DNA of 64,000 nt. Source: Nitrosopumilaceae archaeon (GTDB lineage Archaea; Thermoproteota; Nitrososphaeria; Nitrososphaerales; Nitrosopumilaceae). A model generated the notes under the pieces. It made no database searches. It saw only the letters and a list, made by a program, of their open reading frames with translations, and was not told where the DNA came from. The stretch covers positions 1,248,001-1,312,000 of the forward strand of contig OZ242376.1 in assembly GCA_965209085.1 (NCBI GenBank). The letters are read 5' to 3'. The position numbers and the translations under genes are program-made. This document shows, one piece after another, positions 1 through 64,000 of the stretch (position 1 is the stretch's first letter; every line of letters starts with the position of its first letter).

Positions 1-135
1 TTTGTGCGCCCCGGAGGTGGACTAGTTTCAGTTACGCATTTGAAAAAAGGGGATTCCGTTTTGGTCCATGCAAAACCTGCCACAGGACGGCATTTTGGCA
101 TGGAAGTATCCGACGAGTATATTTTAGAGAAATGA
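1..135 (+). CDS. aroB': 3-dehydroquinate synthase II, C-terminal fragment (runs off window start)
   Basis: Frame 1 reads FVRPGGGLVSVTHLKKGDSVLVHAKPATGRHFGMEVSDEYILEK*; GRHFGM..E.I.EK C-terminus; ATGA overlap with aroD. Confidence 0.85.
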   Translation, partial: FVRPGGGLVSVTHLKKGDSVLVHAKPATGRHFGMEVSDEYILEK

Positions 136-797
136 AATACAAAATGTGCGCAAGTATTGCGCAAAAAACTCCACGTTCTGCAAATACCATGCTTTGCCGG
201 GCGCTTGCAGTATGCGATTATGCAGAACTGCGCCTTGATTTTTTAAAACCAGAGGATGTTCCAAAAATGCTTGAATTCTCAAAAAAACACCTCTCAAAAA
301 CCGTGTGTACCCTGCGGCCAAAATCCGAAGGTGGTCTCTTTAATGGGAGTGAAAAAGAGCGAGTATCCATAATAAAATTAATTGCCGAATACAATCCATA
401 TCTTTTGGATGTTGAATATTCAACACTGCTAAAAAATCCAAGCCTTTCTAAATACATATCAAAAACAAAAACAAATGTGCTCTGCTCATGGCATGATTTT
501 AAAAAAACTCCAAACATTGCACAGCTGCGCTCAAAGATGGCACTTATGGCAAAATATGGCAAATATGTAAAAATTGTAACCACTGCCAAAAAATCAACTG
601 ATGCTGCCGCAATCCTATCCCTGTATTCGGGAGCATCAAAGATCAACCTTGTGGCGTTTGCAATGGGCGATTCTGGCAAAATCTCGCGTCTTTTGTGCCT
701 GTATCTTGGCAGTCCGTTCACATATGTCTCACTTGGAAAACCCGTGGCTCCGGGGCAGTTTTCAGCAAAACAGTTGTTGGAAATTTTAAAAAAATAG
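132..797 (+). CDS. aroD: type I 3-dehydroquinate dehydratase
   Basis: ELRLD, TLRPKSEGG, SWHDF, AFAMG..G..SR, APGQ motifs. Confidence 0.95.
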   Translation: MKYKMCASIAQKTPRSANTMLCRALAVCDYAELRLDFLKPEDVPKMLEFSKKHLSKTVCTLRPKSEGGLFNGSEKERVSIIKLIAEYNPYLLDVEYSTLLKNPSLSKYISKTKTNVLCSWHDFKKTPNIAQLRSKMALMAKYGKYVKIVTTAKKSTDAAAILSLYSGASKINLVAFAMGDSGKISRLLCLYLGSPFTYVSLGKPVAPGQFSAKQLLEILKK

Positions 798-818
798 CCA
801 AATGGCGCATGCGGTATG

Positions 819-2651
819 TTATGCTCTTTTAATCTGATTTTTGCCGTACAGGAATTCAAATACTGAAACCATATTTTCAAAATTATCATCGGTGGGTTCT
901 GCCTTTGCAAATTCAACTAGACTGCATGTTCCAAGTGCCTGTGATATCTGCATGAAATTTTTCATCGTGTGATCCAAATGATTCAACAGTTCCCTGTTTG
1001 TAACTTCCTTGTTTAATCCCAGCTGATAGCTCACAAGCATTCGGATTGCGCGCCCGCTGTTGGCAAACGCATCCTTGTACTCTTTTCTTTTATGATCCTC
1101 TTGTGCAATAGCCATCAGCCGTCTTGCCTCCATCCTGTAATCAAAGGGCACGCCTCCTGCAAGTCCTGATGCGCCATCCCTGCGGTATTTTCTATACAAA
1201 ATATATGCAATCAGACCGACAATGCCCCACAGGGGTATAATCCACCACAGAAAATCAAACGGGGAATCAGAGCGCTCTAAAACAACCTGCTTGAGCTCTT
1301 CCTCTTCAAAATCGCCCGTAATGGTTGCAGTCACGTTTGTTTCGGGGTTTTCATATTGAACTTTAACCTTTGTCTTTTGGGCATCTTTTGTTTCAGATGC
1401 ATCACTCTTGCCGGAATCCTCACCGGTATTTTCAGCATTCTCTCCCTGGTTTTCAGAGCTCTCTTCGGGATTCTCTGTACCATCTGGATTTTCAGCACTT
1501 TGCTGGTTTTCAGAACCTTCAGAGTTTCCTGCACCCTCTCCCTGGTTTTCAGAACCTTCAGAGTTTCCTGCACCCTCTCCCTGGTTTTCAGAACCTTCAG
1601 AGTTTCCTGCACCCTCTCCCTGGTTTTCAGATTCAGACTCTTGGCCTGCCATACCTCCTTGCTGTATGCGGTTTTGCGCATCAAATTCCGTACCTGTTTC
1701 TACAAATCCATCCTCAAGTAACTGCTGATCTAACTCTTGAAAGGATTCACTAGATCGGAGATTTTCATTCATGGCCTCTTGTGATACCTGGGTCTGTTTT
1801 GTGAGCTCTTCAAGATTTCCATCCTCCATCGCACCTTGCACACTTGCCCACTGACCCTGCGGATTTTGATAGTCCAAGGTAAAATTTCCAGTATCATTTG
1901 ATTGGGTATTAAAAACAGAATCTTTCAGGTCGTATCCTTCTTCTTGCAGCTCTTTGCTTAATTTTTCAAAATTTTCATTTTTGAGCAAATCTTCTTTAAA
2001 CTGCTTTTCTGCCTCCTGAGCCGCTTTAACATCATCCTGGAATTTTTGCCGCAATGCTTCCCCATCTTGTGGAATTTGGTTGTTTTGCAGTTTTGATGAT
2101 ATCTCTTTGGAGAGAGGATCCCTTGATTGTGAGTTTTGCTGCTGACCCTGCTGCGAGTTTTGCTCATCTCTCCCCTGATTTGCACCCTGTTGCTGCTGTG
2201 AGTTTTGTTGTGATGAGCTTTGGGAGGGATTATTTTGGTTGTTTTTCTGCGAATTATCTTCAACTATATGCACGGTAAAATCATGCTCTAGGGTGTACTC
2301 TTCCATATCAGAATATGTTATTTTTAGCGTGGTTTGCAGCGTTGTGGTGCTCGGATATCTGCCAAACTGTATCAGCAGCTGCTGAATTCCAGGATTAATT
2401 TGCACAGGCGAATTGCCGACGTTTGTATTTGTTGTCTGTATGTTCGGCTGCCGTACCGTAACGACTGTTGTATATGCGATATCACCTGAAAGTGTATTGG
2501 TAAAAGTGCTGTTTAGTGTTGTAGCTACTGCCGCATCTTCCCCTATGAGAAAATAATAGTCTGTTTGATCCGTACTCATTGTAACGTTTTCGCCAAATGC
2601 CTGCTGCGATGCAAACACTAGAAAAATCCCAAGCAGGATGAATTTTATCAT
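819..2651 (-). CDS. secreted/membrane-anchored protein of the MoxR-vWA operon, with low-complexity linkers and a DUF4129-like C-terminus
   Basis: N-terminal signal peptide, Q/N- and E/S/G-rich linkers, one TM (FLWWIIPLWGIVGLIAYILY), C-terminal TNRELL...VEFA; overlaps the vWA gene stop. Confidence 0.75.
   Translation of the reverse strand: MIKFILLGIFLVFASQQAFGENVTMSTDQTDYYFLIGEDAAVATTLNSTFTNTLSGDIAYTTVVTVRQPNIQTTNTNVGNSPVQINPGIQQLLIQFGRYPSTTTLQTTLKITYSDMEEYTLEHDFTVHIVEDNSQKNNQNNPSQSSSQQNSQQQQGANQGRDEQNSQQGQQQNSQSRDPLSKEISSKLQNNQIPQDGEALRQKFQDDVKAAQEAEKQFKEDLLKNENFEKLSKELQEEGYDLKDSVFNTQSNDTGNFTLDYQNPQGQWASVQGAMEDGNLEELTKQTQVSQEAMNENLRSSESFQELDQQLLEDGFVETGTEFDAQNRIQQGGMAGQESESENQGEGAGNSEGSENQGEGAGNSEGSENQGEGAGNSEGSENQQSAENPDGTENPEESSENQGENAENTGEDSGKSDASETKDAQKTKVKVQYENPETNVTATITGDFEEEELKQVVLERSDSPFDFLWWIIPLWGIVGLIAYILYRKYRRDGASGLAGGVPFDYRMEARRLMAIAQEDHKRKEYKDAFANSGRAIRMLVSYQLGLNKEVTNRELLNHLDHTMKNFMQISQALGTCSLVEFAKAEPTDDNFENMVSVFEFLYGKNQIKRA
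1503..1631. repeat. 39-bp tandem repeat x3.3 (encodes SENQGEGAGNSEG)
   Basis: ctggttttcag recurs at 1503, 1542, 1581, 1620 with identical units. Confidence 0.95.
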
Positions 2652-3598
2652 TGAATGATCTTACCTTTGCCGTACCGCAGGTAGATTTGAACCAAAAGTA
2701 GCGCCAATCCAATGGCGAAGAACCATTCTTTAATGTAAACCTCTTCTTTTTCACGCTCAATATCCTGCCCTATGGTCTCGTATATTTCGTTGAGCGTATC
2801 CTTGTCGATTGATTTGAAATACGTACCTCCAGTCTGTTTTGCTATCGCCTTTAGCGTATTCTCGTCCAATTCTGCGTACGCGGGCCGGCCATATGCGTCA
2901 TGGCCTATCATTGTCGGAGTTTCAGAACCCAATCCTATGGTGTATACTTGGATCACGTTTGCCTTTGCAAATTCTATGGCCTCATTTGGGGATATTACTC
3001 CGGCATTGTTTACCCCGTCGCTAAGCAAAATAACAATTTTTTTCTTGTTGGGTATGGATGTGGCCATGTCCACCCCCAAGCCTAGTCCGTCGCCAAGCGC
3101 AGTCTGCCCCGTTTTAGAGGATATTGCAAAGAGACTCTCCCTGACTCTTTCTTTGAACGGGCTAAGGTATGCTGCAGTTGTAGCCCCGTTTTCAAATATT
3201 ACAATTCCTGCATGATCCTTTTCCTGTAGAGAATCAAGCAGTACTGCAACTGAGCTTTTTGCAGCCTCGAGCCGGTTTGGCGTGTAATCAGTTGCTAGCA
3301 TGCTGCCAGAATTGTCAATGACAAACACCACGTTGACGCCCTCTTTGCTCTGCTCCAATGGTATGTGCGGATCGGCAAATCCGATTATCATGAGTGCGAT
3401 TACGGCAAGTGATATCATAAAGAGCCACATATCGCGCCGGGATTTTTTCCGGTTTCCTGCTGCGGATTTTACAAACATTAGGTTGCTGAATTTGATGGCA
3501 GCTTTTTTCCTTTTTTTGATCATTTGGCTGTAAATCATGTACAGTACCGGAAGAACCAAAAGTCCAAGCAAAATAATTATAGAATCAAAACCGGCCAT
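2648..3598 (-). CDS. BatA-like von Willebrand factor A domain membrane protein
   Basis: MIDAS DNSGSM, TALGDG, LLSDGVNN, N- and C-terminal TM segments. Confidence 0.9.
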   Translation of the reverse strand: MAGFDSIIILLGLLVLPVLYMIYSQMIKKRKKAAIKFSNLMFVKSAAGNRKKSRRDMWLFMISLAVIALMIIGFADPHIPLEQSKEGVNVVFVIDNSGSMLATDYTPNRLEAAKSSVAVLLDSLQEKDHAGIVIFENGATTAAYLSPFKERVRESLFAISSKTGQTALGDGLGLGVDMATSIPNKKKIVILLSDGVNNAGVISPNEAIEFAKANVIQVYTIGLGSETPTMIGHDAYGRPAYAELDENTLKAIAKQTGGTYFKSIDKDTLNEIYETIGQDIEREKEEVYIKEWFFAIGLALLLVQIYLRYGKGKIIQ

Positions 3599-3601
3599 AA
3601 A

Positions 3602-4489
3602 TTACACCGTTCTATACCTGAATAATTTTCGCAGCGGAATTTCATACGGCTTGTCTGATAAAACTTTGGCAAATCCCACACCTAACTTTCCAAATTTTTT
3701 GACCAGATCCGCCTCGTGTTTTTCAGTTATTTTGCAGTATTCTTTGCGAAATTCCTCATCAGATGTGTCAACTAGCATCTGCTCGCCAGTCTCCTCATCT
3801 TCCAGCTCGATTAGACCCACGTCCGGAATGGCCTGTTCTCGCTCATCAACTATCATTATGGATACAATATCGTGCTTTTTGGACAAAACCCGGAGCTCTT
3901 TTGCATAATTGCTAGAATCAAAAAAATCCGAGATTATAATCAGCATTGAGGGTTTTTTCAGTATTTTTGAAATCTTGTGCAGGCAGACGGCAATGTTTGT
4001 ATTTTTGGATTTTGGTACATACGAGTTTACCGCGTACAGTATTTGTAGCAGGTGTTTTTTGCCCCCTTTGGCAGGAATGAATTTCTCAACTGTATCTGTA
4101 AACAAAAAAGCGCCCACCGTATCATTGTTCCGTATTGCATTAAACGCAAGGGATGCGGCAACCTCTAGTGCCTTGTATTTTTTTGAGACATTATTCCCAA
4201 AACTTCCCGAACCGGACATGTCAAGCATCAGGTATACTTGGAGATTTCTCTCTTCGATAAACTCTTTGATGTGAGGTACGTTCAGTCTAGCGGTAACTTT
4301 CCAGTCAATTGCCCGAACATCATCCCCTATGCGGTATTCGCGAATTTCTGAAAATTCCAGTCCCTGTCCTTTGAATACAGAATAATAGTTTCCGGATAAT
4401 GTCCCGTACGCTTTGTTTTTTGTGGAAAGATCTATGCGTTTTATCTGCTTTAGGACATCCTTTACACTGTTTTGGCCCATTATATCCAC
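3602..4489 (-). CDS. DUF58 domain protein
   Basis: GQGLEFSEIREYRIGDDVRAIDWKVTAR, ISDF motifs. Confidence 0.92.
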   Translation of the reverse strand: MDIMGQNSVKDVLKQIKRIDLSTKNKAYGTLSGNYYSVFKGQGLEFSEIREYRIGDDVRAIDWKVTARLNVPHIKEFIEERNLQVYLMLDMSGSGSFGNNVSKKYKALEVAASLAFNAIRNNDTVGAFLFTDTVEKFIPAKGGKKHLLQILYAVNSYVPKSKNTNIAVCLHKISKILKKPSMLIIISDFFDSSNYAKELRVLSKKHDIVSIMIVDEREQAIPDVGLIELEDEETGEQMLVDTSDEEFRKEYCKITEKHEADLVKKFGKLGVGFAKVLSDKPYEIPLRKLFRYRTV

Positions 4490-5482
4490 CTAAGGAATTT
4501 TAACTGCCTTGAGAATTTTTGCAATTATATTATCAGAGGTAATGTTTTCAGCCTGTGCCTCGTATGTTAGAATTATCCGGTGCCGTAAAACCTCGTATAT
4601 GACAGCCTGTACATCTTCAGGTATTACGTATCCCCTGCCGTTTTGCATTGCATGCGCCTTTGATCCCAAAGCTAGCCACAGCGAGGCTCTAGGGGATGCC
4701 CCATATTCTATCTGGCCTTTAATGTCTAGTCCGTATTCTTTTGGATGACGGCTTGCATCAACAATTTCAGCAATGTAATTTTTGATCTTAGATTCTGCAT
4801 GCACCGTATGGACAAATGCCTGCACTTCCATCAGATGAGCTGATGAGATTACGATTGTAGTCTTTGGAATGTTCCCTTCTGTAAACCGGCGGATGATTTC
4901 AACTTCCTGCTCTTTTTTTGGATGCGTAATGATCAAATTAAACATAAAGCGGTCCACTTGGGCTTCTGGCAGGTTGTATGTTCCCTCCATTTCCACGGGG
5001 TTTTGCGTGGCCATGACAAAAAATGGAAGATCGATTTTGTGCGTCTCCCCCTGGATGCTGACCTGCTGCTCTTGCATTGCCTCTAGCAGTGCGGACTGGA
5101 CCTTTGGCGGAGCCCTGTTGATTTCATCCACTAGGACAAAATTTGAAAATATCGGCCCCCTGACGGTTTTAAACGAGGTTGTGTTGTGATCGTAAATTTT
5201 TGTTCCGATAATATCTGCAGGTAATAGATCCGGTGTAAACTGGAGCCGTACAAATTCCAAATCTATACAGTCAGCTAGTGTCTTTATGAGCAGCGTTTTT
5301 GCAAGGCCGGGCACCCCTTTTAGCAAAACATGCCCCTGGGTGGCAAGTGCCAAAATTAGATTCTCAATGATATCATCCTGGCCTACAATGACCTTGCTCA
5401 TTTCAGCATGAATGTTTTTGAGCATTTTTGAATATTCCTGGGCTTTTTTATTCAGTTTTTCAATTTCCGGACTGTGATTCAT
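4490..5482 (-). CDS. moxR: MoxR family AAA+ ATPase
   Basis: GVPGLAKT Walker A, RLQFTPDLLPADIIG, DEINRAPPKVQSALLEAM, ATQNP. Confidence 0.95.
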   Translation of the reverse strand: MNHSPEIEKLNKKAQEYSKMLKNIHAEMSKVIVGQDDIIENLILALATQGHVLLKGVPGLAKTLLIKTLADCIDLEFVRLQFTPDLLPADIIGTKIYDHNTTSFKTVRGPIFSNFVLVDEINRAPPKVQSALLEAMQEQQVSIQGETHKIDLPFFVMATQNPVEMEGTYNLPEAQVDRFMFNLIITHPKKEQEVEIIRRFTEGNIPKTTIVISSAHLMEVQAFVHTVHAESKIKNYIAEIVDASRHPKEYGLDIKGQIEYGASPRASLWLALGSKAHAMQNGRGYVIPEDVQAVIYEVLRHRIILTYEAQAENITSDNIIAKILKAVKIP

Positions 5483-5672
5483 ATCAACGCGTCCATATAT
5501 TCGCTTTAAAAATTAATTGCCTGATGGGGCGTATTTTATCATCTTTTGGATACAAACGGATATTGGACGCATATTTGCTGCAGATTTATTCGATTCTGCA
5601 GTATGTGAGGGGCACAAATGCGGCAAAATCCTTGATCGTTTAAATCGCCATTATGTGTATTATACAGCATAC

Positions 5673-6476
5673 ATGGCTGGAACGTATGCAGTTATTGGCG
5701 ATCCGATTGAGCACTCCATGTCTCCCCTTGTACACAATGCAGCATTCAAGGAGCTTGGGATGGATTCATCATATATGGCATACCGCATAGAAAAAGGCGA
5801 TCTCGAAGATGGCATTGAATCGCTGAAAAGCGCCCGCATTGCCGGATTCAACGTTACGATACCGCATAAAGTGGACGTTTTAAAATATCTGGACACGTAC
5901 GATGATGACTGTAAGTTGATTGGAGCTGCAAACACTGTGGAAATTTCCAATGGAAAACTTGCAGGGTATAATACTGATGTGGAAGGATTTTTGGATCCGC
6001 TGCGTGAGCGCGAGATAGAACTTTACGGATTGAACGTGCTTTTGCTTGGCGCAGGCGGCGCTGCAAGGGCCATAGTTGCAGCCCTTGCAAAACAAAAATG
6101 CTCCATTACAATTGCAAACCGTACAGTAAAATCAGCATATGCGCTTGAAGAATTGGGCAATGTTTGCGTAAAATCCATAAATGATGCAGCAGATCTTGCA
6201 AAGAGTGCATCTTTAATTGTAAATGCAACCTCGCTTGGTTTAAAGGGAGAAAACAGTCCGATACCTGCAGAATCCATGAATGCGGATCAGATCATATACG
6301 ATATTGTTTACAGACCGATGAAAACTGAACTGTTACGCGAGGCATCAAAGGCTGGAGCCATTGTAGTTTATGGATATGAGATGCTGCTTGGACAGGCGTG
6401 CAGATCTTTTAAAATATGGCATAAAAGGGATGCGCCAAAAAACATTATGAAACGGGCAATACTTGGAGGGTTTTAA
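5673..6476 (+). CDS. aroE: shikimate dehydrogenase
   Basis: GDPIEHSMSP, NVTIPHK, NTD, GAGGAARA; start moved to ATG 5673 where homology begins. Confidence 0.93.
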   Translation: MAGTYAVIGDPIEHSMSPLVHNAAFKELGMDSSYMAYRIEKGDLEDGIESLKSARIAGFNVTIPHKVDVLKYLDTYDDDCKLIGAANTVEISNGKLAGYNTDVEGFLDPLREREIELYGLNVLLLGAGGAARAIVAALAKQKCSITIANRTVKSAYALEELGNVCVKSINDAADLAKSASLIVNATSLGLKGENSPIPAESMNADQIIYDIVYRPMKTELLREASKAGAIVVYGYEMLLGQACRSFKIWHKRDAPKNIMKRAILGGF

Positions 6477-7334
6477 ATGTCAGATGCGGCACTCGCTAGA
6501 GTCAACGGTGCAATCTCTTTGGTAAACGCCATTGCTGCCAAAAAAGGCGCAACTTTGGGAATAGCGCTGGTAACTGAGGCGATTGTGAAAAAATCAGAGG
6601 GTTTAGGGATTATTGTAAATGCGCCAAAAAACTCGCCTGGCAGAAAACTTGTTGCCATGACAGTTGAAAAATCCATTACCCGGTTGCAGTTAAAATCCCA
6701 TAAAATCACAGTATCATTAAAGACGCAGATACCTTCCGGATACGGCCTGAAAAGCTCTAGTGCAATATCCACAGCTGTTGCGCTTGCATGTGCAAAATTA
6801 TTTTCAAAAAAAATAAATGATAAAAAGGTAATACGCGCCGGCGTTGATGCATCCATCAAAGCTGGTGTGAGCATAACTGGCGCATACGATGATGCGTGCG
6901 CGTGTTATTACGGCGGATTTTGCGTAACAGACAACCGTGCAAAGAAACTGGTTGCTGCAAAAAAATCGCCGCGCAACACGTATGCTGTAATATACATACC
7001 CTACAAACGGGCGCGCGGCAATCCAAAACATCTGCGCACCATGTCCAAAACATTCAGACGCGCCTGGAATATGGCACTCTCCGGTGACTATTGGAACGCT
7101 ATGATCTTAAACGGCGTTGCATCATCAGCTGTGCTCAATACGGATCCAAGCCTTGTTGGAAAGATGATATATGCCGGAGCCCTTGGAGTTTCAGTATCCG
7201 GAAACGGTCCAGCAGTTGCAGCAGTTGTCAAAAAAGAAAATATTCTAAAAGTGAAAAGACAGTTTCCAAAATCACAGGGCCGCATAATCACAGCTTCTTT
7301 AAACTGCAAAAAGGCGAGCGTTCATGATCTGTAA
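6477..7334 (+). CDS. aroK: archaeal shikimate kinase (GHMP family)
   Basis: IPSGYGLKSSSA, TGAYDDA, VSGNGP. Confidence 0.93.
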   Translation: MSDAALARVNGAISLVNAIAAKKGATLGIALVTEAIVKKSEGLGIIVNAPKNSPGRKLVAMTVEKSITRLQLKSHKITVSLKTQIPSGYGLKSSSAISTAVALACAKLFSKKINDKKVIRAGVDASIKAGVSITGAYDDACACYYGGFCVTDNRAKKLVAAKKSPRNTYAVIYIPYKRARGNPKHLRTMSKTFRRAWNMALSGDYWNAMILNGVASSAVLNTDPSLVGKMIYAGALGVSVSGNGPAVAAVVKKENILKVKRQFPKSQGRIITASLNCKKASVHDL

Positions 7335-8592
7335 TGTTAAAAGATCAAATCTTGCAGGAGTCATAAAATGCCCTCCAAGTAAAAGCTACACCCACAGGGC
7401 GGTATTTCTTGCATCCTTGGCAGATGGTACAAGTACCATATACAATCCGCTGTTCTCAAATGATACGCGTGCAAGCATGTCAGCGTGCGAAAAATTTGGA
7501 GCGCTAATTGAAAACAAGGATGGGAAATTGCAGATAACCGGCACGCAGGAGGTAAAGGCTGCAAAAATTGATGCGGCAAATTCGGGCACGACCATGAGGA
7601 TATCGGCAGCTGTTGCATCCTTGGCAAAAGGCACAAGCGTGTTAACCGGGGATGAGAGCCTCTCAAAGCGCCCGATGGGATCCCTTTTGAAAGCTTTGTA
7701 CCTTTTGGGCGCGCAAATTGATTCAAACGATGGCATGCCGCCAGTTACAATAGGCGGAACCATCAAAGGCGGCAGAGTTGAAATTCCAGGAAACATTTCA
7801 AGCCAGTACGTCTCAGCCCTTCTCATAGCGGGGGGCGCCACCAGGGATGGAATTATGGTGGATGTTGAAGGTCCGCTTGTTTCAAAAGATTATCTTGGGT
7901 ATACTATAGAGAGTATGAAACGGTTTGGCGCCAAAGTAGAGGTGAGCGAATCAGTATACTCGTGCATTGCTCAAAAATACAGTGCCGCAGAGTTTACAGT
8001 TCCGCACGATATGTCCATACTTGCGCTTCTTGTTGCAGCCAAAGCCCTTGCAGGCTCCAACATGAAAATAGATACGGGTGTGAAATCAGATAATGGGCCA
8101 TTTGAGAGCTCGCACGTTGCAGAAATCTGCTCAATGATGGGAGTCAATATTCACTTTGAAGAAAACATGTGCAATGTGGAATGCTCAGAGGGAGCCAAAG
8201 TAAAAACTGTAAATTTGACAGATCAGCCAGACTTGCTTCCTGCAATTGCAATACTGGCACTAAAAAATGAAGAAAAGACAGTCATAAACGGCATTGGGCA
8301 TACAAAATACAAGGAAACTGACAGGATTGCAGTGATTAGTGAAGAGCTTGCAAAGACTGGAGCTGTGATAAACAGCACAAATGATAGCATGAGTATAGAG
8401 TGTGCAGGCAAATTAAAACCAGCAGAATTTGATTCAAGAGGGGATCACCGGCTGTTCATGGCGTTTTGCATAGCCGGCATGTACATTGGAGATTGCACAG
8501 TAACTGATCCTGAATCAGTGGCAGTATCGTATCCGAATTTTATCCAGGATATGCAGGCAGTTGGCGGGAAAATATCTACGTATAAAATCTAG
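7324..8592 (+). CDS. aroA: 3-phosphoshikimate 1-carboxyvinyltransferase
   Basis: PSKSYTHRA, NSGTTMR, SSQYVSALL, KETDR, DHR. Confidence 0.95.
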   Translation: MICNVKRSNLAGVIKCPPSKSYTHRAVFLASLADGTSTIYNPLFSNDTRASMSACEKFGALIENKDGKLQITGTQEVKAAKIDAANSGTTMRISAAVASLAKGTSVLTGDESLSKRPMGSLLKALYLLGAQIDSNDGMPPVTIGGTIKGGRVEIPGNISSQYVSALLIAGGATRDGIMVDVEGPLVSKDYLGYTIESMKRFGAKVEVSESVYSCIAQKYSAAEFTVPHDMSILALLVAAKALAGSNMKIDTGVKSDNGPFESSHVAEICSMMGVNIHFEENMCNVECSEGAKVKTVNLTDQPDLLPAIAILALKNEEKTVINGIGHTKYKETDRIAVISEELAKTGAVINSTNDSMSIECAGKLKPAEFDSRGDHRLFMAFCIAGMYIGDCTVTDPESVAVSYPNFIQDMQAVGGKISTYKI

Positions 8593-9341
8593 TTTTCAAT
8601 GCGCGGGGCAAGATAATATGAGACTTTGGTCATGGACGGCATTTCAAATAATAGTTTTATCGGCGTCTGTGAGCCGTACTCTATTCCGACATTGTTGCAT
8701 GATTTTCCAATTGTCCGTACAAGCTGCGTCAGGTATTCTATATTGTATACGGAACTGGCATTCTCTTTGACTTCCAAGGATGATAAATCCTCCTTTAGCA
8801 CGTTGATTTTCGCATCTCCAATGTCGCCTTTGCCTGAAAACTGGATTCGTTTTGTGTTTGAATCAATGGTTACATGCTCTGAGACTTTTTCAATGTTTGA
8901 CATTACGCGGGAGAGCGCTTCGGGGGATATTTTTATTTTTGATGCAGCCTCTATCTTTGGTACCGGAGTATTTACCTCGCGGCCCTCGAGCAGTTTGAGA
9001 TTGTATTTCATGTCAAGTGAGCCTGAAAATGTAATGCGGAGTTTGTCCTTGCCCTCTATGGCAAGAGTCACCTTGTCGTTTGGCGATGCAGCAGCTAGGA
9101 CGTTTTTAAAATCCTCAATTTTTATGCCAAACATCGAGGTATCAGCCTTTAGTGATTCAAAGGAGCGTTTTGGAAAGGATACATCAAGCAGTGCCACATG
9201 GGCAGCGTCCATGCCGCGGAACGTTATCCCATCCTCGCTGCATATGAACATTGCATCCTCTACGATGTTTCCGATCGCTGTAAGAACCGATTTCCATTCC
9301 CCCAGGTTTGCTATTACAGCCTCAAACACAGACATACACAT
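8589..9341 (-). CDS. pcn: PCNA DNA sliding clamp
   Basis: GMDAAHVALL, C-terminal YYLAPRIE; ~250 aa. Confidence 0.95.
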   Translation of the reverse strand: MCMSVFEAVIANLGEWKSVLTAIGNIVEDAMFICSEDGITFRGMDAAHVALLDVSFPKRSFESLKADTSMFGIKIEDFKNVLAAASPNDKVTLAIEGKDKLRITFSGSLDMKYNLKLLEGREVNTPVPKIEAASKIKISPEALSRVMSNIEKVSEHVTIDSNTKRIQFSGKGDIGDAKINVLKEDLSSLEVKENASSVYNIEYLTQLVRTIGKSCNNVGIEYGSQTPIKLLFEMPSMTKVSYYLAPRIEN

Positions 9342-9410
9342 TTTGATATGGCGTATTAACCTTTTTTGTACAACTTTGATCGCATAAAATGCACAAACGT
9401 ACGCAATTAT

Positions 9411-9424
9411 CCAAAAGTTATATG
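9411..9424 (+). promoter_or_regulatory. putative BRE/TATA promoter of aroC (leaderless)
   Basis: ccaaaagttatatg 24-36 nt upstream of ATG 9447. Confidence 0.5.
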
Positions 9425-9446
9425 CAATACATTTGCATAAAATACA

Positions 9447-10559
9447 ATGTCAAGCTCCATAGGTAAAAGGCTGGTATTGACCAGCTTTGGAGAAAGTCAC
9501 GGAAAATGCATAGGGACGGTTCTTGACGGATGCCCTGCAGGATTAAAGCTAAACGAGGGGGACTTGCAGCCCATGCTCAACTGGCGCAAACCGGGGCAGT
9601 CATCGATTACCACACAGAGAAAAGAGGGTGATATTGCAGAGATTGTTTCCGGCACTTTTAGAGGAAAAACGACCGGTGCACCCATTGCCATATTGATATG
9701 GAACAAGGATCAGGATTCGCGCACGTATGAAAACCTCGAGGAGGTTCTGCGGCCTGGCCATTCAGATTATCCGGCAATGGTAAAATATTCCAAATACAAC
9801 GATTACCGCGGAGGCGGCAGATTTTCCGGCAGACTGACTGCCACTCACGTGATGGGGGGCGCAATTGCGCGCAAACTTTTAGAGCAGACTCTGAAAATTA
9901 AAACAAATTCGTATGTGATTCAAATCGGTAAAAATAAAATGCCAGAATCAAATACAGTCCCATCTCAGCAAAAGATCTATTCAACTGATACGCGGTGTCC
10001 GCATGCTGCATCTTCGGCAAAAATGAAAAATGCAATATTGGATGCCAAAAAAAACGGCGACTCGCTTGGCGGTGTGATAAAATCCATCACATATGGTGTT
10101 CCCGTCGGAGTGGGCGAGCCCGTATTTGATTCGATAGAATCAGATTTGGCAAAGGCGATATACTCTATACCATCCGTAAAGGGGGTTGAATTTGGATCAG
10201 GATTTGCAGGGTCTGCTACAAAAGGCTCAGAGAACAATGACATTTACAAAATAGATTCAAGGAAAAAAATCACCACGCATACAAATAATTCCGGCGGCAT
10301 ACTTGGAGGACTCTCCGTTGGGATGCCGATTGTCATGAACGTTGCATTCAAACCGGCATCCTCGATATCAATTCGGCAAAAAAGTGTAAACATTAAAACA
10401 AAAAAATCTGCAAATCTGCAGGTAAAGGGAAGACACGACCCGTGCGTCGTACCCCGCGCACCTCCCGTAGTGGATGCGCTAGTCTCCCTGACCATCGCGG
10501 ATCTTGCAATACAGGGCGGTTTTATACCGCAGGTGATCACATCTCATGGCAGAGATTGA
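9447..10559 (+). CDS. aroC: chorismate synthase
   Basis: FGESHG, RPGHSD, RGGGRFSGR, GRHDPC. Confidence 0.96.
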   Translation: MSSSIGKRLVLTSFGESHGKCIGTVLDGCPAGLKLNEGDLQPMLNWRKPGQSSITTQRKEGDIAEIVSGTFRGKTTGAPIAILIWNKDQDSRTYENLEEVLRPGHSDYPAMVKYSKYNDYRGGGRFSGRLTATHVMGGAIARKLLEQTLKIKTNSYVIQIGKNKMPESNTVPSQQKIYSTDTRCPHAASSAKMKNAILDAKKNGDSLGGVIKSITYGVPVGVGEPVFDSIESDLAKAIYSIPSVKGVEFGSGFAGSATKGSENNDIYKIDSRKKITTHTNNSGGILGGLSVGMPIVMNVAFKPASSISIRQKSVNIKTKKSANLQVKGRHDPCVVPRAPPVVDALVSLTIADLAIQGGFIPQVITSHGRD

Positions 10560-11916
10560 AAATCTGCGCGGGCAAATTGACAAGATTACCGTGCAAATGA
10601 TGGAGCTTTTTAAAAAACGCGGGGATGCTGCGCGTCAGATTGGAGCCATAAAGGGCGCAAGCGGTAAAAACGTGCTAGATGTGGAGCGCGAGGAGCAGCT
10701 GCGGGCAAAAGTGCTCAAAGCATGCTCAGAGATTGATCTAGAAGATGGTGCCGGTACAAGACTGCTGAATTTTCTTTTAAATGAATCAGTAAAGGTCCAG
10801 TCAGATGAGGTTCCGCAAAGCACCCATTTGTCCATATTTGCAAAAGCAAAAAAAATGGAAAAAGACGGTGCAAAAATCATCCACATGGAAGTGGGCGAGC
10901 CGGATTTTTCCCACCCGGCTAAAATTGCAGAGCTGCTAAATGCTGCGTGTAAAAACGGGCGCGTAAAATATGGCGCACCTGAAGGCGATGCTGAATTTCG
11001 GACAAAGATTGCAGAGCATGCATCATCTGCATACGGTGTAAAAATAACACAGGAGAATGTTTTTGTGAGTGCTGGTGCAAGACATGCAATATACCTTGCA
11101 ATGGAAACTTTGTTAGAGTGCGGCGATGAGGTAATAATCATAGAGCCGGCATGGCCCGCATACGTGCAGTGCGCCACAAATGCCGGTGCAAAGGCAAGAA
11201 TAGTCCGGACAGTTATTGAAAACGGATGGGAGCCGTCCATACAGGAGATAAAATCAAAAATAAATTCCAATACAAAGATGATCATTTTAAATTATCCAAA
11301 CAATCCTACAGGAAAAATACTGCCAAATGATCTTTTGGATTCGGTATTAAACGTGGCAAAAGAAAACAATTTGTATGTTTTAAGCGACGAGATTTATTCC
11401 CGGTATGCTTATTCCATACCGCACAAGAGCGTTGCATCATACGGGTATGAAAAATCCATTGTGACGCAGTCGTTTTCAAAATCACACGCCATGACAGGAT
11501 TCCGCATAGGGTATGCAATAGCTGGAATTGACATTGTAAAAAAAATGGCCAAACTGCAGGCACTGTGCATGACAAGCGTCTGCGAGCCGGTCCAGTATGC
11601 GGCAATGAATGTGTTAAACGATGATGTCTCATCAAATGTCCGCATAATACAGGAGAGGCTTGATGCACTAGGCAAGGCATTGGATGGAACGCGATTGCAG
11701 GCATTTACACCAGATGGGGCAATGTACGTATTTTGCCGCCTCCCCGGAGGTCTTGACGGTACAGCACTTGCTGAAAAACTCCTAAAACACGGCGTGGCAG
11801 TGGCTCCAGGAGAGGCTTTTGGCCAATACCGCGATTATATTCGTATTTCTGCGTGCACAAATGTTGGACAGTTAAATAACGGTATAAAAATAATATCAAA
11901 CGTGGTAAACTCGTAA
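10546..11916 (+). CDS. chorismate mutase fused to class I/II PLP aminotransferase
   Basis: N-terminal LRGQID...R...IGAIK...D.ERE (AroQ-like); then GEPDF, NYPNNPTG, SDEIY, SFSKSHAMTGFRIGY. Confidence 0.9.
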   Translation: MAEIENLRGQIDKITVQMMELFKKRGDAARQIGAIKGASGKNVLDVEREEQLRAKVLKACSEIDLEDGAGTRLLNFLLNESVKVQSDEVPQSTHLSIFAKAKKMEKDGAKIIHMEVGEPDFSHPAKIAELLNAACKNGRVKYGAPEGDAEFRTKIAEHASSAYGVKITQENVFVSAGARHAIYLAMETLLECGDEVIIIEPAWPAYVQCATNAGAKARIVRTVIENGWEPSIQEIKSKINSNTKMIILNYPNNPTGKILPNDLLDSVLNVAKENNLYVLSDEIYSRYAYSIPHKSVASYGYEKSIVTQSFSKSHAMTGFRIGYAIAGIDIVKKMAKLQALCMTSVCEPVQYAAMNVLNDDVSSNVRIIQERLDALGKALDGTRLQAFTPDGAMYVFCRLPGGLDGTALAEKLLKHGVAVAPGEAFGQYRDYIRISACTNVGQLNNGIKIISNVVNS

Positions 11917-11917
11917 A

Positions 11918-12781
11918 ATGACCAAAGCTGTAAAAACCTTGGCAATACTTGGTGCTGGAGGAAGCATGGGCACATGGTTTTCAAAATATTTCCTAGGTCT
12001 AAAATACAAAGTTATCGGTTTTGATTCTGAAAAAGAGATAAAGGTAAAGGGAGTTGTCGGTGCAAATTCGCTTGTGGGTGCAATACTCACAGCAGACTAT
12101 GTACTCTTGTGTACCCCGCCGCGCAAAACTCCAGAGATAATACGGCTCATTGCAAAAGAGATGAAACGCGATGCGTATCTTATAGACATTGCATCACAAA
12201 AATCAAAGACATCATCAGCTTTAGCAAAGATACCTGCAAAAATAAATCCCGTATGCATACATCCAATGTTTGGACCCACGAGCACATCATTAAAGGGCAA
12301 AAATGTAATATCAATTCCAATACGCGATGCAAAAAAAGAGCTTACCCTAACAAAGGGTCTTTTTGAGGGCGCAAACTTTGTCACAATAGATGCAGCCGAA
12401 CACGACAAGAAAATTGCAGCCATACTCGGACTCACCCACATGGTCAACCTCATATTTGCAAACATCATATCAAAGGATGACAAGGCCGGCCTTACAGATA
12501 AAATGGCAGGTGCCACGTATAAAACGCAAAAGGTACTTGCCGAGGGAATCATGACCGAATCCCCGCAGCTCATAGAGGCAATCATATCAAATCCGGAACT
12601 GCGCCGTCTAGCTGAAGAGTTTTGGAAAGACATGGGCAGGATGCTCACAAGCGTGCAGGATACAAAGATTGAAGAAATTGTAACTTATATCAATACGTGC
12701 AAAGAACGCCTGAATGCAAATTCAGATGTTGCATTATCTGCTAAAAAAATGGCAGCCATATCGCGCGTACTAGAAAAATAA
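11918..12781 (+). CDS. tyrA: prephenate dehydrogenase
   Basis: GAGGSMG Rossmann motif, HPMFGP, EHDK..A..LGLTH. Confidence 0.88.
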   Translation: MTKAVKTLAILGAGGSMGTWFSKYFLGLKYKVIGFDSEKEIKVKGVVGANSLVGAILTADYVLLCTPPRKTPEIIRLIAKEMKRDAYLIDIASQKSKTSSALAKIPAKINPVCIHPMFGPTSTSLKGKNVISIPIRDAKKELTLTKGLFEGANFVTIDAAEHDKKIAAILGLTHMVNLIFANIISKDDKAGLTDKMAGATYKTQKVLAEGIMTESPQLIEAIISNPELRRLAEEFWKDMGRMLTSVQDTKIEEIVTYINTCKERLNANSDVALSAKKMAAISRVLEK

Positions 12782-12820
12782 ATACATTATACATTGTATG
12801 TGATTGTAATTTTATGCACT

Positions 12821-14194
12821 CTATGGTGTCTCGGTTCTAGCTGAATCCTGGGTTTTTTGCACCAGTTCTGACGGCTCATCTTTATCGTATTTTCTTTGCT
12901 GCGGGAGCATTACATAGACGCATGCGCCGCCGCACATTGTACACGGGACGTTGTTCCCAGGATGCTGCCCCGTACGTGAGTGTATGCGGGCAGCCTCTTC
13001 AGGATCAATAGATAGGGCTATCTGCGATTCCCAGTCAAGAGTGCGCCTAGCTTCGGTCATCTTTTGATCCCATTTTATGGCCTTTTCCCGCATCTTTACA
13101 AGGTCTGCTGCGTGTGCTGCAATTCTATATGCAATAAGACCTGCCTTTACCTCCTCAGAGTTTGGCAGTGCAAGATGCTCAGAGGGCGTAAGATAGCAGA
13201 GCAAATCCACACCCTCGCTTGCAGAGATTGCAGCTCCTATTGCGCTTGCAATATGATCGTGCCCTGATGCAATATCAGTTACAAGCGGACCTAGAACGTA
13301 ATATGGAACATCCCCGATGAGTGATTTTGCAAGGCGCACGTTTGCTGCAATCTCATTTAGCGGTACATGACCCGGTCCTTCAACCATTACCTGCACGTCT
13401 TTTTCATGCGCCCGTTTTGTCAGCCGTGCAACGTTTACCATCTCTTGCACCTGCAGCTCATCGTGTGAATCAAGAATGGATCCCGGACGCAGCGCATCGC
13501 CAAGACTGAATGTTACATCGTATTTGCGCGCAACCTCTACAAGATAGTCATAGTTTGAATAATACGGATTTTCTTTTTCGTATTTTAACATCCATGCGGC
13601 AGTAATAGTTCCGCCCTTGCTTACCACGCCGCCGTACCGCTTTACGTGCATTATGCGTTTTGCAATATCTTTTGTAATTCCCGCGTGTATTGTTGTATAA
13701 TCGACCCCGTCTTTTGCATTGTTTTCAAACGCGCGCAGAAAATCATCCTCGGTCATCTTCATCGGGTTTTTGTGATCCACTATTGCCTGATTGTACGCCT
13801 CGTATATTGGAACCGTGCCAAACGTTATGGGGGCTTCGGCCATCAGTGAGCGCCGTATATCCCCGACGTTGCCGCCATCGCTCAAATCCATTATTGTATC
13901 AGCATGATATTTCATCGCCGTATGCGCCTTTGCAATTTCAGCATCCAAATCAACGCTCAGGGTGGATGTGCCGATGTTTACGTTGACTTTGGTCTTCATG
14001 CCACGGCCTATCCCAACATTGTGTATGTGTTGAGGCCGTGCAGTATTGCTTGGTATTATTACAGAGCCTTTTGCAATGGCACGCACAAGCCATGTAAGCT
14101 CTACATCCTCATCGCGCGCAACCTGCCTCATCTGATCCGTTGGAACCCCGCGCCTTGCAGAGGACATCTGTGTTGCCATGTACAAGGGGTGCAC
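12821..14194 (-). CDS. thiC: phosphomethylpyrimidine synthase
   Basis: TKVNVNIGTS, ADTIMDLS, GDALRPG, EGPGHVP, CTMCGGAC. Confidence 0.96.
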   Translation of the reverse strand: MHPLYMATQMSSARRGVPTDQMRQVARDEDVELTWLVRAIAKGSVIIPSNTARPQHIHNVGIGRGMKTKVNVNIGTSTLSVDLDAEIAKAHTAMKYHADTIMDLSDGGNVGDIRRSLMAEAPITFGTVPIYEAYNQAIVDHKNPMKMTEDDFLRAFENNAKDGVDYTTIHAGITKDIAKRIMHVKRYGGVVSKGGTITAAWMLKYEKENPYYSNYDYLVEVARKYDVTFSLGDALRPGSILDSHDELQVQEMVNVARLTKRAHEKDVQVMVEGPGHVPLNEIAANVRLAKSLIGDVPYYVLGPLVTDIASGHDHIASAIGAAISASEGVDLLCYLTPSEHLALPNSEEVKAGLIAYRIAAHAADLVKMREKAIKWDQKMTEARRTLDWESQIALSIDPEEAARIHSRTGQHPGNNVPCTMCGGACVYVMLPQQRKYDKDEPSELVQKTQDSARTETP

Positions 14195-14289
14195 CTATGT
14201 GTGATTTAAGTAATAGCGTGATTGTCGATGTATTTGATCATTTGGGAAAATTATGACGACACAATGTTTCCTTAAAAACGAGGAAGGGT

Positions 14290-14346
14290 TGTAAGTGAAC
14301 TTACATGACCATATTCCAGATCCCCTTACCTAACTGTATATAGTTA
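14290..14346. promoter_or_regulatory. palindromes in the divergent thiC/thiD intergenic region (candidate operators)
   Basis: TGTAAGT-GA-ACTTACA (14290-14305) and TAACT-GTATAT-AGTTA (14331-14346). Confidence 0.35.
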
Positions 14347-14461
14347 TTATATTATATTAATATTTCAAAAATATTTGTGCCTAGCCCCCCAAGATGTTAC
14401 AAAACCGTGCCCTCATGTCCGCAACCGTTAGATAATTAGAATGCCCCGCTGTAAAAATGCC

Positions 14462-15757
14462 ATGAATGCGCTCACGATTGCCGGCTCAGACCCATCTAGT
14501 GGTGCAGGAATACAAAGGGATTTGCAGGTCTTTGAGAGACTTGGCCTTTACGGACTCTCTGCAATAACGGCGATAACTAGCCAGAATACGCGCGCATTTT
14601 ACAGGACAGAGTCAGTATCTGCAAAATCAGTTTCTGAGCAGATTGGTGCGATTTTGGAGGATTTTGATGTATCAGCTGTAAAAATTGGTATGCTGCACAC
14701 GATACCTGTGATGCGTGCCGTACAAAAACGCCTTAGAGATGTGAAATGTCCCATCATAGTGGATCCGGTTGTCTCATCCACCACAGGAGGTGTGCTGCTT
14801 GCAGCAGATACGATCAAAGAGTTTCAAAAGTGCATAATTCCCCTAGCGTACGCCATGACCCCAAACATGCGCGAATGCAGCATTATATCTGGTACAAAGT
14901 GCGGCAGTATTCAGGAAATTGAATCATCCGCATCCGCTCTAACTTTGATGGGAGCTAGAAACGTCATAGTTACCGGTGCAGTGTCAGGGAATATTGTGCG
15001 CGATTACATATTTGGTGAGAAAAAATTTTCCGTATCATACAAGAAAATACCAGCTGAGAATCACGGAGGCGGATGCACATTCTCATCTGCACTTGCAGGG
15101 TATATGGCATCAGGTAATTCTTTTGAAAAATCCGTCAAAATGGCAGGCAGTTTTGCCCAGAAATTTATAAAAAATGCCAAAAAGATTGGCGGCGGAATTG
15201 CCGTTGCAGGATCAAAGAGGGATGACTCATCAAGAGTTGAGCTTGCAGATGCCATCTGTGCATTCTCAAATATGAAAAATACATGCACCCTGATACCTGA
15301 ATGCCAGACAAATTTTGTGTACGCATCACCAAATCCAAAAACTGCAAAGGACGTACTAGGCGTTCAGGGGCGTATAGTGCGCACAGGTCAGAGTGTTACA
15401 GTATGCGGGGTAATAGCTGCCGGCGGCTCTAGGCACGTGGCATCAGCTGTAATTGAAATGTGTGCAAAATTTCCAACAGTGAGGGCGGCCATAAACATCA
15501 GATATGATGAATCAACCATAAAACGAATGAAAAATGCAAAAATGCGCACTGCCATGTATGAGAGAAGTTCAGAGCCGCCTAGCATCAAAAAGGCAAAAAG
15601 CGGGAGCATTCCATGGGGAATACGTATGGCAGTTAAAAATTCAAAAACTCCCCATGATGCAGTATATCATACGGGGGATCACGGAAAAGAGCCCATGATT
15701 TTGATTTTCGGCAGGACCCCATCGGATGTATTAGCCAAGGTTGCAAGGATAATCTAG
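14462..15757 (+). CDS. thiD: bifunctional HMP/HMP-P kinase - thiamine-phosphate synthase (ThiD-ThiN)
   Basis: TIAGSDPSSGAGIQ.D, HGGGCTFSSA; C-terminal IPECQTN, GGSRHVA, GKEPMI (ThiN). Confidence 0.93.
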   Translation: MNALTIAGSDPSSGAGIQRDLQVFERLGLYGLSAITAITSQNTRAFYRTESVSAKSVSEQIGAILEDFDVSAVKIGMLHTIPVMRAVQKRLRDVKCPIIVDPVVSSTTGGVLLAADTIKEFQKCIIPLAYAMTPNMRECSIISGTKCGSIQEIESSASALTLMGARNVIVTGAVSGNIVRDYIFGEKKFSVSYKKIPAENHGGGCTFSSALAGYMASGNSFEKSVKMAGSFAQKFIKNAKKIGGGIAVAGSKRDDSSRVELADAICAFSNMKNTCTLIPECQTNFVYASPNPKTAKDVLGVQGRIVRTGQSVTVCGVIAAGGSRHVASAVIEMCAKFPTVRAAINIRYDESTIKRMKNAKMRTAMYERSSEPPSIKKAKSGSIPWGIRMAVKNSKTPHDAVYHTGDHGKEPMILIFGRTPSDVLAKVARII

Positions 15758-15804
15758 CACGTGTATTTTGTGGTGCTTAAATAGTTCATAGAGCATTTAC
15801 ATGC

Positions 15805-16506
15805 ATGAAAGCGGTAATACTTGCAGGCGGTCTTGGAACAAGGCTGCAGCCGTACACGATGTTTGTGCCAAAGCCCATGCTTCCTTTAGGGGAAAAACCG
15901 CTTCTTGATCACATGATACGGTGGGCAAAAAAAAATGGCATAAAATCATTCGTTTTGTGCACGAGTTATCTTCACAGGGTCATAGAGGATTATTTTGAAG
16001 ACGGTGCAAGATTTGGCGTAAACATTGAATATTCAACTGTTGACAAACCGCTTGCGACTGCCGGACAGTTAAAGACCGCAGAAGAATTAATCGATGATAC
16101 GTTTGTCTGCATGTATGGGGATTCCGTCTTTGATTTTCCGCTGCGCAGTATGATATCGCGCCACAAACAGACCAAATCGTTTGTAACCATGGGTTTGTAC
16201 GAATATGAGACAAAGCTTGCATACGGCGTAATAGAAACGGGTCCGGGAGGCAGGGTGAAAAAATGGAGTGAAAAGCCGGCCATAAAGGCAAATATCAACA
16301 TGGGATGTTATGTTATGGAGCCGGGAATATTTGATTACATTCCAAAGGGCAAGCCGTACGGCATGGATGATCTTGTAAAAAAATCAATAGCTGCAAAAAA
16401 AAGGATTGGCAGTTTTACCACCAAAAAAGGATTTACGGATATAGGGGACAAGGATTCGTACCGTCAGGCAAATCAAATGTTTGTTCGAAAATTAGGAAAG
16501 ATTTAG
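15805..16506 (+). CDS. sugar-phosphate nucleotidyltransferase
   Basis: LAGGLGTRL.P.T..VPKPMLP, YGD, DIG. Confidence 0.9.
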   Translation: MKAVILAGGLGTRLQPYTMFVPKPMLPLGEKPLLDHMIRWAKKNGIKSFVLCTSYLHRVIEDYFEDGARFGVNIEYSTVDKPLATAGQLKTAEELIDDTFVCMYGDSVFDFPLRSMISRHKQTKSFVTMGLYEYETKLAYGVIETGPGGRVKKWSEKPAIKANINMGCYVMEPGIFDYIPKGKPYGMDDLVKKSIAAKKRIGSFTTKKGFTDIGDKDSYRQANQMFVRKLGKI

Positions 16507-16508
16507 CA

Positions 16509-16943
16509 TTGAAGGAGCTGCAGGTACGCAGATTGGAGCGCGGCGATTTGGAAAACGGTTTTTTAAAATCCCTTGATTCGCTGCGCCAAGCTTCCGGAAT
16601 AAGCGCAGCAAAGGCAGACGAGGTCTTTGAGCGCATAGAGTCAAATCCCAATCATAGTATTTTTGTCGCATTAAATGGGAGTAAAATAGTCGGCACGTGC
16701 ACACTTTTGATAGAATCCAAGTTTATTCATGAGGGCAGCATTGTTGGACACATAGAGGATGTATCAATTGATGCAGATTGCCAGGGTATGGGAGTCGGAT
16801 TATACCTGGTAAAGGCGGTGCTGAATGCGTCAAGTGAGATGGGATGCTACAAGACACTTTTGGATTGCCAGGATAATGTGGTAAAATTTTATGAAAAGAT
16901 TGGTTTTAAAAAATCCGCAACCACCATGAGATTTGACCACTAG
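16509..16943 (+). CDS. GNAT acetyltransferase, glucosamine-6-phosphate N-acetyltransferase-like
   Basis: KFIH...GHIEDV...QGMGVG, GCYK..LDC, FYEK.GF. Confidence 0.85.
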   Translation: MKELQVRRLERGDLENGFLKSLDSLRQASGISAAKADEVFERIESNPNHSIFVALNGSKIVGTCTLLIESKFIHEGSIVGHIEDVSIDADCQGMGVGLYLVKAVLNASSEMGCYKTLLDCQDNVVKFYEKIGFKKSATTMRFDH

Positions 16944-16988
16944 TACTTGTGTAAAATAATGCTGCAATATTGCAAGTAAAAGAGATCC

Positions 16989-17429
16989 TCAAAGATATCC
17001 TTTTTTGAGGCGTCGTACTTTACCCCGCAGTAAAAGCGTGCCGACAATAATTGTCGGAATGGAGACAGCTACAAGCACCAGAGGCAGCACCAATACAGAG
17101 GTGGTCAAATATGTATCATCCACGCCGCCAAGCTGCACTAGCGCTGTATACAGCATGCCAGCAAGCAGTACGCAGCCGCCCATGATTATCATATAGCCTA
17201 CAGGTTTTGAGCCATACCGCCTTGTCATGATAAACGAGACTGCGGACATTATCGAGGCCGGAGCCACGCCTATGGATATGAACTGGAGTATCTTTGGTTC
17301 AGGTTCTAGTATGAGTCGTAACAGGGTTTCAGGAGCTTCCTGCATAAAGTGATACAGTGTTATTATTTCCATTACAAATATCACATACAGTGCAAGTGCA
17401 GCAGCTGCAATGTATTTTTCAATGGCCAT
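16989..17429 (-). CDS. hypothetical 4-TM membrane protein
   Basis: Four hydrophobic segments; abuts the galT-like gene. Confidence 0.75.
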   Translation of the reverse strand: MAIEKYIAAAALALYVIFVMEIITLYHFMQEAPETLLRLILEPEPKILQFISIGVAPASIMSAVSFIMTRRYGSKPVGYMIIMGGCVLLAGMLYTALVQLGGVDDTYLTTSVLVLPLVLVAVSIPTIIVGTLLLRGKVRRLKKGYL

Positions 17430-18446
17430 TTACTCTATACCCACTAACACTGCAAGTTCTTTTCTGGACGTTTCTCCGAGTTTTTTTGCCGCATCCTCTG
17501 GAGATACGTTATTCAGGCATATGCCATATCCGCGCTCAAGACCTGACGTGGGTTCCATTATAGGATAAATCTCCACATGCCAGTGTATCTGTTTGCTGTG
17601 TTTTTTTTCCGGCGAGAGGTGAAATACAATATTGTATGCAGGATTGTTTGCCGTTTTTGCCAGTCCCCCAAGGACGGATCGCATCATGAGCGCAAGATCG
17701 TTTATTTCTTTTTGGGATATTTTTGCAAAGTTTGTCTCATGGCGTTTTGGACATATCCACATCTCATACGGATGCGCCGATTCCCACGGACATATTGCAG
17801 TAAACCCCTCTGTCTGTAAAACCTGTCTTGAACTCTTGGATTCGGATTCTATTATTTTGCACATTGGACAAAAGCCCTGCTCGTTTAGTATGTGTGCAGA
17901 TATGTCAATTTCCCGCTCTATGGCAGGAGGTATCGTCGAGAGGGTTATAATGTTCATGTGCGGATGCGGATACGTGCTTCCCGCAGCTTCTCCGTGGTTT
18001 GCATATATTGAAACGTATGTTACGCCTTTTTGCGTGTAAAGCCACCGCAGCCGGTCCTGGAGTACAACTAGGACGTTTGACCACTGATCAACTGCAATGT
18101 TTGAAAACGTATCATTTGCCTTTGGCGATGCTGCCACGACATAATGGTATCCGTATGCGGGATCTTTGGCGCACGGACCATCCTCGTAATCGTTTCCTGC
18201 ATCGAGTGTGACAATGGGGTTTTTGCTTTCAAATACGCGAATAGACCAGTTTTTTACAAACTCATCCTCGTTATCCTGCATCCTCTGCAGCATGCCGTCT
18301 TTTTCCACAAGCGAGAGAACCGAGAGATTTGTCATTGATTCGTTTCCAGGAGCTAGCGGTGATTTTTTGGGATCAGTTACAATGTCGTCTTTTTTCCGTA
18401 CAACCATAAAGTGATCCGAGAGATAACCCCTCCGTATGCTAGCCAT
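17430..18446 (-). CDS. galT: galactose-1-phosphate uridylyltransferase (HIT/GalT family)
   Basis: NHGEAAGSTYPHPH, CPMC, HWHVEIYP, SGLERG; start set at ATG 18446. Confidence 0.85.
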   Translation of the reverse strand: MASIRRGYLSDHFMVVRKKDDIVTDPKKSPLAPGNESMTNLSVLSLVEKDGMLQRMQDNEDEFVKNWSIRVFESKNPIVTLDAGNDYEDGPCAKDPAYGYHYVVAASPKANDTFSNIAVDQWSNVLVVLQDRLRWLYTQKGVTYVSIYANHGEAAGSTYPHPHMNIITLSTIPPAIEREIDISAHILNEQGFCPMCKIIESESKSSRQVLQTEGFTAICPWESAHPYEMWICPKRHETNFAKISQKEINDLALMMRSVLGGLAKTANNPAYNIVFHLSPEKKHSKQIHWHVEIYPIMEPTSGLERGYGICLNNVSPEDAAKKLGETSRKELAVLVGIE

Positions 18447-18608
18447 CAAAAATGATGAGACGGTGCGTGGGTTTAAACTCTTTGTTGTTTGCATATGCGC
18501 TTGCAAATCCGCATGGTATGAGATGGCAGTATTGAATGCGATCAAATGGTTTGTATTTTACTCAAAGTATAAAATATCCCGCACGAGTTTCAAAAATAGT
18601 GGTGCATT

Positions 18609-19886
18609 ATGGATAACTCTGAAATTCACATGGTATACGTTTTACTTGACGGAGTTGGGGATCTGCCCCATCCGGATTTAAACGGTAAAACCCCCCTGCA
18701 GGCAGCCCTTACGCCAAACATGGATAAAATTGCAAAGGCTGGAAGCATGGGAGAGGTCATATCCGTTGGAGAGGGAATTGCCCCGGAATCTGACATTGCA
18801 GTCTTTAACATGCTAGGATACAAATTCCGTCATGCAGATTATGTTGGCCGCGGCGTCATAGAGGCAATCGGAATTGGTACTGATTTCAAGGACGGAGATT
18901 TGGCGCTGCGCGGCAATTTTGCCACACTTGATGAAAACGGAGTGATTACAGACCGCAGGGCCGGAAGACATATCGAAAGAAAAGACGCACTTTGTGTGGC
19001 CAAAGAGCTTGAAGAAAAGATAAAATTTTCAGAGCCTGGCGTATCAGTTAGGGTACTGCCCACGATAGGCCACAGGGTTACTGTAATAATTAGTGCAGAT
19101 TGCAAAAATCTTTCATCAACGATAACCAATACGGATCCAGCGTATGCAAGAGTTGACGGCATGGGAATAGCAAAGGCGGTGGGTGACTTTTTACGCATAG
19201 ATAAATGCCATCCGATTGGCGAATCATCAGAGGCGGCACTGACTGCAAAACTGGTAAACGAGTTTACCGAACAGTCAATTGACATACTAGGTAAAAGTGC
19301 CACAAATGAATCCCGTAAAATGGCGAACAAAAAACAGCTTGGCTGCATACTGTTGCGTGATGCAGGTAACAGATATCCGGACGTTATGCCGATAAACGAG
19401 AAATATTCCATGAATTTCTCATGCATAGTTGACATGCCAGTTGAGATTGGCATATCCAAAGTTTTGAAAATGAAGGCATACGAGGCGGGAGGATTGACAG
19501 ATTATGAGGAAAAGGCAAGTGTTGCAGCCAATGCAATGCAGACTCAGAATGCAATATACGTGCACATCAAAGGTCCCGATGAGTTTGGCCACGACGGGGA
19601 TGCTACAGGAAAGATGCGCAATATTGAGGAGATTGACAAGAGATTTTTTGGAACGCTTCTTGAAAAAATAGACATTAAAAAGACCGCGGTTGTAATATCC
19701 GCGGATCATTCCACTCCGTGCATAAACAAAGGGCACAGCGACGATCCGGTTCCGGTAATAATATCCGGATGCGGTACGAAAACTGACGGCTCTGAGCGCG
19801 TTACTGAAGAATTTGCAAAAAAAGGCAGAATCGGACTGTTGGTAGGGGCGGACGTTCTTGCCAGAACCCTTGATGAGATTAGATAA
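18609..19886 (+). CDS. apgM: 2,3-bisphosphoglycerate-independent phosphoglycerate mutase (archaeal)
   Basis: LDGVGD, GRG..EA.G, HIKGPDEFGHDG, SADHSTP. Confidence 0.93.
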   Translation: MDNSEIHMVYVLLDGVGDLPHPDLNGKTPLQAALTPNMDKIAKAGSMGEVISVGEGIAPESDIAVFNMLGYKFRHADYVGRGVIEAIGIGTDFKDGDLALRGNFATLDENGVITDRRAGRHIERKDALCVAKELEEKIKFSEPGVSVRVLPTIGHRVTVIISADCKNLSSTITNTDPAYARVDGMGIAKAVGDFLRIDKCHPIGESSEAALTAKLVNEFTEQSIDILGKSATNESRKMANKKQLGCILLRDAGNRYPDVMPINEKYSMNFSCIVDMPVEIGISKVLKMKAYEAGGLTDYEEKASVAANAMQTQNAIYVHIKGPDEFGHDGDATGKMRNIEEIDKRFFGTLLEKIDIKKTAVVISADHSTPCINKGHSDDPVPVIISGCGTKTDGSERVTEEFAKKGRIGLLVGADVLARTLDEIR

Positions 19887-20439
19887 GAAACGGCGCCATG
19901 TTGCCGGATTCGCGCATGTCAGTTACAGTTGAGCGCAGCGCATCAATGTTGATTCTGCAGTATTCACCATTTGAATTGTTTAATTTTTCCAAAGCTCTGC
20001 CCAATATTGACGAGCATATATCATCTTCAAATTTTTGATGGTGCACCAATGCTGCAGCCACCAGTATGATTCCCTGTACAAGGGTTTTCTCCTGTCCGTC
20101 GCATTCTTTCCATACGCTCTCCAAAACTTCGTGGCATTCCCAAAACCTTTGGGTGTTAAAATATTCCACACCAAGTTTTATGGCATCATCTTTTGGAATG
20201 TATTTTTCAGTTATCAGGTTTGCACGCTCCAGTGACCCTATCGGCAAAAGCCTCTCGACTAGCTCATCAGTGGTCTTTGCATTGATTGAAATGTCAAATT
20301 CCACGCATTTTGCAGAAACCCTGCAGTCACGCACGATCATGTCCATTCCAGAACACATCTGCCTTGCATCATCCAAAAGTCGTTTTGCATTCTGCGGCAC
20401 GTATGCGCCGTTTACAAGATGCATCATATATCGTGCCAT
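19879..20439 (-). CDS. DUF309 domain protein
   Basis: FN...FWECHEVLE.VW...QGIILVAAALVH. Confidence 0.88.
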   Translation of the reverse strand: MARYMMHLVNGAYVPQNAKRLLDDARQMCSGMDMIVRDCRVSAKCVEFDISINAKTTDELVERLLPIGSLERANLITEKYIPKDDAIKLGVEYFNTQRFWECHEVLESVWKECDGQEKTLVQGIILVAAALVHHQKFEDDICSSILGRALEKLNNSNGEYCRINIDALRSTVTDMRESGNMAPFLI

Positions 20440-20525
20440 ATGCAGTCATTCTTTTTTGCTCATCTAAAGTTTCACATTAAAATTCAATTAAGGTTTATAT
20501 GCGCTTTTAGTAACGTTTTTTTTAA

Positions 20526-21005
20526 ATGTCGGCAATTCAGGGAAAAACAGACTTTGAGAATACATTTCTATCCAGACGTGAGATTACGTGTGATTTTAAC
20601 GGTCTTGGAGGCAGTCTGACAAAATTGCAGGCTCTAGAAATGGTGACAAAGGAATACAACCTTGGTGGCAAAACCGTTATTCCAATCATACTTAAAAATC
20701 ACGTGGGAAGAACCCAGATTACTGGCACTTTTTACGTATACGAGGATGAAAAATTGGCAAAATCCCACATCATTCCAAACATACTTGCAAGACTTGAAAA
20801 GGCAAACGCCAAAGCTGCAGAAAAGATCGAAGCTGCGGCAAAAGAAAAAGCAAGTGCTGATGAGGCTGCAAAAGAAAAAGCAAGTGCTGATGAGGCTGCA
20901 AAAGAAAAAGCAAGTGCTGATGAGGCTGCAAAAGAAAAAACTGATGCTCCTGCAAAAAAGGATGATAAACAAGATGCAAAATCCGATAAAGAGGTCTCAT
21001 CATAA
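20526..21005 (+). CDS. rps24e: 30S ribosomal protein S24e with repetitive C-terminal extension
   Basis: N.FLSRREI..., G...ITG...VYED; upstream TATA (tttatat 20494-20500); followed by S27ae. Confidence 0.88.
   Translation: MSAIQGKTDFENTFLSRREITCDFNGLGGSLTKLQALEMVTKEYNLGGKTVIPIILKNHVGRTQITGTFYVYEDEKLAKSHIIPNILARLEKANAKAAEKIEAAAKEKASADEAAKEKASADEAAKEKASADEAAKEKTDAPAKKDDKQDAKSDKEVSS
20838..20939. repeat. 30-bp tandem repeat x3.4 (AKEKASADEA)
   Basis: gcaaaagaaaaagcaagtgctgatgaggct repeated perfectly. Confidence 0.95.
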
Positions 21006-21172
21006 TGGGCAGTAAAGGGTCCAGTCCCAAAATATCCGGATATTACAAAATAGATGGAGACAAGTTAATTCGGGAGAAAAAGATCTGTTCTAGATGCGGC
21101 AGAGGCGTGTTCATGTCAAATCACAAAGACAGACGCTCGTGCGGCAAGTGCGGTCTGACTGAATTTATCTAG
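21005..21172 (+). CDS. rps27ae: 30S ribosomal protein S27ae (not in ORF track)
   Basis: MGSKGSSPKISGYYKIDGDKLIREKKICSRCGRGVFMSNHKDRRSCGKCGLTEFI*; C4 zinc finger; TAATG overlap with rps24e. Confidence 0.95.
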   Translation: MGSKGSSPKISGYYKIDGDKLIREKKICSRCGRGVFMSNHKDRRSCGKCGLTEFI

Positions 21173-21876
21173 TAACTTTTCCGCCGTATAATTTTCTCGC
21201 TAATCTTTTCCATCGTGTCAAGTTTTTCAAGCAGTGTCTCATCCAAGTTTATGCGTGCAAGGGACTCGGCGGATACTTTTGTAGTGTTTGAATCTGCCAT
21301 AACTTCAATCTGCGGCAGTCCGGCATCAATCCAATGTTTTACAGTTTTATCCTCCAACTTGTAGTCGTGAAATCCGGCAGGAAACCGTTTTGTAATATGC
21401 CGCAGCAGTGTTCTGTCGGCGAAAACGGCTCCAGCTTCAAACAATCGCGATTCATCAGCGTATGCACTCTCAAAGAGATTTCCAGTTATCTCATCAGAGA
21501 GCACCCGCATGCGGCCTATGCGGTGAAGCAGTTCTAGATAGTGCAGAAATTCATGGGCAAGTATTGCATGAATCGTTCCCTTTAGACCGTATGCTATGAG
21601 CGGAGCAGATATCTGAATTACAACCTGTACGTCAGATTTTGTAACTACTGGAATTGTACGGGCAAAAAACACGCCATACTGGTATGATTTGGCGCCCTGC
21701 CGTACGATTATTGCCGAAGGATCAACGTATGCTACGGGGTATTGTATTCCAGATGCCCGCTCTATGCGGGTGATTCCAGAAATGGCAAGATCAAATCTTT
21801 TGGATATCAAATTGTATATATCATCGCCAAGGGCGCCCCGTTTATGAGCCTCTTTGATCTTTAAGAGCGGATCCAA
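21169..21876 (-). CDS. conserved hypothetical protein with HEXXH zinc-binding motif
   Basis: ILAHEFLHY; 235 aa ORF. Confidence 0.7.
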   Translation of the reverse strand: MDPLLKIKEAHKRGALGDDIYNLISKRFDLAISGITRIERASGIQYPVAYVDPSAIIVRQGAKSYQYGVFFARTIPVVTKSDVQVVIQISAPLIAYGLKGTIHAILAHEFLHYLELLHRIGRMRVLSDEITGNLFESAYADESRLFEAGAVFADRTLLRHITKRFPAGFHDYKLEDKTVKHWIDAGLPQIEVMADSNTTKVSAESLARINLDETLLEKLDTMEKISEKIIRRKSY

Positions 21877-21981
21877 CTGTTCAAATGCAGATAATTGCCG
21901 CTAAAAATGTATTTTTGAGGCAATCTCAAAATACATCCTGGGCACAAGTATTTGAAATCATACAGTTGAAATGTTCGTGTA

Positions 21982-22077
21982 TTATTTGGGTTTTCCGCGT
22001 TTGGCCTGTTTTACACGCCTGCGGTGTTCGCCCTGATCCGCCCTACGTTCGTGCTTGCCTTTTTTTCGAAGTGGCAT
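21982..22077 (-). CDS. 31-aa highly basic small protein (not in ORF track)
   Basis: MPLRKKGKHERRADQGEHRRRVKQAKRGKPK*; clean ATG..TAA, 30 nt downstream of pus10, same strand. Confidence 0.6.
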   Translation of the reverse strand: MPLRKKGKHERRADQGEHRRRVKQAKRGKPK

Positions 22078-22107
22078 AAATGAGCAAATCATACAAGGGT
22101 ATTTGTG

Positions 22108-23256
22108 TTATGCGGTCACCTCTACGCCATAAAAATCAAAATATTCACACTCACATGCGGTTTCAAGCATGTCCGTCAGGTTTGGAAATACAGTATCCCC
22201 GCCCACAAATTTTTTTATCGGCAGGCCCCCGTCCACTTCCAAGGTTATGGCAAGCGATTTTGGGCCTGATTTTCTGTATCGTACGGAATAGACTGATTTT
22301 TCGTTGCGGCGGGATTTCTCGTATACTGCAATGCCAGAGTGCCGCATTTCTTTTACCTGTTTTAATCCCCCATCTGATATCTCATCCTGGGTGCTCACCA
22401 AGACTTTGATTATTGAGCGGAATTTTACAGGCATCTTTGGGGGTGATTTTATATTTTCCAACTGGACGATATTTAATCCGTCTGCGAGGTTTTGGCGTTT
22501 TGGGGGACGCGGTTTGCGTTTTTTTGGATTCATCATTTGGGCAAAAAATGGCCTGCCGCTTCCAAGTACAAGACTTGATTTATCCTCTCCGCCGACCCAC
22601 GTAATTTTTGAACTCTCTGCTTCAAATATGCCGCACAGGTATTCGGAAATATTAGTCTCCACACTCTCCCGCGTTCCAGAGCATTTTATGCACCCGCTCC
22701 CGTCGCATTCGGGACATTTTGCAAGTTTTTGCGGCATGCCACGTTTTTCCTTCAAGTATCGGCCCGAAACGTATGCCGGTGCGGATCTTGCGTGCACAGA
22801 ATCCGTTCTCAAATTTACAGTCAGCCAGAGATCCGGCGTTAAAATTTTCAGTTTTGTTTTTGTACTGCGCGAGAGCGACTTTGAGAGATCGTGTGCAAAT
22901 GCAGATTTTACGCTTTCTGCCCCAATCAGATGAAACTTTGAGCGTATAAAATCATCCTTGTCTACGACTGACGGGCGCATTGTCACGCCAAGTAAAAACG
23001 TCTTAAATTCATATCTTGTTGCAGATTCCAAAACCATTTTATGAACTGATTGCACGCCATCAAAGAGTCCTCGGCATATGTGGCATTTTTTACATTCTTT
23101 GATTTTTAAATCCCCGCGGAGTTTTGCTCCAAGCCGGCGCGGCAGGCAAAGTGAGAGATTTTTTGCAAACAGCCGTCCAAGGCATGAATTGCACAGATCA
23201 TACTGTGCGGTTATGTTTTCAGATTCTGCAAGTACTTTGTTATAATCTGCCCCCAT
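22108..23256 (-). CDS. pus10: tRNA pseudouridine(54/55) synthase Pus10
   Basis: LCNSCLGR, GRYLK..RG.PQ, GGED...LG.GRPF, GGLPIKKFV. Confidence 0.9.
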   Translation of the reverse strand: MGADYNKVLAESENITAQYDLCNSCLGRLFAKNLSLCLPRRLGAKLRGDLKIKECKKCHICRGLFDGVQSVHKMVLESATRYEFKTFLLGVTMRPSVVDKDDFIRSKFHLIGAESVKSAFAHDLSKSLSRSTKTKLKILTPDLWLTVNLRTDSVHARSAPAYVSGRYLKEKRGMPQKLAKCPECDGSGCIKCSGTRESVETNISEYLCGIFEAESSKITWVGGEDKSSLVLGSGRPFFAQMMNPKKRKPRPPKRQNLADGLNIVQLENIKSPPKMPVKFRSIIKVLVSTQDEISDGGLKQVKEMRHSGIAVYEKSRRNEKSVYSVRYRKSGPKSLAITLEVDGGLPIKKFVGGDTVFPNLTDMLETACECEYFDFYGVEVTA

Positions 23257-23302
23257 TGCAAAAAAATGCCGCCTAGGAGTTATAGGCGTATGCCCGCATT
23301 TG

Positions 23303-24628
23303 TTAATTCAGGCCCATCTTGCGCAAAAGACCCTGCATCTGCCTGCCTTTTGAGGCCTTCATTACACCTTTGGAGTTTTTGTAATTTTTGAGCATCTCTT
23401 TTACCTCCTGCCGCATCTGTCCTGAACCACGTGCTATGCGGTCTATGCGCGAGGCGTTTAACAAATCAGGATTAGCTTTTTCTTTTTTATTCATGCTTTG
23501 TATGATAAACCGCCATTTTTTCATTCGATCCTCCATTTTATCCAAATGCCCCTCCTGTACTTGGCCGCTCATTCCTGAAACACTCTCCATTATACTCTTC
23601 AAGGATCCAGCCTTGCCGACCTCTTCTAATTGGTAATAGAAATCATCCATGTTCATCTTTCCTCCGGCTATGCGTTTCATGCGGACATCATCACCTTCAG
23701 ATTCCAAACGTTTTGCCATGTCCAATATTGCCTGCACATCGCCCATTCCAAGCATACGGCCGACGAATCTTGTGGGGGAGAATTTTTCAATATCATCAAT
23801 CCTCTCGCCGGTTCCGATGTACATTATCTGCGCGCCCGTGGCAGCTGATGCTGCAAGCGCTCCGCCCCCTTTTGCAGAGCTGTCAAGCTTTGTCACCACG
23901 ATGCCTCCCACCGGAACGATTTTGTGAAATGCCGAAGCCTGATTTGAGCACTGCCGTCCAATGGTTCCATCGATAACAAGCAATGCAAGATCCGGATCCG
24001 CCACTTTGTTGATTTGTTTCATTTCATCCAGCAATTCACGCTCTTCTTTGTGCCTACCGGCCGTATCAACTAGAATAATGTCAAGATCTGATCCTTCAAA
24101 ATGACGCAGTCCATTTTTTACAACATTTGGTGAATCTTTGTTTGACTCTTCCCCGTACACCTCTACTCCGGCTTTTTCACACATTGTACGAAGCTGTGCT
24201 AGTGCGCCGGGCCGAAACGTATCAGCTCCTATCACGCCAACTTTGTAGTCCTGTTTTGTAAGATATTTTGCAAGTTTTGATGACATTGTTGTTTTGCCGC
24301 TTCCCTGTATTCCAAGCATCAAAACCTTGTTTGTTTTGCCGGCTTTGAATTCAAATTCAGAATCCTTGCCAAAAAGTCTTGCAAGCTCATCATATAAGAT
24401 TTTAACAATGTGATCCTTGTACGGCAGACCGGGGGGCGGTTTTTCGTTTATCGCCCTATCTTTGATCTTTTCTGTAACCTCTAGTACAAATTTTGTCTCA
24501 ACATCCCCCTGTAGCAGCGCGATTTGAACATCGTGTACGAGTTGTTTTATGAGATCCTCGTTGACGCCTGAGGAGTTGACTATTTTTTTAATTGCCGCCT
24601 GCAGGTTTGTTTTTAGACTCTCTAGCAT
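23303..24628 (-). CDS. srp54: signal recognition particle 54 kDa protein
   Basis: [31 protein letters not shown]-domain RIARGSG. Confidence 0.96.
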
Positions 24629-25301
24629 ATTCGCCAAGACTTGCCGCTTCTATTTCAAAGATTCCCCTATAGCCGTCCCACACGGGTTTGGCAGCATCTA
24701 TGACAAGTTCCCTTGAAAACAGCGGACAGTCAAGTACCAGTGTTTCAGCCTCGCCGCCCTCAAAGTTTAGGTTAAAGCTGTGCTTTATTGAGAGTGCGTG
24801 CAATACTTTGAGGGATGCTGAATCCATTTTGCGTCCAAGCCATGAGTCATCAAGTCCTCCGGCAGATACTGCAGTTATTACAAATGAGAAATTAAAATCA
24901 AGCAGCGAGCGCATGTACTGTACCGGTTCCATCCCCCAAACAGGTCCTATCGGGGACAGATTTGCAGATTCGCATGCGATGGTGAATTGTTCTTTCTGGT
25001 ATACGCTTGCAATTCCCCCATGTACTGCCCCAGTTATTCCGTATTTTGATGCAGCCTGTTTTAGTAATGATGCAACAGAGTCCAGTTCGTTTTCAGGATT
25101 GGTTTGTATTGTAAAATGTTCCAGTCCCATGGATTTTGCCTGCAGTGATGCAAGGCGGATGTTTGGGTAGTGCAACAGTTTGCTCTCGGCGGATTCAGGC
25201 TCTGCTGTAATCAGGCATTTTAAATCGTGTCCTGACTGTTTGGCAAGGTATGCAGCATACGTGCTGTCTTTGCCTCCTGAGAATAATACTGCAACTTTCA
25301 T
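24588..25301 (-). CDS. diphthine--ammonia ligase (Dph6, PP-loop)
   Basis: LFSGGKDS, EGGEAETLVLDCPLF. Confidence 0.9.
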   Translation of the reverse strand: MKVAVLFSGGKDSTYAAYLAKQSGHDLKCLITAEPESAESKLLHYPNIRLASLQAKSMGLEHFTIQTNPENELDSVASLLKQAASKYGITGAVHGGIASVYQKEQFTIACESANLSPIGPVWGMEPVQYMRSLLDFNFSFVITAVSAGGLDDSWLGRKMDSASLKVLHALSIKHSFNLNFEGGEAETLVLDCPLFSRELVIDAAKPVWDGYRGIFEIEAASLGEYARESKNKPAGGN

Positions 25302-25388
25302 GAAAACCCCAGCAGTATTGTAGATGCCTCATCACTCATAATCGTCATCATAATTCAGACGGCTTTTCCGCTCATCATCAGCATCCAA

Positions 25389-25799
25389 TTAACCTTTGAC
25401 GCGCATTATTTTTGTCTTGTCCAAGACTTTCCAGTATTCTACGTTTTGTCCGTTTTCAAGCGTACCTTTTACTTCATCCTCAATCATGTTCACATCGATT
25501 GTCTCAAAAGTTTCAGAATCCATCAGCTGTATCACATCTTTAGTCATTGAAATTATCTGGCCTATTCTTTTGTCTATGAGCGGTACGTGAATCTGCATGC
25601 TTACCGGACCCACGTGGGGTCTTTTTTGCCCGTCAAATATCCCCACACCCACTATGCGCGCTTTGGCTGCCCCGTGTTTGCCAGGTTTGCTTGTATCATA
25701 TTCGGATATCCGGGACGGCGCACCCGTAGGCTGATCAGATACCGGTAAAAGTATGTACGAGCCGATCTTTAGTGAACCCAAATCTGCAGGCTTGCTCAT
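25389..25799 (-). CDS. eif5a: translation factor aIF5A
   Basis: Hypusination motif SKPGKHGAAK; start at ATG 25799. Confidence 0.95.
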   Translation of the reverse strand: MSKPADLGSLKIGSYILLPVSDQPTGAPSRISEYDTSKPGKHGAAKARIVGVGIFDGQKRPHVGPVSMQIHVPLIDKRIGQIISMTKDVIQLMDSETFETIDVNMIEDEVKGTLENGQNVEYWKVLDKTKIMRVKG

Positions 25800-25860
25800 G
25801 AACGGTTTGCTTGATGTTGGATATTTAACTTTATCAACCCCGCACGTTAGATCAGATTTG

Positions 25861-27147
25861 TTGGCCGATAAATCCAAGAATCTGTATGCAAGGGCCAAAG
25901 AGATCATCCCATCGGGGGTAAACAGTCCCGTCAGATACTATTCACCGTATCCGTTCTTTGCATCAAAGGGCAGGGGCGGATTGATTTGGGATGTAAACGG
26001 AAAAAAATATGTTGATTTTTGTTGTGCATACGGGGCTCTACTGCTTGGACACTGCAGAGCTGAAATTCTCAAAGCTGTCTTTGATCAGATGAAAAAAGGC
26101 ACGCTTTTTTGCACCCCGACAGAATTAGAAGTTGACCTAGCATCTTTAGTTAGGAGTTTTTATCCAAGCATGCATAAAGTAAGACTCGTTAACACCGGCG
26201 GTGAGGCAACCATGACTGCAATACGGCTTGCGCGCGGATACACAGGTGGTAAAAAAATAATAAAATTCGAAGGATGCTATCATGGAGCCCATGATTCGGT
26301 TCTGGTAAAAGCTGGTTCAGGTTCAGCGCATGCGGGAATTTCCACATCCGATGGCGATTTAAAAGACTCTACAAAAAACACGCTTGTGGTACAGTATAAT
26401 AATTTGGAAGAGCTTGATTCTGTAATGGGCAGACACAAAAATGATTTGGCAGGAATCATTGTAGAGCCCATACTTGCAAACATGGGACTCATACTTCCCA
26501 AGAAAGAATTTTTGTCAGGATTGCGCAAGGCGACAAAAGAGTACGGTGTGCCGCTTATTTTTGATGAGACTGTTACAGGATTTCGCGTCGGCTCAGGTGG
26601 CGCGCAAGAATACTTTGGGATTAAACCGGACATCACCACGCTTGGCAAAGCGCTTGGCGGCGGATTTGCCATAGCGGCAGTAGGCGGCAAACGGCAGATT
26701 ATGGAACAGCTTGCCCCGTCAGGTAGGGTATATCAGGCAAGCACGTTTGCTGGAAATCCCATAGCAGTTAGCGCAGCTTTGGCATCACTTAAAGTAATAC
26801 GCAAACTTGGCAAACGCATGTATGCAGAATTAGAGAGGCGCTGCTCGCTCATGGTATCAGCTATTGATGATGCAGCAGATGATAATCACGTGCCCCACCA
26901 GATTAATTTTGCAGCATCCATGTTTCAGATATTTTTTACCGACAAACCTGTTACCGACTATAAGAGCTGTAAAAAGGCAGATACTGCAAAGTTTGAGAGA
27001 CTGTTTAAATTGCTTTTAAAAAAAGGTGTTTTTATGGCACCGTCTCAGTTTGAAGTTGCATTTTTATCAAATGCCCACAGCAAAACGGATCTTAGCCTGA
27101 CAGCGGAGGCGTATGCTGAATCCATAAAAGAGATGAGCCGTACATGA
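25861..27147 (+). CDS. hemL: glutamate-1-semialdehyde 2,1-aminomutase
   Basis: PSGVNSPVR, FEGCYHG, FDETVTGFR, LGKALGGG; TTG start inferred. Confidence 0.94.
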   Translation: MADKSKNLYARAKEIIPSGVNSPVRYYSPYPFFASKGRGGLIWDVNGKKYVDFCCAYGALLLGHCRAEILKAVFDQMKKGTLFCTPTELEVDLASLVRSFYPSMHKVRLVNTGGEATMTAIRLARGYTGGKKIIKFEGCYHGAHDSVLVKAGSGSAHAGISTSDGDLKDSTKNTLVVQYNNLEELDSVMGRHKNDLAGIIVEPILANMGLILPKKEFLSGLRKATKEYGVPLIFDETVTGFRVGSGGAQEYFGIKPDITTLGKALGGGFAIAAVGGKRQIMEQLAPSGRVYQASTFAGNPIAVSAALASLKVIRKLGKRMYAELERRCSLMVSAIDDAADDNHVPHQINFAASMFQIFFTDKPVTDYKSCKKADTAKFERLFKLLLKKGVFMAPSQFEVAFLSNAHSKTDLSLTAEAYAESIKEMSRT

Positions 27148-28079
27148 AATACCGCATAGGAACGCGCAAAAGCAGACTCTCTTTGGTTCAGACAGAACAG
27201 GTGGTATTAGAGTTACAGGCTGCAAATGCAGATGCTGAATTTGAAATCGTAAAGATTACCACAAAGGGGGATACTGACTCGCGCCCGTTCTTTGCCATTG
27301 ATCAAAAAGGGATATTTGAAAAAGAGATAGATAATGCGGTTGCATCAGGCGAGATTGACTTTGCAGTGCACAGTATGAAGGATGTCCCAACAGATCTTGC
27401 ATCAGGTCTTGTTCTTGCATGCGTACCAAAACGTGAGGATGTAAATGATGTAATCGTATCTTCAGATGGGGTCAAACTTGGCGATATAAAGAGCGGCAGT
27501 GTAATTGGAACTAGCAGTCTTCGCCGAGCGGTTCAAGTTTCAAGAAAAAGGTCCGATCTTGAGGTAAAACCTGTCCGCGGCAACATAGATACCCGTATTG
27601 AAAAAATCGGCAACGAATATGATGCGGTGATATTGGCACAAGCTGGAATAACAAGACTGAATATTGATGCAAAATACAAACCGCTGTCGCTATCGGATTT
27701 TCTTCCATCGCCAGGGCAGGGAGCGCTTGCCATAGTTGCACGTGCAGAAGAGAAAGAAACTATCTCAATGTTAAATAAAATAGAAAGTTTTGATGCAAAA
27801 GCTGAAGCGCTGGCCGAGAGGGCGCTGTCTGCATCCATCGAGTCAGGATGCCAGTTCCCCGTCGGGGCAATCGCCGGAGTTGATGCCGGGATAATATCGA
27901 TAAACGCTGTTGCTTATTCAGTGGACGGCAAAGAGGCCATTTATGCAGAGCAGAGCGGTCCAGTATCAGAAGCTGCAAAAATTGGATACATGGCAGGCAA
28001 AGAGCTAACTGACGGAGGGGTTGGCAAACTTGCATCAAGTTGGAGAGAAAAGTTGGCAGAGTGGAACAAAGATGGCTAA
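27144..28079 (+). CDS. hemC: porphobilinogen deaminase
   Basis: GTRKSRL, AVHSMKDVP, GTSSLRR, RGNIDTR. Confidence 0.95.
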   Translation: MKYRIGTRKSRLSLVQTEQVVLELQAANADAEFEIVKITTKGDTDSRPFFAIDQKGIFEKEIDNAVASGEIDFAVHSMKDVPTDLASGLVLACVPKREDVNDVIVSSDGVKLGDIKSGSVIGTSSLRRAVQVSRKRSDLEVKPVRGNIDTRIEKIGNEYDAVILAQAGITRLNIDAKYKPLSLSDFLPSPGQGALAIVARAEEKETISMLNKIESFDAKAEALAERALSASIESGCQFPVGAIAGVDAGIISINAVAYSVDGKEAIYAEQSGPVSEAAKIGYMAGKELTDGGVGKLASSWREKLAEWNKDG

Positions 28080-28815
28080 AGGCATAGTGTATCTTGCTGG
28101 AGCGGGTCCTGGGGATACAAAACTTCTCACACTTCGTACGGCAGAACTGTTGGGCAAAGCTGACATTGTACTGTATGATATGCTAGTGGGCAGGGGAATA
28201 TTGGGCATGATTCCAAAAAAAACTGAGCGCTTTTACGTAGGACGGATTGCCGGCGATGATCCAACAAATCAGGACAAAACCAACGAGATGATGTTCAAAT
28301 ATGCAAAAAAAGGCAAAAAAGTTCTAAGGTTAAAGGGCGGGGATCCGGCCATGTTTGGCAGGGGCGGCGAGGAGGCTGAATACCTCAAAGAGCGCAAGAT
28401 AAAATACGAGATTATTCCCGGAATTACGTCCGGTTCCGGATCCGCCACGTATTCTGGCATACCTTTGACGCACCGTAATTTTTCATCATCAGTTGTTTTC
28501 GTTACAGGACATGAGAATCCATCAAAGCGTGCAGAATCCGTAAAATGGAAACGCATGGCAAAGGCGTGCGATACAATTGTAATCATGATGGGATTGGCAC
28601 GGATTGGAATAATTTGCAAACAGCTTGTATCCGGAGGCATTGAAAAAGGCACGCCCGTGGCTGTCATACAAGAGGGAACAACTGCACGGCATAAAATGAT
28701 CACAGGTACTGTTTCAAACATTGCCGGTAAAATAAAACGTGAAAAAATCAAGTCCCCGGCAATAATCATAGTTGGCAGCGTGGTGAATCTTGCAGACCAT
28801 ATAGGATGGAGATAA
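28072..28815 (+). CDS. cobA: uroporphyrinogen-III C-methyltransferase
   Basis: GAGPGD, RLKGGDP..FGRGGEE, IPGITS. Confidence 0.93.
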   Translation: MAKGIVYLAGAGPGDTKLLTLRTAELLGKADIVLYDMLVGRGILGMIPKKTERFYVGRIAGDDPTNQDKTNEMMFKYAKKGKKVLRLKGGDPAMFGRGGEEAEYLKERKIKYEIIPGITSGSGSATYSGIPLTHRNFSSSVVFVTGHENPSKRAESVKWKRMAKACDTIVIMMGLARIGIICKQLVSGGIEKGTPVAVIQEGTTARHKMITGTVSNIAGKIKREKIKSPAIIIVGSVVNLADHIGWR

Positions 28816-28819
28816 TTTC

Positions 28820-29620
28820 ATGCAGATAACAGGAAAAACAATTGCCATAACGCGTCCAGCATATGATGCTCAGGAATTTATCAGCGCGGTGCAATCCGGC
28901 GGAGGGTATGTCATACCCCTGAAAACCATCGAGGTTGCAGCAAATACTGAAACAATTGCAAGAGAGTTTCTCTCACAGCTTGAAAAATTTGATCCAGACT
29001 ATACTGCGTTTCTAAGCTCAAAATCCGCAAGTGTGCTCTTTGAATCGGCAAAAAAAGAATCCATATATGATGAAATGGTATCGGCGGTTAAAAACACGTC
29101 AGTTGTGGCAGTGGGTCCAAGAACGCAAAAAGAATTAAAATCAATTGGAATTAAAACCGCACACATGCCGGATAATTATTCATCCATAGGTCTTGGAGAA
29201 ATGTTCACATTAATGTGTGCAGAAGATAAGAAAATAATCATGCCAAGAAGCACAGCCTCCAAATCGTTTCTAAAGGAACTGCTTGAGAAAATTGGAATGC
29301 GCGTGCTCGAGGTACGTACGTACGGGGTGCGCGCCGCATCAGATACCTCAGAGTGGGACGGTTTTGCGGTAAGATTTTTTGGCGGCAGTGTGGACTGTAT
29401 GGCCCTTACCAGCGCATCCTCTGTAAGGGCGTTCTTTGAGATACTTGGATCAAGGGGATTTTCCAATGAAAAGATACTTGGGAAACTTGCAGATATGGAC
29501 GTGTTTGTTATCGGATCGCAGGTAGACGAGGAATGCAAAAAAATGCGCATAAAAAAGACCCACGTTTCAGACGTCCATACCATAGAGGGTCTAGCAAATG
29601 CGATCAAGGCGTGCCCGTAA
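28820..29620 (+). CDS. hemD: uroporphyrinogen-III synthase
   Basis: ITRP, AVGPRT, TSASSV; position in the hem operon. Confidence 0.88.
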   Translation: MQITGKTIAITRPAYDAQEFISAVQSGGGYVIPLKTIEVAANTETIAREFLSQLEKFDPDYTAFLSSKSASVLFESAKKESIYDEMVSAVKNTSVVAVGPRTQKELKSIGIKTAHMPDNYSSIGLGEMFTLMCAEDKKIIMPRSTASKSFLKELLEKIGMRVLEVRTYGVRAASDTSEWDGFAVRFFGGSVDCMALTSASSVRAFFEILGSRGFSNEKILGKLADMDVFVIGSQVDEECKKMRIKKTHVSDVHTIEGLANAIKACP

Positions 29621-29724
29621 AATGAAAACAAAAGATCGCCGCATATTGCAAAATTATATGGGTATTTAATTAGCTGTACCTTATTTTAAGTATATTATTA
29701 TAACAATTTAAGACACAACCATTC

Positions 29725-31125
29725 ATGACCGCAGAAAACATGGATATGGATTATTCAAAATATGATTTCAAAGATTCCACAGAATTGTATGTTCATTTGA
29801 GTAAAAAAGGCCTCTCTAAAGACGTGGTTAAAAGCATTAGCAAACTAAAAGATGAGCCGCAGTGGATGCTCGATTTCAGACTGCGTGCATATGATATATT
29901 TATGAAAAAACCCATGCCAACTTGGGGTGCCGATCTTAGTACAATTGATTTTCAAAACATATTCTATTACGCAAAGGCCACGGAAAAAACAGAGAAAAAT
30001 TGGGATGATGTTCCAGCAGACGTTAGAAATACCTTTGACAAGCTTGGAATACCAGAAGCAGAGAAAAAATTCCTCGCTGGAGTTGGAGCCCAGTATGAAT
30101 CAGAAGTTGTATATCATAGCCTTCGCGAGGATTTGAAAAAACAGGGCGTAATATTTACAGATACTGATACGGCTCTAAAAGAGCATCCAGAGCTTTTGAA
30201 AAAATACTTTGGCAAGATCATACCTCCGGAAGATAACAAATTTGCAGCATTAAACAGCGCAGTGTGGAGCGGCGGATCTTTCATCTATGTTCCACCTGGA
30301 GTCAAAATCGACATGCCATTGCAAGCATACTTTAGAATAAATGCTGAAAACATTGGACAGTTTGAGAGAACGCTCATACTGATTGACGAGGGTGCAGAGT
30401 GCCACTATATCGAAGGGTGTACAGCTCCGGTTTATTCGTCCGAATCACTACATTCTGCAGTAGTAGAGCTTGTTGCACACAAGGATGCAAAACTGCGCTA
30501 TACTACGATACAAAACTGGAGTAACGATGTGTACAATTTGGTAACAAAGCGTGCGTATGCATACGAGGGTGCAACAGTCGAATGGATTGATGGAAACCTT
30601 GGAAGCAGGATTACTATGAAGTATCCTGGAATATACCTCCTAGGCGAGAGGGCATACGGTGAGACTTTATCCGTAGCGTTTGCTGGGAAAAACCAGCACC
30701 AGGATACTGGTGCAAAAATGGTACACCTAGCTCCAAATACGACATCAAAGGTCACATCCAAATCCGTCAGCAGGTTAAACGGCCGCTCCACATACAGGGG
30801 ACTCTTAAACATAGCAAAGGGGGCAACTGGCGTAAAATCCACCGTGCGCTGCGATGCATTGCTGCTTGATGATACCTCAAAGACTGACACATATCCGTAC
30901 ATGGAGATAAACGAGGATGATGCTACCGTAACGCACGAGGCAACTGTGGGTAAAATTGGTGATGAGCAGATATTCTACCTTATGACTAGAGGATTTAGCG
31001 AAGAGGATGCACTAGGTCTTATTGTAAACGGATTCATGGAACCATTTACCAAAGAGCTTCCAATGGAATACGCTGTTGAATTAAACAGACTGATAAAATT
31101 AGAAATGGACGGTTCTGTAGGCTAA
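29725..31125 (+). CDS. sufB: Fe-S cluster assembly protein SufB
   Basis: [20 protein letters not shown]. Confidence 0.96.
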
Positions 31126-31139
31126 TTGCACGAGATGGC

Positions 31140-32534
31140 ATGTTACATACTGTACTCTCAAAACTTGATTCGGATTTAATATCAAATATATCGTCGCTTA
31201 AAAACGAATCAGACTGGTTGCGTAAATACAGAAACGAATCGTTGCAAATGTACAAAAATCTCCCCCTTGAGACTTCGCAACTTTACAAAAAATACACGGA
31301 TGCGGCACGCATGAATCCGGAATTGGTAAAAATTGCAGCAAAAAGTGATGGTGCAATCCCGGCATTTTTACAAAAAAGAACCGACGAGTTGAAAGATTTG
31401 CCGCACATAATACAGATTGGCACAAATATTCACAGCGTGCACATACCTGCAAAAATAAAAGATGAGGGTGTGTGCATATGTCATATTGATGAGGCGCTTG
31501 CCGATGGGTCAGCAAAAGAGATAATCGAATCAGTGGATGTATCCGAGGACAAGTTTACTGCGTTAAATTCTGCAGCGTTTAATTCTGGAATATACATTAG
31601 CATACCAAAAAACGTACAGGTGGAGGATCCAATACACATAATCTCATGCCTAGCGGATGATGGAATATCTGTTATATCGCGCAATGTGATATCAGCTGGC
31701 CAGAGCAGCTCATCAACGGTGGTTCAGGAAATGTACTCTCCAAAATCACAGGGACAGCAGGCATACATTGAACTGTTAACTACCGACGTGCAGCAGAATG
31801 CAAAAATCGACGTTACCTCGCTTCAAATGATGGATCAATCTTCGGTAAACTTTTCAACCCGCACTACAAACATGGCAGCGGATTCAACAGTAAACTGGTA
31901 TTTGGGATTGTTTGGTACCATGCTCTCAAGATACCGCATAGTGTACAATTTGAACGGTTCAGGTGCAAATGTAAACGATTCAGAGGTGATATTTGGTAAT
32001 GGTGAGCAGTCATTTGACATACATGCAAACGCAAACCACATCAGCCCGGCAACTGAGGCAAAAATAGTTGAAAAATCAATTCTAAGGGACAAGTCAAAAT
32101 CACTCTTCAAGGGCATGATTCGCATATTAGAGAATGCTGTAAAATCAAACTCATACCTGTCTGGAAGATCCATCCTGTTGGATCCGGGTGCAAAATCGGA
32201 CGCAATACCAGGCCTTGAGATACTGACAAACGATGTCAAAGCTACGCATTCAGCCTCTGTGGCGCAGATAGATGCAGAACAGGTGTTTTATCTGCAAACC
32301 CGGTGCCTTACAAAACAAGCTGCTGAGCGTACGATTATCGAGGGGTTTTTGGAGCCGCTTTCAAGAAAAATGTCATACCAGGTGCGGGCGTGGATTGGTC
32401 ACCTTATTGAATCAAAATGGGACGGACGCAGTCTGTCCATAAACAACGACGAGGAGTTGCGCAAATTTATCGAAGTGGAAGAAACTAGGTATAATGAAAA
32501 AGCAGAGATAGAACAGCACTACAAATACCGGTGA
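31140..32534 (+). CDS. sufD: Fe-S cluster assembly protein SufD
   Basis: PGLEI..NDVKATHSA; follows sufB. Confidence 0.9.
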   Translation: MLHTVLSKLDSDLISNISSLKNESDWLRKYRNESLQMYKNLPLETSQLYKKYTDAARMNPELVKIAAKSDGAIPAFLQKRTDELKDLPHIIQIGTNIHSVHIPAKIKDEGVCICHIDEALADGSAKEIIESVDVSEDKFTALNSAAFNSGIYISIPKNVQVEDPIHIISCLADDGISVISRNVISAGQSSSSTVVQEMYSPKSQGQQAYIELLTTDVQQNAKIDVTSLQMMDQSSVNFSTRTTNMAADSTVNWYLGLFGTMLSRYRIVYNLNGSGANVNDSEVIFGNGEQSFDIHANANHISPATEAKIVEKSILRDKSKSLFKGMIRILENAVKSNSYLSGRSILLDPGAKSDAIPGLEILTNDVKATHSASVAQIDAEQVFYLQTRCLTKQAAERTIIEGFLEPLSRKMSYQVRAWIGHLIESKWDGRSLSINNDEELRKFIEVEETRYNEKAEIEQHYKYR

Positions 32535-32842
32535 TAAAATTGCCAGAATGGGTAAAAACGTGCACAATTGATAAACTAGATGGTCTGTTTTCATTTGATT
32601 ACAAAGAAAAACGCATTCTCCTCTCAAAAATTGGAGAGCGGGTGTGTGCTACGGACCGCACGTGTACGCACGATGATGCAGACTTGTCGTGCGGTTTTGC
32701 CACGCCAGAAGGTGTGCGGTGCAATCTTCATCTCTCAGTATTTGACATGCGCGACGGAAAACCGTTAAACCCCCCAGCTGAGAAATCTCTTGCAGTATAT
32801 AATGTTAAAATAGACGGCAAAGACGTCTATGTAGAGTTGTGA
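32531..32842 (+). CDS. Rieske-type ferredoxin
   Basis: CTH...CNLH Rieske ligands. Confidence 0.88.
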   Translation: MIKLPEWVKTCTIDKLDGLFSFDYKEKRILLSKIGERVCATDRTCTHDDADLSCGFATPEGVRCNLHLSVFDMRDGKPLNPPAEKSLAVYNVKIDGKDVYVEL

Positions 32843-32845
32843 TGT

Positions 32846-34087
32846 ATGGTGCAGGGAAAATCAATTAAAAATGCGCGCGAGGATTTTCCAATGATGGAAA
32901 GACATGTTCACGGGGACAAACGTCTGGTATATTTGGATAATGCATCCACCACGCAAAAACCCATGCAGGTCATAGATACTTTGACAGAATATTATAAAAA
33001 TTACAATTCAAACATACACAGGGCAGTATACGTCATAGCTACAGAGGCCACATCCGCATATGAGGGAGTCCGGAAAAAGACTGCAAATTTCATTGGTGCA
33101 AAAAACCCCGATGAGATTGTCTTTGTGCGCGGAACAACAGAGGCCATAAACATGGTGGCGTACGCATGGGGCAGGGCAAACATATCAGAGGGCGATGTCA
33201 TAGTTACAACCGAATACGAGCACCACAGCAATATTGTTCCATGGCAGATGCTAGTAAAAGAAAAAAATGCAGTTCTAAAGTACATCGATATTGACGATCA
33301 GGGCAAGTTAATCCTAGGGCAGCTTGACGAGCACCTCTCAAAAGGGAACGTAAAACTAGTATGCTTTAGCCTAATGTCAAACGTGCTTGGAACCATATCG
33401 GATGCAAAATCGATAATCTCAAAATGCAAAGCCTCCAATGTAATGACCCTAGTGGATGCAGCACAGGCTGTCCCGCACATGAGGGTAAATGTTGAAGATT
33501 TGGAATGTGATTTTTTTGCATTCTCAGGGCACAAGATGCTAGGACCTACAGGTGTCGGAGTGCTGTGGGCCAAAAAAGAGATTCTTGAGCAAATGGCGCC
33601 ATTTCATGGCGGAGGCGATATGATACGCGAGGTTCACAAACAAGAGGCCACGTGGAATGATGTCCCATACAAGTTTGAAGCCGGAACACCAAACATTGCA
33701 GACGTGATAGGGTTTGGCGCAGCAATTGACTATCTGCAGGAGATAGGAATGGATAACGTCAGGGAGCATGAGGTAGAGCTTACATTATATGCGCTTGAAA
33801 AACTCTCAAATGTTTCCGGAATCAAAATTTACGGAACAAATCAGATGCAATGGCGCGGAGGCGTTATCTCTTTTAATTTTTCAGACGTTCATCCCCACGA
33901 TGTAGCCCAGATAGTAGACAGGGAAGGAATTGCCATACGCTCCGGCCACCACTGCGCACAGGTGCTGATGGAAAAGCTCGATGTGGCAGCCACATCAAGA
34001 GCCAGTTTTTACATTTACAATACAAAAGATGACGTTGACAGACTGATTGCAGCACTGCATAAAGTGGCAAAGGTGTTCAGGCTGTGA
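32846..34087 (+). CDS. sufS: cysteine desulfurase
   Basis: YLDNASTTQKP, EHHSN, SGHKMLGP, RSGHHCA. Confidence 0.95.
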   Translation: MVQGKSIKNAREDFPMMERHVHGDKRLVYLDNASTTQKPMQVIDTLTEYYKNYNSNIHRAVYVIATEATSAYEGVRKKTANFIGAKNPDEIVFVRGTTEAINMVAYAWGRANISEGDVIVTTEYEHHSNIVPWQMLVKEKNAVLKYIDIDDQGKLILGQLDEHLSKGNVKLVCFSLMSNVLGTISDAKSIISKCKASNVMTLVDAAQAVPHMRVNVEDLECDFFAFSGHKMLGPTGVGVLWAKKEILEQMAPFHGGGDMIREVHKQEATWNDVPYKFEAGTPNIADVIGFGAAIDYLQEIGMDNVREHEVELTLYALEKLSNVSGIKIYGTNQMQWRGGVISFNFSDVHPHDVAQIVDREGIAIRSGHHCAQVLMEKLDVAATSRASFYIYNTKDDVDRLIAALHKVAKVFRL

Positions 34088-34524
34088 GCGGGACTGATAT
34101 TTACCACGAGATGATTATAGACTATTACCGTAACCCGCTAAACTTTGGAAAAATTGAAAATCCTGACGTAACGTATCATGATTCAAATCCCCTGTGCGGC
34201 GACAGCATAGATATAGATCTCAAAGTGGACGGGAACTGCGTATCGGATATAAAATTTCACGGCAAAGGATGCGCCATCTGTATGGCATGCACGTCTGTTC
34301 TAACAGAAATGGTAAAGGGTAAGGACATAACAGAGGTTAGAAAGATTGTAAAAGACGACATCCTATCTGAGCTTGGCCTTGAGAGTTTGCAGGCTGTCCG
34401 GATAAAGTGCGCCCTGCTTTCGCTCAAAGTGCTAAAGTACGCCCTGTATACGTATCTAGCAGGGCACTCCAAAGATGACAATGGTACAGGGGACCTAAAA
34501 GAGGAGGCAGCAGACCTTTACTGA
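34084..34524 (+). CDS. IscU/SufU family Fe-S scaffold
   Basis: NPLCGD, GCAIC, RIKCALL. Confidence 0.92.
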   Translation: MSGTDIYHEMIIDYYRNPLNFGKIENPDVTYHDSNPLCGDSIDIDLKVDGNCVSDIKFHGKGCAICMACTSVLTEMVKGKDITEVRKIVKDDILSELGLESLQAVRIKCALLSLKVLKYALYTYLAGHSKDDNGTGDLKEEAADLY

Positions 34525-34531
34525 ACATATA

Positions 34532-34858
34532 ATGCTGCTCATACGCTGTGCAATCTTTGATCATTTTAACAAAGAAGACCTGAGCTTTAACAACGATCAG
34601 ATTTTAGAGGAGATTGTAAAATCAGGCGCACTAGATGCAAATTTTGATGTTGAAAAGCTTGAAGTGCATTTTGAGGATTTGTGTAAAAAAGAGATACTGC
34701 GGAATATTGCGCAAAATCTCACCACAGTATGGTATAAGATATTTGATCCGCTATCAGCGTATTCTTGCAAATCCTGCAATATGCAGGTGTACATTAATGC
34801 GAATGTTGAAAAAAACTGTCCAAATCCGGCATGCAATGCTGCCATCAGTCAGAATTAG
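34532..34858 (+). CDS. hypothetical protein (winged-helix-like N-terminus, C-terminal Zn ribbon)
   Basis: CKSC...CPNPAC; co-oriented with the suf operon. Confidence 0.7.
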   Translation: MLLIRCAIFDHFNKEDLSFNNDQILEEIVKSGALDANFDVEKLEVHFEDLCKKEILRNIAQNLTTVWYKIFDPLSAYSCKSCNMQVYINANVEKNCPNPACNAAISQN

Positions 34859-36047
34859 AGGCGGCTTTTTCAAGTGCTGCAATCATTGGGAGTTTTTCAC
34901 GGGCAAGGTACAGGACTAGTGCGCCACCTGCAGTACTCACGTGGTTTATTTTATCATACAAATCGTATTTTTTGAGCGCCGAGCTTAGATGGCCGCCGCT
35001 GACTATGGTTGTAGCCATGGAATTTGCCACAGATTTTAGGAGACTCTCGGTTCCATAGCTAAACTGTTCGTGCTCAAAGTATCCTGCAGGACCGCTTATG
35101 AAGACGGTTCCAGCACCGATTATCATTTTTTCATAATGTTTTACAGTTTCCGGACCCATATCCAAGATACGGTCTCCGGATACTAGCTCACGTACCGTTA
35201 TTTCCACGCGTTTTCCGTTGCGCTCTATTGCAATATCCACCGGCGTTGAGAAAACGTCAGGGTATTCGCCTATCAGGGCGTGCGCCTTGCGTACAAGCTC
35301 ATCTTCGCGGTCTATTTCAAGATGGTATTTTATTCGAGCCTGCGCGCGCAAAAACACGCTGGCAATTACCCCCGTCAAAAGTATGTGATCTGCCTGTCCG
35401 TTTTTAATCAACAGTGAGATTGCCTCAAGGCGGTCCACAACTTTGGATCCGCCCAAAACCACCACGTGTGGTGCCTTTGCAACAGAGAGTATTCGGTCCA
35501 GCTCGCGCACTTCTTTTTCGACGATGCGTCCGGCGCATGCCGGAATGACATTTGGAAATCCCACAATTGACGGGTGTGAGCGGTGTGCGCTTGGAAACGA
35601 ATCAAGAACGCACAAATCAAAGAGTCCGCGCAGTCTGCTAACCATTATGGTTTTTGCCGCATCCTCGGGCAGAAATTCGTAATTTTCTTCAGCACACAGG
35701 CGCAGATTATCAAGCATTAGAATTTCACCGTTCTTTAAATTTCGTATTGCAGACTGGGCAGCCTCGCCTATCGTATCCTCCACGTATATGATCTTGCGGC
35801 CAAGCATCTCTTCTAATACTTTGGCATGTTTTTTCATGCTCGTATAATCCGTATTGCCGACCCTGCCCTGGTGTGATGCGATGACAAGTTTGGAATCTGC
35901 AAGCGATTCTATTGTAGGTATGGATTCTTCTATTCTTTTCTTGCCGCTGATCTCCAGGGTTTTAGGATCCATCGGACAGTTCATGTCGACTCTTAAGAAA
36001 ACCGTTTTTCCTTTTGTCTGTACATCATCGATGGTATGAAACCGCAC
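34845..36047 (-). CDS. pgk: phosphoglycerate kinase
   Basis: RVDMNCP, SHQGR, AHRSH, GGSKV, STAGGA. Confidence 0.95.
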   Translation of the reverse strand: MRFHTIDDVQTKGKTVFLRVDMNCPMDPKTLEISGKKRIEESIPTIESLADSKLVIASHQGRVGNTDYTSMKKHAKVLEEMLGRKIIYVEDTIGEAAQSAIRNLKNGEILMLDNLRLCAEENYEFLPEDAAKTIMVSRLRGLFDLCVLDSFPSAHRSHPSIVGFPNVIPACAGRIVEKEVRELDRILSVAKAPHVVVLGGSKVVDRLEAISLLIKNGQADHILLTGVIASVFLRAQARIKYHLEIDREDELVRKAHALIGEYPDVFSTPVDIAIERNGKRVEITVRELVSGDRILDMGPETVKHYEKMIIGAGTVFISGPAGYFEHEQFSYGTESLLKSVANSMATTIVSGGHLSSALKKYDLYDKINHVSTAGGALVLYLAREKLPMIAALEKAASNSD

Positions 36048-36222
36048 TATATGTGCAACATATGTAATCTAGGTTAAAAGCTTTAGCCGATCACGGTTTT
36101 TACGAGTCGCCATACACACGGTTAATCGTATGCGTATGATCATGAAACGAAATTCAATATCTTTATGGTTTTTGCAGTATAAAATTTGATAATGATTAAA
36201 AGCATGAGGATTTTAACAAGGG

Positions 36223-36888
36223 ATGGGATGTACGCTGCAATCGCTTGCATTTGATATCAGATCAAGATCGACTGTGGTTATTGCAACCTCGTTTGTTCTC
36301 TGGTCTCTTTTGGTCTATTACGGTAAAACAGAGTGGTTTGATATTCCAACAATTGCTTTCTTTACAGATTTGGAGAGGGATGGAATATTAGATCTGTTTA
36401 TGAGAACGTTAACTGAGATTGGGGATATTTTTTACATGTTGGGTTTTACCATAATACTCATCATAATTCGCCCCACACGTAAACTCGGCATAGCTTTGCT
36501 CATACTGCTAGTTTTAACCACGCTGATTACAGGATATGTAAAATGCGGCGTGGACCGAGAGAGGCCGGAACCGGAAATATTTTCCGCATTCCCAGTAGAC
36601 ATTAGTCCTGATACGTTCTCACTTTTTTGTGCAGGAGGATTTGATGCATCATATCCGTCCGGGCATTCTGCAAGAGCTGCCGCAGTCGGATCCATTTTGG
36701 CCATAGGACTTGCCGTAAGGTTTCCAAGGGTAGCACCCCTGCTGATGTTGTATCCGGCCATGATGGCACTCAGCAGGATCTATGTTTTACAGCACTATCC
36801 ATCAGATGTAATCGGAGGGGTGTTATTGGGAATACTGCTCGCAGGCATTGTTGCAAAAAAAACGCATATTGATGATTCAAAGTCCTAG
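36223..36888 (+). CDS. PAP2 family membrane phosphatase
   Basis: K......RP, SYPSGH, SRIY...HYPSDV. Confidence 0.9.
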   Translation: MGCTLQSLAFDIRSRSTVVIATSFVLWSLLVYYGKTEWFDIPTIAFFTDLERDGILDLFMRTLTEIGDIFYMLGFTIILIIIRPTRKLGIALLILLVLTTLITGYVKCGVDRERPEPEIFSAFPVDISPDTFSLFCAGGFDASYPSGHSARAAAVGSILAIGLAVRFPRVAPLLMLYPAMMALSRIYVLQHYPSDVIGGVLLGILLAGIVAKKTHIDDSKS

Positions 36889-37188
36889 ACTTTCCAAAAC
36901 CGTTGCGCTTACAAACATTATTGCATAGTGGTCATCATCGTGATGATACGTCCAGTATCGGATTGATCTTTCAGCGTTAATACGTCGCAGACCGTAATTT
37001 ACGGACGTGGTGATTGTATACCCTATGCGTTTTGCAGTCCGTTTCTCTTTTGTCATTAAAACCAAATAGCCCCCTTTGATTCCCTCAAAACCCAATTCTA
37101 CCATTTGATCTGCGGCAGCCGCAGCGGATTTTTCATCGTTAATTTCAAAAGTTTTGATCGCAGGTATCTGCGAAGGGTGAAACACCAT
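36877..37188 (-). CDS. hypothetical protein
   Basis: 103-aa ORF with ATG start and typical composition. Confidence 0.65.
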   Translation of the reverse strand: MVFHPSQIPAIKTFEINDEKSAAAAADQMVELGFEGIKGGYLVLMTKEKRTAKRIGYTITTSVNYGLRRINAERSIRYWTYHHDDDHYAIMFVSATVLESLGL

Positions 37189-37302
37189 CCTGTTTTAGAC
37201 ATATTTGAGAGATTTTAACATTTTTTTATGTTGGATTTCTTTACGTTTAGGTCAAAACATGGATATAGATTTAGATTAATCACGGCGTGTGTTTATTATT
37301 TT

Positions 37303-38169
37303 ATGGGATCGCTTGTAAGACTTGCCAAAAAGATCGAAGAACGCAAAAAAGAGATCGTCCGTGCAAAGCGTAAAGCCGAAAAAGATTTGAAAAAATCCGT
37401 ATCTAGTTACAGAAAATCATCATCAAGCCTCACATCCATAGAACACAGCGTAGAGACGGCCAAAGACCAGATAGGCGAGATTGGTAAGGAATTAGTGCGT
37501 GCTGTCGAACAGCGCGAGAGTGTAAAGAGGCTCATTGCTTCAGCAGAAGCAAGGTTGGAATCTGAAAAATATGAGAAATCAAACGCAGAGCAGGAAATAA
37601 AATTCACCAGTGGCAGAGAAGAGAAAAAAAACGCCCAATTCAAACTCGACGGCGTGATTGACAGCATTAATGAGATAAAAAATGAGATTAAAATCAGAAC
37701 AAATATGATGTCAAAACTTGGTGAAATCATCGACAGTCAGTCATCATCAAAATCAAAAATATCCACAAAAATTCGTAAAAATACCAGCAAAAAACCGGAT
37801 TTGAGAAAAATCATAAAAAGTAGCGGTAAAAAAGTAGAAGAACTCAGACGCAGTGTAAAATCAAAAGACAAACAGGTACAAAATGCAAAAATAAAAATAA
37901 AAAAAATCTCTGAACGTGTGAAAGGAAAATCCAAACCTGCAAAATTAAAAACTAAAAAACGCACCTCAAAATCCAAGACAAAACGCCGCACCGTACGTGC
38001 AAAAAGCAAAACACTTGGCGGTAAAAAACGCACCGTTAAAGCCAAAACAAAACGCAGCACCGTACGTGCAAAAAGCAAAACATCCAAAGTGAAAAAACGT
38101 ATTGTAAAAAAATCTACTAAAAGTGTTAAACGCCGCGCACCGGCACGCAAAGTTTCACGCAGGAAATAA
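37303..38169 (+). CDS. coiled-coil protein with Lys/Arg-rich histone-H1-like tail
   Basis: Long heptad-like region, then KTKRRTVRAKSKT-type repeats; start at ATG 37303. Confidence 0.75.
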   Translation: MGSLVRLAKKIEERKKEIVRAKRKAEKDLKKSVSSYRKSSSSLTSIEHSVETAKDQIGEIGKELVRAVEQRESVKRLIASAEARLESEKYEKSNAEQEIKFTSGREEKKNAQFKLDGVIDSINEIKNEIKIRTNMMSKLGEIIDSQSSSKSKISTKIRKNTSKKPDLRKIIKSSGKKVEELRRSVKSKDKQVQNAKIKIKKISERVKGKSKPAKLKTKKRTSKSKTKRRTVRAKSKTLGGKKRTVKAKTKRSTVRAKSKTSKVKKRIVKKSTKSVKRRAPARKVSRRK

Positions 38170-38301
38170 CATTCTATTATCTTTCGTTTCTTTTGCGGTT
38201 GTACAGCAAATATCCGACAATTGCAGAAACTACCCCGCCAAGTATCCACAGATCATACGTCACGATGTGTGCAATACTGACCTGTCATTTAATCAATTGT
38301 A

Positions 38302-40650
38302 TTATTTAACGAGATGGTGCATCGATACAAGGTCTGGTTCAAAATCTTTGAGTGAATCGGGCACCTTTATCTGCACATTATCCTTTAATGAGAGTCCGGC
38401 ATCTTTCTTTTTTCCCCACACCATTGTGCTAAAATCAGCTATCATCTGTCGTGTGGATTTATCATATTCGATGTTTTCAGATTCTGCCTGGCGTTCTGCA
38501 TGTATGCTAGAATCAGAATACAGCATCATCCAAAGCTTGTCGGATATGAAAGGCGTTATCGGTGCAAGCAGTTTTAGAATAGTTGAGAGTACTTTGTGCA
38601 GTGTAAATACAGCAGAGTTTTTTTGCGCCTCCGATACTCCGTCCCCGTATGCGCGAGATTTTACCATTTCTATATAATGCGCTGCAAACAAATTCCACGC
38701 AAATTCACGGATTGCCACGGCGGGAACAAAAAAGTTATACTCATCATATCCTTTTTTGCATTCGACTATAAGATTGTCAAGCTCGCTTAAAATCCATTTA
38801 TCTGTAGGCTCCAAATCGGCATCATCGACTGTGGGAAAACTGGATATGAACCGCGATATGTTCCAAAGCTTGCTGAGGAATTTTTTTGCCGCCTCTATTT
38901 TTACCTCGTTGCATCTGAAATCATAACCGTGTGTAACCTCGCTGGCACTCCAAAATCTAAATACGTCCGCTCCAAGCCGCTCTATCAACGGTAGAGGGTC
39001 TATTGCGTTTCCCTTGCTCTTGCTCATCTTCATTCCTTTTTCATCAAGACCATACCCCATTATCCACGCTTCAGACCACGGTGTTTTTTCCACAAGTTGA
39101 TCGCATCTAAGCATCGTATAGTAAAGCCATGTGCGAACAATGTCTTTTGCCTGCGGACGTATTGCCGAAGGGTATGTCTTTGCAAAAAATTCATCATCCT
39201 TGCCGTATTTTGATATAAACAGCGGTGAGATGCTCGAATCCATCCACGTATCAAACGTGCGCTCCTCGCCGTGAAATTCTCCAGCACCGCATTTTGGGCA
39301 TTTGCTTATCGGACATTCATCCTTCCACGGGCGGTAATATTTTCCAGGCTCTGGAACATACGGCTCGGAGCATTTTACGCACGTCCATACCGGTATCTCT
39401 GTTCCGTAATAGCGTCTTCGTGATATTGGCCAGTCAATGGATATTGAGTCAAGCCAGTTGTTTAGTATCTGCTTGTGCATTTTTGGATAAAATCGCACGG
39501 TTTGGGCCAATTTTCGCATTCTATCCACAGAATCCATCTGTTTTAGATAATACTCTTCCATCGGAATTATCTCAATGGGGGTTTTGCTGCGCTCAGCTAT
39601 AGGAGTTCGGTGCATTATATTTTCGATTTTTTCAACAAATCCGGCACTCTCCAAATCTTCTGTTATTTTTTTACGCGCCTGTTTTGGGCGAAGACCCGCA
39701 TACGGGCCGGCAGTTTCAGTCATCTTGCCGTCAAGTCCGATTGAGACTATCTCTTCAAGATTCATCTCGCGGAAAAGTGCCACGTCGTTTTGATCACCGT
39801 AACTGCAAACCATTACAGCACCGGTGCCAAATTCCTTGTTCACTGAATGGTGCGTTTTAATTTCCACTTTGCGTCCAAATATCGGAGTAATGGCGTATTT
39901 TCCAACCATGTTTTTGTACCGTTCGTCATCTTTAGATACAATTATGATGCAGCATGCGCACAATAATTCAGGCCTGGTACTGGCAATGGTTATCGTATCT
40001 GATTCGTCTTTGATGGCAAATTTCATCGATACAAGGTTTGTCTGCAGATCCTCGTATGTAATTTCTGCATCAGCTATGGTAGTTCCTGAAACCCAGTCAT
40101 AGTTGTTTGGCCTGTTTGCAAGGTATACAAGTCCCATCTTCCAGAGTTTGATAAACGTGGACTGGGTCAGCGTCCGGTATTCTTCAGAATCGGTCCGGTA
40201 ATGCCCTTTAATGTCTCCGCTCAATCCAAGGTTTGTCATAATCTGTATCATTTCAGATTCTAAATCATCAAGTGAGTTTTTACACAAATCCAAAAATTCA
40301 CCCCTCTCGGTTTCGCGCATGCGTATGTTGTGTTTTTTCTCAGTGTACAGCTCTACTGGCAGTCCGTTGCGGTCTATGCCGATTGGAAAATAGACGTTTT
40401 TTCCGGCCATTCTAGCCGTTCTGGCAATCATGTCAATCTGCGAATAGTGTGCAGCTGCCCCGATATGCCAGGGTCTGCCCGACGGGTACGGAGGCGGCGT
40501 GTCTATCGTATAGTTTTCCGCAGACAGCTCAAAGTTATACACGCCGGATTTTGACCATTCCTTTAGCAGTTCAGCCTCTATTGCATGATCCCATGCTTTT
40601 GCAGTTATTGTAGGGGATGCTCGCTCAGTGGGGGGGTTATTTTCGGACAA
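38302..40650 (-). CDS. valS: valine--tRNA ligase
   Basis: DTPPPYPSG..HIG, DWPISRRRYYG, DTWMDSS, KMSKS. Confidence 0.95.
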   Translation of the reverse strand: MSENNPPTERASPTITAKAWDHAIEAELLKEWSKSGVYNFELSAENYTIDTPPPYPSGRPWHIGAAAHYSQIDMIARTARMAGKNVYFPIGIDRNGLPVELYTEKKHNIRMRETERGEFLDLCKNSLDDLESEMIQIMTNLGLSGDIKGHYRTDSEEYRTLTQSTFIKLWKMGLVYLANRPNNYDWVSGTTIADAEITYEDLQTNLVSMKFAIKDESDTITIASTRPELLCACCIIIVSKDDERYKNMVGKYAITPIFGRKVEIKTHHSVNKEFGTGAVMVCSYGDQNDVALFREMNLEEIVSIGLDGKMTETAGPYAGLRPKQARKKITEDLESAGFVEKIENIMHRTPIAERSKTPIEIIPMEEYYLKQMDSVDRMRKLAQTVRFYPKMHKQILNNWLDSISIDWPISRRRYYGTEIPVWTCVKCSEPYVPEPGKYYRPWKDECPISKCPKCGAGEFHGEERTFDTWMDSSISPLFISKYGKDDEFFAKTYPSAIRPQAKDIVRTWLYYTMLRCDQLVEKTPWSEAWIMGYGLDEKGMKMSKSKGNAIDPLPLIERLGADVFRFWSASEVTHGYDFRCNEVKIEAAKKFLSKLWNISRFISSFPTVDDADLEPTDKWILSELDNLIVECKKGYDEYNFFVPAVAIREFAWNLFAAHYIEMVKSRAYGDGVSEAQKNSAVFTLHKVLSTILKLLAPITPFISDKLWMMLYSDSSIHAERQAESENIEYDKSTRQMIADFSTMVWGKKKDAGLSLKDNVQIKVPDSLKDFEPDLVSMHHLVK

Positions 40651-40652
40651 AT

Positions 40653-41471
40653 CTAGGCACGCAGGAGGCTGGATATTATATGGGAACCTTTGTTGTAACC
40701 CTCATAGATGTATACGCCGATTGCCTCTATGTTTGATGGCAGTTTTGGACCAAGCAGTCGTATGATTTCAGTGGAGAGATTTTCTACGGTGGCCTCGCCT
40801 TTTAGAAGATATGCGTTGTGTTTTGGCACCTTTAGATCAAAGGTGCCTTTTGGACCGTCAAATTTTATATGGTATGCAATATCGGTCTTGCCGCACACAT
40901 ATTTTTCGTTTATGAAAAATTTGTGATCAAATACTGCCATCACTTCTTTTATGATGCGTTTTGCCACGCCAAAGTCAAGCAGCAGATTGTTTTCCATTTG
41001 TCCTGCCAGTTCCACCATTACAGATGATGTATGTCCGTGCAGGATGGAGCATTTTTCCACCAGCGGGAGAATATGGGAATAATCAAACATGAATGACTGA
41101 TCTTCCAAAAATATCGAGCCTGTCTGCGGGCGGTTTTGATCGTAAAAGACGATATCCTGCAGCTCTTTTAATTTCGAGGCGTATTTTGGATGACCTATTG
41201 CCATAATTTTTGTTTCAGGGGATGACTCTTTGATTTTGGTATATTTTTCAATGTCCGCATTACCGTCTATGACCTCGATGAATCCATTGTCGGTTTTAAA
41301 ATCAACGGTTGCATCAAATCCTCCAAAAGTTTCCCTGTGGTTGTATTCGTATTTGTGTCCCAAAAATTCCAGCATTTGTGCTACGGCAAGCTCTGTTCTA
41401 GTGCGCATCAAATTGTCATGTTTGTCCAGATAGCGCATATCAGAGCTTATAACCCGCGGTTCTGCAGTCAT
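40653..41471 (-). CDS. QueD/6-pyruvoyl-tetrahydropterin synthase-like protein with extra N-terminal domain
   Basis: C-terminal YSH...KCSILHGH...DFG...FDH...TVENL. Confidence 0.8.
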   Translation of the reverse strand: MTAEPRVISSDMRYLDKHDNLMRTRTELAVAQMLEFLGHKYEYNHRETFGGFDATVDFKTDNGFIEVIDGNADIEKYTKIKESSPETKIMAIGHPKYASKLKELQDIVFYDQNRPQTGSIFLEDQSFMFDYSHILPLVEKCSILHGHTSSVMVELAGQMENNLLLDFGVAKRIIKEVMAVFDHKFFINEKYVCGKTDIAYHIKFDGPKGTFDLKVPKHNAYLLKGEATVENLSTEIIRLLGPKLPSNIEAIGVYIYEGYNKGSHIISSLLRA

Positions 41472-41518
41472 TTCTCAGACTCGCTCTTGTGTGTATATAA
41501 TTCTGTGTGGGTCAGGTT

Positions 41519-41824
41519 TTACGCCCCCGCCAATGCGTTGAGAATACCTGCAAGTTTTGTGTCATTTTCTGTAATTCCCCCCGCATCATGGGTTACAAGG
41601 TCCACTGTGACTTTGTTATAGACGTTAAACCATTCCGGGTGATGGTTAATTTTTTCAATCTCAACTGAGGCTTTGCTCATAAATCCAAACGCTTCTTCAA
41701 AAGAAGCAAATTCATAATCTTTGTGCAATTTGCCGTTTAGGACAGACCAGCCAGAAAGTGCATTCTCAGATAATGCCTTTTGTAGCATATCCTCGGAAAG
41801 CTGTTCTAACATGATAGAGCGCAC
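41519..41824 (-). CDS. pterin-4-alpha-carbinolamine dehydratase
   Basis: NHHPEWFNVYNKV.V.L.THD.GGI. Confidence 0.93.
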   Translation of the reverse strand: MRSIMLEQLSEDMLQKALSENALSGWSVLNGKLHKDYEFASFEEAFGFMSKASVEIEKINHHPEWFNVYNKVTVDLVTHDAGGITENDTKLAGILNALAGA

Positions 41825-42430
41825 GCAGTCTTGTTAATAATTCTGACTGTAAAGGGGGCTCTGTCCACGAATAAAATCCAAAACATACCATAAAGCTTTT
41901 AGATCATGAACGTAAACGACCGAAAAAGCTTTGGATCAGTAGATCAGAGCCAATTTAATGAAATCAACAAAGCACAACCGACGAGGAAATCTTGCCAGAT
42001 CACACCAAATGTTAACCTAGATTATAATGAAAGCAAAAAATCAATGGTAAATCCATGGAAACAATCAGTTAGGACAACACGGCTTTGATCCCATGGGAAT
42101 GACTGTGTATTACCCTAAAGACAATGCAACAACTGTCATACGATGAACTCGCAGATTATCTTGAAGATTCACCACGTTTACTATCAATACTGGGCTTGAA
42201 AAGAGTGCCGTCAAGGTCGGCGTTGCAGGTAGCATTTACTAGAATTGATGAGCATTTCATCACATGGATGATAAATTCTGCGAGCTGACATGGAATGAAA
42301 GGTACATTGTACTGGGATTCTACAGGAATTGCAATAAACGGGCATAACACGTGGCTTTATGCAAAAAATGGATCAAGGTACAGACTGGATTATTGCAAAT
42401 TGCATATTGTAACTACTGAAAACAGCATAA

Positions 42431-42460
42431 TCATATCATATCATATCATATCATATCATA
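42431..42460. repeat. (TCATA)6 microsatellite
   Basis: Directly visible inside the IS5 transposase remnant. Confidence 0.95.
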
Positions 42461-42852
42461 TCCTATTACACATGCACGATGCCATGATGTACCAATATGA
42501 GCAAATATGTGGCACTGCCGCACGGTTCCAGTCATGTGATGCTTGATGCAGCATACCCTACACGCAACATGTGCATGCTCATAGAAAAGACCAGACAAAT
42601 TCCTGTAATAATGCCAAGAAAAGGTGTTCGCGTACGTGGATTTGACGCAATGGGCAAAAGATGGCATCGTGATAATCCTGATGAATTTCTATCCATATAC
42701 TACAAACGTAGCAACGTAGAGGCTACGTTTTCATCCATGAAGAGAAGGTTTTCATCCACTCTGAGTGCCCGCAAATTTGCAACACAGAAAATTGAATTGG
42801 GCTTCTTTGTCTTGTGTTATAATATTCACATTCTAGCTGCCGCAGTTTAGAT

Positions 42853-42871
42853 TCTGACACTTTGTGTCAGA
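42853..42871. terminator. hairpin after the IS5 transposase stop
   Basis: TCTGACAC-TTT-GTGTCAGA, perfect 8-bp stem. Confidence 0.4.
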
Positions 42872-43088
42872 TACTATCTAGCGTATGCTATACTCTAAAA
42901 CCCAATATTTGCAATACTGGCAAGATGAGCAGGGCTTGATGATGTTGAATTGGTGGACATGTTGCATGATTTTGAATGAATTTGATCGGATTTTTATAAA
43001 AAATGCTCATTCATGGAGAGCTGCCTATACCCAATCTTTAAAATAAATGAAAAATAATAGTAGAAATATAATGCGACGCACACGTAAT

Positions 43089-44063
43089 ATGGCTCAAACT
43101 CCGATCACAGTTGGTAGCATGTTTGCAGGTATAGGTGGAATCGATCTTGGATTTACAAGTGCAGGATTTACCATAAAATGGGCCAATGAGATCGATGATA
43201 AGTCATGTGCAACATATTCCAAAAATTTTGATCATAAAATGATGTGTGGTGATGTTACCGATCTAAAAACAGTGCCAAAAGTAGATGTCATTACTGCGGG
43301 TTTTCCGTGTCAACCATTTTCCATCGCGGGTAGAAAAATGGGCTTTGAAGATAATAGAGGTACTTTATTTTGGGAAATTTCTCGAATAATAAAATCTGTA
43401 AGACCAAAGGCTTTTCTTTTAGAAAATGTAAAAAATCTGAAAACACATGATCATGGTAGAACATTTAGCATAATATGCGATACATTGGAAAATGAACTAG
43501 GATACAGAGTATTTTCAAAGATTCTCAATGCTAAAAATTTTGGCGTTCCTCAAAATAGAGAAAGATTGGTTATTGTAGGATTTAGAAAAAATACAAAAAT
43601 CGATCATTTTGATTTTCCAGATTTAAAAATCAAGAACGTTAAATTGAAAGATGTCATGGAAAAAAATGTACCAGTTAATTTTTTCATATCAAAAAAACGA
43701 TATATTGGAATGAAAAGACACAAAAAAAGACATGAAAGCCTAGGTCATGGATTCGGATATCGTATATTAGATAAAAATGGTGTTGCTGGAACCATTGTTC
43801 TTGGAGGTATGGGTAAAGAGAGGAATTTGGTAATAGATAAAACATCATTTAGAAAATTAAAAAATACTCCAGAAATTGAATCAAAAACCGAAGATGCGGT
43901 AAGATATTTGACACCTAGAGAATATGCAAGATTGCAAGGGTTTTCAGATAATTACAAAATACCTGTTGCCAATATTTGGGGTTATAGACAATTTGCTAAC
44001 TCGGTGCCAGTCCCTATGATCAAAGCTGTTGCATGTGAAATGAGAAATTCACTTTGTGCTTAA
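43089..44063 (+). CDS. DNA (cytosine-5)-methyltransferase, M.HpaII-like
   Basis: FAGIGG, GFPCQPFS, ENV, QNRER, TPRE..RLQGF; variable region RHESLGHGFGY...IVLGGMGKERNLVID. Confidence 0.93.
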   Translation: MAQTPITVGSMFAGIGGIDLGFTSAGFTIKWANEIDDKSCATYSKNFDHKMMCGDVTDLKTVPKVDVITAGFPCQPFSIAGRKMGFEDNRGTLFWEISRIIKSVRPKAFLLENVKNLKTHDHGRTFSIICDTLENELGYRVFSKILNAKNFGVPQNRERLVIVGFRKNTKIDHFDFPDLKIKNVKLKDVMEKNVPVNFFISKKRYIGMKRHKKRHESLGHGFGYRILDKNGVAGTIVLGGMGKERNLVIDKTSFRKLKNTPEIESKTEDAVRYLTPREYARLQGFSDNYKIPVANIWGYRQFANSVPVPMIKAVACEMRNSLCA

Positions 44064-44719
44064 GATCTATATGCATATCCTGGACCTCCATCATGTTTTG
44101 GACCCATCCATTGTATGTCCATTCCTTTATCCCTTAGATATCTCACCGTTCTTGGCCAATCCCGGATGCCGCTTATCACAGCAAGTTTTGTTGGACTAAT
44201 TATCTTATTTTTTTGTGCTTTGAAATAAATTTCTAATTTTTTCATTCCAGTTGATTGTTCTTGCACGTTTTTCATTATCTCGATCTCCTCATCTGAAAAG
44301 AAATCACGTTTTCCATGATTGCACATTGAGCATAAAGTCCAAAGGTTTTCGATTTGATTAGGATCTCCATTTTTCTTATCCCATATATTCACAGGTATTT
44401 TATGATCAACCTCCAATTCTACATTAGGCGAGGATTTTCCACATTTTTGGCAAGTACTTTCATCTCTAGCCAGTATCAGGTATCTAGTTTTTTGATTAAT
44501 AGATTTTCTTTGAATACCTGATTTTTTTTCTAATGAATATAGAACATATCCTTTATTATTTTTTGATTCTATATCCCACCCTTCTTGTCTTAAAGTTCTA
44601 AGTACTCGTGCCCAGTCACTTATACCAACATTATTTCTTATTGTGTTATTATCAACAATTTTTCCAACATTATTTTTCAACATATCGAGTATTTTGTCTT
44701 TGCTAGATGGTTTTCTCAA
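44060..44719 (-). CDS. HNH endonuclease flanked by two winged-helix-like repeats (putative restriction enzyme)
   Basis: CQKC..EVDHKIP..NLWTLCSMCN; repeated GIxDWxRxxRxLRxxGxDI at both ends; stop overlaps the MTase stop. Confidence 0.85.
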   Translation of the reverse strand: MRKPSSKDKILDMLKNNVGKIVDNNTIRNNVGISDWARVLRTLRQEGWDIESKNNKGYVLYSLEKKSGIQRKSINQKTRYLILARDESTCQKCGKSSPNVELEVDHKIPVNIWDKKNGDPNQIENLWTLCSMCNHGKRDFFSDEEIEIMKNVQEQSTGMKKLEIYFKAQKNKIISPTKLAVISGIRDWPRTVRYLRDKGMDIQWMGPKHDGGPGYAYRS

Positions 44720-44956
44720 TATTCATTTTTAAAATATTTGTCATAAAACACTCGTACAGATATATCTACACGTATTCACTAAAAATAATTTGACTATATG
44801 TATAGACAGACACGTATATCATTAGATATGTAAAACAAAAATATCAATAGGGTCATTTACTAGAATAATGCTAGAATCATACGAATGGTTATCACCAATT
44901 TCTTCTATCACATTCCACCAATTAATTAATATCTAACATATGGAATTTAGATATCT

Positions 44957-45541
44957 ATGGGATATTCACATCATTGGGAAACTAAACAATTGATCCCCGA
45001 TAAAACATTTTCTTTAATACTACATGATGTTAAATTAATTCAGAAACCATTATTTGATATTGGGATTCCATTAGCTGGTCCGGATGGTACAGGGGATCCA
45101 ATTTTTAATAATGATGTGATATCATTTAATGGAATTGATAAATGCGGTCATACGGCAAAAGATCTTTTTTTAGCATGGCCATCTAAAAATGCACATGGAA
45201 TCTCTCTAGATAAAATACAACATGTACCCTCGGATACGCAAATTGATGCTAGAACATGTAATGGTAGTTGCATGTACGAATCATTTATTTTTAAAAAATA
45301 CAATCAATGCAGATCTCGAGAATTAAACTATGACGATTTAATATGTTTTAATTCATGTAAAACAGCTTTTAGACCATATGATATCGCAGTCATGACTATT
45401 TTGATAATTGCGAAACATTATCTAATTAACGATATACGAGTTATTAGTAATGGAGACATTACAAAATGGCATGATGCAATAATGATCGTAAATCATTTTT
45501 TAGAATATGGGAATGATTTTAAACTTGACAATAATGCTTGA
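44957..45541 (+). CDS. hypothetical protein of mobile-element type
   Basis: MGYSHHW start, FNG, CKTAFRPYD motif; AT-rich. Confidence 0.7.
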   Translation: MGYSHHWETKQLIPDKTFSLILHDVKLIQKPLFDIGIPLAGPDGTGDPIFNNDVISFNGIDKCGHTAKDLFLAWPSKNAHGISLDKIQHVPSDTQIDARTCNGSCMYESFIFKKYNQCRSRELNYDDLICFNSCKTAFRPYDIAVMTILIIAKHYLINDIRVISNGDITKWHDAIMIVNHFLEYGNDFKLDNNA

Positions 45542-45605
45542 ATCCATCATGCATTATAAATTGTGGATTATAAATTTAATTCCCCCAACCATTATTGGCC
45601 AATAA

Positions 45606-46273
45606 TTGAAGAAAGCGCTCAACATATTCAAATTTGCAGAAATCATTCAAAACAAGTCAAATGCGCGACAGTTTCTGTATGATGCATTTGATAAAAAGAA
45701 AACTATCCTCTGCCCACATTGTCGCTGCAAGGATTACTATACAATGACCAAGAGTTATCTACGGTGTACAAAATGCAGAAATGATTACAATCCACTCTAT
45801 GGCACATGGATTTATGAAATACGAATAGATGCGGCAAAATACGAGACATTGTATAAAGATCCGACGATGTGTGCATCGCATACGAGGTTACAATGGATAT
45901 ATTTTGATGCAAAAGCTAGGAAAAAAGCAAAACCAGAAGAATGTGATCTGCTGGTACAGGATGTCTTGACAATCGCATAATCCTACAAAAATGCTGGAAA
46001 ACAGTTTGGAGTAAAACTTGCCAATGCCGCACCCAATTTGTTTACATTCTTGCAGCATCTTGGAATGGCACCTACAAACAATGCAGCCGAGCGTGCAATA
46101 CGTCCTGTCGCACTATATCGCAAGGAAAAGGGAGGGCTGAAAAATGTAAAAGGCATGAGAAGGCTTGGCGTCATTCTGACCTTTTATGAGACCATGCGTA
46201 TGAGAGGCATCAATCCTCACACAGAATTGGTTAAAATCCTCTCAGAGAGGAGTTTGTAGGGCTAACCATTTAC
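45606..46273 (+). mobile_element. chimeric IS remnant: IS1595-like Zn-ribbon N-terminus joined to IS66 transposase C-terminus
   Basis: CPHC...LRCTKCR...GT; then PTNNAAERAIRPVALYRK; ends ...CATTTAC, like an IS66 GTAA terminus. Confidence 0.7.
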
Positions 46274-46307
46274 CTCAACTGTGCAATCGGTTTTTATGAG
46301 ATAAGAG

Positions 46308-47093
46308 ATGATTTACGCCACGGATACCTTACATGCAAAGATACTCGAGTCCATAAACGACGTCTGCGCCTCTAAAGAGGATCACATTGCGGTGGCATTT
46401 TCAGGAGGGGTTGACAGCTCACTATTAGCTGCAATATGCAGTGATGCAGGGTATAAGATTACTCTCCTTACGGTAGGATTTAGAGGATCACATGATGTGG
46501 AATTTGCATCCAAAGTAAGCAAAGAGTTGAACATGAAATGCAAAACACTGATTGTGGATGATGAGTCATTTGAGCAAATATCCAAGACTGTAATACTCAA
46601 GGTGCCAGAAGATAATATTTCATGGATTGAGAACTGTATTGCATTTTATTATGTCGCATCTTTGGCAAAAGATCTTGGCATATCAAAAATACTTACTGCA
46701 AACGGAATAGATGAGCTTTTTTGCGGATATGATGCATACCGCCGCATGGAGGATCAAAGTGAGGGTGCGATATTATCCGCAATGGATGCAAAAATAAAAA
46801 ACGAATTAAACATGGTGCAAAAAATCTCAGATATAGTGTACGGTATGGGCGTAAAAATAGTTCAGCCCCTGCTCTCGGAGAAATTTATCGCGTATGCAAG
46901 AGAACTTCCGCTAGAGTGCAAAATACGCGGTCCGGATGATATGCTGCGCAAACATGCAATAAGGGATCTTGCGTTAAAAATTGGCGTTCCTGAGATCTCT
47001 GCTAAAAAACGCAAAAAAGCGCTCCAATACGGAACCCTGATACACAAAAATCTGATAAAATCTAAATCTTTTTCCCGGTCGCGTGCAAGGTAG
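46308..47093 (+). CDS. asparagine synthase C-terminal domain protein
   Basis: AFSGGVDSS, NGIDELFCGY, RK..IR, KKALQYG. Confidence 0.88.
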   Translation: MIYATDTLHAKILESINDVCASKEDHIAVAFSGGVDSSLLAAICSDAGYKITLLTVGFRGSHDVEFASKVSKELNMKCKTLIVDDESFEQISKTVILKVPEDNISWIENCIAFYYVASLAKDLGISKILTANGIDELFCGYDAYRRMEDQSEGAILSAMDAKIKNELNMVQKISDIVYGMGVKIVQPLLSEKFIAYARELPLECKIRGPDDMLRKHAIRDLALKIGVPEISAKKRKKALQYGTLIHKNLIKSKSFSRSRAR

Positions 47094-48423
47094 ATTTTAC
47101 CACACTGCCGATTATGCGCGAGGATGCGCCAAGATGTTTCTGAGGATCAAAGATAGAATCAAGATCCCCCGAGGTTAGCTTTGAGGATATTTTTTTGTCG
47201 CGCTTTAGCGCATCAAGGTATTCGCTTTTGGATTCTGCAGCCTCAAAGGCAACCCTCTGTACGTCCCTGTATGCATCCATGCGCGGCATGCCTTTTTTTA
47301 TCAGCGCCTCTAGTACGAATTCGGCAAATATCTGCCCTTTTGTAACATACAGGTTTTCTTGTATGCGTTTTGAATTTACTTTGAGGTTTTTGAAAACCCG
47401 GATCATTGTATGGAGCATTTCATCGCATAGGATAATCGTCATAGGAATAAGAAATCTCTCGTTTGCAGAATTTGAGAGATCCCGCTCATGCCACAAGGGT
47501 ATGTTTTCAAGCGAGAGTTGTACCTGGGAGCGCAGTATGCGGGCAAGTGAGGATACGCGTTCGCTCTTTGTAGGGTTTCTTTTTACCGGAACAGCGCTGC
47601 TGCCCATCTGCCCGCGTGCAAAATATTCTGCAACCTCGCCAATTTCGGTTCGCTGCAGGTTGCGAATTTCAACGGCCATTTTATCCAGTGTTGTGCCAAC
47701 TAGCGCAAGTGAAAAAACAAATTCGGCATATCTTTCCCGCGGCACAACCTGTGTTGCCACGCGGATTGGTTCAAGTCCGAGTCTTTTTGCTGCAAGTTTT
47801 TGAACGAGTATTGAATTTGCACCCATTATGGAACCGGTTCCCACAACGCCCAGTGTTTTGCACACAAGTGTCCGCGGGCGCATTTGTTTTACACGTTGCA
47901 TGTGTTTTGCCATCTCCTCAGCCCAGTTTGCAAATTTTAGTCCAAATGACATGATGCTTGCATGCTGGCCGTGCGTTCTTCCCACTGCCGGCAGTTTGGC
48001 GTGTTTTAACGCCATGGATGCCAAAGTTTGTGCAAGAGTACTCATCTTTGGCTCTATTATGTCCAACGAGTCCCTCATCTGAAGCGAGTTGCTAGTATCC
48101 ACAAGATCGTTGCTTGTAAGACCGTAATGTACCCAGGGGCGCGCCTGTTTTGGGCAGCGCTCTGATAGCGCCTGAACCAGTGCTGCAGTGTCATGATCCG
48201 TTACAGATTCAATCTGTTTTACCCGCGATGCGGTTATTTTCCCGGATTTTGATGCAGATAAAATTGCACGCCCTGCCCCCTTTGGTATTATGTTCAAACT
48301 AGCCTGTGAAATTGCAACAGCCCCCTCTATTTGCAGCTGGTAGTTTATTTTTTGTTGTTCATCAAAGATTGCCAGCATTTCAGGCGTTCCGTATCTTTTG
48401 CCATCTATGGGGAGAATTGCCAT
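47062..48423 (-). CDS. purB: adenylosuccinate lyase
   Basis: HYGLTSND, GRTHGQHA, GSSAVPVKRNP, HERDLSNS; start at ATG 48423. Confidence 0.95.
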   Translation of the reverse strand: MAILPIDGKRYGTPEMLAIFDEQQKINYQLQIEGAVAISQASLNIIPKGAGRAILSASKSGKITASRVKQIESVTDHDTAALVQALSERCPKQARPWVHYGLTSNDLVDTSNSLQMRDSLDIIEPKMSTLAQTLASMALKHAKLPAVGRTHGQHASIMSFGLKFANWAEEMAKHMQRVKQMRPRTLVCKTLGVVGTGSIMGANSILVQKLAAKRLGLEPIRVATQVVPRERYAEFVFSLALVGTTLDKMAVEIRNLQRTEIGEVAEYFARGQMGSSAVPVKRNPTKSERVSSLARILRSQVQLSLENIPLWHERDLSNSANERFLIPMTIILCDEMLHTMIRVFKNLKVNSKRIQENLYVTKGQIFAEFVLEALIKKGMPRMDAYRDVQRVAFEAAESKSEYLDALKRDKKISSKLTSGDLDSIFDPQKHLGASSRIIGSVVKSTLHATGKKI

Positions 48424-48510
48424 ACAGTATATGTGGACATTATTGAAAATAAACCTACTTGCCGCCATCCTATATGATTTAAATTGGATACGGACGCCTT
48501 TTGACGCGTA

Positions 48511-49965
48511 ATGTACCACGGTGTTGCACCAAAAAAGGTTGGAGATACAGAATATGTCATAGAGCCAAACGCTGAAAATAAAATGAATGTTCCCGTTAGA
48601 ATATTTGCCGATGAGCAGCTCTTGTCCAAAATGCTCACGGATCGCACCATAATGCAGGCTACAAACGTTGCAGCAATGCCAGGAGTTGTGGGTCATGTGG
48701 CAGTGCTCCCCGACGGACATGAAGGGTATGGATTTCCCGTGGGCGGAGTTGCTGCAATGGACGCAGAGGAGGGTATGATTAGTCCCGGCGGCGTAGGATA
48801 CGACATAAACTGCGGAGTCCGATTGCTGCGCACCAATTTGGATGAGAAACAAGTTCGTCCCCGTCTTAAGGAACTTGTAACTGATTTGTTTTCCAGCATA
48901 CCCTCAGGAGTCGGCTCCAAAGGCGCCATAAGGCTCAGTTCTTCAGAGCTTGACGAGGTTCTCTCAAGAGGAGTAGGATGGGCAATGGATAACGGTTACG
49001 GACAAAAAGGCGATTCAGATGTATGCGAGGAAAACGGCCATATGAAAAACGCGGATCCGCATACGGTTTCAGATAGGGCAAGAAAACGCGGTGCGCCGCA
49101 GCTTGGAAGTTTGGGTTCGGGCAATCACTTTCTAGAGATACAAAAGGTGGATGAGATTCACGACAAAGATGCCGCAGCCAAGATGGGAATAACTCACACA
49201 GGACAGATTACTGTTCTGACACACTGCGGTTCGCGCGGACTTGGCCATCAGGTATGCAGCGATTATCTGCGCATTTCAGAGCAGGCTCTTGGACGTTACA
49301 GAATAAATCTTGCAGATAAGGAGCTTGCATGCGTTCCAAACGGTTCAGATGAGGGCGAATCATACAGACGTGCAATGTTTTCAGCGCTAAACTATGCGTG
49401 GGGTAACAGGCAAATGATCTCCCACTGGACACGCAAATCATTTGAGCGCGTCATGAGATCATCTGAAAGTGATCTTGGTATGGATCTTGTATACGATGTA
49501 TCGCACAATATTGCAAAAATTGAAGAGCACCGCATAGACGGCAGACGGCGCCGCGTAGTGGTGCACAGAAAAGGGGCCACACGGGCGTTTCCTTCCGGCA
49601 TGGACGAGGTGTCTGCAAAATACCGCTCTATCGGACAGCCAGTATTCATACCAGGTTCCATGGGAACTGCAAGCTGGATACTAATTGGAAAACCCGGTTC
49701 CATGGAGCACACATTTGGGTCCACGGCGCACGGAGCTGGCCGTACAATGTCCCGCTCCAAAGCAAGGCGCCAGTACACCGAAGAGGGAGTCAAAAAAGCG
49801 CTAGACTCTAACGGAATTTTTGTAAAATCACTCACCCGCGAGGGCGTAGTGGAGGAAGCGCCCGGCGCCTACAAGGATGTGGATAAGATAGCAGAGATTT
49901 CGCACACAATGGGAATTGCTACAAAGGTTGCAAGGCTTGTTCCAATTGGAGTGATAAAAGGTTGA
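48511..49965 (+). CDS. rtcB: RNA-splicing ligase RtcB
   Basis: PDGHEGYGFPVG, YDINCG, GNHF, HN, HRKGA, HGAGR. Confidence 0.96.
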   Translation: MYHGVAPKKVGDTEYVIEPNAENKMNVPVRIFADEQLLSKMLTDRTIMQATNVAAMPGVVGHVAVLPDGHEGYGFPVGGVAAMDAEEGMISPGGVGYDINCGVRLLRTNLDEKQVRPRLKELVTDLFSSIPSGVGSKGAIRLSSSELDEVLSRGVGWAMDNGYGQKGDSDVCEENGHMKNADPHTVSDRARKRGAPQLGSLGSGNHFLEIQKVDEIHDKDAAAKMGITHTGQITVLTHCGSRGLGHQVCSDYLRISEQALGRYRINLADKELACVPNGSDEGESYRRAMFSALNYAWGNRQMISHWTRKSFERVMRSSESDLGMDLVYDVSHNIAKIEEHRIDGRRRRVVVHRKGATRAFPSGMDEVSAKYRSIGQPVFIPGSMGTASWILIGKPGSMEHTFGSTAHGAGRTMSRSKARRQYTEEGVKKALDSNGIFVKSLTREGVVEEAPGAYKDVDKIAEISHTMGIATKVARLVPIGVIKG

Positions 49966-50357
49966 GCGCCGATGATGAGCTTGAAAGGCTAAATGCAAGG
50001 CGTCTTGCAGAAATGAAAAAAAACATGGCACAAAAAGAGCATACCAGCCAGGAATCCAAAAAACCCCAGAAAACTCCCAGGGATGTTTTGATATCGCGTC
50101 TTGGATATAGGGGTCTTGAAGTTTTAGAGAATGCAGAATATCAGTATCCCCAACAGGTTCCGTTCATAATCATAAAAATTGCAGAACTGATAAATTCAGG
50201 TGAGATGCCCGAGGTGATGGATGGCGGCGGATTGTTGTCACTGTTTCGCGCCATAGGATTAAACGTGCACATGGATACAAAGATAAACGTGGAAAAAGAC
50301 GGCAAGTTTGTATCACTTTCTGAAAAACTTAATACTTCAAAAAAAGATGATGTGTAA
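49962..50357 (+). CDS. PDCD5-like dsDNA-binding protein
   Basis: D.ELE.L..RRLAE N-terminus; helical. Confidence 0.7.
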   Translation: MSADDELERLNARRLAEMKKNMAQKEHTSQESKKPQKTPRDVLISRLGYRGLEVLENAEYQYPQQVPFIIIKIAELINSGEMPEVMDGGGLLSLFRAIGLNVHMDTKINVEKDGKFVSLSEKLNTSKKDDV

Positions 50358-50666
50358 ATGACCATATCCATACAGGCCAGCACGACTACGTACGAGGAAG
50401 ATTCCATACATGTGAAAAAAGCGATTGCAAACATGTCATCATTGTGCGGAGATCCGTCAGGATATGAGATAGGCAAACCGTCCACCAAATTTGGATGGAC
50501 GTTTTACACGATACATTTGGAGAATGAATTGTTTTTGGGAATAAAGTCAAAGTTTGGCGACATGATAAAAAAAGGCCGCAACGATGACGAGGGATTTATT
50601 TATTTTATGACAGAGTATCTTGAAGCGCGAAATATCAAAGTTAAACTAAAACTATTGTCAAACTAG
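50358..50666 (+). CDS. hypothetical protein
   Basis: 102-aa ORF abutting the previous gene. Confidence 0.65.
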
Positions 50667-51250
50667 ACTCTTCTGCCACGTTTGCCGCCTTTTTTACGCG
50701 TTGTATCATGGGGTATTGGCGTAACATCGTCTATGCGTCCGATTTTAAATCCGCCTCTTGCCAAAGCACGTATTGCAGCCTGCGCTCCAGGTCCTGGAAC
50801 TCTAGAACCTACTCCGCCCACGGCCCGGACTCGGATGTGAAATGCCGTAAATCCCTTTGTACGCGAAGATTCTATTACAGCGTTTGCAGCTTTCATTGCA
50901 GCAAACGGCGATGACTCGTATCTGTCTGCTGTCACATGCATTCCACCGGAGCTAATCGATACTGTTTCAGCACCGGTAAGGTCAGTCATGTGGATAATTG
51001 TATTATTGTAACTGCTAAAGATGTGGGCAATTCCCCATTTTTCCTTTGTTTTTGTCGGGTCACTTTCATCGGATTCAGGTTCTGTCTCATTTAGAATGGA
51101 TTCGGCAGTTTCACCCTCCTCCATGATTGATTCAACCTCTTGAGGCTTGGCCACTTTTGGATCTTTCAAGACTTGGGGTTTGGCTATTTTTGGATCTTCC
51201 AAGACCTGTGGCGTTACATTTTCAGTTGAATTCGAAGTTGTCTCTGACAC
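50663..51250 (-). CDS. rps11: 30S ribosomal protein uS11 with acidic N-terminal extension
   Basis: [36 protein letters not shown]. Confidence 0.96.
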
Positions 51251-51454
51251 TGTAATTTTGGCTCAAATAGGGTCTTAAATAACGTTTCATTAAGACTTTA
51301 TCGGCAATTATGCTGTTCCTGTAATTCAAAGCATGCCTATAGGAAATCAGGCTTGTTGCATTATCGTGATCTATCTATGCTTGAAATACGGATCTGTAGA
51401 ATTGAGGGGTTGAGATGATGCCATATATGCAATCGATCAGTTATGAGTAAAAAT

Positions 51455-51529
51455 GTACAAAATCATCACTTGTGCCATCTTTACCCACATTTTCATTTAT
51501 TGTGTAAATTCTAGGCACAACGGGACATC
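51455..51529 (+). repeat. short dispersed repeat family B, copy 1 (degenerate)
   Basis: Aligns over ~75 bp with the reverse complement of 54720-54796. Confidence 0.8.
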
Positions 51530-51567
51530 TAAAAAATATATAGATGGTATAAAGTAAAAGTATCAAG

Positions 51568-51660
51568 ATGACATCAGAGCAGGATAAAAAACTAGACGAG
51601 GCAATGGACAAAGTACTAGACAGGTATCATATGGTATTTGAAAGATTATCTAAAATGTAA
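51568..51660 (+). CDS. 30-aa putative minimal antitoxin of a Doc/Fic toxin (not in ORF track)
   Basis: MTSEQDKKLDEAMDKVLDRYHMVFERLSKM*; TAATG overlap with the doc-like ORF. Confidence 0.55.
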   Translation: MTSEQDKKLDEAMDKVLDRYHMVFERLSKM

Positions 51661-51841
51661 TGTCACCTAATTTTATTATTTCAATTCATAAAAAAATCCA
51701 AAAACGTTTTTCGATTACTGCAGGTATAATGAGTCATGGGAATTTACAAAATGTTGCAGATATGCCAGACAGATATGTTAATGGTGTGGAACAATTTGAT
51801 ACAGTATTCAAAAAAGCTGCATCCTTGACCGAATCTATTAT
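51660..51841 (+). pseudogene. Fic/Doc family toxin, truncated by IS3 insertion before the catalytic HPF motif
   Basis: IISIHKKI...GI...GNL....P......F..VFKKAASL..SII, then the IS3 terminus. Confidence 0.75.
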
Positions 51842-51915
51842 TGGTGCGGACCCCTGTACAATGAGGTGGTATGTACGAAAAAATCAAAAAGCCCTCAAAC
51901 CACGAAAAAGACAAT

Positions 51916-51993
51916 AGACCTCATACATAATCATTAAAATCAGTCATTTTTATTCGTAAAAATTGTGAATTTGGTCCATTATGCATGAAGTCT
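51916..51993 (+). mobile_element. 78-bp MITE family A, copy 1
   Basis: TIRs AGACCTCATACATAAT / ATTATGCATGAAGTCT; 3-bp TSD AAT. Confidence 0.88.
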
Positions 51994-51994
51994 A

Positions 51995-52987
51995 ATGATG
52001 TACACGGCAATGGATTTGAGTCAAAAATCAATACAGATCGCCGCTAGAAACAGCCAGGGAAAATTTGTTAAAGAATGTAAAATTGATAAAAATGCAAACT
52101 TGTTGTTAGATGTTCTAAAAGGATTGGGCAAGAAAAACACCATAAAGATTGTCATGGAGTCCAGATATAATCACCAGTATCCATACAAACTGTTGCGTGA
52201 ACTTGGATACGATGCTATCATAGCACAACCGTTTATGGTAAAGGCCATTGCATATGCTAAAGTTAAAACCGATAAAGTAGACGCAAGAATGCTAGCAAAC
52301 CTGCTTGCAGCAGAATTGATTCCAGAGGCATATATTCCTGAAACAGAAATTCAGGATTTACGTGATCTGGTTAGAAGTAGACTTGGACTTGTACGTGAAC
52401 GTGTTCATAAAAACAAGATAAAAGCAGATTTAGCAAAAAGATGGATAACAATTAACGTGTCAACCCAAATGATTCTTGGGCAAAAATGCTTACGAGAATT
52501 AAACATATGGTCAATAAACGATTAACTAAACGTTATTTCGTTCCTAAATGACAGGATTTACCAATTGGATCTTCGAATACGTAAAAAAGCAGAAAATAAC
52601 AAATATGCCAAGATTCTCATGACCATACTGGGAATATCATACTATTCGGCACTTTCTATATCCGCAGAGATTGCAGACATTGACAGATTTGAAAACCATG
52701 AACACTTGTGTTCATATGCACGATTGGTTCCAAGAGTGTATCAATCTAGGGAAAAGCTAAAGATGTGTGCTGCAGGAAAACGTGGAAGTCAAATACTCAG
52801 CTGGATGACTGTACAATGCATGTTTGTTCACATAAAAAATTGTCCAAATTCGGCAATTACCATACACTACAACAAGATAGCGGAAAGACGCAACAAGTCA
52901 AAGGTAAAGATCGCAGCGGCTAGAAAGATGATGAAAATCATCCATGTAATGCTAAAAGAAAACACATCTTTTAGACACGATGGATAA
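51995..52987 (+). pseudogene. IS110 DEDD recombinase with one in-frame stop (52523-52525)
   Basis: AMDL, VMES, KTDKVDA, SYARL.P..YQS, AAARK; both ORF pieces are in the same frame. Confidence 0.9.
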
Positions 52988-52989
52988 GT

Positions 52990-53198
52990 GGACGGCATAG
53001 AGGCTCATAACGTTCTTGCACTATGAGTGCGTGAATGAGGTTGGGTCCATAATGCCGCATAAGCGAAAACCACGGTGCGTTTGGAACGCGAATAGTAGTA
53101 TGCGATCCATCTGATTCAAAACCACACAATGTGGAGGACGACATCTAGCGAAAGATATGCACCGTTTTAAATAAAACATGTCAAGTTTAATAACAAAG
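52990..53198 (+). ncRNA. candidate bridge/seek RNA of the IS1111-group element
   Basis: Non-coding right end with several stems (CGGCAT/ATGCCG, CTCATA/TATGAG, CGGTGC/GCACCG, CCACA/TGTGG). Confidence 0.55.
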
Positions 53199-54486
53199 GA
53201 TTATGTCGTACATTGTAGAACGATTTTTGCATTAAAAATGATAGGATCGGAGGGTTCATTTTATCATTGCCCTCCATGCGGTGCCAAATTCTGATGGCGT
53301 CGCGTACCCTATTGCAGAGTGTACTTGGTTCTGATTGTAATCCTCAAAGGCGTATGATATTGCAGCCTCTGCGTCCTGGAACGTCTCAAAGTCGCGCGGC
53401 CAGACATACTCTTTCTTGAGACTCTTGTGGAAAGATTCCACATGAGCATTTTGCTCTGGTGTATGATAGTGGATGAATTCTTACCTCACACCGTATGCTT
53501 TTACAGTCTTGCCAAATTGCGCTGAAATATACTGGGAGCCGTTGTCGGTTCTTAAAACAAGCTTTGAGCAGTCCGGTTTTTTGGATGCCAAAGCTTCAGT
53601 TAATGCTGCAATTGCACCGTCGGTAATAGCTCTTGACTCAAACGCATATCCGACCCATTCGCGGGTAAATGCATCAAGGATGTTAAACAGATAACATCAT
53701 CTGTCCTGACCGCACCAAATGTACGTCATGTTAGCTTGCCAGAGCTGATCAGGTCCTGCAAGTTTTGGTTGTTTTCTGGAGCGTATGATCTCTTTTTTGG
53801 GTTTTGCAGGCACATTCTAGCCCAAATAATGATATATTTTCTTCACTTTTTTGCAGTTTACAGGTTTACCTGTAATGCGAGATATGATGGCGACCATTCT
53901 TCGTGTTCCATATGTGAGTCTGTTTTGAGCAACCTACGGTACCATCTTTGATATTTCCTTGTCGATTTGGATGTGCGTGGTTTTTTGATGGCATACAGTC
54001 TCTTGTTGGACGCTCCAGCATAGCGTGCGGATTTGCGAAGACTCAAACCTTGCTCCTGCATGAGTGTAACAGATTTCATTTTATATTCCACAGTAACGTT
54101 TTTTTTTAAAATATCATTGACGATGGTCAGATCACCAATGAGCTTTTTGAGGGATTCATTTTCACTTGTAAGCGTCTTGACTGCATTGTCTCTGGGCTTG
54201 CCTGAAAGAGCAGCTTTGCAGGATTCAATGAATGATTCACTCCAACGACTGAACGTTATCTGACTGATGTTGTGTCTACGGCACAGCTCTGCGGGGGTAA
54301 TGCGTGTGTTTATTGACTCCATGATGATACGTACTTTTTCATCTGGCGCACGATGGGGGTTTTTCATTGACAAATCCACTCCCGAGGGGGTAAAATTTGT
54401 AATACTTGAAGTGCTCTCCTTTTATGGGGTCCACTCCAAGATCAAGTCACATAAACTATATATCGTGTTTACCAATTAACTATCAT

Positions 54487-54687
54487 ATGAGTTCAGATAC
54501 TTATAATGTACCTGGAACCTGCCATAACTGCAGTGGCAAAAATTATGTTGTGTTGAAAAAAGGCATACCTGCAAATAGTAAAGATTCCGTAATAGCATCA
54601 GAGGAAATGGAATGTACTACTTGCGGGTGTATAGGTTTTATTTTGGCCAGCGCAATTTCGAATCGTGATAACGCGATGGATCTATGA
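54487..54687 (+). CDS. small zinc-ribbon protein
   Basis: CHNC...CTTC; ATG 54487. Confidence 0.6.
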   Translation: MSSDTYNVPGTCHNCSGKNYVVLKKGIPANSKDSVIASEEMECTTCGCIGFILASAISNRDNAMDL

Positions 54688-54712
54688 CCGCGTGTTGTTA
54701 ATCCGCCTAGCA

Positions 54713-54799
54713 CTGGTACGAGGTCACATCATGCCTAGAATTTACGCAATAAATGAAGATGTAGGCACAAAATAGCACGAGGTGCTGACCTCATACTAG
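54713..54799 (-). repeat. short dispersed repeat family B, copy 2 (MITE-like, with terminal IRs)
   Basis: CTGGTACGAGGTCA / TGACCTCATACTAG IR (12/14); inner TGCCTA/TAGGCA IR. Confidence 0.75.
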
Positions 54800-54843
54800 C
54801 AGTGATCTAAAAAAGTTATATACGCATATAGAAATTATGTTGC

Positions 54844-55329
54844 ATGGGAGTTAGTTCGCTACTTATTGCAGATTATCTATTATCTAAAGAAACACCATTA
54901 ACCCCAATGCAGGTAAACAAACTAGTTTACATATCCCATGGCTATTCATTAGCTGTACTTGATAAAAGCTTGATTGACGATAGAATTGAAGCTTGGAAAT
55001 ATGGTCCAGTCATACCAATTGTATATTATAAATTCAAACAATATGGTGGAGATATAATAGACCGGCTAGGTTATTGCAAAACATCCTTATCGGATAATGT
55101 ATTACTTACAGAACGTAAAAAATTCTTTACGATCGCAATTGATCTTACGAAAAAAAATATTGTAGATTTCGTATTTTCTAAATATAGCAATTATCGAGGA
55201 ACACAATTATCTGTAATCACTCATGAGAAAAATACACCGTGGGCAGAATGCTATAATGAGAATGAACTGTTTACAGAAATTCCAAATGACATCATAAAAA
55301 AACACTACAAGGAGTTAATACATGACTAA
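54844..55329 (+). CDS. Panacea (DUF4065/SocA-like) antitoxin
   Basis: LTPMQVNKLVY, IEAWKYGPV, L...TH...PW; upstream TATA 54816-54822. Confidence 0.9.
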   Translation: MGVSSLLIADYLLSKETPLTPMQVNKLVYISHGYSLAVLDKSLIDDRIEAWKYGPVIPIVYYKFKQYGGDIIDRLGYCKTSLSDNVLLTERKKFFTIAIDLTKKNIVDFVFSKYSNYRGTQLSVITHEKNTPWAECYNENELFTEIPNDIIKKHYKELIHD

Positions 55330-55747
55330 GAAAAAGTCCGAAAATGATGAATTATTAGAAAAGATGTATTTGGAACATAAGAAAATATTATTTAGAAAAC
55401 ATAGCACTACCCATGGCGAAAAAATCAAAAAGCTTCTTATAGTTAAAAAACCTAAAAAAAATGACGAGGATGATTTTTTTAAAAATAAAGATATGCGTGA
55501 AACTTTAAACAAACATTTTTTAAAAAATCTTCCGAAATTTTGGCATGAAGAAAATATAAAATATATGCTAAAAACATTACGTTATATTACTACATATGCA
55601 TATATTGGCACGTTTATTATTTTGATCTTTACAGGATTTAAATTCTATGGTTTTAATATGCCTGAAAATGTATTAATAGTATTAATAGCATCCATTGCAA
55701 CTTCAAAAATAACTCAATCGATAACATCAGCTATAAAATCAAAATAA
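55322..55747 (+). CDS. putative PanT-type toxin with two C-terminal TM helices
   Basis: Overlaps the Panacea gene end; basic N-terminus and two hydrophobic helices. Confidence 0.55.
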   Translation: MTKKKSENDELLEKMYLEHKKILFRKHSTTHGEKIKKLLIVKKPKKNDEDDFFKNKDMRETLNKHFLKNLPKFWHEENIKYMLKTLRYITTYAYIGTFIILIFTGFKFYGFNMPENVLIVLIASIATSKITQSITSAIKSK

Positions 55748-55753
55748 CGCAAT

Positions 55754-56155
55754 TCATTTTTTAAATCTTTTAGATTTCCTATACACCTTAAAAAATCCCA
55801 AACCTGCCTTTGCAAATTTCATCGTCTTCAACAAACGCAATAAACGAAATACCCTGAACAATCGAAAGAACGGTACGAGTAACACGATATCAAACCAATG
55901 CTTTCTCAAGAACACTTTCCAATTTTCACTTGCACGGTATTTCAAAAATACATCAAATGCAAATATAACCCAAATTATCCAGGACAATATGTCCCAATAA
56001 TGTGCCAATGTATCCGGCAACGGGAGAATGGGATATTCAAAGCCGAACAGGTCGCTGTCAAAAGCTAAAAGACCTACTAGGAAAAATATAACCCAACCGA
56101 TTGTTACTATGTTGACCGATTGGATCCATTTCTCAGATTCAGAGTTTAATTTCAA
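55754..56155 (-). CDS. stand-alone voltage-sensor-like (S1-S4) membrane protein
   Basis: S2 F..D, S3 WFDI...P, S4 FRLFRVFRLLRLLK; no pore domain. Confidence 0.75.
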   Translation of the reverse strand: MKLNSESEKWIQSVNIVTIGWVIFFLVGLLAFDSDLFGFEYPILPLPDTLAHYWDILSWIIWVIFAFDVFLKYRASENWKVFLRKHWFDIVLLVPFFRLFRVFRLLRLLKTMKFAKAGLGFFKVYRKSKRFKK

Positions 56156-56190
56156 AATATAAATTTAATGGCAATTGCATAAATTTATGT

Positions 56191-56502
56191 TTATTTGTAA
56201 GTATGGCGTTTATTTTCCACATCAGGAAATGGTAAATTTGGATGTTTTGATTTTTCAGAAATCGCCAAAAACGTGATTGGTGTTAAGAAATAACGTGTGT
56301 TGGTAATAGTTGTTGATGAAGGCGATTCGCCTATCTTAACATGTCCAATATTTTCAAGTTGTAGCATATATCCTTTCAAAGTACTATTATCAACCGTCGT
56401 GTTACTGTTATCATGAAGATGTTTCAAGATTTCAGCGTCAGTTATGCCGTATGGTCATTTGGTATACAGTATATTTAATATTTGAAAATGAATTGATATC
56501 AT
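56191..56502 (-). pseudogene. winged-helix-like protein with in-frame TGA
   Basis: MISIHFQILNILYTK*PYGITDAEILKHL...TLKGYMLQLENIGHV; stop at 56455-56457. Confidence 0.55.
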
Positions 56503-56597
56503 ACTCTGGTAATTCTTAGGTCTTTATGACTAATTTCGACCTGCTGTTAATTTAGGGTGTTTTTCTGTCAACTTGGGGAGGTAAGATATACATAATT

Positions 56598-56633
56598 TCC
56601 ACGCCTAAAAATTCAAACTGCGATCAGTTTAGT
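56598..56633 (+). repeat. 36-bp inverted repeat, left copy
   Basis: 32/36 identical to the reverse complement of 63851-63886. Confidence 0.9.
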
Positions 56634-57177
56634 TGTGCATATAATGATGTGCTATGTATTCAGAACGCACGTCAAATATCTGTGGAGGGATGCAATATCC
56701 ACAAACCCAAAATTTCCGGTCTGTTGGGACAACTTCATCAACATCGATGTTTTTTGGTATCTCAGTACCACTAAGATCTTCTTCAAGGAAAACTTCCCTA
56801 GGATCGCATGATGTATCTGCAATGTGTGTTTTCCTCTCATCTCCAGCAAAATCAATCAATGATCCTGATTTTGAAACATATCTGCATGCATCACATACTA
56901 GACTTCATGCATAATGGGATAAATTCCCAATTTTTACGAATAAAAATGACCGATTTGAACGATTATGCATACGGTCTACTACAATGTATCTGCCATAGCT
57001 AATATTCAGATCCAAGCGCCTCAACCAGGTTTTTCTTAGAAATTTCACGGGCTCTATTTTACTACATTCATGATTTTCCAACTGAATGTGATCTACACAA
57101 AAATCTCGCCTACAAAATTTACATGCAAAATCGTCCGGAAATGCCACACCAATTCCACAAAATCCACATTTTTTCAT
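56629..57177 (-). pseudogene. AN1-type/multi-zinc-finger protein disrupted by MITE A
   Basis: CGFC..F.CKFC...FC..H....H.C; removing the MITE plus one TSD restores ...YIVVCDACRYVSKSGSLIDFAG... in frame, ending in a C2H2-like motif. Confidence 0.85.
56900..56977 (-). mobile_element. 78-bp MITE family A, copy 2
   Basis: Same length and TIRs as 51916-51993, inverted; 3-bp TSD ACT. Confidence 0.9.
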
Positions 57178-57182
57178 GGCGT

Positions 57183-58193
57183 TTAACCTGTACCCCATCT
57201 TATCATGCAATTATATCGTTCAATGCCTTCATTATGGGTATCATTCATTCTTTCATATTTATCATATAAGATGAGATATTCGGAATATTGTGCAGTGTCG
57301 TGTATTGTAGATGGATATCTGTCAAGCTCACGACCTAGTCTATCTAGTTCTCTAAACATCTTGCGTAATTTTTCATCCAATGTTTTCATGCCTGCAGATT
57401 CATAAGATTCCACGTCGCTTGAAGGTATGTCATAACCTAAATTATCAAATGGGAATTCATAATCATCGCCGTGCATCAAATGATTTTGATTTCGATTATG
57501 TTCAATACCTAAATGATGTCCAAATTCATGCTTTACAATATCTATCATTGATTCTGGGTTATACTCGTATCGGTTCCCATTACAATCATAATCGCCAGTA
57601 TCGACCAAGATCTCGCTCACACCCCAAAAATCTGATTCAGTGTGACTATCACATCCATCACTACAGTATAGGCCAGCATAATCCACTGATCCTAATTCCT
57701 TGAATGTGAATATGAAATCATAATCTGAATAATCGGTCACTTCTCGAAATTCCATGCCTGGATTCAGATGGGACCATTCATTCAAACCAATATCTGCAAT
57801 ATGCCGGTATTCGATAAAACCTCCACGTATTGCATATTTGTACACTTGATTGTATGGTGCATCATTTGATTCAGTATAATCTGTAACAGGTACCTTTGTT
57901 GGTTCGATTTCCACATGTGAAGTATCTACATCATCCAATGGTGGCATTACATGTGTGGGCCGCCACATACTTTCGTCAGTTGCAAGCCAGTATCCAACTA
58001 TGAGCATTAACGCCACAACGATGACAATCCCCGTGATCTTGGACTCTCGCCCATACACAATATCTTTTTCACTTTTGAATTTGTATGACTCTCCAGTTCT
58101 CATCAACGTATGACCGCATTTCTCACAACAAACATACCCTTCCTCAGAATATCTATAATCGTGGGAGCAACGACCTAGCATTGGGAATTCCAT
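57183..58193 (-). CDS. membrane-anchored metzincin (matrixin-like) metalloprotease with N-terminal Zn ribbon
   Basis: HEFGHHLGIEH...LM Met-turn; one TM; C-terminal coiled coil. Confidence 0.85.
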   Translation of the reverse strand: MEFPMLGRCSHDYRYSEEGYVCCEKCGHTLMRTGESYKFKSEKDIVYGRESKITGIVIVVALMLIVGYWLATDESMWRPTHVMPPLDDVDTSHVEIEPTKVPVTDYTESNDAPYNQVYKYAIRGGFIEYRHIADIGLNEWSHLNPGMEFREVTDYSDYDFIFTFKELGSVDYAGLYCSDGCDSHTESDFWGVSEILVDTGDYDCNGNRYEYNPESMIDIVKHEFGHHLGIEHNRNQNHLMHGDDYEFPFDNLGYDIPSSDVESYESAGMKTLDEKLRKMFRELDRLGRELDRYPSTIHDTAQYSEYLILYDKYERMNDTHNEGIERYNCMIRWGTG

Positions 58194-58543
58194 GATTTAG
58201 TCCAGTAATATAACAGATACACGTATCCTACAAATATGGATAATGTAAATATTATCACACCCCATTCATGAAATTCTGAATTTATGTGTGCTCCACGTAA
58301 TGTTAATTGTATTATAATATACAATAATATGCCTGTTCCAATCGAATATAGTAAACCTAGTCTTAATTTATGAACTCGGTAATAAAGGTAAAATAAAACA
58401 ACAGGTTCAATAAATATTAATAATGTTGATGCATCAGATATGACCGGACCAAGCATATTGGAAGTTATGAAATATACAATTACTATCACAGCTAATGGGA
58501 TCATCTGTGTATACATTTTTACAGGAGTTTTTTGCAGAGGCAT
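58175..58543 (-). CDS. hypothetical 4-TM membrane protein
   Basis: Four hydrophobic segments; operonic. Confidence 0.7.
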   Translation of the reverse strand: MPLQKTPVKMYTQMIPLAVIVIVYFITSNMLGPVISDASTLLIFIEPVVLFYLYYRVHKLRLGLLYSIGTGILLYIIIQLTLRGAHINSEFHEWGVIIFTLSIFVGYVYLLYYWTKSWNSQC

Positions 58544-58546
58544 GTT

Positions 58547-58717
58547 CTATCCTCGCATCCATCTACGCCATGCCCTACTCGTATACGCCATAATTACAAA
58601 CAGCGATGGGAAAAAAAGCAACCCCGAGATCTGAGTGTTACCTGGATTGGCAAACAGCATGGCCCCAAAAAACATGCCAATTATAGCCAATGAGCATATG
58701 ATCACACCCGTACGCAT
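58547..58717 (-). CDS. 56-aa 2-TM protein (not in ORF track)
   Basis: MRTGVIICSLAIIGMFFGAMLFANPGNTQISGLLFFPSLFVIMAYTSRAWRRWMRG*. Confidence 0.6.
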   Translation of the reverse strand: MRTGVIICSLAIIGMFFGAMLFANPGNTQISGLLFFPSLFVIMAYTSRAWRRWMRG

Positions 58718-58800
58718 ATTTCACTATAATAATGTAGTATTATATGAATATTCGTGATAATCTTGGCATGGATTAAAACTCGTGTTATACTTGGCAGAGC

Positions 58801-58959
58801 ATGGCAAAAATCATGGGCTCAACAAAAATCACGACCAGATATCAGATCACGCTGCCTGAAGAAGTTCGGCTCAGTATGGGACTAGAGATTGGGCAGTTGT
58901 TGGCATTCGTGCAGAACAAGTCCGGACGCATAGAACTGGTTACAGAAGTGGATACATGA
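58801..58959 (+). CDS. AbrB/MazE/SpoVT-family DNA-binding protein (not in ORF track)
   Basis: MAKIMGSTKITTRYQITLPEEVRLSMGLEIGQLLAF...; QITLP..VR..GL..G signature. Confidence 0.88.
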   Translation: MAKIMGSTKITTRYQITLPEEVRLSMGLEIGQLLAFVQNKSGRIELVTEVDT

Positions 58960-59121
58960 TGACCTCGCGGCAAAAACCATGTCGTATGCGTGTGATTGGC
59001 GGTCCTAAGAGGATGTACCTCATTGAAAATCATGTAGGATAATTCGAGAATACAGTGGAAACAATCTAAGACCATTATTTGATAAACTAAAATGCTAATA
59101 TAAGGAAAAAACTAACTGTAC

Positions 59122-60021
59122 TTGGAAAATTGTATGGTTAAAACAGATATTCATAAAATTGGAAATGTTAAAATGGAATCGGATGTGGAATTACAGAAAT
59201 TTTCAAATGAAAAAAATGTGGTATTATTGGCATTCATTAATTCATATGCTCCAAAAAAAATTAATACTGTTAGATCCGACGCACCCGAAATAAACATCGC
59301 AGATGAAATTGCAATTGAAAATGTTTTAGATACCATAAAACAAAAAATGGGAACAATGCCAGATGAAGCATATTTATTAGTTAACACGACTGGTGGAGGG
59401 TTAAACTCATCATTCAAAATAGCAAAGGCGATTAGAAAAAAATTTAAAAAAATAACTGTTTTTGTTCCACATGTAGCTGCTAGTGGAGGAACGTTATTGG
59501 CAATGACGGGAAATACAATCCGAATGGGGATGATGAGTCAATTAAGTCCTCTCGATCCTCAAATAGAATACAAAGAATATGGTCGTGTATCTGCCAATTG
59601 TATGAATAGATCTAAAAGACGATACGACGATGAACTTGCAACGCTACATGAAGATGATATAGATTTTCCAGACAGGCACATGATAGAATCACTTGATCCA
59701 ATATTGTATGAAATATTTAACGATGCACTTGTTATGGCAGAAACGTACATTGACTTCATTTTAGAAAAATCCAATTATACAAAACCTGTACGTGAATCTT
59801 TGTGCAATAGTTTCATCTATGGTTTCCCTGGTCATGATTTTATGATAGACAAAAATTTAGCAAAAATACTTGGGCTTCATATTGAAACTGAAGATCAGAA
59901 TATTGAAGAATGGAATTTGATGAGAGACTGGTTTGGAAAATATATTTCAAAAGAAACAGACATGCATTTTATTCGATACTGTATTCCAAAAAAATTAGAT
60001 AATGTAAATATGGGAAAATAA
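59122..60021 (+). CDS. ClpP-class serine protease (SDH_sah-like)
   Basis: TTGGG, VPHVAASGGTLLAM, MG..SQLSPLDPQ, H; true start may be 59134 or 59173. Confidence 0.85.
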   Translation: MENCMVKTDIHKIGNVKMESDVELQKFSNEKNVVLLAFINSYAPKKINTVRSDAPEINIADEIAIENVLDTIKQKMGTMPDEAYLLVNTTGGGLNSSFKIAKAIRKKFKKITVFVPHVAASGGTLLAMTGNTIRMGMMSQLSPLDPQIEYKEYGRVSANCMNRSKRRYDDELATLHEDDIDFPDRHMIESLDPILYEIFNDALVMAETYIDFILEKSNYTKPVRESLCNSFIYGFPGHDFMIDKNLAKILGLHIETEDQNIEEWNLMRDWFGKYISKETDMHFIRYCIPKKLDNVNMGK

Positions 60022-60197
60022 TTACGTAAATTATTGATCACTAATGATTGTGTTTTTTGGATTATGAGCTCGTTTTGCCATGTGTTCCTTAACACGATCA
60101 TATGTCATTGTAATCTCATGGGAATTTTCCATACGCTAATTGTGATATTACCACATAAATATTTAGCGGCATGAATATATAATGGCTGATCGCAGGG

Positions 60198-60338
60198 TCA
60201 GGATTCATTGGCCCATTTTAATAGAGCTTCTTCAACTGCTATTGACAAATTACCTTTCTTCATGCCTTTCTTCCGGGCAACTGCATTTCTGAATTTCTGA
60301 TCTACATCTTCAGATATTTTCATGTTCAACTGACCCAT
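60198..60338 (-). CDS. 46-aa ribbon-helix-helix protein (not in ORF track)
   Basis: MGQLNMKISEDVDQKFRNAVARKKGMKKGNLSIAVEEALLKWANES*; divergent from the transposase. Confidence 0.85.
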   Translation of the reverse strand: MGQLNMKISEDVDQKFRNAVARKKGMKKGNLSIAVEEALLKWANES

Positions 60339-60364
60339 ATTGATATATGTAATAATCCATGTAT

Positions 60365-60422
60365 ATATATCTACATTAAGTAGTTAAGTAGATTTATATG
60401 ATATACCACTACATAACTACTT
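60365..60422. promoter_or_regulatory. putative RHH operator / divergent promoter
   Basis: Tandem TTAAGTAG x2 (60376-91); AAGTAGTTAAGTAG inverted 13/14 at 60409-22; these bracket TTTATAT 60393-99. Confidence 0.7.
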
Positions 60423-62048
60423 ATGAATAATAGTATGGTAAATCAGATAGAAGCACCAACAGAGATCAACCGCAAAGTTCATGGTGTAGATATTGCAAGC
60501 AGATCGGAAGATGTACGTCGCATCGAAGACGATTATTGGCAAGTACGATCTCAAACATTGCGGTATGAGACATGGTACAATTTGGTTCATACAGAAAATG
60601 GCTGGATATGTGATTGCCCTGACATGCAACTCAACAAGGCAATATGCAAGCACTCTCATGCCATGAAGTTTTTCATGAAAATTTATGATGCACGTAACGG
60701 TATGACACAGGTTCCAGATGAGATATCCCATGAATGCAAAGATGTTCGGATAATTGCCAAAAATCATTATGCTGTAGAATCAAGCACTTCTGACAAATCA
60801 TATCGGGTGGAAAAATTGGCAAAGGCGGACGTCTGGGTCTGTGAATGCAGGGATTTTCATCGTAAACTTCGAACAAATCCCAAAAAACCCTGCAAGCATA
60901 TTCGTGCATGTATGAATATTGCAAACTCTCCAATAAAACCCACAAAAATCATGACCACGAGTATACCTCCAATATGCCCTAGATGTAATTCAACTTCCAT
61001 AATAAAATCTGGATTCCGTACAATCAAAAATAAAATAAAACGCCAAAGATATTTTTGCCAGCAATGCAAGCGTAAATTCATTCTAGGTGAAAACGGTTTT
61101 TCCAAAGTCAGCTCTGATCCGAAAATAATTACAGAATCTTTGAATCTGATAATGTCCGGGGTATCGTATAGGGATATATCTAGGCACATTAAGGTGTCTC
61201 ATAACATAGATATCAGTCATGTTGCCATCTGCAAATGGGTGCAAAAATACACTCAAATCATGAAAACATATGTGGAAAAAACATACCCAAAAATCGGTCC
61301 GGATGTATGGTCTTTGGATGAGATGGTGTTGAATGTCAAGGCTACCAAGAAAGGCAGCAAGGGGTTCAGCGTCTGGCTTTGGACCATAATTGATCCGCAA
61401 ACCCGTTACATCATATCCACGGAAGTTTCAAAGAAACGAGAAATAGATGATGCTAGAAGTATTATCGCCAAGGGGAAAAACAACACATCTGTAAATCCCT
61501 CGTATGTGGTCACAGATTCGTTACAATCCTATGCGGGGGCAATACGCAAAGAGTTGGATAATCGACGTACTGCACATATTAAAACAAAGGCAATCAAAAA
61601 CGAATTTGCTAACAGGCCTGTAGAGCGTGCGCATAATGAAATGAGGGAGAAATTATCTGCAAGAAGAGGGTTGGGAAATGACAAATCATCTCAAAATTTT
61701 ATGGAACTGTTTCAGATCCACCACAACCTGATCCGGCCGCACATGGGTCTTAATGGTAAAACGCCAGGAGAAGTGGCAGGAATTAGTCCGGATTTGGGAG
61801 AAAACAAGTACCGTACTTTGATTCAAAATGCATCAACAAAAGCCACTTTTGCCTCTGCGCTTAAGAATCGTATCCAGTATGTCAATATCGATAATAACGG
61901 AGATCGGATTCGTGTAACGCAGAAAGGCTGGCTAGATAAGAAGGTCTGGAGAGAGATTAATGATATTTTGAGCCTTTATGGGTTTGAGTGGGATTCTAAT
62001 GATGGGCGAGGGTTTTGGATAAAAGACGAATTGTGTAGAGCCCATTAA
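60423..62048 (+). CDS. DDE transposase (IS6/IS240-like core) with two SWIM fingers, IS1-like Zn ribbon and HTH
   Basis: CDC..CKH, CEC..CKH, CPRC..K.G..RYFCQQC, WSLDE, VTDSL..Y, N..VER, N..RPH.GL.GKTP; uninterrupted. Confidence 0.88.
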   Translation: MNNSMVNQIEAPTEINRKVHGVDIASRSEDVRRIEDDYWQVRSQTLRYETWYNLVHTENGWICDCPDMQLNKAICKHSHAMKFFMKIYDARNGMTQVPDEISHECKDVRIIAKNHYAVESSTSDKSYRVEKLAKADVWVCECRDFHRKLRTNPKKPCKHIRACMNIANSPIKPTKIMTTSIPPICPRCNSTSIIKSGFRTIKNKIKRQRYFCQQCKRKFILGENGFSKVSSDPKIITESLNLIMSGVSYRDISRHIKVSHNIDISHVAICKWVQKYTQIMKTYVEKTYPKIGPDVWSLDEMVLNVKATKKGSKGFSVWLWTIIDPQTRYIISTEVSKKREIDDARSIIAKGKNNTSVNPSYVVTDSLQSYAGAIRKELDNRRTAHIKTKAIKNEFANRPVERAHNEMREKLSARRGLGNDKSSQNFMELFQIHHNLIRPHMGLNGKTPGEVAGISPDLGENKYRTLIQNASTKATFASALKNRIQYVNIDNNGDRIRVTQKGWLDKKVWREINDILSLYGFEWDSNDGRGFWIKDELCRAH

Positions 62049-62081
62049 ACATTTTTATGGGTATTTTACATATGTCAACTA

Positions 62082-62360
62082 TTGGTATATTACATAGTGT
62101 CATTTGATTTGGAAGATCCAAACAACAATGATTATGAATCCATATATTCACGCATGAATAATAAATTTCCAAAGTCATGTAAAATATTGTCTACAACATG
62201 CTTGATTAAATCAAATGATAACATTGACACAATAAGAGATTGGTTTCAAATGTGTACAGATGATGAAAATAATATTTCTGTATTTGTCGCAGAGTGGGAA
62301 GGTTATTCAGCTTGGATTACTGAAACTGCAAGAAAAGCGATAGAAGAAATATTAAACTAA
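62082..62360 (+). CDS. Cas2/VapD-like small ferredoxin-fold protein
   Basis: YIVSFDL....DY......L.T..I pattern; 92 aa. Confidence 0.6.
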   Translation: MVYYIVSFDLEDPNNNDYESIYSRMNNKFPKSCKILSTTCLIKSNDNIDTIRDWFQMCTDDENNISVFVAEWEGYSAWITETARKAIEEILN

Positions 62361-62388
62361 CATGCATATAAAATTATTATTACAAAAT

Positions 62389-62631
62389 TCATATTTTTGC
62401 CATCTTGATGATTCTTGGGCACAATCGTAGCAACAGTATAAAAATAGGTATGGCGAAAACTATGCTCACGGTGTTAATGGCGTCAATGTATTGCGTGTTA
62501 TTTATTATTGTTTCAAATAATTTTCCAAATATGCCTTTATCGGTTATCTGATGAATTAATGCTGTTATTAATATCAAAACTAGTGCATAACATACGCTGT
62601 TCTTCTCGCTTATCTTTGGAGAATCAAACAA
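62389..62631 (-). CDS. small 2-TM protein
   Basis: Two hydrophobic helices; 7 nt after the upstream gene. Confidence 0.55.
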   Translation of the reverse strand: MFDSPKISEKNSVCYALVLILITALIHQITDKGIFGKLFETIINNTQYIDAINTVSIVFAIPIFILLLRLCPRIIKMAKI

Positions 62632-62638
62632 AACTCAT

Positions 62639-63181
62639 TCAACTATGTCTTTTCCTTAAAAATTGGAATAACATCGTAGTCGAATAACCTGCTAATATGG
62701 TTGCGGCAATATAATTTAAAGGGCTATCGAACATTAGATATGCTAGTAGGGATAACAAGTATGATGAACCAAAAAATAATATTCTTGCAAGACGAGGAGA
62801 TTTTGTAACTGAGGATGAATGTTTTTTACTAATATTTTGAGCCATGATTTCCTTAAAAATTGGGTTTGTGGAATATACTGATTTTACACTTGCAGTGTTT
62901 TTTGAAGATGGTTTCTCAACAGGTTCAAATTCTACAATCTGTTCTTCTTTTCCATTATTTTTTATGGATTTAAAATGAATAATTATTACTTCTCCTTTAT
63001 GATGTACTTTATATACATATTTTTTTGAATCATTTGTATTGTTGATTGTGTTTAGAAGTGATTCATGTGGCACATTTTTTAATTCTGTATCTGCAAATAC
63101 AATTTTAGTTCGTTTTATATTTTGAGCCTTATCTATGTCTTCATCTATGATTTCTTTTAGAATAACATTGTTTTGAGTCAT
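62639..63181 (-). CDS. hypothetical protein with two C-terminal TM helices
   Basis: TAATG overlap with the upstream YwgA-like gene. Confidence 0.65.
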   Translation of the reverse strand: MTQNNVILKEIIDEDIDKAQNIKRTKIVFADTELKNVPHESLLNTINNTNDSKKYVYKVHHKGEVIIIHFKSIKNNGKEEQIVEFEPVEKPSSKNTASVKSVYSTNPIFKEIMAQNISKKHSSSVTKSPRLARILFFGSSYLLSLLAYLMFDSPLNYIAATILAGYSTTMLFQFLRKRHS

Positions 63182-63690
63182 TATACCATATCATGCTTTT
63201 CTAATGTTATTAATACTTTATTACAAGTTTCATGGGTAAATGCCAATTTTTTTCCACAAATATCCAAAAAAGCATGTCGTTTCTCCAACCCAATACCATG
63301 TATCAAATAATGAATAGATGCAGCAATTTCAAGATTGACTGGATTATAATCTAATGAATTCAAAAATTGAGAAAATCTATCATAACATTTTTGATCATTT
63401 TCGCTCAATGTGATTAAAGGTTCTGTAATGTTGGATGAAGATATTATATCGTGTATATATACTCCATCGTGTGTAAGTCTTTTCGAATACGGTCCACATG
63501 GGAACCACTTAAACACATATCCTAAATTTATTCCACATTCTTGTAGAAAGTATATCCCTTTCTGAAATACTGTTCTGGATTCGACCGAGCTTAAATTCAA
63601 TATTTTTGAGTGATGCGCGAGAGACCCCATTACTAATACTTTGGTACCATTATCTGAATCTTCATATTTTATCAACTCAGCAGGTAGCAT
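63181..63690 (-). CDS. YwgA/DUF4065 (SocA/Panacea-related) protein
   Basis: R..FQKGIYFLQ..G....Y.F.W...GPYS..L, LEIAASIHYL. Confidence 0.75.
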   Translation of the reverse strand: MLPAELIKYEDSDNGTKVLVMGSLAHHSKILNLSSVESRTVFQKGIYFLQECGINLGYVFKWFPCGPYSKRLTHDGVYIHDIISSSNITEPLITLSENDQKCYDRFSQFLNSLDYNPVNLEIAASIHYLIHGIGLEKRHAFLDICGKKLAFTHETCNKVLITLEKHDMV

Positions 63691-63850
63691 ACAGTGTTGT
63701 CACATTTATGACAGAATATAAAGATTAGTAACTGTCTAGAATTTTGAAATGATTTGATCATATGATCGAGTATTTTCCACCGTGATCTGGCGTGGTCCAT
63801 TCCAGAACACGCTTTTAGTAAAGTTAGACATGCCGCAGGATTATGGTCCG

Positions 63851-63886
63851 ACTAAACTGATCGTAGTTTGAATTTCTAGGCGCGAA
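63851..63886 (-). repeat. 36-bp inverted repeat, right copy
   Basis: ACTAAACTGATCGTAGTTTGAATTTCTAGGCGCGAA; pairs with 56598-56633. Confidence 0.9.
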
Positions 63887-64000
63887 GCCATCCAAATTCT
63901 AACACCCGAATTTTACAACCTAGTCAAATACGTGAAAACATTCTAAAATTTACCAGAGTAGTTTGCATCCATAGATGATCAAACCAGTTATTTCCTTGCT

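Follow-up and report, generated by a model that had tools for sequence, protein, structure and literature searches.

An IS110-family element with IS1111-type anatomy inserted in the terminal repeat of an archaeal IS3-family element, with a downstream RNA as the probable guide

The window, by which we mean the whole stretch of 64,000 nucleotides that was analysed, carries an IS3-family element on its minus strand (51842-54438), with an OrfA containing HTH_Tnp_1 and remnants of an OrfB containing rve (profile matches to HTH_Tnp_1, rve_3 and rve_2). As marks of the IS3 family we took a helix-turn-helix OrfA and a DDE/rve OrfB in succession, a length of about 1.2-1.5 kb, and terminal repeats that begin with TG and end with CA. 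Without its insert the element measures 1244 bp, and it has both frames and TG...CA repeats; its tips are TGGTGCGGACCCC and GGGGTCCACTCCA, with TGGTGCGG... and ...CACTCCA as the outermost bases. The outer 23 bp of one terminal repeat (TGGTGCGGACCCCTGTACAATGA, 51842..51864, minus strand) are severed from the remaining IS3 part (53218..54438, minus strand) by an IS110-family element. The remaining part consists of OrfA (54379..53858), the OrfB remnant (53900..53256), which has three in-frame stops, and the far tip (54426-54438). Related IS3 copies are 81-89% identical, and a better-preserved copy has an OrfA of 100 aa overlapping an OrfB of 318 aa. The IS3 in the window shows no evident target duplication. 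The host IS3 has decayed, as has its insert. The nesting of an IS110-family element, with its gene, inside 51842-54438, which the original prediction had proposed, is real.

The borders of the insert were mapped by comparison with 23 other, uninterrupted IS3 ends in the same genome. In 14 of them the same 23-bp tip, reading (T/G/C)GTACAATGA, continues straight into GAACG..., in 8 the sequence before GAACG is TAGA(A/G)(G/A)GA, and one is aberrant. The uninterrupted ends therefore carry 6 bp, either CAATGA (14) or a GAAGGA-like variant (8), that had previously been given to the IS110-family element, so that the IS3 runs to 51864 and the insert occupies 51865..53217 on the plus strand (1353 bp, defective, with the anatomy of the IS1111 type). 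The insertion point lies 23 bp inside the IS3 tip and not 13 bp, the earlier border being off by 6 bp. The intact site reads CAATG-AG-AACG, the left junction CAATG-AG-GTGG and the right junction CATTGT-AG-AACG. The dinucleotide AG, present as a left (51864..51865, plus strand) and a right core copy (53217..53218, plus strand), is the sole sequence common to both junctions; there are neither classical terminal inverted repeats nor a target duplication beyond it, in keeping with the IS110 family, in which donor and target have a short core in common.

A different anatomy had been proposed, in which the element spans 51859-53213, TGTA is the duplicated target, the reconstructed target 13 bp inside the IS3 is GGACCCC-TGTA-GAACG, and the circle junction forms the palindrome CATTGTACAATG. 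TGTA does occur at both 51855-58 and 53214-17, and the CATTGTA of the right end, read as its reverse complement, gives the TACAATG seen on the left. The check on IS3 ends that came with this proposal was run, and CCCCTGTA followed by GAACG (CCCC-TGTA-GAACG) was found in 0 of the 23 other IS3 ends of the genome, six extra bases standing there instead, and only AG is duplicated. A rescue would need 6-bp footprints in all 23 ends, an expectation that precise IS110-type recombination does not give, and we consider this anatomy extremely improbable. The palindrome is an artefact of the 6-bp border error, and arises because the right end closes with 7 nt (6 from the element itself, then the core A) that are the reverse complement of the IS3 bases to the left of the site.

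The 10-mer AATGAGAACG occurs 18 times in the genome, against about 4 expected, with 16 of the 18 in IS3 tips, and AATGAGAAC occurs 33 times, with 28 in IS3 tips of both kinds. Since members of this IS3 family carry AATGAGAAC in each of their two terminal repeats, the IS110-family element is a parasite of another mobile element's ends.

The transposase pseudogene (51995..52987, plus strand, 330 codons) shows matches to PF01548 (E 9.9e-18) and PF02371 (E 4.8e-13) in one frame, interrupted by a single TAA (52523-52525, codon 177), which is the one stop that had been foreseen; this gives the N-terminal DEDD/RuvC-like and C-terminal PF02371 domains of the IS110 family. It scores 183.8 bits against NF033542, 'IS110 family RNA-guided transposase' (cut-off 140; profile positions 3-342 of 343), and matches the IS621 transposase in the PDB (E 9e-6). 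The motifs of the DEDD region, MDLS, VMES and KTDKVDAR, are retained; LGIS replaces PGIS (L at 52628-30) and SR replaces SG (R at 52748-50), while two sister copies retain SG and PGIS and IS621 aligns ESG at the SG position. With the stop at codon 177 and the change of SG to SR, the catalytic motifs are no longer intact, and the element is a dead member of the IS110 family, not a non-member. The suggestion that it might be revivable, having a single stop and a few substitutions, was too optimistic, given SG>SR, PGIS>LGIS and an insertion that replaced everything upstream of the ATG.

Transposases of the IS1111 group are characterised by a length of 330-350 aa and a GL-P----S(T)G motif; the window copy has RLVPRVYQSR at the motif and a sister copy RLIPRVYQSG, the first G being R in all copies. 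It is the layout of its ends that makes the element look like an IS1111-type member of the family. The sub-terminal inverted repeats, ATGTACGAAAAAATC on the left (51871..51885, plus strand, 5 bp in from the core) and GATTATGTCGTACAT on the right (53199..53213, plus strand, followed by TGT and the core and so 3 bp in), are 15 nt long and complementary at 13 of 15 positions (87%). They had been recognised correctly from the start and lie within the 7-17 bp of the IS1111 group (PMC11208160). The left non-coding end is 49 bp, counted with the later insertion and its duplication removed, versus about 230 bp on the right, which agrees with the longer non-coding region downstream of tnp that PMC11187229 gives for this group.

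The later insertion is a MITE of 78 bp (51916..51993) with terminal repeats AGACCTCAT... and ...ATGAAGTCT and a target duplication AAT (51913-15 and 51994-96), of which the right copy provides the A and the T of the transposase ATG. It is short, non-coding and flanked by a target duplication, it has terminal inverted repeats, and it is present in many copies (52 BLAST matches in the genome, the inspected ones flanked by A-N-T triplets). Two copies of the same left end free of the MITE, at genome positions 1228757-1228869 and 683849-683961, read GACAATG... directly and bear out the claim that a MITE had landed at the recombinase ATG. Its position in the left end could suggest that the element is of the IS110 group, with a guide RNA upstream that the MITE destroyed and an irrelevant fold downstream. 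This is very unlikely, because the left ends free of the MITE have only 49 bp from core to ATG, too short for a bridge RNA, whereas the right non-coding end of 230 bp shows covariation and has been kept in 4 copies and, in part, in 3 relatives.

A consensus fold of the right end (RNAalifold on 4 and on 7 copies) predicts a first, seekRNA-like domain on the plus strand (52988..53060), a stem whose internal loop encloses a small hairpin. Its helices are 52988-90:53058-60, 52994-99:53050-56 and 53002-07:53042-47, with the hairpin at 53017-22:53026-31. Helix cells are paired in 96.1% of cases, versus 26-48% with the partners slid; 4 pairs show compensatory changes, and 9 cells are changed on both sides; 1 of 500 shuffles scored as high. 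The G-U pairs in this domain are consistent with the plus strand only. A scan of 51700-54600 against Rfam 15 (E up to 1) gave 0 matches.

The two strands of the internal loop are candidate guides. The 5' strand, UAACGUUCU (53008..53016, plus strand), complements the top strand of the target over the core and right flank, namely AG-AACG in the window copy and AG-AACGTT in 5 empty IS3 sites. The 3' strand, UGAAUGAGGU (53032..53041, plus strand), is identical to the top-strand AATG-AG and hence complementary to the bottom strand. CGUUCU (53011-16) and AAUGAG (53034-39) each span the core, from opposite strands of one internal loop. In IS1111-type seekRNAs, as experiments have established (PMC11187229), the segment matching the top strand lies 5' of the one matching the bottom strand, the two overlapping in the target, and the loop strands of the window copy, read from sequence only, stand in this order. 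With both halves of the site matched by loop strands, an RNA guide for target choice is plausible.

A second RNA domain is predicted (53072..53165, plus strand), closed by ACGGUGC:GCACCGU and containing the hairpin CCACA-CAA-UGUGG, after which comes TTTT (53165-68). This domain is missing from the relatives in Candidatus Nitrosotenuis, whose right ends measure 136-156 nt versus 231 nt here, and it may be a donor-binding loop or mark a long form of the RNA. As donor-binding loops we considered ACGACAU (53138-44), which complements ATGTCGT of the right end, the hairpin-loop ACAAUGU, and ACCAC, which complements GTGGT of the left end; none of the three is in register between copies, and none was therefore assigned. 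One further candidate for a guide was also set aside: GGGTCC (53043-48), which complements GGACCC of the IS3 tip, is a strand of the covarying helix 53002-07:53042-47. Where copies differ as TGGAAC/TTAATC, most of the difference is again helix.

In the genome the element is represented by one full copy and by fragments, five in number. Both further left ends lie in IS3-type tips, the one at 1228869 next to the identical 23-bp IS3 tip and the one at 683961 next to a variant tip (18/21 identical with a 3-nt gap, aligned by eye). Three older, diverged right ends lie outside IS3 sequence; in two of these the guides are altered and match the flanks at which they sit. The expectation that other copies would share the flank thus holds for 2 of 2 further left junctions and fails for these three right ends, which also count against reading the element as an RNA-guided parasite of IS ends; the loop-strand matches to both halves of the site and the reuse of the site speak for it. 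The left end at 683961 and a right end at 688393 were considered as halves of one element and rejected, as their repeats mismatch. Joints that skip the insert or the MITE in contigs of four sequencing runs can all stem from paralogous copies in the genome and are therefore no evidence on excision or circles.

We searched for relatives with a 17-nt degenerate pattern of the RNA core over the genome and metagenome contigs, which gave at least 119 and at least 120 stretches, almost all by chance. An nhmmer filter of the listed stretches retained L142 (identical to L044), L110 and L155, with a weak match in L201. Among the matches listed, the closest relatives are in a Candidatus Nitrosotenuis MAG (Nitrososphaerota). 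A covariance model (R1) had 0 matches in 150 other genomes of the family, a sample without genome G196, so that the RNA comparison set consists of 7 copies from 2 genomes. The reconstructed empty target of the relative had 0 matches in G196. The search turned up no intact copy of the lineage; the frame of the best relative is 281 aa long, and activity is therefore not to be assumed for any sampled copy.

Across the 7 copies the contiguous pairing of guide and right flank, counted from the core, is 6, 5, 7, 7, 6, 7 and 8 nt long. Those guide bases that vary are ACG, AGG, AAG or UGG depending on the lineage and, if G-U/G-T wobbles are counted, suit the flank of the copy concerned; at genome 688393-689154 this agreement extends over only 5 nt. 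For the left flank the comparison covers two copies only, and the relative L142 matches just AC-AG and one wobble.

These data also bear on the alternative that the composite of IS3 and IS110 elements, or a fragment of its end, was moved or duplicated as such, with no repeated targeting, the loop match being a coincidence or the choice of site being made by the protein. The window copy and the fragment at 1228869 do share an identical 23-bp IS3 tip, and for this pair the composite may have moved as a unit. The guide matches in the window copy are short (6 nt on each side), and in a guide-by-flank matrix, where the constant GUUCU/AGAAC sets a baseline of 5, cognate pairs are sometimes equalled or exceeded by non-cognate ones. 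Recognition of a look-alike end by the protein would fit with the words that the sub-terminal repeats share with the IS3 repeat (TGTAC; AATCGTTC / GAACGATT). Against movement of the composite, the junction at 683961 lies in a different, variant IS3-type tip, and an IS3 repeat split at 23 bp should hamper IS3 transposition. Against coincidence, each loop strand spans the core and the two follow the order published for IS1111. When the right end was shuffled with its dinucleotides preserved, core-spanning 6-mers of both kinds came to lie within 40 nt in only 128 of 20,000 cases, and where a lineage has different guide bases, its flanks are different too and fit them. We therefore regard this alternative as unlikely, though the most credible of those weighed here.

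From the borders, the AG overlap, the reuse of the site, the covarying fold and the matches of guides to flanks, all of them observed, we favour, with a probability of roughly 0.8, the reading that an IS110-family element of IS1111-type anatomy, now dead, inserted site-specifically in the IS3 repeat, the choice of site most likely being made by the RNA of its right end. Site-specific recombination would have taken place in the IS3 terminal repeat, 23 bp from the tip, at ...TACAATG-AG-AACG(A/T)T..., leaving the AG dinucleotide, which element and target share, on either side of the insert. The target would most likely have been chosen by RNA from the right non-coding end of about 230 bp, its 5' loop strand pairing with the top strand (AG and right flank) and its 3' loop strand with the bottom strand (left flank and AG). 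We infer that this RNA was produced, bound the transposase and directed recombination via a circular intermediate. The landing of the element would have split the IS3 repeat. Later the MITE would have inserted at the ATG, the transposase would have gained its stop and lost conserved motif residues, and the host IS3 would have decayed too.

Comparable behaviour is known from bacteria. IS4321 and IS5075, the subject of work by Partridge & Hall in 2003, reportedly occupy a fixed position inside the terminal repeat of a Tn3-family transposon, and Muller et al. are said to have found in 2001 that the integration target of IS1383 is the inverted repeats of IS1384 in Pseudomonas putida. Like the window element, IS4321/IS5075 are of the IS110 family, with sub-terminal inverted repeats and one fixed position in another transposon's terminal repeat; their transposases are about 24% identical to that of the window over 84% of its length, and here the host is archaeal and the prey an IS3-family element instead of a Tn3-family transposon. 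IS1383/IS1384, bacterial and likened by description only, offer another case in which an IS of the IS110 family takes the inverted repeats of a second IS as its target. With these bacterial pairs as precedents, the window element adds a new archaeal member to a known kind.

The closest named transposase is archaeal, that of the ISHvo10 family of Haloferax volcanii (34.5% identity over 97%). ISHvo10 is described with long non-coding regions on both sides, unlike the 49 bp and 230 bp here, and is called a diverged relative of the IS1111 cluster by Siddiquee et al. (2024, PMC11187229). The same paper gives the seekRNAs of ISEc11, ISPa11 and ISKpn4 as about 80-100 nt, with two segments that complement the top and bottom target strands and that are changed in relatives, a natural re-direction. 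The window element resembles these three in its non-coding region downstream of tnp and in the order of its predicted guides, and differs in the extra second domain of about 90 nt in this genome's copies. IS621, of the IS110 group, shares the fold family (DEDD plus serine recombinase) and a 2-bp core common to donor and target, and its bridge RNA has an internal loop that reads both target strands, as predicted for the window element. In IS621, however, the RNA lies upstream and has target and donor loops, whereas here the predicted RNA lies downstream with the guide order reversed, and the sub-terminal repeats of the window element are long.

The locus probably provides a guide and its target as they occur in nature for an RNA-guided recombinase of the IS1111 type, in an ammonia-oxidising archaeon that is mesophilic; a literature search for studies of such elements and their targets in ammonia-oxidising archaea found none. 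With all sampled copies of the lineage defective, its practical use is limited. For annotation, the case cautions that local repeats do not reveal where an IS110-family element begins and ends, and that uninterrupted copies of the target are needed.

Bacterial plasmids already offer cases of aiming at the terminal repeats of other transposons; archaea show it as well, and this one genome does so at least twice. A second, better-preserved IS110-family element has 12 left and 13 right junctions located 8 bp inside the terminal repeat of the same MITE family that is found at the transposase ATG; its copies are numerous and nearly identical, and its genes are probably intact. It is possible, at somewhat less than even odds, that the genome harbours layered 'hyperparasites' of the IS110 family, RNA-guided and each directed at the end of some other mobile element, the first against both IS3 repeats and the second against the MITE repeat. 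If so, archaeal recombinases with bridge RNAs or seekRNAs would naturally disable transposons that compete with them, and the echoes between element ends and targets would hint at an undescribed rule of donor/target look-alikes. One such echo is the reverse complementarity of the right end and the left target flank in the window copy; in older copies, the repeat AATCGTTC is the reverse complement of GAACGATT of the right flank.

The IS110-family transposase gene, on the plus strand, matches PF01548 and PF02371 as well as the full length of NF033542 ('IS110 family RNA-guided transposase'; 183.8 bits, cut-off 140). It lies within an IS3-family element of opposite orientation (51842 to 54438), whose OrfA (54379..53858, minus strand) matches HTH_Tnp_1 and whose OrfB remnants, also on the minus strand, match rve_3/rve_2 and contain three in-frame stops. 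The IS3 element has 36 BLAST matches in this single-contig genome of 1.69 Mb, of which the window covers 1248001-1312000; some ten of the matches span nearly the whole element and are 81-89% identical to it, and in a better-preserved copy an OrfA of 100 aa overlaps an OrfB of 318 aa.

We read the borders of the insertion from 24 IS3 matches that start at the first IS3 base past the insert, and inspected the bases that precede them. Among the 23 IS3 ends other than the window copy, 14 read TGGTGCGGACCCC(T/G/C)GTACAATGA|GAACG, eight read ...TAGA(A/G)(G/A)GA|GAACG and one is aberrant; the target reconstructed in the original prediction, CCCCTGTA|GAACG, is found at none of the 23. Because the other ends carry the extra bases and none has this form, CAATGA (51859-64) is part of IS3, and the 1353-bp insert runs from 51865 to 53217 and is placed 23 bp from the IS3 tip rather than the 13 bp first proposed. 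The junctions CAATG-AG-GTGG and CATTGT-AG-AACG, compared with the intact CAATG-AG-AACG, have only AG common to both sides, which replaces the duplicated TGTA previously described; judged from the sequence, this 2-bp overlap is the picture expected for an IS110-family core and not a 4-bp duplication. The nesting in an IS3 terminal repeat is itself confirmed. The palindrome CATTGTACAATG, formerly read as a circle junction, has another origin: the 7 nt that end at 53217, CATTGTA (53211-53217) in the window copy, are the reverse complement of the IS3 bases TACAATG (51857-51863), the left target flank. Three older right ends (G000:C1:689154, 1529877 and 496070) carry a sub-terminal AATCGTTC, the reverse complement of GAACGATT, which is the core G plus the right flank of the IS3 site. 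These echoes of the target in the element ends could be chance, the words being short, or could follow a rule by which donor and target look alike.

The genome contains one full copy of the element and five fragments, every fragment being cut by other repeated elements. The left end is kept in two fragments: at genome position 1228869 it is joined, at the base seen in the window copy, to an IS3 tip with the same 23 bp, and at 683961 its neighbour is a variant IS3-type tip, TGATGTGGATCCCTGTAGG-AG, which is identical at 18/21 positions, with a 3-nt gap, to the variant tip of another IS3 end when aligned by eye. The word AATGAGAACG occurs 18 times in the genome, against about 4 expected from composition, with 14 occurrences in TGGTGCGG-type tips, two in TGGAGTGG-type tips and two elsewhere. 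The insertion site is part of both IS3 terminal repeats, since 28 of the 33 occurrences of the 9-mer AATGAGAAC fall in IS3 tips, with both kinds of tip represented. The three right-end fragments (688393-689154, 92% identity; 1529877-1530920, 72%; 496070-496273, 70%) are flanked on the right by unique sequence, not IS3. Both 5' fragments (G000:C1:1228757-1228869 and 683849-683961) stop at the identical base, after AGAAACAGCC (after 52055 in the window), and a different repeated element follows each.

The non-coding ends measure 49 bp on the left, without the MITE, and 230 bp on the right. We ran RNAalifold on the four genomic copies and again with three from the Candidatus Nitrosotenuis MAG added, seven in all, and both sets gave the same first domain, in which two outer helices and a hairpin (53017-22:53026-31) enclose an internal loop with 5' strand UAACGUUCU (53008-16) and 3' strand UGAAUGAGGU (53032-41). 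In the seven copies 96.1% of cells are paired, compared with 26-48% when the partners are slid; compensatory changes affect four pairs (9 cells), a count reached in 1/500 shuffles, and several G-U pairs are compatible with the plus strand only. In the loop, CGUUCU complements the top strand of AG-AACG, a match that, at the five empty IS3 sites having T there, reaches AG-AACGTT, and AAUGAG equals AATG-AG of the target. In the target the two matches overlap, each extending across the core, and in the RNA the top-strand match lies on the 5' side of the other. When the right end was dinucleotide-shuffled 20,000 times, 128 of the shuffled sequences had core-spanning 6-mers of both kinds within 40 nt of each other. 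Contiguous pairing from the core between the 5' loop strand and the copy's own right flank is 6, 5, 7, 7, 6, 7 and 8 nt in the seven copies, the 688393 copy fitting over only 5 nt. The variable guide bases are lineage-specific and fit their own flanks, in part by wobble pairs, in a weak test: five positions are invariant, and some non-cognate combinations score as high as or higher than cognate ones. The left-flank guide, checked in two copies only, pairs over 6 nt in the window copy and over 4 nt plus a wobble in L142, a relative from the Nitrosotenuis MAG. The proposal of an RNA-guided element stands as the probable reading of this covarying fold, whose loop strands match both halves of the IS3 site. 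No Rfam family matches the RNA. A second domain (53072-53165, then TTTT) is kept in the four genomic copies and absent from the relatives, and no donor guides could be assigned in it.

The transposase is encoded in one frame of 330 codons interrupted by TAA at 52523-25. Compared codon by codon with two other genomic copies, the window copy has this stop where both sisters carry Ser, LGIS where both have PGIS, and QSRE where both have QSGE. IS621 aligns ESG at the QSRE position, and in this enzyme family the SG pair is reportedly required (excerpts of PMC11187229). The 78-bp MITE noted at the recombinase ATG occupies 51916-51993 with AAT on both flanks, and the right-hand AAT of its duplication supplies the first two bases of the ATG; left ends without it read GACAATG..., and its family numbers about 50 copies with A-N-T duplications. 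Together, the stop, LGIS, QSRE and the MITE place the element several steps from function, not one, and the suggestion that a single stop and a few substitutions leave the recombinase revivable is too optimistic. The search turned up no intact copy in this lineage; a frame of 281 aa is the best among the relatives.

The closest relatives come from the Candidatus Nitrosotenuis MAG, which belongs to the same archaeal family (Nitrososphaerota). An IS110-family match of some kind is present in 34/301 family genomes, a tally including one unpublished genome, and identity exceeds 42% in one genome only outside the present one (52%); the lineage is rare. The closest named transposase is that of the haloarchaeal ISHvo10 family (34.5% over 97%). 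IS4321/IS5075, whose transposases match the window transposase at about 24%, reportedly insert into the terminal repeats of Tn21-family elements, and IS1383 is said to insert into IS1384 repeats. The element is a new, defective archaeal example of an insertion type already known. Its 330 codons fall in the 330-350 aa size range of IS1111-group transposases, and the group motif GL-P----S(T)G reads RLVPRVYQSR in the window copy and RLIPRVYQSG in a sister copy, with R for the first G in all copies. The element resembles the IS1111 group in its sub-terminal repeats, its long non-coding end downstream of the gene and its apparent guide order: in IS1111-type seekRNAs the top-strand match lies 5' of the other, as in the window loop, whereas IS110 types are reversed (Siddiquee et al., excerpts of PMC11187229). 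Excerpts of one study count 662 archaeal IS110 recombinases in 2,835 genomes (10.1101/2024.06.21.599552), the available part of an archaeal IS survey has one mention of IS110, and in the literature searched no study dealt with the targets that IS110-family elements use in ammonia-oxidising archaea.

Insertion sequences in this genome are densely nested in one another; its mobile repeats comprise the IS3 family, at least two IS110-family lineages and the MITE copies, and at least three other repeated elements cut the IS110 fragments. In a chimeric MITE at G000:C1:420878-420960, some 28 bp from an IS3 tip, reading as the reverse complement of TGGTGCGGACCCCTGTACAATGAGAACG, stand in place of the inner 16 bp, so that this copy carries an empty target site. 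A second IS110-family element of about 1.35 kb, found genome-wide (e.g. G000:C1:260078-261520), targets the MITE terminal repeat, the nearest MITE copy in the window being 56899-56978. Its matches share 32% identity with the window transposase across residues 2-175, with open frames up to 375 aa and a short upstream non-coding stretch (about 135 bp). Eight of its 12 left junctions follow ...ATTATGCAT of the MITE family and two follow that word within a different MITE-like repeat, 13/13 right junctions continue into MITE-tip-like A-N-N-N-TCTA, and the core common to both sides is AT, at a distance of 8 bp from the tip of the MITE. On a quick look, CCGUAU upstream of its gene is complementary to AT-ACGG, and AUGGUU, also upstream, to AACCAT in the left end of this second element.

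Next to the IS3 element, the gene of a SocA/Panacea-domain protein (54844-55329; PF13274, E 3e-21) shares 8 bp with the gene 55322-55747, which encodes a lysine-rich protein of 141 aa with a hydrophobic C-terminus, and the two are possibly a Panacea-type toxin-antitoxin pair. Ribosomal protein S11 (50663-51250, minus strand) has an acidic N-terminal extension of about 70 aa before the Pfam domain, containing the repeat PQVL(E/K)DPK(I/V)AKPQ.

Follow-up and report, generated by a model that had tools for sequence, protein, structure and literature searches.

Does the roughly 210-nt non-coding right end of an insertion sequence in an archaeal genome encode the RNA that directs its recombinase? 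The question arises from an original prediction made within a window of 64,000 nt (the whole stretch of DNA analysed here), according to which this right end specifies a guide RNA with short matches to the element's own target and donor. The host genome (G000; 1.69 Mb in a single contig) encodes an archaeal AmoA (E = 4.5e-119) and therefore belongs to an ammonia-oxidising archaeon. RNA-guided recombinases of the IS110 family are under development as genome-writing tools, and most of the characterised examples are bacterial. Our analysis leads us to conclude, with high confidence, that the right end is the guide RNA of an IS1111-type, RNA-guided DEDD recombinase of the IS110 family, running from about 52988 to about 53111 and possibly as far as a T-run at 53165-68. 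The features on which this reading is built are collected in Table 1.

Table 1. Features of the element, its target site, its predicted guide RNA and its sister copies (positions are those of the window).
Feature	Positions	Strand	Basis or remark
IS110-family (IS1111-type) insertion sequence, 1351 bp	51866-53216	+	Comparison with empty sites; both recombinase domains; NF033542
Left target half: outer part of IS3-family terminal repeat (TGGTGCGGACCCCTGTACAATG) and left AG (51864-65)	51842-51865	+	8/8 uninterrupted copies
Left end: extension GTGGT (51866-70, 5 nt), then subterminal inverted repeat ATGTACGA (51871-78)	51866-51878	+	Read from sequence
Repeat of ~83 bp at original start codon of recombinase gene	51916-51998		Missing from two other left-end copies
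Recombinase pseudogene	51995-52987	+	PF01548 (E 9.9e-18), PF02371 (E 4.8e-13)
Two-loop guide RNA core (target-binding and candidate donor-binding loop)	52982-53111	+	Model R3 hit
Target-binding loop: stem GGCTCA (53002-07)/TGGGTC (53042-47), internal loop, distal hairpin GCACT-ATG-AGTGC (53018-30)	53002-53047	+	Consensus fold
5' guide AACGTTCT	53009-53016	+	Position tracks right flank in sister copies and relatives
3' guide AATGAGGT	53034-53041	+	Equals 51860-67: left target AATG, core AG, element's first 2 nt
Candidate donor-binding loop; hairpin at 53077-89	53057-53103	+	R3 alignment to relatives
Third structured stretch, hairpin CCACA-CAA-TGTGG	53104-53168	+	Consensus fold of 4 copies
Right end: subterminal inverted repeat TCGTACAT (53206-13), TGT extension (53214-16, 3 nt), AG core copy (53217-18)	53206-53218	+	Read from sequence
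Right target half (AG AACGATTTTTGCATTAAAAATG), running on into IS3-family element	53217-53240	+	Genome copies
Sister copy c688			92% identical; 5'-truncated
Sister copy c1529			72% identical; truncated, frameshifted
Sister copy c496			70% identical; solo right end

The element, its target site and its recombinase gene

Uninterrupted copies of the target elsewhere in the genome all read ..GTACAATG-AG-AACG.. (8/8; in longer form ..CCCTGTACAATG-AG-AACG.., and also ..CCCTGTACAATGAGAACG..), and comparison with these empty sites places the last base of the left flank at 51865 and the right boundary at 53216, and identifies AG as the core dinucleotide, which is duplicated at the two junctions. The first base of the element is therefore 51866, 6 nt to the right of where the original prediction had set it. 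Both flanks, to the left of 51865 and to the right of 53217, belong to the end of an IS3-family element with multiple copies. Another IS3 copy carries, at exactly this point, a second, independent insertion of which the left end alone survives, indicating site specificity. With the eight empty sites, this second insertion and AG at both junctions, insertion is sequence- and orientation-specific with a shared core dinucleotide, and what the locus presents is one insertion sequence that inserts itself into the terminal repeat of another.

The IS3-family host of the insertion retains fragmentary open reading frames only, with rve_3 in 61 aa (53256-53441) and HTH_Tnp_1 (53858-54379); these fragments span 53256-54379 on the minus strand, in the stretch 53217-54400 to the right of the insertion. 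About 20 related IS3-family ends occur in the genome, which is overall very rich in insertion sequences.

The subterminal inverted repeats are 8 bp long and are inset by 5 nt on the left and 3 nt on the right, in keeping with the short extensions and the 7-17 bp described for the IS1111 group (PMC11208160). Excluding an inserted repeat, the non-coding ends measure 48 nt on the left and 229 nt on the right, which is the IS1111-type layout as described in PMC11187229 and PMC11208160, with the longer non-coding stretch downstream of the recombinase gene. This left end recurs in two further copies in the genome. Two fragments of the element's left end (G000:C1:1228889-1228757 and 683979-683849, both on the minus strand) break at one internal point, corresponding to about window position 52056, after ..AGAAACAGCC, with unrelated sequence beyond it. 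A search for sequencing runs that contain the stretch listed no RNA run. Contigs from three sequencing runs contained no junction of right end, AG and left end such as a circle would have, and held only forms already in the genome, namely empty IS3 ends, the 92% sister copy and left ends without the 83-bp repeat.

Translated through its stop codon, the recombinase gene gives 330 residues in which both expected domains are present, the N-terminal DEDD/RuvC-like domain (PF01548) and the C-terminal Transposase_20 domain (PF02371), and the protein scores 183.8 bits against NF033542, 'IS110 family RNA-guided transposase', for which the cut-off is 140. Its best solved relative is the IS621 transposase (E = 9e-6), and the closest recombinases outside this genome are about 36% identical. 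A search by recombinase homology found no related loci in genome contigs and yielded two weak, unusable fragments in metagenome contigs.

The window copy of the gene is damaged at several points. An in-frame TAA occurs at 52523-25, where the 92% sister copy has Ser, and the conserved G..P....S(G) motif reads ..LVPRVYQSR.., that is, Ser-Arg in the place of the catalytic Ser-Gly; since Ser-Gly is retained in c688 and c1529, Ser-Arg looks like decay of the window copy and not a property of the lineage. The repeat of about 83 bp at the original start codon is a secondary insertion that does not form part of the ancestral element. Because the gene is interrupted by a stop codon, altered in its Ser-Gly motif and disrupted at its start by an insertion, and because all four subfamily copies in the genome are defective, the three others being truncated, the window copy is most likely a relic that is no longer active.

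The 83-bp repeat is partly self-complementary, has more than 40 copies in the genome (for example C1:728168-728256, 662375-662460 and 160008-160098) and at other sites is frequently located about 85 nt ahead of other IS110-like recombinase genes (for example near 260161, 694809, 157565 and 290385). The repeat could be either a miniature mobile element or a site that these IS110-like elements prefer as target. Other IS110-like subfamilies of G000 carry an in-frame stop common to all their copies: the same TAA is found in three copies of 'is2', 97-99% identical (G000:C1:856657-857640, 1172332-1173315 and 666533-668350), and the same TGA in two copies of 'is3' (G000:C1:476820-477800 and 963279-964535), as would follow either from spread after breakage or from stop readthrough. 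A different right-end motif (..GTAACTGCGG.. and ..GGATGAAGA.TGG..) is common to 'is2' and to L037, L059 and L084 of genome G336, which together make up another IS1111-like subfamily present in two genomes, and this motif is probably that subfamily's own guide RNA.

Guide segments and fold of the target-binding loop

The three motifs singled out by the original prediction lie where it had placed them, CGTTCT at 53011-16, AATGAGGT at 53034-41 and GGGTCC at 53043-48, enclosed by an outer stem CGGCAT (52993-98)/ATGCCG (53052-57) of which 4 of 6 pairs are kept across all copies. CGTTCT is indeed the reverse complement of AGAACG, the core plus right target. The identity of AATGAGGT with 51860-67 also stands, but what had been called the element's left end is the left target and core, and only the final GT belongs to the element: AATGAG (53034-39) corresponds to left target AATG and core AG, and the following GT to the first two bases of the element. 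Counted in this way, the left guide of the window copy matches 4 of the 6 bases before the core, and 8 contiguous bases with the core and the two element bases included. Two segments complementary to opposite target strands, overlapping at the core, are thereby found on the two sides of an internal loop, which is the arrangement of bridge RNAs and seekRNAs. Their strand arrangement had been judged not clearly canonical; it is in fact the order published for IS1111 seekRNAs, in which the 5' segment complements the top strand and the 3' segment the bottom strand, with an overlap between them in the target (PMC11187229).

The caution that such short matches might be due to chance proved well placed for unanchored 6-mers, of which 8 were seen between the right end and the 22 nt on either side of the target site, against 6.3 +- 3.1 expected (960 of 3000 shuffles reach 8), but not for the pair anchored at the core. 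CGTTCT and AATGAG each occur a single time in the 1351-nt element, and both guides, in this order and within 60 nt, were recovered in only 9 of 20000 dinucleotide shuffles of the right end. Because unanchored 6-mer matches are at chance level, the match of GGGTCC to GGACCC carries no weight, and the proposal that GGGTCC is the left-target guide was rejected: its bases form the 3' half of the conserved basal stem and read GAACTT in c1529 and c496, where the partners change in step.

In the consensus fold of the four genome copies, the guides occupy opposite strands of an internal loop situated between the basal stem, GGCTCA/TGGGTC extended by GGCA/TGCC, and the distal hairpin. Across the four copies 96.4% of the cells of this fold are paired, compared with 26-49% when the partners are slid, and three pairs have changed on both sides. 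A shuffle control says little when applied to only four sequences (87/500); with six sequences, the stem and hairpin are 95.5% paired versus 85.4 +- 3.0 in shuffles (0/500), and four pairs have changed on both sides. The original prediction had placed CGTTCT in the loop of a CTCATA/TATGAG hairpin, and this inner hairpin was rejected, given that 75% of its cells are paired across the four copies against 94-100% for the internal-loop fold. Taken as a whole, the right end does not fold unusually well (z = -1.64), and the mean column identity among the copies is 85%. In Rfam, no relevant family matched 51500-53600 at E values as high as 10, and none reached its gathering score anywhere in the window.

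The right end has three further copies in the same genome, and these four are the only known members of the subfamily, in two lineages. A nhmmer search of the genome with the four-copy profile returned the four copies only, and a DNA search with the right end in 100 relatives yielded its own four copies and a 19-nt chance match. On the right, the four copies are flanked by AG followed by AACGAT, AACCAT, GACCTC and AATTTT, and their 5' guides are, respectively, AACGTTCT, AACGTTCT, TAGGTTCT and TAAGTTCT, so that contiguous pairing from the core extends over 6, 5, 7 and 7 nt, the last two each including one G:U pair. One column of the 5' guide has C, C, G and A opposite G, C, C and T of the right flank, so that three copies form Watson-Crick pairs, each of a different kind, and one has a mismatch. 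Copies c1529 and c496 have TTACAG and TCACAG as their 3' guides, which predicts other left targets, and both have lost their left ends. No uninterrupted sites of c1529, c496 or c688 were found in the genome; a genome of the same genus is not collinear at the c496 site and matches only the distal sequence at c1529. Within the subfamily, in which only the window copy has a known left flank, covariation is thin, there being four defective copies.

Covariation in the wider RNA family and the second loop

A covariance model of the four genome copies (R1) retrieved nothing beyond them in the genome and only weak hits among 150 genomes of the family, one of which, in G489, was real and was used to seed a second model. 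This hit is situated 56 nt in from the left end of an IS110-family element that is present twice in G489. The two G489 copies are 92-94% identical overall, and all their differences within a 54-nt stretch of the RNA fall in the two guide segments, each 3' guide matching 9 of 10 positions of its own left flank, AG and first two element bases, with G:U-compatible mismatches. The second model, R2, built from six sequences (the four genome copies and the G489 pair), gave 23 places in 10 of 151 genomes, two of which (L106 and L107) turned out to be false on reading. Fifteen places outside G000 and G489 keep the framework with hypervariable guide segments, and the framework was found in eight further genomes. 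Of 17 loci examined, 11 have a recombinase gene after the RNA and none has it before the RNA, and the ends of these relatives have the same 5-nt and 3-nt geometry and the same AG core.

The two G489 loci, L094 (G489:C2, reverse strand) and L095 (G489:C1), are two copies of one element between which the guide segments have been swapped completely. In both, the left flank fits the 3' guide but the right flank fits the 5' guide poorly (2/6 and 4/6), and one of the two has a 170-nt insertion in its right non-coding region; the flanks may have been exchanged by recombination between the copies.

The original prediction had proposed guide-target covariation within a covariance model as its test, and this covariation is present in the wider family on both sides of the core. 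For the left side, junctions were set from the conserved left-end signature and not from the guide. In 16 elements the 3' guide agrees with the 6 nt before the core at a cognate mean of 4.81/6, compared with 2.12/6 for non-cognate combinations, and agreement of at least 5/6 is reached by 10/16 cognate pairs versus 3.7% of 218 non-cognate pairs; L123, L133 and L124 are exceptions, at 3-4 of 6. The guide dinucleotide that follows AG equals the first two bases of the element in 16/16, with five different dinucleotides represented. For the right side, ends were found from the inverted repeat, 3 nt and AG in eight relatives and in the four genome copies, a set that omits L121, L122, L124, L126, L127, L131, L133 and L134, for which no right end, or only an ambiguous one, was identified. 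Here the 5' guide agrees with the 6 nt after the core at 4/6 or better in 10/12 cognate pairs and in 6.5% of 124 non-cognate pairs, the exceptions being one G489 copy (G489a, 2/6) and L123, which scores 0 as parsed and 6/6 after a 1-nt shift.

In L133 (G487:C2:1681230-1683790) and L124 (G503:C1:137900-140470) the 3' guide is of one class and the left flank of the sister class, with a single-base difference; this mismatch could be tolerated, or the guides could have been caught changing. At G503:C1:138953-140268 (L121/L124) two family elements, 1.26 kb apart, are nested or fused, and the single right end found there agrees with one element in its second loop and with the other in its target guide.

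The relatives also possess a second loop. Its 3' strand is identical to the final 5 nt of the right end followed by AG in 9/9 cases (ATGGG-AG in six, ATGGA-AG in three), and its 5' strand has 6-nt complementarity to the left end in 5/9. As read from their sequences, the RNAs of the relatives are two-loop bridge RNAs. A model built from 11 relatives only (R3), in which one helix is mis-registered by a column (58% paired) and which was used as built, found its best match in the window at 52982-53111 on the plus strand, over the full model length, with 23.6 bits and an E value of 4.4e-5, the next match scoring 9.9 bits; E values of these models are rough. The window RNA was itself part of the model by which the relatives had been found, and R3 is therefore independent of it only in its second-loop part. 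Fold, covariation and this recovery by R3 together support the central proposal of the original prediction, that the right end of roughly 210 nt of an IS1111-type element encodes a guide RNA matching its own target.

In the alignment to R3, window GAATAGTAGT (53090-99) falls on the relatives' GAATGGGAGT, from which it follows that ATAGTAG (53092-98) is the expected copy of the right end plus AG. Compared with the actual right end, ATTGT and AG, it agrees at 6/7 positions, and the sister copies agree at 6/7 and 5/7. On the other strand of the loop, ACCAC (53069-73) complements the left end GTGGT over 5 nt, the core not being covered. Pairing in the stems of this second loop reaches only 81-90% across the four copies, and the consensus fold contains a competing long-range stem. 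From these strands, a match of the window second loop to the donor (right end, core, left end) is probable. The pair CCATCT (53107-12) and CATCTAG (near 53143) had been considered as a donor loop and was dropped, as the relatives point to 53069-73 and 53092-98.

The third structured stretch was not found in the relatives and is specific to the window subfamily. A possible long-range stem, CGGTGC (53073-78)/GCACCG (53159-64), which competes with the hairpin at 53077-89, is followed by the TTTT at 53165-68, a possible 3' end of the RNA.

We postulate that the RNA would be transcribed from the right end and bound by an intact recombinase. The two strands of loop 1 would together specify GTACAATG-AG-AACG inside the IS3-family terminal repeat, the 3' guide pairing with the bottom strand, and loop 2 (ACCAC; AUAGUAG) would recognise the junction of right end, AG and left end of the excised circle (..ATTGT-AG-GTGGT..). 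By analogy with IS621 and ISEc11, the complex of recombinase and RNA would join donor and target and exchange strands at AG.

Alternative readings and known systems

It could be supposed that the first loop alone (about 52988-53060, 73 nt) is the guide, in the manner of a seekRNA that reads only the target, with the rest serving as scaffold, processing signal or terminator and the ends being recognised via the subterminal repeats. Such a short form has a precedent in ISEc11, for which an 82-nt seekRNA with target matches only sufficed for movement (PMC11187229), and in the window the second-loop matches are imperfect (6/7 on one strand, 5 nt without the core on the other) and the stems weakly supported. 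The relatives argue in the other direction, given that their second-loop 7-mer equals right end plus AG in every one of nine cases, in two co-varying variants, and that R3 aligns window GAATAGTAGT to this very strand; moreover, both loops are reported in IS1111-group elements by Durrant et al. (PMC11208160). We therefore regard a guide restricted to the target as unlikely, and the two-loop RNA as the better description of the right end.

Doubts about whether there is a guide at all are harder to maintain. Chance matches in a structured 3' untranslated or terminator region without any guide role would account for unanchored 6-mers at chance level and for a whole right end whose fold is unremarkable, and they would leave unexplained the anchored pair in canonical order, the guide-flank covariation in 16 and 12 elements relative to non-cognate controls, and the reciprocal homology found with covariance models; this explanation, already disfavoured, we hold to be very improbable. 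About equally little credence can be given to a role at the DNA level only, in which the conserved sequences would be recombinase-binding sites near the subterminal repeat and their conservation a sign of protein-DNA recognition. The region does lie within 230 bp of the right subterminal repeat and is highly conserved among the copies, as the column identity given above indicates. The substitutions, however, preserve base pairs, including strand-specific, G:U-compatible changes from C to T and changes on both sides, and the relatives carry the same module at the opposite end of the element, between left end and gene, and therefore the module is not tied to the DNA of the right end.

The position of the module in the relatives inclines us, by a modest degree, towards a bridge RNA that has been relocated between element ends, lying upstream in most elements of the family and downstream in the window subfamily with RNA homology still detectable. 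Relocation between upstream and downstream positions is the step thought to separate the IS110-type and IS1111-type layouts.

If the two-loop guide RNA is correctly identified, near-identical natural copies with swapped guides would be ready-made archaeal reprogramming pairs. The locus and its relatives would then constitute a documented family of archaeal bridge RNAs from ammonia oxidisers, in which targets, AG core and ends are directly readable, guides are naturally swapped between copies 92-94% identical and the RNA lies at either end of the element. For annotation, the conserved "non-coding" right end would be explained.

The kind of system described here is already known and is not a surprise. 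Surveys predict guide RNAs in most IS110 and IS1111 elements (PMC11208160), a 2026 bioRxiv preprint clusters many more such RNAs, and archaeal IS110 recombinases have already been catalogued. Our literature search found no paper on such RNAs in ammonia-oxidising archaea, and the supplements of Durrant et al. 2024 and of the 2026 preprint may list archaeal members.

The closest parallels are the IS1111 seekRNAs of ISEc11, ISPa11 and ISKpn4 (Siddiquee et al. 2024, PMC11187229), with which the window RNA shares the order of the guide segments and their overlap in the target. As described in the same paper, those elements likewise combine a DEDD recombinase of about 330-350 aa with subterminal inverted repeats and a long non-coding stretch downstream of the gene, their short module measures 70-100 nt (here about 73 nt) and their long form 145-170 nt (here about 125-180 nt), and natural reprogramming occurs between close relatives, as it does here in G489 (PMC11187229). 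The present system differs in its archaeal host, its defective copy and an RNA predicted from sequence, as well as in having no detectable sequence match outside the nitrifier family searched and a recombinase distant from its nearest relative in other genomes.

With the IS621 bridge RNA (Durrant et al. 2024, PMC11208160; structures 8wt6 and others) the window RNA has in common two internal loops, in each of which the two strands would base-pair to opposite strands of the DNA over a 2-nt core; the target would be read by one loop and the donor ends by the other, in the window a candidate donor loop. The recombinases are homologous. Unlike the window RNA, that of IS621 is encoded at the left end, and in each of its loops it is the 5' strand that pairs with the bottom strand (PMC11208160), an order that is reversed here. 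A further difference from IS621 is that the 3' guide here reads 2 nt into the left end of the element, as it does in all 16 family members. The core of IS621 is CT, whereas here it is AG on the coding strand. Insertion at a single fixed site, and in a single orientation, within another transposable element's terminal repeat reportedly has a precedent, from which the present case differs in the host element, here of the IS3 family, and in the organism.

Compared with the archaeal relatives whose RNA lies upstream (G489, G503, G487, G007, G479, G539 and G434), the window element has the same target-loop framework, AG core and end geometry and a homologous second-loop strand, and it differs in that its recombinase is about 30-35% identical to theirs and in the additional third stretch of the window subfamily. 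What is less ordinary in this family is the placement of the RNA, which in the relatives lies between the left end and the recombinase gene and in the window element comes after the gene.
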